Shown here: piece after piece, positions 1 to 6,068 of the stretch | Numbering within the stretch: the first letter of the stretch is position 1 | Layout of the letters: each line of letters begins with the position of its first letter | IMG/VR virus record: IMGVR_UViG_3300020030_000051 | Coordinates: 1-6,068 of that record | Direction: 5' to 3' (one strand) | DNA length: 6,068 nucleotides | Source of the DNA: a virus | Made by a program: the position numbers and the translations under genes | The notes under the pieces: generated by a model | Seen by the model: the letters and a program-made list of their open reading frames with translations, nothing else | Database searches by the model: none | Told to the model about the DNA's origin: nothing

Positions 1-111
1 CCAAGGGCGAAGGGCTAAAGCAGACTTAGCAACGTCAGAGCCATTGCGACAAGGATTCTTCTTGTCAAAATAACGACGATTGCGTATCCATAAAGGAGAA
101 GAGCAGGGCAT
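1..111 (-). CDS. Redundant partial copy of the Rep N-terminus (codons 1-37), created by the terminal overlap; not a separate gene
   Basis: The ATG at 109-111 (minus) equals the ATG at 6056-6058. The sequence is the same as 5948-6058 and encodes MPCSSPLWIRNRRYFDKKNPCRNGSDVAKSALALRPW. Confidence 0.85.
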   Translation of the reverse strand, partial: MPCSSPLWIRNRRYFDKKNPCRNGSDVAKSALALRPW

Positions 112-121
112 TAAAATAAGC
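1..121. repeat. Left copy of the exact 121-nt direct terminal repeat (circular-genome redundancy)
   Basis: I compared 1-121 with 5948-6068 base by base and found them identical. The flanks differ (5941-5947 cgacatc; 122 onward tttgaag). Confidence 0.97.
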
Positions 122-311
122 TTTGAAGACAATCAAATCTAATCCTAGGATGATCAAGGCGACAGCGAATAAGATAGTCATTTGCTGGAGTCGCATCGGC
201 AAACCAAGCGATAATAACTCGCTTTCTACCTCTATATGCGCCAATAGAATAGCGATAAGGAGTGCTATTGATGACGGGGGAAAACCTGGGGCGGAAGTCG
301 TAATAATCCAT
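111..311 (-). CDS. Small basic hypothetical protein (66 aa from the first ATG; the ORF track extends it to 440 using a GTG start)
   Basis: The ATG lies at 309-311 (minus). The TAA stop at 111-113 overlaps the Rep ATG as TAATG, which suggests translational coupling. The product is Arg-rich (10 R and 1 K against 6 D). The 312-440 extension starts at GTG and lies in a hairpin-dense, GC-rich stretch, so I prefer the ATG. I recognise no family. Confidence 0.35.
   Translation of the reverse strand: MDYYDFRPRFSPVINSTPYRYSIGAYRGRKRVIIAWFADATPANDYLIRCRLDHPRIRFDCLQSLF
134..141 (-). promoter_or_regulatory. Candidate Bacteroides-type -7 promoter box (TAGATTTG) upstream of Rep
   Basis: The minus strand reads TAGATTTG, an exact TAnnTTTG match, 22 nt upstream of the Rep ATG at 111. 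There is no TTTG at the expected -33 position, so support is weak. Confidence 0.25.
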
Positions 312-331
312 AATCAAAAAAGTAATACTTT

Positions 332-464
332 GCGCTTCGAAAGACGGTACTTTCGAGCGCGAAAACTGTTTCGCTACGCCGCTCGACGGCCTTAACGGCC
401 GGGACGCTTCGCGTCTTCGAGCTCCATGGCTTCGCTTCACGATCTGTATACCGAATAAATTCGG
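332..464 (-). promoter_or_regulatory. Array of six stem-loops; candidate ssDNA origin or regulatory region
   Basis: 332-360: 11 bp with one bulge. 359-374: 6 bp, GCGAAA/TTTCGC. 387-401: 5 GC bp. 403-415: GACGC-GAA-GCGTC on the minus strand. 429-435: GCGAAGC on the minus strand. 451-464: CCGAAT/ATTCGG. The hexamer cgcttc recurs at 333, 405 and 433. Confidence 0.55.
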
Positions 465-477
465 TGAGTTTGAGAGT

Positions 478-512
478 AAAAAAAATCCCAGGGGAGAGCG
501 ACTCCCCTGGGA
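478..512 (-). terminator. Rho-independent terminator for minus-strand transcription
   Basis: Perfect 11-bp GC-rich stem (486-496 pairs with 502-512) and a 5-nt loop. On the minus strand it is followed directly by T8 (A8 at 478-485 on plus). It sits 47 nt downstream of the stop at 559-561. There is no T-run on the plus-strand side. Confidence 0.75.
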
Positions 513-558
513 GTCAACGGCCTAAAGAACTCTACCTCCAAGCGGGCGAGTTACGACT

Positions 559-882
559 TTAGTTCCTTTTCCCTTTTTTTTTCGTCGTGCTTTCATCGCA
601 ATCAAGCTCAAGATTAAACATAAGAACGATGGTATTATCGAAAAACTCGATACTAAAGTCGGGGAGAGTACTGCAGGTACTAATAAGGTCAGAGATTTCC
701 GAGTGACCGACGTAGAGAGAATCGCTAATATCCGAATTCTTTAGATAGGAAGCAACGGGAGAATTCGCAATAGCGTCAAAAGGGATAGAAACAAACTGGC
801 CGTCTTTGACGTGACCTACTTGGACAAGGTCAATTTTAAGAGCCGGGTTAATTCGGCGAATAACAACATGAATCTGTGTCAT
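559..882 (-). CDS. Hypothetical protein, 107 aa from ATG 880-882 (the track's 131-aa version uses a TTG at 954)
   Basis: The ATG lies 11 nt after the stop of the upstream ORF (894-896), which fits the compact layout. The TTG extension would overlap that ORF by 61 nt. The C-terminus is basic (KKKGKRN). No recognisable motifs. Confidence 0.5.
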   Translation of the reverse strand: MTQIHVVIRRINPALKIDLVQVGHVKDGQFVSIPFDAIANSPVASYLKNSDISDSLYVGHSEISDLISTCSTLPDFSIEFFDNTIVLMFNLELDCDESTTKKKGKRN

Positions 883-893
883 AATAACGAGGT

Positions 894-1214
894 TTAAAGT
901 CTTACTTGAAGATCGGCGCAAAAACGTTCCCAGGCAGCAGACTGTTTGCGCCAAAAATCAACACCTTCAGGTGTCGAGCAAAACAGGAACGCGGAGGAAA
1001 TAAGGCGGCTCGGGCCAAAGCGGGAAACGTAAAGAGTACGCCGAACGTGAGAGCGCAGGCGATCGCGAAAACTCCTGCAAGGTGCAAAGTCGTGCTCGTA
1101 ATTCTCCTTAAAAGCAGAAAATACCCCTCGACGAACAAGCCACTCGAGGAAAGCATACTCTACAACGTCGATCAACAACTCGTTGACCCTAATACTTTCA
1201 CTAGATGTTTTCAT
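894..1214 (-). CDS. Hypothetical protein, 106 aa
   Basis: ATG at 1212-1214 and TAA at 894-896. It sits about 20-25 nt downstream of a consensus Bacteroides-type promoter. It carries a Trp/Phe-rich C-terminal block, SAFLFCSTPEGVDFWRKQSAAWERF. I cannot assign a family. Confidence 0.55.
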   Translation of the reverse strand: MKTSSESIRVNELLIDVVEYAFLEWLVRRGVFSAFKENYEHDFAPCRSFRDRLRSHVRRTLYVSRFGPSRLISSAFLFCSTPEGVDFWRKQSAAWERFCADLQVRL

Positions 1215-1240
1215 GGTAGTGTGGTTATTGGTTTACAGTG

Positions 1241-1271
1241 CAAATATAAGACAGGAAGAATAAATAGCAAA
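1241..1271 (-). promoter_or_regulatory. Bacteroides/Bacteroidota-type sigma-A promoter: -33 TTTG, 19-nt spacer, -7 TATATTTG
   Basis: The minus strand reads TTTG (1268-1271), then 19 nt, then TATATTTG (1241-1248). This matches the TTTG-N19-21-TAnnTTTG consensus exactly. It lies in the 86-nt gap between the VP2 stop (1301) and the next ATG (1214). Confidence 0.5.
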
Positions 1272-1300
1272 GTTCTAGAAGTCGAAAAAGTTAGTCGATT

Positions 1301-2557
1301 TCACCTTACATAACGACGACTAGATTTCGTAGTGCCAGCGTACCTGCCATCTTTGCCAAAAATTTCCCTACTTTCATCATAATCAACAGGAGTAGGACGT
1401 TTAGTTGTAGCAGCGCCGGCGACAGCAATAGCGCCAACCAAGGCAGTTCTCGCCATGCTATAACCAAAAGCATTTTTGCTAGATCGATTTTGAAACCAGC
1501 GACCCGAAAGATCTTGTTCACCTTCTGAAGCGGCGAGACCCATAAGTTTCTGGTGAATCTGACGACCTGTCATCTTTGTTGTCCTGCCAGTAGGTTTACC
1601 TTTTTCATTAACTTCCGGAACATCGATCACCGAGTCCCAATTAAGATCGAACCACTCGCGAAGATCAGCTAAGTTAACCTTACGTATCTCAGACTCAACA
1701 TCTAAGACATCACCGGAAGCGGCAGATTCATAGGCGGCAGCAAAATCCCGAACAATCTGAGCAGCGTAAACAGCATCAAAGTATTTGTCGTTATACTTCT
1801 TGACCTGATTCGCCTCTTCAACATGTTTCGAATACATGGCAACGTAATCTTGAAACTTATACGTAGCCATAAGATCAGCATATTCAGCATCGGCGGCATG
1901 GATATCAGCCAAAGCACGATTGAGACGGATCAATTCGGAAACATTATCGATATTATGCTCTAAAGACTTCTTCTCTAACTCATCCATCTCCTTTCGCCAG
2001 TCTGCGCTATGAGTGTTGCCTCTCATAAGGTCAGCCTCAGCGTTATCACGATTAGCAGCAGCATCGTTACGGTTAACCGAAGAGCGAGCCATCATATTTT
2101 GCGCAATAGCGGTAGGATCGGTGGCTGCAAAACCGCCAGGAGCAATAGGAGAACTACCCGAAGGGCCGGAGGCGGAAGGCATAGGGGCAGAACCGCCGGA
2201 CATAGTAGCACTCACACCAACACCTGAAGAGCCTAGAACGGCAGCGGGGGTTACACCAGCCTTCGAGTAACGATCAAAGACCTTCGAGGGATCATTGTAG
2301 GCGTTTTCGTAGTCAAATTGTTTCTGCCAATTAGCATAAGAAAGTTCAGATTGCTTCTGCATCTGCTCGAGGGCATATCTTTGCTGGAGAGCCATCTGTT
2401 TTTGCTGAAATCTCCACTGACGACGAGCGTTCATGCCACCAAAAAGTTGGCCTAAAAAACCGTTTATCAAACCGGTAGTGCCAGTAGAAGCAGCGGATTC
2501 GCCAAGGGCGCGACCAAAAGAAGTAGTAGCGGCGGCGGCAGCAATAGGGGCAGGCAT
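1301..2557 (-). CDS. VP2: VP2-like minor capsid / DNA pilot protein (418 aa)
   Basis: Gly/Ala-rich N-terminus, then QKQFDYENAYNDPSKVFDRYSKAGVTPAAVLG, which resembles the conserved N-Y-N-(S/D)-P ... AG-(L/V)-(N/T)-P block of gokushovirus VP2. A Ser/Gly/Pro low-complexity linker and a long helical, coiled-coil-like region follow. Size and position fit a pilot protein. Confidence 0.8.
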   Translation of the reverse strand: MPAPIAAAAATTSFGRALGESAASTGTTGLINGFLGQLFGGMNARRQWRFQQKQMALQQRYALEQMQKQSELSYANWQKQFDYENAYNDPSKVFDRYSKAGVTPAAVLGSSGVGVSATMSGGSAPMPSASGPSGSSPIAPGGFAATDPTAIAQNMMARSSVNRNDAAANRDNAEADLMRGNTHSADWRKEMDELEKKSLEHNIDNVSELIRLNRALADIHAADAEYADLMATYKFQDYVAMYSKHVEEANQVKKYNDKYFDAVYAAQIVRDFAAAYESAASGDVLDVESEIRKVNLADLREWFDLNWDSVIDVPEVNEKGKPTGRTTKMTGRQIHQKLMGLAASEGEQDLSGRWFQNRSSKNAFGYSMARTALVGAIAVAGAATTKRPTPVDYDESREIFGKDGRYAGTTKSSRRYVR

Positions 2558-2558
2558 A

Positions 2559-2750
2559 CTATACGTGAGTTAAATTGTTAGAACGAATGATGTAATCAAC
2601 GCGTACTGTATCAATGTGAACGCCACTACGTTGCATCCTAGCCTGAGCAGCACATGACGACAAGAAAAAGGCGGCCAAAGCAGCAACAATAGAAGAAACG
2701 AGCGTCCAAAAAGCTTTCGACTTGTAAAAAGGGGGCTTAACGTCTGACAT
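2559..2750 (-). CDS. Small putative lipoprotein (63-aa precursor, about 31-aa mature peptide)
   Basis: Lys-containing n-region (K5, K10, K12), hydrophobic core AFWTLVSSIVAALAAFFL, and lipobox L-S-S-C with Cys33 at 2652-2654. The TAG stop is 1 nt from the VP2 ATG (TAGTATG). The leader upstream is AT-rich. Confidence 0.6.
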   Translation of the reverse strand: MSDVKPPFYKSKAFWTLVSSIVAALAAFFLSSCAAQARMQRSGVHIDTVRVDYIIRSNNLTHV

Positions 2751-2776
2751 AAATTTAAAAAATTAAAGAACGATAG

Positions 2777-2853
2777 AAAAATGCGCGGCCTCTCCTGCAG
2801 TCGTTACCAATAACCTTCAGCAATTCACGGACTCTTGCAAAAGGGGTCCGCGC
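2777..2853 (-). other. Structured intergenic element: GC clamp enclosing about 59 nt, followed by a T-run on the minus strand; possible terminator or attenuator
   Basis: gcgcgg (2783-2788) pairs with ccgcgc (2848-2853). A competing 7-bp hairpin (2826-2832 with 2846-2852) shares bases with the clamp. On the minus strand the clamp is followed by ATTTTTC (2776-2782). It lies in the 133-nt gap between the 98-aa ORF and the lipoprotein ORF. Confidence 0.35.
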
Positions 2854-2884
2854 ACGTAGCATATATCGTCAAGTAAAGGATATA

Positions 2885-3181
2885 CTATTTTTCTTCAGAG
2901 TCGGTTGATTTTGAAGCAGGCTTTGACTTATCAAGCTGTGAATCAATAAGTTCCTGACCAACCTCGAGACCGTCGAACTTATCCATACGAGAGAAGGAGT
3001 TGGGATCAAAATCAATCTCAGGGTTAAATTTCTCTCCCTTTTCAAAATCGGAAGGCTCAGCCGTCACATCTGGACGACCAGGGAGAACGTCGACAGAGCC
3101 AGAACCGTCGAGAACGGAAAGAATGCGCTGCCCGCGAGAAATATATGCGGGGGCGTCTTCTAATAACCAATCAAGTGCCAT
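2885..3181 (-). CDS. Highly acidic 98-aa protein; possible scaffolding-type (VP3-like) protein
   Basis: The ATG lies 12 nt after the capsid gene stop. Composition is 13 D and 9 E against 7 K and 4 R (net about -11), with no hydrophobic core. The functional call rests only on position and charge. Confidence 0.55.
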   Translation of the reverse strand: MALDWLLEDAPAYISRGQRILSVLDGSGSVDVLPGRPDVTAEPSDFEKGEKFNPEIDFDPNSFSRMDKFDGLEVGQELIDSQLDKSKPASKSTDSEEK

Positions 3182-3193
3182 AAGACTGTAGTA

Positions 3194-4984
3194 TTAACGA
3201 TTAGACAAACGGGTAGCAAACGTCTTGTTCACTAAATTCTTCTTCTGAACAGCATACGAGAGATTCACAAAAAAGTTATCCTCAACGCGCGAGGCAAACG
3301 CCGAATTCACCTGTCCAATGTTAACAAACAGGTTAGCGTAGTACGTATTATAACTTTGCGACAAGACGCGCTGCTGTACCCAATAAGCATAAAGCGGAAT
3401 CTTCGTGTCGGAAGACTGAAAACGGGAAAGCTGGCCTAAAACTTCATCATAGGATGACCTAAATTCATTGAAGCATGGCTCCTGAGCGACCGTGTCGATG
3501 GAAATCGACGACCCTAAACCAAACTGGAAAGACGGAACATCCTGATAACCAATATCATTATAAATGGGGTTAAAATAGTCAGAACCAGTATAATGCAGAT
3601 AATCGGGGTAAACACCAGCCCAGTAATAGATAGGTCGTATACTCAACATATCAATCATATAACCGGGCTCACGAAAATAGTAAGACTGTCGACGACCTAA
3701 TCGATCGTTAAAAGCAATAGCGCCACCCTGCTGTCCCAGAGGACCATTAACGCTCGGACCGGTGAAGTTATTTTGTCCAGCTTGATTCATAACAATCTGC
3801 ACGTTGACAGTCTGAGAAGCACTAAAGAGAAGCTTCGGGCGATCAACATGTTCAATTTTAGAGGCGAAAAACGTCTCAAGCCAATCACTATAACGGCTGC
3901 CTCCAGCGCCGAGAAGGTCCTTGTATTCCTGAAGACGAGAAGCAATGGCCAACTGCGGAATAGTGTTTACTCCTGTCATCGAAACAGCAGAATTAGAGCC
4001 AGTAGGCAATAAACGACTGTAACGATCGGGATTGGAAGGAACAACCGCCATAGGGTGGGCAACAAGGAAAGCGCCGAGAGACGTAATACGCGAGTCAGCA
4101 GCATCGGTAGAAAGTTGACCAGCGGGGCCAGCCTCTGTCAAAACGCCGTTACCGGGATAAGTTTTTGAAACAGGATACCCATTCGAAGACGCGGCGGCCG
4201 TAGCGCCAAGATCGGAAAAGAGTATCTGAAAGTACAAATTACCACGATTATAGGTGTTATTGTTCGAGGAAACTGCAGCCGGGTAAAACTGACTCTCAAA
4301 AAAGGCATCGAGATATTCGAGATTTCCAAAACGCTGCGTAAAAAAAGAACTCTCTTCAGCAAACTGAAAAAGGTTGGGGTATGAACCCGAAGAATTTGAG
4401 ATAGAATACCAAGACGATGGCCAAGCAAAAGAATAAAGGCCCCACTGTGAATAACTGTAATAGTTGCGGACGATATCCCAATAGGCTAAATAAGTATCCG
4501 CGTTACACCAAGAAACAGGGAAAGAAAGCTGAGCCGCCGAAAGATTAGGAGAGACAGGATGATCTGAAGACGTAACGACTGGAATACCCGCGGGAACGAC
4601 ACGCAGCCAACGAAGCAATGAATTGGAATAAGGCATATTGTTGGTCGTAAAAGTATAAGAGTCTGTCGACGATGCCGTAATAAAATTAAGGCTCAAGTCG
4701 TTCATATCAAACTTACTACTATTCGTCCTCATCTCGGGATGATACAACTGAATCGGCACCCAAAAACGGTGAAGCCGAACAGTATAGGGATTGAACGTCG
4801 GAACAGCAAGAGGGTTACTGCGAACATCAATGCCTTGTTCAATAGAAACACGGTCTCGAGCATTAATAAAATCGATTCGCACCGGATATAAAATACCCGG
4901 CGTACACGTAAAGGCCTTGCTCTCAGGGACATCGTAGCGAGAGTAGCCATTAACGGCGTGAGAAATAAAAGGTTGTTTTCCCAT
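3194..4984 (-). CDS. VP1: Major capsid protein VP1 (Microviridae F-protein family), 596 aa
   Basis: The N-terminal block YSRYDVPESKAFTCTPGILYPVRIDFINARDRV ... RLHRFWVPIQL, the central block ASRLQEYKDLLGAGGSRYSDWLETFFASKIEHVDRPKLL (3827-3955) and EPGYMIDMLSIRPIYYW match conserved blocks of microvirus capsid proteins as I know them. Confidence 0.93.
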   Translation of the reverse strand: MGKQPFISHAVNGYSRYDVPESKAFTCTPGILYPVRIDFINARDRVSIEQGIDVRSNPLAVPTFNPYTVRLHRFWVPIQLYHPEMRTNSSKFDMNDLSLNFITASSTDSYTFTTNNMPYSNSLLRWLRVVPAGIPVVTSSDHPVSPNLSAAQLSFPVSWCNADTYLAYWDIVRNYYSYSQWGLYSFAWPSSWYSISNSSGSYPNLFQFAEESSFFTQRFGNLEYLDAFFESQFYPAAVSSNNNTYNRGNLYFQILFSDLGATAAASSNGYPVSKTYPGNGVLTEAGPAGQLSTDAADSRITSLGAFLVAHPMAVVPSNPDRYSRLLPTGSNSAVSMTGVNTIPQLAIASRLQEYKDLLGAGGSRYSDWLETFFASKIEHVDRPKLLFSASQTVNVQIVMNQAGQNNFTGPSVNGPLGQQGGAIAFNDRLGRRQSYYFREPGYMIDMLSIRPIYYWAGVYPDYLHYTGSDYFNPIYNDIGYQDVPSFQFGLGSSISIDTVAQEPCFNEFRSSYDEVLGQLSRFQSSDTKIPLYAYWVQQRVLSQSYNTYYANLFVNIGQVNSAFASRVEDNFFVNLSYAVQKKNLVNKTFATRLSNR

Positions 4985-4987
4985 AAA

Positions 4988-6058
4988 TTAAATAATTAGT
5001 TGAAGTTTGTAATGATCTTGCCAGAATTGGAGAATATCCAAATCTAACCAAGTAGGAGGGTCAAAATCGGGCATCTCGCGAGAGGAGGCAGAAAAGCGCA
5101 TCATCTGTTTCTGTTCCCACGTGTATGCCTCTCTACGGGATACGGAGGATTTGAGATTGAACCGTTCAACACACAAAGAAACAATACGCTTAACCAAAGG
5201 AGACTTGCTAAAACGTGCGTAAGAATCAGCAGCGATAATCGAACGTGAAATTTCGTCTTCTTGTTTAAGATATCTAAGATAGTATCGAGGGATCGCGTAA
5301 TTGTAATTGATACGCTTCTCAAAATCATAATAAGACCACGTCGAAGTACGAGTAGAAGGACGAGGCATATAACCAAGAAAATCACCAACGCCAGCAGATA
5401 CGAATTTTCGCGTATAACGGCGATGTTGGAGGAGACAAGATAAAGACGTAAGTTTTCCATCTAAAATGACATTTTGATTCAATATTTCTGCAGGATCGAA
5501 ATAAATTTGCTTAGTAACATATTTGACAACGTATCGTGCACGCTTGTGCGTGCCTTTCGCAAGCCAAACGAAGCCTAAATCACGGACAGCTGATCTAATT
5601 TCGTTATAAAGACAGTTGGTGCCAAAAAGAAAGCCATGGAAGTGAAGACGCGGCGCCGATCCTGTTTCAGGGTGAGTGCCAAACTCCTGGAAAAATGCAT
5701 GCTTAAAGGAGTGACCAAGGCGGTGTCGAACTCGCTCATTCCATCGCCGGATGAATCTGGAGGGGTCTCGCAGCGCTTCATTGTAATACTTAGGGGATAT
5801 GGTTATCGTGATAAAAATAGCCTGTTGAGACTCAGCCTTACAGCGAGCAAGCTCGCGTTCCAAGCGAACGAACCAGTTATTGCGCTGACGGCGCAAGCAC
5901 TCTTCACACTTGCCGCATGGAACTAAAAGCCACTGACGAGCGACATCCCAAGGGCGAAGGGCTAAAGCAGACTTAGCAACGTCAGAGCCATTGCGACAAG
6001 GATTCTTCTTGTCAAAATAACGACGATTGCGTATCCATAAAGGAGAAGAGCAGGGCAT
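4988..6058 (-). CDS. VP4: Replication initiation protein VP4 (HUH rolling-circle endonuclease, phiX A-like), 356 aa
   Basis: N-terminal Cys cluster (C3, C21, PCGKCEEC at residues 47-54). Motif I AIFITITI. HUH motif PRLHFHGFLF (H-F-H at 5636-5644). Two-tyrosine catalytic motif RYVVKYVTK (Y176 and Y180 at 5519-5533), comparable to YVAKYVNK in phiX174 A. The TAA stop is 3 nt before the capsid ATG. Confidence 0.93.
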   Translation of the reverse strand: MPCSSPLWIRNRRYFDKKNPCRNGSDVAKSALALRPWDVARQWLLVPCGKCEECLRRQRNNWFVRLERELARCKAESQQAIFITITISPKYYNEALRDPSRFIRRWNERVRHRLGHSFKHAFFQEFGTHPETGSAPRLHFHGFLFGTNCLYNEIRSAVRDLGFVWLAKGTHKRARYVVKYVTKQIYFDPAEILNQNVILDGKLTSLSCLLQHRRYTRKFVSAGVGDFLGYMPRPSTRTSTWSYYDFEKRINYNYAIPRYYLRYLKQEDEISRSIIAADSYARFSKSPLVKRIVSLCVERFNLKSSVSRREAYTWEQKQMMRFSASSREMPDFDPPTWLDLDILQFWQDHYKLQLII

Positions 6059-6068
6059 TAAAATAAGC
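5948..6068. repeat. Right copy of the exact 121-nt direct terminal repeat
   Basis: Identical to 1-121. It contains the Rep start codon and the stop codon of the upstream small ORF. Confidence 0.97.

Follow-up and report, generated by a model that had tools for sequence, protein, structure and literature searches.

A stretch of 133 nt in the genome of a gut microvirus, positions 333-465 on the minus strand of the window (the whole 6,068 nt of IMG/VR record IMGVR_UViG_3300020030_000051), forms a conserved, folded and exchangeable cassette, and we infer, with about even confidence, that it is a complementary-strand (single-strand) origin read by the host. Its structure, its covariation, the GNA rule in one of its hairpins, the exchange of the cassette between phages and an orientation tied to strand composition are shown by sequence analysis. 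The original prediction had proposed a candidate ssDNA origin here; the conserved, non-coding structure stands, probably on the packaged strand, the origin role would be a further step, and the terminator included in that prediction is not part of it.

Positions 1-121 of the window are repeated exactly at 5948-6068, giving a circular genome of 5,947 nt, and the Rep gene spans the circular junction of the window. This is a microvirus genome in which the minus strand holds every gene, including several small ORFs beyond those listed below. Among GenBank records its closest relatives, at ~70-80% nucleotide identity, belong to uncultured Microviridae sampled in the faeces of pig, deer and civet. 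The main features, all on the minus strand, are as follows.

4988-6058, minus strand: Rep/VP4 gene (Pfam REP_ORF2-G2P, phrog_942).
3194-4984, minus strand: major capsid protein gene (Phage_F).
2751-2884, minus strand: second intergenic region, flanked by ORFs of 98 aa and 63 aa.
1301-2557, minus strand: pilot protein gene.
882 (ATG) to 559 (stop, TAA), minus strand: 107-aa gene.
522-596, minus strand: small overlapping basic ORF of 24 aa, MKARRKKKGKGTKVVTRPLGGRVL, recognised by third-codon-position variation.
478-512, minus strand: Rho-independent (intrinsic) terminator, with an 11-bp stem (502-512 with 486-496), a 5-nt loop and T8 at 478-485.
450-465, within 444-465, minus strand: hairpin H2, ACCGAA-TTTA-TTCGGT, overlapping GTATACAG (444-451); the 5' edge of the exchangeable cassette.
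368-440, minus strand: three-way-junction domain of 73 nt on an interrupted long stem, from covariation and RNAalifold.
Long stem of that domain, minus strand: pairs 440/368, 439/369, 435/373, 434/374, 430/378, 429/379 and 428/380.
429-435, minus strand: first GCGAAGC, the 5' strand of the long stem, pairing with 373-374 and 378-379.
417-422 with 381-386, minus strand: junction stem.
403-415, minus strand: arm 1, 411-415 with 403-407 and a GAA loop at 408-410 (conserved GCGAAGC).
387-401, minus strand: arm 2, 397-401 with 387-391 and a GTTAA loop at 392-396.
333-361, minus strand: hairpin H7, with a lower stem (359-361 with 333-335), an internal loop, an upper stem (350-356 with 337-343) and the loop TACCGT at 344-349.
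312-332, minus strand: AT-rich spacer AAAGTATTACTTTTTTGATT, separating H7 from the ATG of the 66-aa ORF and varying in sequence and length among relatives.
111-311, minus strand: small ORF of 66 aa (MDYYDFRPRF...), with a conserved ATG at 309-311.

Comparisons were made with three sets of relatives, namely 10 GenBank tails, 56 IMG/VR loci found via the neighbouring 107-aa protein and 89 IMG/VR contigs found via the sequence of the 332-360 hairpin, and with a whole-genome alignment of 58 related genomes. Nearly all of these relatives come from a few related metagenomes and are phylogenetically clustered. The covariation model was scored on 74 distinct type-A sequences (the cassette type of the window), while RNAalifold and the first pair counts used 34.

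The borders of the non-coding region were set by codon-position variation in alignments of relatives. In the 36 nt past the TAA of the 107-aa gene, variation is nearly confined to third positions (entropy 0.17/0.08/0.95 in the frame of the 24-aa ORF), and it is because of this that the ORF at 596-522 is proposed. Its stop, TAG at 522-524, is the true 5' edge of the intergenic region. The 24-aa ORF is unannotated, highly basic and overlaps the end of the 107-aa gene in a different frame, with a run of A10 at 572-581 (minus strand) inside the overlap; its size and charge resemble those of phiX174 J and make it a candidate J-like DNA-packaging protein. On the other side, the stop of the 66-aa ORF overlaps the Rep start as TAATG, and a clear codon periodicity (0.40/0.27/0.88) marks this ORF as a real gene which adjoins the structure and is no part of it. 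It gave no Pfam or PHROG match, and since MG945664, L042 and L045 (L numbers denote individual relatives) lack it or carry a truncated form it appears dispensable. The GTG-extended part of the same frame, 312-440, had been called non-coding, and this proved correct: entropy there is 0.31/0.37/0.26, with no periodicity, as against the values for 111-311. As the 24-aa ORF ends at 522, the 66-aa ORF starts at 311 and 312-440 is aperiodic, the non-coding region is 312-521.

Within this region the hairpin at 486-512, previously counted as part of the origin, is best read as a Rho-independent terminator. Its stem of 11 pairs, 8 of them G-C, lies on the sense strand 10 nt past the TAG at 522-524 and is followed by the T8 run. 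It is the top terminator-like site in a scan of the genome and folds with a z of -6.1; in relatives the stem is kept, both partners having changed in 5 of the pairs and G.T wobbles being frequent, and most relatives have a T-run after it. Together with its T8 it ends the late transcript before the rep operon. The likeness to a Rho-independent terminator covers one of the seven proposed hairpins only, and the cassette downstream has no T-run.

The region was also said to be richer in GC than its surroundings, and it is: GC is 0.547 over 332-512 and 0.602 over 333-440, the genome as a whole having 0.454, and just 1% of equally large windows reach the level of 333-440. Folded as ssDNA, 312-558 reaches -53.2 kcal/mol, far better than shuffled controls at -34.8 +/- 3.5 (z -5.3; 0 of 200 shuffles as good). 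The folding energy of the plus strand is equal (z -5.3), and energy alone therefore cannot tell which strand matters. A motif search of the genome confirmed that GCGAAGC has just two sites, 406-412 and 429-435, on the minus strand in each case. It also placed GAAGCG at 333-338, 405-410 and 433-438 on that strand. Genome-wide, neither motif is above chance: at least 2 matches to GCGAAGC were found in 63 of 200 shuffles, and the 7 genome sites of GAAGCG (5 on the minus strand) were equalled or exceeded in 45 of 200. A scan for sigma-70 promoters found none in 312-520, and Rfam returned only weak sub-threshold matches, to terminator-like sRNAs, and no family match.

Five of the seven consecutive stem-loops first described survive comparison with ~90 relatives. 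Those at 486-512, 451-464 (better 450-465), 403-415, 387-401 and 332-360 (better 333-361) fold as described and are conserved; the one at 359-374 is unsupported and that at 429-435 belongs to the long stem. The 359-374 hairpin was rejected in favour of the long stem, having 88% of its cells paired and no compensatory change. Positions 373-374, in its 5' arm, pair with 434-435, and 368-369, immediately beyond the arm on its 3' side, have 439-440 as partners. The layout that emerges from these comparisons starts with a terminator and a small hairpin, continues with a long stem bearing a three-way junction, and closes with a single invariant hairpin. The hairpins at 387-401 and 403-415 are thus real, not as separate elements, but as the two arms of one junction.

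Support for the junction comes mainly from covariation. In a model of 33 pairs, all 2,442 of 2,442 cells in the 74 type-A sequences are standard pairs, and 8 of the pairs have changed on both sides (for example CG/GC/AU, UA/CG/GC and GC/AU/CG). In controls where the 3' partner was slid by 1-3 columns, only 23-45% of cells pair. RNAalifold independently recovers the same junction structure from 34 sequences. The compensatory changes in relatives that were to be looked for are therefore present, and on this evidence the cluster is a selected nucleic-acid structure. The non-Watson-Crick cells of the type-A structure comprise 6 G.T and 0 A.C, which weakly favours the strand of the gene (T-rich) sense.

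Arm 1 of the junction is of particular interest, as it follows the GNA mini-hairpin rule of Hirao and colleagues, in line with what had been suspected. In such mini-hairpins a C-G pair closes a G-N-A triloop, where a sheared G.A pair fixes the G and the A (PMC13037366) and N is free. Across the 74 sequences the triloop is GAA in 33, GCA in 27, GTA in 8, GGA in 5 and ACA in 1; G and A are thus fixed and N is any of the four bases in 73 of 74, and the closing C-G and the adjoining G-C pair are invariant. A 2026 review by Hirao's group describes mini-hairpins as extraordinarily stable and nuclease-resistant, and places them at the primase origins of G4, St-1 and alpha3, in RSF1010 ssiA (CCGAAGG) and in an N4 ssDNA promoter (PMC13037366). 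The second supposed mini-hairpin, at 429-435, did not hold up as one of a designed pair. GCGAAGC is found there in only 2 of 74 sequences (the window and L115), the others having GTGAAGC or GTGGAGC, and the bases covary with distal 373-374 and 378-380. Where 434 has gone from T to C, 374 has gone from A to G, the pair being U-A in 72 sequences and C-G in the same 2, and this copy of the motif is a by-product of a compensatory substitution.

The two flanking hairpins differ in how they are conserved. In H2, 99% of cells are paired and one pair has gone from A-T to G-C in 16 of 34 sequences. At its edge GGTAT is at least 90% conserved in the 74 sequences, whereas the full 8-mer shows some variation and conservation of GTATATAC is loose; a hairpin followed by GTATATAC is found at the same cassette edge in lineages 2 and 3. 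A role for H2 and GTATACAG as a Rep nick region would be speculative. H7 (TCGAAAGTACCGTCTTTCGAAGCG) is invariant or nearly so in stem and loop among the 74 sequences, ranks sixth for conservation among the 21-nt windows of the genome, folds with a z of -3.4 and keeps ~95% identity across lineages that are unrelated in the rest of their genomes. Invariance of both stem and loop suggests a sequence-specific recognition site. A scan of GTDB genomes for H7, as a way to the host, gave only chance matches: all 12 lay in unrelated, mostly coding context, with ~4 expected by chance. Just 3' of H7, at 322-330 (minus strand), lies AAGTATTAC, which equals the circovirus-type origin nonanucleotide; it was rejected as a nick site since it is not conserved in relatives. 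The signature of ssoA consists of RSB and of CS-6, TAGCGT in a terminal loop. These motifs were not found in the cassette; a CS-6-like TAGCGA at 372-377 was rejected, as it lies in a stem and reads TAACGA in most relatives.

Which strand the cassette works on can be judged from its orientation. In a second lineage (MG945515, which is L011, and the IMG/VR relatives L082, L106, L112 and L125) the entire cassette points the opposite way to all of the genes. At four-fold sites of the coding strand the window's lineage has T at 0.43-0.56 and A at 0.08-0.11; the inverted lineage is an almost exact mirror, with A at 0.41-0.47 and T at 0.07-0.09. Counting genuine cassettes only, the cassette is in gene orientation in 89 genomes with T-rich coding strands and inverted in 5 with A-rich ones, with 0 exceptions in 94, the inversion being a single evolutionary event. 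Matches to H7 in L128 and L150, and to type C in L170 and L176, were set aside as chance matches. In ssDNA phages there is a C-to-T bias on the single-stranded strand (PMC4032129), from which the T-rich strand would be the packaged one. Because orientation tracks the T-rich strand and not gene direction, action in the packaged single strand is the favoured reading, as the original prediction had it. The simplest reading of the inverted lineage is that it packages the antisense strand, the cassette always lying on the packaged strand.

The cassette could then sit in a module that sets replication polarity, and we consider it a tentative possibility, somewhat short of even, that the inverted lineage, perhaps with its whole capsid clade, represents negative-sense Microviridae. 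We know of no description of such viruses. The capsid clade has 131 records in the phage collection, and the 8 relatives sampled from it, with capsids 36-53% identical and from many habitats, all have A-rich coding strands (8 of 8). Over lineage 2 and this wider clade (L183-L196), four-fold A is 0.33-0.67 and T 0.06-0.19. In MG945511, the closest capsid relative, three GNA-triloop hairpins cluster on the T-rich strand between VP2 and VP4. A census of GNA against TNC hairpins in six genomes of the A-rich clade gave sparse and mixed counts, with a clear cluster in MG945511 only.

The intergenic region exists in three interchangeable forms at one site.

Type A (the window): a terminator, a small hairpin, the junction domain and the invariant hairpin.
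Type B: a three-way junction nested in a terminator-like stem, with a T-rich tract after it.
Type C: a long imperfect hairpin of ~100 nt.

No 7- to 9-mer is common to the three types. The arms of the type-B junction are usually both C-GAA-G triloops (ACAGCC-GAA-GGCTGT and CCGC-GAA-GCGG, the first arm having AAC in two relatives), which puts CCGAAGG and CCGCGAAGCGG in a junction equivalent to that of the window. In one type-B relative, MG945790, the outer stem has been swapped for a different sequence with pairing retained. L041 (IMGVR_UViG_3300020030_000162) has an intergenic region of only ~140 nt in which most of the type-C hairpin is cut down to a small one, GAGCC-GTTA-GGCAC; the genome is defective, or else this is a minimal form that still functions. 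The cassette itself never occurs more than once in a genome, and its intergenic position is constant.

Measured over 220 residues, Reps from different types (median identity 0.886, maximum 0.968) are as alike as Reps that both come with type A (median 0.875), so the type of cassette is not coupled to Rep. H7 together with the type-A junction (in L106) or with the type-C core is also found in two other microvirus lineages, at ~95% identity, and in one of these, which has the same H7 alone or with the junction, the Rep is only 29% identical over 156 residues. The region is in this respect an exchangeable, Rep-independent cassette of the sso kind, and the sequences compared give no sign of the co-variation with Rep to be expected of a Rep origin. 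Uncoupling from Rep, sharing across lineages and an invariant H7 together point to a host factor rather than Rep as the probable reader. The third lineage includes L139 (IMGVR_UViG_3300029376_000308, 10,151 nt), integrated in a bacterial contig and flanked by direct dif-like repeats TCATTATGTTAAATT ~5.8 kb apart, like a XerCD-integrated element; H2, the type-C core and H7 lie inside the element, the cassette being ~520 nt from a dif-like repeat.

The complementary-strand origins of G4 and phiX174, and the sso of rolling-circle plasmids, are where the complementary strand is started. For the cassette we infer a similar course of events. The injected strand would become coated by SSB, the very stable folded elements would stay exposed on the coated strand, and a host priming enzyme (primase, a PriA-type primosome or RNA polymerase) would recognise them and lay the primer for complementary-strand synthesis. 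If it is the host and not the phage Rep that reads the cassette, it would therefore be swappable between phages. A stable structure under selection (z -5.3, 8 compensatory pairs) is what such an origin should show, as is a non-coding position on the packaged strand, presuming that strand to be the T-rich one. Homology to a characterised origin was not found, only a 7-nt motif being common with the phiX174 F-G region. Three further points count against an origin of this kind. An H7 that is invariant in sequence could also be read by a phage protein; the inversion in lineage 2 needs the nick site to be inverted as well, which hints at a viral-strand origin in or beside the cassette; and L041 seems to survive with most of its type-C hairpin deleted.

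Comparison with known systems gives both likenesses and differences. Searches of the phage collection gave only uncultured Microviridae, with no match to G4, St-1, alpha3 or phiX174, and no sequence homology came to light with the oric of G4, with the phiX174 primosome assembly site or with ssoA. Like the cassette, the G4-type oric (of G4, St-1, alpha3 and phiK) groups stable hairpins between the genes of a microvirus, on the strand that is packaged, with the mini-hairpins GCGAAAGC or GCGTTAGC where the window's cassette has GACGC-GNA-GCGTC. It differs in having three tandem hairpins instead of a three-way junction and an invariant hairpin, and the cassette showed no sequence similarity to it, has no identified CTG start site, is exchangeable between lineages and probably belongs to a host other than E. 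coli. The ssoA, ssoU and ssoT of plasmids are strand- and orientation-specific, structured, read by the host independently of Rep, and exchanged as cassettes between replicons. The sso of rolling-circle plasmids and ICEs, as well as ssiA and ssiB of RSF1010, share with our cassette that they are strand-specific, structured, Rep-independent and exchanged, and the CCGAAGG mini-hairpin of RSF1010 ssiA (PMC13037366) is also arm 1 of the type-B junction. The cassette lacks the ssoA signature motifs, unlike these systems, and the genome encodes no plasmid primase. The original prediction placed GCGAAGC in the origin region of phiX174, and this was borne out in sequence, GCGAAGC and CCGAAGCGG both lying in the F-G intergenic region, which holds the primosome recognition hairpin for minus-strand initiation (PMC9865509). 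This is again a hairpin region between genes of a microvirus, and type-B relatives have CCGCGAAGCGGTAA; it lies between the capsid and spike genes, whereas the cassette lies before rep, and the alignment is limited to the short motif.

The strongest alternative, which we still regard as unlikely, is that the cassette is or contains the viral-strand origin, with Rep binding H7 or the junction and nicking nearby, for example at the GTATA beside H2, so that the region sets which strand is displaced and packaged. Its location directly upstream of the rep operon would fit, and a stem and loop conserved in sequence, as in H7, is what recognition by a protein would predict. The flipped polarity of lineage 2 is also simplest if nick site and cassette were inverted together, and a hairpin followed by GTATA stands at the cassette edge in three lineages. 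Against this, types A, B and C have no common 8-mer and yet serve Reps up to 96.8% identical, one and the same cassette serves Reps only 29% identical, and GTATATAC is not strictly conserved. A further objection is the second intergenic region, 2751-2884, which is more invariant, lineage-specific and unstructured. This is the most conserved stretch of the genome, with ~125 nt nearly invariant in 58 genomes; it is non-coding, has a folding z of -1.35 and was not seen in lineages 2 and 3. Within it lie CTTTACTTGACGATATAT and CTTTACTTGACGATATATGC (ACTTGA..ATAT), which resemble the phiX174/pC194 nick site. It is thus a better candidate than the cassette for a Rep-specific origin, and could be a Rep nick-site origin or a key promoter. 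In lineage 2 a phiX-like CTTGA..ATA motif was looked for and had no consistent occurrence.

It is quite improbable that the cassette has some other single-strand or host-interface role, such as a signal for packaging or for condensation, a shield against nucleases, or a selfish recombination cassette spreading among co-infecting microviruses. Horizontal exchange among three lineages at ~95% identity, the presence of three alternative cassettes at one site and the nuclease resistance of mini-hairpins (PMC13037366) would suit such a role. A shared packaging signal is made unlikely by capsid and packaging proteins that differ between lineages; the cassette is also always single-copy, in a constant intergenic position and in an orientation strictly tied to the T-rich strand. 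Near H7, lineage 2 has GCGCATAGTAATTATTATG, which resembles E. coli dif. A XerCD/dif-like attachment site beside H7 was rejected, since L139 has its own flanking repeats with the cassette ~520 nt inside the element, and the window has no dif-like site.

Finally, the whole cluster might act as RNA (a compound terminator, a stabiliser of the late-mRNA 3' end, or a 5' leader for the small ORF and rep), as the good intrinsic terminator formed by 486-512 and T8, the terminator-like outer stem around the type-B junction with its T-rich tract, the position immediately upstream of the rep operon, and covariation and G.T wobbles that suit RNA as well as DNA would allow, but this is very improbable given that the lineage 2 cassette is antisense to all genes, that orientation tracks base composition and not transcription, that the type-A cassette lies downstream of a strong terminator and that no Rfam family matches.

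Microviruses are among the commonest gut phages, and outside the phiX174/G4 group we know of no complementary-strand start sites described for them. The 133 nt identified here are a precisely bounded origin candidate supported by covariation, and can be cloned directly. The behaviour of these elements indicates swappable cassettes, like the single-strand origins of plasmids, in which case a small non-coding module would in part govern host range. That cassette orientation goes with synonymous-site composition suggests a cheap way of inferring, from sequence only, the packaged strand of uncultured ssDNA phages, and it raises the possibility of negative-sense microviruses.

Follow-up and report, generated by a model that had tools for sequence, protein, structure and literature searches.

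In phiX174, an internal promoter in a circular, one-directionally transcribed ssDNA genome drives a short message from the unit PD-D-(E)-J-TJ. The genes of this unit overlap, and the last of them, which encodes a tiny basic DNA-binding peptide (J), is followed by a terminator. The upstream genes code for the external scaffold (D) and a lysis protein (E), and the whole unit is located before the capsid gene. In phiMH2K, a non-structural gene of the ~85-107-aa class (VP5) is followed by a gene for a basic, J-like peptide (ORF8), both upstream of the Rep gene VP4. Larger phages offer a third point of reference: the morons of lambdoid phages are promoter-gene-terminator inserts between core genes, which carry small genes without an assigned function between a promoter and a terminator. 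For Bacteroidetes microviruses, no homologues of J/VP8, C/VP5 or other small proteins were found (PMC3091885, PMC3394797).

The locus described here belongs to a gut microvirus and probably constitutes a conserved, internally promoted operon of three genes (A, B and a J-like gene) that ends a one-directional gene array. Among the described systems, the phiX174 unit would be its closest analogue, with the same internal promoter, overlapping genes and a final basic peptide gene in front of the terminator. The two units are unrelated in sequence, however, and A and B stand in the place of D and E. The unit is situated after the pilot gene and before Rep instead of ahead of the capsid gene, its overlap measures 38 nt instead of 1 nt, and its promoter is of the Bacteroidota -33/-7 type. 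With phiMH2K it shares the succession of a small non-structural gene and a basic peptide gene upstream of Rep, and B is the positional analogue of gokushovirus VP5. The phiMH2K arrangement differs in that its VP5 shows no similarity to B detectable by profile comparison, whereas the lineage studied here adds gene A, the promoter, the strong terminator, and, ahead of Rep, an ORF of 66 codons (the order being B, J-like gene, non-coding region, 66-codon ORF, VP4). The likeness to lambdoid morons lies in the flanking signals and in A, the one patchy gene and a member of a family that has spread horizontally. Taken together, the unit differs from morons in being fixed and ancient, in including a core-type gene, in probably sharing its terminator with the rest of the genome, and in lacking a compositional anomaly.

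The window (the whole stretch of DNA analyzed, 6,068 nt) derives from a record classed in IMG/VR as 100% complete with direct terminal repeats, and its features are compiled in Table 1. Every gene lies on the minus strand, and transcription of the whole genome is one-directional. The comparison set consisted of faecal microviruses from GenBank and 56 IMG/VR genomes. Of 59 related genomes, 57 share the gene order VP4-VP1-98aa-63aa-VP2-A-B; B is present in all 59, and A is the only gene of the unit that is missing, in two of them and in the distant Tortoise microvirus 7 (L060). The GC content of A (0.486) and B (0.410), set against the genome (0.454) and the other genes (0.438-0.477), gives no clear foreign signature. 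ORFs that run antisense to A and B or in other frames across them were rejected as genes, since they are not consistently open in the relatives (10/57 and 24/55). The isolated Bacteroides phage phiHBP1 (PV598014) carries another gene set, without a match to A, B or the J-like gene at the sensitivity used. Only two RNA runs, both from wastewater, contain 5% of the sampled words, and these are stored as contigs, which makes them unsuitable for locating transcript ends.

Table 1. Position and character of the features discussed in the text
Feature	Coordinates	Strand	Description
Whole window			Circular microvirus genome, 5,947 nt plus 121-nt assembly overlap, judged complete
Intrinsic terminator	478..512	minus	11-bp stem (8 GC pairs) with 5-nt loop (486-512), then T8 (478-485)
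24-codon gene	522..596	minus	Unannotated; J-like basic peptide MKARRKKKGKGTKVVTRPLGGRVL; other frame than B
ORF B	559..882	minus	107 aa; mildly acidic alpha/beta protein with disordered C-terminal tail
ORF A	894..1214	minus	106 aa; basic (pI 9.3), four-helix; signature FxxWL...N...AFxFxxTPEGxxFW...W
5' leader (predicted)	1215..1240	minus	Contains highly conserved GTAAACCAATAACC
Promoter, Bacteroidota type	1241..1271	minus	-33 TTTG (1268-1271), 19-nt spacer, -7 TATATTTG (1241-1248)
Pilot VP2	1301-2557	minus	
63-aa ORF	2559-2750	minus	Membrane protein
98-aa ORF	2885-3181	minus	Acidic protein
Capsid VP1	3194-4984	minus	
Rep/VP4	4988-6058	minus	

The original prediction had described a consensus promoter behind the VP2 stop, two ORFs separated by an 11-nt spacer and a strong intrinsic terminator, and each of these is present where it was placed. 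The promoter consensus of Bacteroides fragilis comprises a -7 box TAnnTTTG and a -33 box TTTG, 19-21 nt apart. The sequence TTTG-N19-TATATTTG, the sole full match in the window, conforms exactly to this primary-sigma type of the Bacteroidota and lies 29 nt past the VP2 stop and 26 nt ahead of the A start. Since 0.18 matches per window are expected by chance and 32 of 200 shuffles contain at least one, a lone match carries no statistical significance and needs outside support. Such support comes from the relatives: in 34 of 40 usable genomes, the -7 box occurs at a fixed distance of 26 nt (in a few, 23-29 nt) from the A start, and in the distant L003, L061, and L062 it is found 26-28 nt upstream of the first ORF after VP2. 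The VP2-A intergenic region measures 80-86 nt in most genomes and follows the consensus CGACTTTTTGAAC-TTTG-(T-rich)-TAtaTTTG-CAtTGTAAACCAATAACCAcAttAtt-ATG. The majority base accounts for a fraction of 0.76-0.84 in this region and of 0.51-0.53 at the third codon positions of the two neighboring genes. Conservation is good in the -7 box and lower in the -33 box. The leader with GTAAACCAATAACC reaches a majority-base fraction of ~0.9 across 56 relatives and is retained in both genomes from which A is deleted. This conservation of non-coding DNA supports a promoter that is real and old, with transcription predicted to start a few nucleotides downstream of the -7 box. Judged solely from the promoter type, the host would be a member of the Bacteroidota. 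A second -7-like box, 22 nt upstream of the Rep start, is also conserved in position; it was discounted as promoter evidence, because it sits within the conserved 66-codon ORF just upstream of Rep and its conservation can therefore not be counted for a promoter.

At the other end of the unit, the 11-bp hairpin and its T8 tract are by far the strongest of five terminator-like sites in the genome (shuffle mean 7.5). In most relatives, a hairpin is found at the same distance past the stop codon of the J-like gene, with arms that differ by sublineage yet remain complementary (CCCAGGGG/CCCCTGGG, CCCGGGGG/CCCCCGGG, CCTGTGGGAGA/TCTCCTGCAGG, CAGGAGA/TCTCCTG). Counted strictly, 27 of 55 relatives have a T-rich tail behind the hairpin, and about eight relatives have a bigger composite structure in place of the simple hairpin. 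The hairpins were taken sequence by sequence; RNAalifold on a MAFFT alignment misaligned them and under-called the stem. The GC-rich hairpin, the U-tract, and the co-varying arms characterize a Rho-independent terminator. Because it is the only strong one in a one-directional genome and none separates VP2 from A, this element would close the entire gene array and would not be private to the cassette. Of the two flanking signals of a moron, the unit has a consensus promoter and a strong terminator, the latter probably common to the whole genome.

ORF B has 616 homologues, or 1,067 when searched by profile, and nearly all of them measure 105-107 aa and are located on contigs of ~6 kb or less. 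Close pairs yield a dN/dS of 0.21, a sign of purifying selection that is weaker than that on Rep, the 98-aa, and the 63-aa proteins (0.08-0.10). The AlphaFold2 model (pLDDT 85) shows a beta-rich alpha/beta domain, as had been anticipated for this protein, followed by a disordered tail that coincides with the part overlapped by a small gene. Foldseek comparison of the models, one of the checks named in the original prediction, relates neither A nor B to any solved structure. For B, Foldseek against the PDB returned only weak GFRP-like matches, which were rejected as chance (E 0.16, TM 0.35-0.44). The BFVD matches of B are exclusively uncharacterized Microviridae proteins, among them one of 101 aa and one from a marine microvirus (TM 0.56-0.75 for these and others). 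More remote homologues occupy the same slot: a 101-aa ORF straight after VP2 in Tortoise microvirus 7 (hhalign 94.9%) and a 98-aa ORF in Dulem virus 225 (hhalign 81.9%).

The original prediction recognized neither protein as a canonical VP3, VP5 or J-type protein, and profile comparisons of both with C and VP5, and of B with VP3, agree with this. Searches of A and B against Pfam, PHROGs, NCBIfam, and PADLOC gave nothing above threshold save unknown-function PHROGs for A. The hhalign probability of B vs phiMH2K VP3, the internal scaffold, is 0.2%, and those of B vs phiX174 C and phiMH2K VP5 are below 1%. To judge by its position, its constant presence, and the overlap of its 3' end with the peptide gene downstream, B most likely serves morphogenesis or packaging throughout the lineage, in concert with that peptide; it is never lost in close relatives and has remote homologues. 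The 66-codon ORF upstream of Rep is a competing candidate for the C/VP5 role.

The peptide gene itself, with 24 codons, lacks an annotation in all six GenBank records of relatives that were inspected. It begins within B, sharing with it the final 38 nt, and stops 9 nt ahead of the terminator stem; the 46 nt from the B stop to the hairpin are accordingly no mere spacer. About 37 nt downstream of B are almost invariant among the relatives, and the gene is intact in 55 of 55. Minor-allele counts for the three codon positions of its frame are 16/28/173 inside the B overlap and 20/14/159 beyond it, and the non-overlapping part occurs in 41 distinct DNA versions with only eight peptide versions. These figures demonstrate selection on the 24-codon frame, even at the cost of the B tail. 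The Lys-rich tail noted earlier for B is this adenine-rich DNA read in the other frame. In most relatives, the B tail is acidic (KEEGKGN), and the other frame keeps RRKKKGKG. The distant L060, L061, L062, and L003 also carry the gene at the end of a B-like ORF, the version of Tortoise microvirus 7 being MSRKNRRRKQTRGTRVVTRPLLGPVL.

In size and composition, the product agrees with J-type peptides (20-40 aa, rich in Lys/Arg): ten of its 24 residues are Lys or Arg, and its pI is 12. Like phiX174 J and phiMH2K ORF8, it has a basic N-terminus and a less basic C-terminal anchor that ends in GGxx-hydrophobic; the motif reads GGRVL in the window, GGQQF in J, and GGIRL in ORF8. The GG is kept in most relatives; LG is found in L060 and LGN in L062. 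No Pfam match was obtained at E values up to 10. A profile match is not expected at 24 aa, and this result lowers the case for family membership, not that for J-like working. The product is thus treated as a putative functional counterpart of J/VP8, and membership of the gene in the J/VP8 family appears plausible.

ORF A has a different history. Its 193 close homologues are nearly all 105-107 aa long and on contigs of ~6 kb or less, and in the relatives it is of fixed length with ten invariant residues. Purifying selection (dN/dS 0.29 in close pairs) is again weaker than on Rep, the 98-aa, and the 63-aa proteins, and a pN of 0.31 marks the highest divergence, on par with the pilot protein. The AlphaFold2 model (pLDDT 89) consists of four helices, for which Foldseek found no fold match in the PDB (best E 3.3); sequence-profile searches of the PDB with A1, A2, and A3 gave no credible match either. 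The gene was deleted independently, with different end points, in L002 (MG945141) and L049. Both deletions leave the promoter fused to B, with promoter, leader, and B intact, and L049 additionally shows a change of ATG to ATT. In Tortoise microvirus 7, B follows directly after VP2. These natural deletions suggest that A is dispensable; the deletion genomes are metagenomic assemblies and could be defective.

A profile of A retrieves 470 representatives among 1.84 billion proteins, of which ~35 are microviral orthologues. The remaining members are single-domain proteins of 77-120 aa and proteins of 180-960 aa with two to five copies of the domain, the latter matched at E values of 1e-13 to 1e-8 in that database. 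A family HMM (signature FxxFL...N...AFxWxxTPEGxxFW...W) matches A of the window at 4.9e-24 and each repeat of the tailed-phage proteins as well. With a significant match over the whole domain, sequence comparison identifies A as a member of this AFxWxxTPEGxxFW domain family. Within PHROGs, A matches 10949, 30073, and 16354, all labeled 'unknown function', and 45 of 55 orthologues match phrog_10949; A and its relatives together match PHROG 16354, 10949, 30073, 25460, and 20568. The AFxWxxTPEGxxFW...W core is common to A and these families, for which neither function nor structure is described, and the domain family has no Pfam or PDB counterpart. In tailed phages, its members are encoded in early or replication regions. 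On a 49-kb contig, such a gene has primase on one side and DNA polymerase on the other; others adjoin AAA_24, RadC, deoxyribosyltransferase, and Cro-like genes, and a 40-kb contig bears an array of eight consecutive paralogues. A tblastn search of GenBank phages with a five-repeat A-like protein returned no match. The pattern of losses, divergence, and family contexts fits an accessory host-interaction module.

Taken as an operon, the unit would be expressed as follows. Host RNA polymerase would start at the -33/-7 promoter, ~20 nt before A, run through A, B, and the overlapping 24-codon gene, and stop at the only strong intrinsic terminator, which would also halt read-through from upstream genes; a short and abundant message would result. 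Its last product, the highly basic peptide, most likely neutralizes and tethers the ssDNA within the capsid, as do phiX174 J and gokushovirus VP8. B most likely works together with this peptide in packaging or morphogenesis, and the most likely partner of A would be a host factor, bound in the service of takeover or counter-defence.

The original prediction had regarded the whole promoter-to-terminator unit as a moron-like accessory cassette, acquired as a block, serving takeover, exclusion or anti-defence, with virion production independent of it. A consensus promoter and a strong terminator do flank the unit, A and B match no known microvirus protein or curated family and evolve faster than Rep, the acidic 98-aa, and the 63-aa proteins, and A belongs to a family of tailed-phage early regions. 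A variable insert would not, however, be syntenic behind VP2 in 57 of 59 relatives, with B in all of them and with B-like genes, J-like genes, and promoter persisting in distant ones. Moreover, very strong purifying selection acts on one gene of the unit, the core-type one for a putative DNA-binding peptide, the terminator is the only strong one in the genome and would not be private to the cassette, and the GC content is not clearly deviant. The idea had been said to fail should the ORFs prove to be conserved core proteins; the survey of relatives finds the unit fixed, the third gene to be of that kind, and B likewise by its conservation. Synteny and the J-like gene have already largely refuted the cassette as a block, which is now very improbable. 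Because A is patchy, divergent, and part of a tailed-phage family, the idea survives for A alone, with its two deletions, and does not fit the unit, with its fixed presence, J-like gene, and probably shared terminator.

A different account holds A to be an essential core protein, for instance a functional counterpart of phiX174 C or of gokushovirus VP5, or else an adaptor for replication or packaging, and the genomes without it to be defective, helper-dependent or artefacts. Its presence in 57 of 59 relatives, its fixed length and ten invariant residues, and the purifying selection upon it are in line with this, as is its basic and helical nature, shared with many small DNA- or protein-binding factors, and the proximity of A-like genes to primase, polymerase, and AAA_24 genes in tailed phages. 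This account is nevertheless unlikely: two independent deletions with different end points spare the promoter, the leader, and the whole of B, Tortoise microvirus 7 lacks A yet carries B as well as the J-like gene, hhalign probabilities of A vs phiX174 C and phiMH2K VP5 are below 1%, and a family that forms paralogue arrays and tandem repeats is more likely to serve accessory host interaction than to supply core replication factors. Microviruses of the Alpavirinae type can integrate via the host Xer system, and the unit might on these grounds be a lysogeny or regulatory module, with A as a DNA-binding regulator produced from its own promoter in the prophage state. Prophages of Bacteroidetes microviruses have been described (PMC3091885), and A has a weak, sub-threshold Pfam match to an HTH domain (DUF4817, E=0.14). 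Yet a search of 185,579 prokaryote species, each represented by one genome, gave no homologue of B and hence no prophage copy, the fold of A has no HTH or repressor match, and five-fold tandem repeats are ill-suited to a sequence-specific repressor, which makes a lysogeny module hardly credible. The three-gene operon remains the favored reading. A bolder version of it, to be taken as tentative and somewhat doubtful, sees in A a single domain of an undescribed takeover or counter-defence module, obtained by gene exchange with tailed phages, and in the 24-codon gene the missing J/VP8.

Gut microviruses of this type are abundant, and only capsid, pilot, and Rep proteins have so far been assigned in them. 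The analysis defines a conserved transcription unit with Bacteroidota signals and, within it, a strongly conserved, unannotated gene for a peptide of the DNA-binding type, adds in B a conserved protein without a matching known fold, and places A in a large, uncurated domain family whose members occur in early regions of tailed phages. The findings are concrete targets for annotation pipelines, which miss overlapping genes of 24 codons, and for experiments on DNA packaging by tailless ssDNA phages and on their dealings with Bacteroidales hosts. If the tentative origin of A is true, its position downstream of the strongest promoter in an ssDNA phage of 6 kb would make it one of the rare genes exchanged between microviruses and the gene pool of tailed phages.

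The putative ninth gene of this microvirus genome, an ORF of 66 codons located in front of the gene for Rep (VP4), is conserved free of internal stop codons in roughly 55 of 60 relatives, among them distant genomes with an identity of 41-47%, a conservation pattern that very likely denotes a real gene. Since a -7-like box, TAGATTTG, lies inside this ORF, the conservation of the box may merely reflect coding. Coordinates of these and further elements are compiled below.

Small sequence elements and the ninth-gene candidate in the window
Feature	Position	Strand	Location and details
66-codon ORF	111-311	-	ATG start; terminates with TAATG, where Rep begins
-7-like box TAGATTTG	134-141	-	Within the 66-codon ORF
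8-bp hairpin followed by TTTTT	958-977	-	In ORF A, where the STPEGVDFW motif is encoded
Leader motif GTAAACCAATAACC	1215-1235	-	Between the -7 box and the start of ORF A

The unit comprising the promoter, ORF A, ORF B, the J-like gene, and the terminator has its most conserved non-coding stretch in the leader motif (majority fraction about 0.9), which is still kept where ORF A is deleted and may serve as a translation or stability signal. The hairpin within ORF A is probably incidental to coding. At the opposite end of the unit, the J-like gene (24-27 codons, encoding a basic peptide) is located where the B-like ORF ends in all six GenBank records MG945455, MG945141, PQ006896, MK765557, OM869610, and PP511490, and is annotated in none of them. 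3' of its stop codon, about eight relatives (named are L001, L002, L030, L033, L034, L036, and L054) harbor a composite longer structure in place of the simple terminator hairpin, including CAACCGAAGGTTG and a mini-hairpin, CCGCGAAGCGG, that is nested between the arms CCCCAGGGG/CCCCT.

Domains resembling the ORF A product are also encoded by tailed phages: a 40-kb contig carries eight consecutive paralogous genes (L074, 1099-4180), and proteins on other contigs contain two to five tandem copies each (L064, 10001-11305; L068, 984-2702).

In genomes that show 80-95% identity for Rep as well as for the 98-aa and 63-aa proteins, the pilot protein VP2 (1301-2557, minus strand) falls into two groups, with about 44-55% and about 72-95% identity to that of the window. 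This split suggests that the pilot gene has been swapped by recombination within the clade.

What the first reader, a model, noticed from the sequence alone, without database searches (positions are those of the whole stretch)
2559..2750. Tiny lipobox-bearing ORF coupled to the pilot-protein gene: candidate lysis or exclusion lipoprotein
The 63-aa ORF has a textbook lipoprotein signal: a Lys-containing n-region, an 18-residue hydrophobic core and the lipobox L-S-S-C. Processing would leave a mature acylated peptide of about 31 aa (CAAQARMQRSGVHIDTVRVDYIIRSNNLTHV). Its stop is 1 nt from the VP2 start, so it would be co-expressed late with a structural gene. Microviruses outside the phiX group have no generally established lysis gene. 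The precursor and mature sizes match those of colicin-release (BRP/Kil-type) lysis lipoproteins, and phages also use small lipoproteins as o-spanins and as receptor-blocking exclusion factors (T5 Llp, Cor). No acidic residues follow the Cys, which argues against surface export in a Bacteroidota host.
Basis: partly seen in the sequence, partly recalled or inferred. Interest (0 to 1): 0.75.

Follow-up and report, generated by a model that had tools for sequence, protein, structure and literature searches.

The report
Conserved small lipoprotein gene in gut microviruses
A 63-codon gene just upstream of the DNA-pilot gene of this gut microvirus is real, very strongly conserved and almost certainly makes a small lipid-anchored envelope peptide. 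What it does (cell lysis, exclusion of other phages, or something else) is still untested.

Summary
Window 2559-2750 (- strand) is a 63-aa ORF with a lipoprotein signal (Lys-containing n-region, uncharged core, L-S-S-C, Cys33). Its TAG stop lies 1 nt before the VP2 ATG.

The motif alone is weak evidence: 17% of shuffled windows contain such an ORF. Conservation is what makes it convincing.
- dN/dS is 0.067 at dS of about 1.35, lower than for VP1, VP4 or VP2.
- The Cys is kept in 313 of 318 distinct homologues, with S/G/A at position -1.
- All listed GenBank microviruses with VP1 at least 46% identical to the window's carry the gene.
- It also occurs in microvirus prophages, one of them in an Alistipes sp. 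(Bacteroidota) assembly.

It matches no known family in Pfam, PHROGs, NCBIfam, PADLOC or PDB.

The signal peptide is itself unusually conserved. It is combined with at least four unrelated mature peptides.

My best reading, at about 0.4 confidence, is an envelope-acting release or lysis lipoprotein that works like a colicin-release protein. Superinfection exclusion remains a live rival.

Two results weaken "this is the lysis gene":
- A sister clade has neither this gene nor a recognisable peptidase.
- I found a probable overprinted two-TM membrane protein inside VP4 (5101-5460), which is an alternative lysis candidate.

The parts
2559..2750 (-). Coding sequence of the 63-aa lipoprotein precursor, including the TAG stop at 2559-2561
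   Evidence: ORF list and sequence. 403 close homologues. dN/dS is 0.067 with dS of about 1.35 over 66 distinct sequences.
2655..2750 (-). Predicted signal peptide, residues 1-32: n-region MSDVKPPFYKSK followed by an uncharged core AFWTLVSSIVAALAAFFLSS
   Evidence: Meets the PS51257 rule. K12, F14, W15, L17, A24 and F29 are invariant across divergent members. dN/dS is 0.03-0.05. AF2 is confident only here, giving a helix with pLDDT 87-90.
2652..2663 (-). Lipobox L30-S31-S32-C33; Cys33 is the predicted acylation and cleavage site
   Evidence: 313 of 318 distinct family sequences keep the Cys, 303 of them in the same register. Position -1 is S/G/A in 305, -2 is mostly S/A/T/V, and -3 is L/T/A/M.
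2562..2654 (-). Predicted mature 31-aa peptide CAAQARMQRSGVHIDTVRVDYIIRSNNLTHV, with the conserved core R-x-G-V-H-I-D-T-V-R-V-D-Y-I-I-R
   Evidence: dN/dS of the core (residues 41-56) is 0.033. G43, H45, D47, T48 and V49 are invariant in alignment A4. The structure is not resolved, with pLDDT 50-65.
1301..2557 (-). VP2 DNA-pilot gene; its ATG lies 1 nt after the lipoprotein stop
   Evidence: PHROG pilot-protein hit at E = 1.5e-9. The spacing is conserved in 62 of 67 relatives.
2765..2862 (-). Conserved structured non-coding element between the 98-aa ORF and the lipoprotein gene. It is a long stem-loop (about 2781-2855) ending in a T/U run (about 2777-2781), a terminator-like element 26 nt upstream of the ATG.
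   Evidence: Fold of -37.2 kcal/mol, z = -2.1. It is nearly invariant at the DNA level and shows no codon periodicity. The consensus structure has 25 pairs, and 2 pairs show compensatory changes. This explains the spurious '100-aa' gene calls seen.
5101..5460 (-). Context, and a rival or partner: a probable overprinted 119-aa membrane protein in the +1 frame of VP4
   Evidence: Synonymous-site entropy of VP4 falls from 0.68 to 0.31 over the overlap (p = 4e-22). No such dip occurs in VP1 or VP2. The ORF is open in all 48 relatives. Homologues are detectable throughout the window's clade.

Best explanation
This is a real, essential-looking microvirus gene for a small bacterial-type lipoprotein.

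Shown: it is protein-coding under strong purifying selection, its lipobox is conserved, and it occurs in phages and prophages of Bacteroidota.

Inferred pathway: it is transcribed with VP2 downstream of a leaky terminator-like hairpin. The precursor is inserted through Sec, diacylglyceryl-modified on Cys33 by Lgt and cut by signal peptidase II. That leaves a 31-aa lipopeptide facing the periplasm (it has no acidic surface-export signal) and a 32-aa, unusually conserved signal peptide in the inner membrane.

Inferred function: it acts on the host envelope to release progeny. It would be a lysis or release factor working like a colicin-release (BRP/Kil) lipoprotein, in which both the lipopeptide and the signal peptide contribute. 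It could act alone, or together with the overprinted membrane protein encoded inside VP4.
For: Real gene:
- dN/dS is 0.067, against 0.105 for VP1, 0.103 for VP4 and 0.243 for VP2, with synonymous sites saturating.

Lipoprotein:
- It meets the PS51257 rule. The Cys is kept in 313 of 318 sequences, and positions -1 to -3 vary only within residues allowed in a lipobox.

Fixed in its clade:
- It is present in every listed GenBank relative with VP1 at least 46% identical.
- 74 of 80 IMG/VR relatives gave a tblastn hit; four of the other six carry the type-2 form and two are incomplete contigs.

Acts on the host rather than on the capsid:
- Homologues 62-75% identical occur in a second microvirus lineage whose VP1 is only about 21% identical and where the gene sits at a different genome position.

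Host has the Lgt/Lsp pathway:
- Integrated prophages lie on an Alistipes sp. contig and on large metagenomic contigs with similar flanking genes.
- No gene in the window has a Shine-Dalgarno sequence upstream.

No other recognisable lysis enzyme:
- No window ORF hits a peptidase or lysozyme. Bacteroides phage phiHBP1, by contrast, carries an M15 peptidase and lacks this gene.

Signal peptide conserved beyond what targeting needs, and modular:
- The same signal peptide is joined to at least 4 different mature parts. BRP signal peptides are themselves lethal (PMC2896534, refs 47-48).

Expression context:
- A terminator-like hairpin lies directly upstream. The ColE7 lysis gene is likewise placed after terminator T1 (PMC2896534).
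Against: - No experiment and no homology links the gene to lysis.
- The sister clade (VP1 about 40% identical, L097-L100) has neither this gene nor any Pfam-recognisable lysis enzyme. Lysis in these phages can therefore be achieved without it.
- A probable overprinted two-TM protein in VP4 is a phiX174-E-style alternative candidate.
- About 30 homologue clusters lack the stop codon. They run on for about 130 codons into a basic J-like tail, which is hard to reconcile with a precise small lipopeptide.
- The very strong conservation of the mature core suggests a specific protein target rather than general membrane damage.
- SignalP/LipoP could not be run.
Confidence: 0.4

Rival explanations
1. 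It is a superinfection-exclusion or receptor-masking lipoprotein of the T5 Llp / Cor type. The periplasm-facing lipopeptide would bind an outer-membrane receptor or its energising partner. That would block entry of further phages and stop progeny being inactivated on cell debris or vesicles.
For: - It is a small periplasm-facing lipoprotein with a highly conserved, strand-prone core, which suggests binding to a specific protein.
- It occurs in prophages, where exclusion would benefit the lysogen.
- The alternative mature-part types could correspond to different receptors.
- The gene is absent from a sister clade, as expected of an accessory gene.
Against: - It is fixed in its whole clade and is more constrained than the capsid. 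Exclusion genes are usually dispensable and patchy.
- The mature-part type is uncoupled from VP1 relatedness. The closest GenBank VP1 (74.9% identical) carries type 2, while lineages with about 21% VP1 identity share type 1. Llp types track the receptor-binding protein.
- There is no homology to Llp or Cor.
- The mature part is half the size of Llp.
Confidence: 0.25
2. The conserved N-terminal hydrophobic segment is the real effector. Either the protein is an uncleaved signal-anchored peptide that inhibits a membrane enzyme, like the phiX174 E transmembrane domain on MraY, or the precursor jams the lipoprotein maturation and sorting pathway (Lgt/LspA/Lol).
For: - The signal-peptide region has several invariant residues (K12, F14, W15, L17, A24, F29) and a dN/dS of 0.03-0.05.
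- It is combined with at least four unrelated C-terminal parts and tolerates about 130-aa C-terminal extensions.
Against: - The type-1 mature core is at least as conserved (dN/dS 0.033).
- That core also occurs behind a different signal peptide (P0260).
- The pattern of variation at positions -3 to -1 is what signal peptidase II recognition predicts.
Confidence: 0.1
3. It is a chance ORF, or a by-product of a conserved DNA element, and not a translated gene.
For: A lipobox-bearing ORF arises by chance in 17% of shuffled windows. A conserved non-coding hairpin lies directly upstream.
Against: Synonymous sites vary freely (pS 0.63) while amino acids do not (pN 0.085). The ORF is intact in hundreds of genomes and in two distinct lineages at different genome positions.
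Confidence: 0.01

Closest known systems
Colicin/bacteriocin release proteins (BRP, Kil, Cel; Pfam Lysis_col)
   Same: Both are tiny lipoprotein precursors giving a mature lipopeptide of about 30 aa (28 aa in BRP, 31 here). Expression is lethal if excessive and is placed behind a terminator. The signal peptide is functionally important in BRP, and here it is unusually conserved (PMC2896534).
   Different: There is no sequence similarity: Pfam gives no hit at E <= 1. The signal peptide is 32 aa rather than 19. The gene is carried by a ssDNA phage or prophage of Bacteroidota, not by an SOS-controlled enterobacterial plasmid. Activation of a phospholipase is untested.
T5 Llp and Cor superinfection-exclusion lipoproteins
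   Same: Both are small phage-encoded, periplasm-facing lipoproteins. In the window's lineage the gene sits next to a gene involved in entry (VP2).
   Different: There is no homology. The mature part is about half as long. The type is not linked to the capsid type. The gene is fixed and highly constrained rather than accessory.
o-spanins (lambda Rz1) and u-spanins (T1 gp11)
   Same: All are phage lipoproteins used at the last step of Gram-negative lysis.
   Different: There is no i-spanin partner, no holin-endolysin cassette, no Pro-rich mature domain, no intermolecular Cys and no C-terminal TM segment.
phiX174 E and other single-gene lysis proteins (Sgl)
   Same: Both are small membrane-targeted proteins of a minimal phage with no muralytic enzyme, and both have a conserved N-terminal hydrophobic segment.
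   Different: E is overprinted and is not a lipoprotein. None of the Sgl papers read here mentions a lipoprotein. This gene is free-standing and has a lipobox.

Membership tests
Bacterial lipoprotein (signal peptidase II substrate, PROSITE PS51257) | Positively charged n-region, uncharged h-region, and a lipobox [LVI][ASTVI][GAS]C with the Cys at residue 15-35 | tested here: met
   K5, K10 and K12; a 20-residue uncharged stretch; L-S-S-C with the Cys at 33.
Bacterial lipoprotein (signal peptidase II substrate, PROSITE PS51257) | Cys and small -1 residue conserved among homologues | tested here: met
   313 of 318 sequences keep the Cys; the five exceptions look like fragments or frameshifted sequences. 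Position -1 is S/G/A in 305.
Bacterial lipoprotein (signal peptidase II substrate, PROSITE PS51257) | Acylation and globomycin-sensitive cleavage; a SignalP/LipoP call | not testable with these tools
   No predictor or experiment was available.
Colicin lysis / BRP family (Pfam Lysis_col) | Sequence homology to the family profile | tested here: not met
   No Pfam or NCBIfam hit at E <= 1.
Colicin lysis / BRP family (Pfam Lysis_col) | Mature lipopeptide of about 28-33 aa | tested here: met
   31 aa here, against 28 aa in BRP (PMC2896534).
Colicin lysis / BRP family (Pfam Lysis_col) | Causes quasi-lysis through outer-membrane phospholipase A; stable, toxic signal peptide | not testable with these tools
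   The only indirect hint is the unusually conserved signal peptide.
Spanin (o-spanin Rz1 type) | Paired with, or embedded in, an i-spanin gene within a holin-endolysin cassette | tested here: not met
   The neighbours are a non-coding hairpin and VP2. No window ORF hits a holin, endolysin or i-spanin family.
Spanin (o-spanin Rz1 type) | Pro-rich mature domain with a Cys for intermolecular disulfides | tested here: not met
   The mature part has no Pro and no Cys other than the lipidated Cys33.
Llp/Cor exclusion lipoproteins | Sequence homology | tested here: not met
   Pfam and PADLOC give nothing significant, and the best PHROGs match is E = 0.18 to a family of unknown function.
Llp/Cor exclusion lipoproteins | Type co-varies with the phage's receptor-binding protein | tested here: not met
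   Type 1 and type 2 are mixed among close VP1 relatives, and type 1 is shared by lineages with about 21% VP1 identity. Caveat: the receptor-binding determinant of these phages is unknown.
Llp/Cor exclusion lipoproteins | Blocks adsorption or DNA entry when expressed | not testable with these tools
   Needs an experiment.
phiX174 E-type Sgl | Overprinted gene; uncleaved N-terminal TM domain inhibiting MraY | tested here: not met
   The ORF is free-standing and has a conserved lipobox. Its target is not testable here.

The most novel reading that the evidence does not exclude
This is the first lipoprotein-type single-gene lysis protein of a ssDNA phage, operating in Bacteroidota. Its conserved signal peptide plus lipobox would be part of the effector, either BRP-like or by jamming lipoprotein maturation and sorting. 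Its interchangeable mature peptides would target a conserved periplasmic component. That would give microviruses outside the phiX174 group an identifiable lysis gene.
Probability: 0.3. Interest if true: 0.8.

Novelty: new variant of a known kind. Interest (0 to 1): 0.6.

Why it matters
How microviruses outside the phiX174 group leave their hosts is largely unknown. In the literature read here, phiX174 E is the only elucidated mechanism, and M15 peptidases are only proposed for some lineages (PMC3394797, PMC9239249).

This orphan lipoprotein is fixed in a widespread clade of mammalian, reptile and bird gut microviruses. It is more constrained than the capsid and has moved between distant microvirus lineages. 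It is therefore a concrete, cheaply testable candidate for lysis or for exclusion in Bacteroidota, a phylum in which phage lysis and lipoprotein sorting are both poorly understood.

If it is lytic, its target would be a new "protein antibiotic" target in gut anaerobes.

Tried and rejected
- **Family searches.** Pfam, PHROGs, NCBIfam, PADLOC and PDB sequence searches found no family.
- **Structure prediction.** AF2 with a 24-sequence alignment gave one long helix, confident only in the signal peptide, so no fold search was attempted.
- **Prophage search by VP1.** Two genome-contig scans with VP1 alignments found nothing. The host link came instead from the protein search.
- **Lineage-B genomes.** A viral-contig scan for lineage-B genomes returned only one locus. 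I therefore dropped a genome-wide overlap analysis of that lineage.
- **The "100-aa form".** This N-terminally extended form seen in many database entries is rejected as a gene-calling artefact. The extension is a conserved hairpin with no codon periodicity, and it is interrupted by a stop in the window.
- **Peptidase exclusivity.** Mutual exclusivity with M15 peptidases could not be shown. phiHBP1 has the peptidase and lacks the lipoprotein, but the lipoprotein-less sister clade has no peptidase either.
- **ORF length of the VP4-embedded ORF.** Length alone is not significant, because 33% of synonymous shuffles reach it. The synonymous-site test is what supports that ORF.
- **Rfam.** No family matched.
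- **TonB-box lead.** From memory only, the core D-T-V-R-V-D-Y loosely resembles a TonB box. I did not test this and do not rely on it.

Full report
**What the window is.** The 6068-nt window is an essentially complete microvirus genome with all genes on the - strand:
- Rep/VP4 at 4988-6058
- VP1 at 3194-4984
- an acidic 98-aa ORF at 2885-3181
- the 63-aa ORF at 2559-2750
- VP2 at 1301-2557
- two ORFs of 106 and 131 aa

The nearest GenBank genomes are unclassified Microviridae from pig, musk-deer, rodent, lemur and tortoise faeces, about 70-75% identical in DNA. No gene has a Shine-Dalgarno sequence upstream.

**The observation.** The motif on its own is not strong evidence. It is the only ORF of at least 40 aa in the window that satisfies the PS51257-type rule, but 17% of dinucleotide shuffles also produce one.

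**It is a real gene under strong constraint.**
- A protein search found 403 homologues; the best 120 are at least 84% identical.
- Across 66 distinct 63-codon sequences from the window and IMG/VR relatives, synonymous sites are close to saturation (pS 0.63, dS about 1.35). Amino-acid changes are rare (pN 0.085), giving dN/dS = 0.067.
- In the same genomes VP1 gives 0.105, VP4 0.103, VP2 0.243 and the 98-aa ORF 0.081. This small ORF is therefore among the most constrained genes of the phage.
- By region, dN/dS is 0.03 for the n-region, 0.05 for the hydrophobic core plus lipobox, and 0.03 for the mature core at residues 41-56.

**The lipobox behaves like a lipobox.**
- In 318 distinct family sequences, 313 keep the Cys, and 303 keep it at the same distance from the conserved F-W. 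The five exceptions look like fragments or frameshifted sequences.
- Position -1 is S, G or A in 305 sequences. Position -2 is mostly S/A/T/V. Position -3 is L in 71%, otherwise T/A/M.
- SignalP/LipoP could not be run, and lipidation is untested.
- One homologue already carries the automatic NCBI name "MAG TPA: lipoprotein [Microviridae sp.]".
- I found no paper describing such a gene in microviruses.

**Distribution.**
- Of 80 IMG/VR relatives with VP1 68-84% identical, 74 have a detectable homologue. Four of the rest carry, in the same slot, a 65-aa ORF with the same signal peptide and a different mature peptide, "type 2"...FFLESC|TARHYVVQSASSIKSGDTTRTTITYEQIGNFKRP. The other two are incomplete contigs.
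- Every GenBank microvirus listed with VP1 at least 46% identical to the window's appears in the type-1 or type-2 hit lists. This includes Tortoise microvirus 7, where the ORF is unannotated.
- A sister clade with VP1 about 40% identical (L097-L100) has no such ORF and no Pfam-recognisable peptidase.
- Homologues 62-75% identical also occur in a second microvirus lineage whose VP1 is only about 21% identical. Examples are Dulem virus 219 and bajarodmic virus 807. There the gene lies between VP2 and Rep, not upstream of VP2.
- Adjacency to VP2 is therefore a feature of one lineage (62 of 67 with a 1-nt spacer), not of the gene family.

**Host.** A profile search brought up a 62-aa member annotated as an Alistipes sp. 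protein on a 209.8-kb NCBI contig. That locus is an integrated microvirus prophage (lipoprotein, Rep, VP1, VP2) flanked by host genes: His biosynthesis and ZnuA/ABC on one side, HIT and RelA/SpoT on the other. Similar prophages lie on 51-kb and 197-kb metagenomic contigs with similar flanking genes. Together with the lack of Shine-Dalgarno sequences, this supports a Bacteroidota host, which has the Lgt/Lsp lipoprotein pathway. For the window's own lineage the host is inferred, not shown: two genome scans with VP1 found no prophage.

**Modularity.**
- The signal-peptide region is conserved far beyond what targeting requires. K12, F14, W15, L17, A24 and F29 are invariant across divergent members.
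- The same signal peptide is joined to at least four unrelated mature peptides: types 1 and 2, plus P0239 and P0240. The type-1 mature core also occurs behind a different signal peptide (P0260).
- The mature-part type is not linked to capsid relatedness. The closest GenBank VP1 (PQ006896, 74.9%) carries type 2 while the window carries type 1.
- The exhaustive profile search against 1.84 billion representatives found 74 hits. Nearly all are short ORFs or the long forms described next. Four long, repetitive proteins with multiple short matches look spurious. Every genomic context I checked is microviral.

**An unexplained variant.** About 30 of those clusters are ORFs of 170-225 aa. They begin with the lipoprotein and lack its stop codon. 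They then run through about 110 non-conserved codons, which overlap another-frame gene, and end in a conserved basic tail...RRGGRRGKGRPKGTKSIPLGGSHL. Whether the long product is made is unknown.

**Expression context.** Directly upstream lies a 98-nt element (2765-2862) that is almost invariant at the DNA level and shows no codon periodicity. It folds into a long stem-loop followed by a U-run, and two of its pairs show compensatory changes. It probably acts as a leaky terminator or another cis element. It also accounts for the spurious "100-aa" gene calls. By analogy only, the ColE7 lysis gene is likewise placed after a terminator (PMC2896534).

**Comparison with known families.** No hit was found in Pfam (including Lysis_col), PHROGs, NCBIfam, PADLOC or PDB. 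AF2 was uninformative for the mature part. The gene is therefore not a member of the BRP, Llp/Cor or spanin families. In size and architecture it is closest to BRPs, which have a 47-aa precursor and a 28-aa mature lipopeptide, activate outer-membrane phospholipase A, and have a signal peptide that is itself lethal (PMC2896534).

**A competing lysis candidate.** Inside VP4, in the +1 frame, a 119-aa ORF (5101-5460) with two hydrophobic segments is open in all 48 relatives examined.
- Its length alone is not significant, because 33% of synonymous shuffles reach it.
- However, synonymous-site entropy of VP4 drops from 0.68 to 0.31 over the overlap (p = 4e-22).
- VP1 and VP2 show no such dip, and pN/pS in the +1 frame falls from 2.05 to 0.77.
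- Homologues are detectable throughout the window's clade but not in the second lineage that also carries the lipoprotein.

This is a phiX174-E-like situation. It means the lipoprotein is not the only envelope-directed candidate.

**Weighing the readings.**
- *For an envelope-acting release or lysis role:* the gene is fixed and extremely constrained in a minimal genome; it has transferred between lineages with very different capsids, so its function is directed at the host; there is no lysis enzyme; the signal peptide is conserved; and expression appears attenuated.
- *Against that role:* the sister clade manages without it; the overprinted ORF is an alternative; the read-through forms are hard to explain; and the sharply conserved core suggests a specific binding partner.
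- *Exclusion:* this remains plausible, given that the protein is periplasm-facing, small, prophage-borne and comes in alternative types. It is weakened by the gene's fixation and by the lack of linkage to capsid type.
- *Probabilities:* about 0.4 for a lysis or release function, 0.25 for exclusion, 0.1 for a mechanism in which the signal peptide is the effector. The remainder goes to functions not considered here.

Noticed in passing
window 5101-5460 (- strand), inside VP4: A probable overprinted 119-aa gene in the +1 frame of VP4, with two hydrophobic segments and a conserved C-terminal PPYPVE. Synonymous variation of VP4 collapses over the overlap (0.31 against 0.68, p = 4e-22). The ORF is open in all 48 relatives. 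It is a candidate E-like or holin-like protein.
   Followed up: partly
window 2765-2862 (- strand): A 98-nt intergenic element conserved almost to the base. It forms a long stem-loop followed by a U-run, with two compensatory pairs. It may be a terminator or attenuator, or possibly a complementary-strand origin. It reads as a 35-aa ORF and is fused to the lipoprotein in many database gene calls. Some relatives (L003, L018, L019, L033, L061, L070) carry an extra structured insert of about 100 nt after it.
   Followed up: partly
window 522-596 (- strand) and 486-512: A 24-aa basic ORF, MKARRKKKGKGTKVVTRPLGGRVL, overlaps the 3' end of the 131-aa ORF. It is probably a J-like DNA-binding peptide. 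It is followed by the strongest terminator-like hairpin in the window (11-bp stem plus T8).
   Followed up: no
L095 1512-2114; L096 7001-7585 (and about 30 clusters): In a related lineage the lipoprotein ORF has no stop codon. It continues for about 130 codons across another-frame gene and ends in the J-like basic tail. It is unclear whether this long product is made.
   Followed up: partly
L091 about 9600-15200; L093; L096: Microvirus prophages lie next to ZnuA/ABC-transporter genes (L091, L096) and next to HTH_3, HIT and RelA/SpoT genes (L091, L093). L091 is from an Alistipes sp. assembly; L093 and L096 are large metagenomic contigs.
   Followed up: partly
L043 73-282: One relative (a 5523-nt contig) has a 69-aa GroES-like ORF in place of the lipoprotein, upstream of an unusually long (472-aa) VP2. 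This could be a chimera or a gene replacement.
   Followed up: no
L097-L100 (GenBank PQ007228, PQ006994, MZ089787, PQ006933): The sister clade (VP1 about 40% identical) lacks the lipoprotein and has no Pfam-recognisable lysis enzyme. It carries three unassigned ORFs of 103-135 aa between VP2 and Rep.
   Followed up: partly
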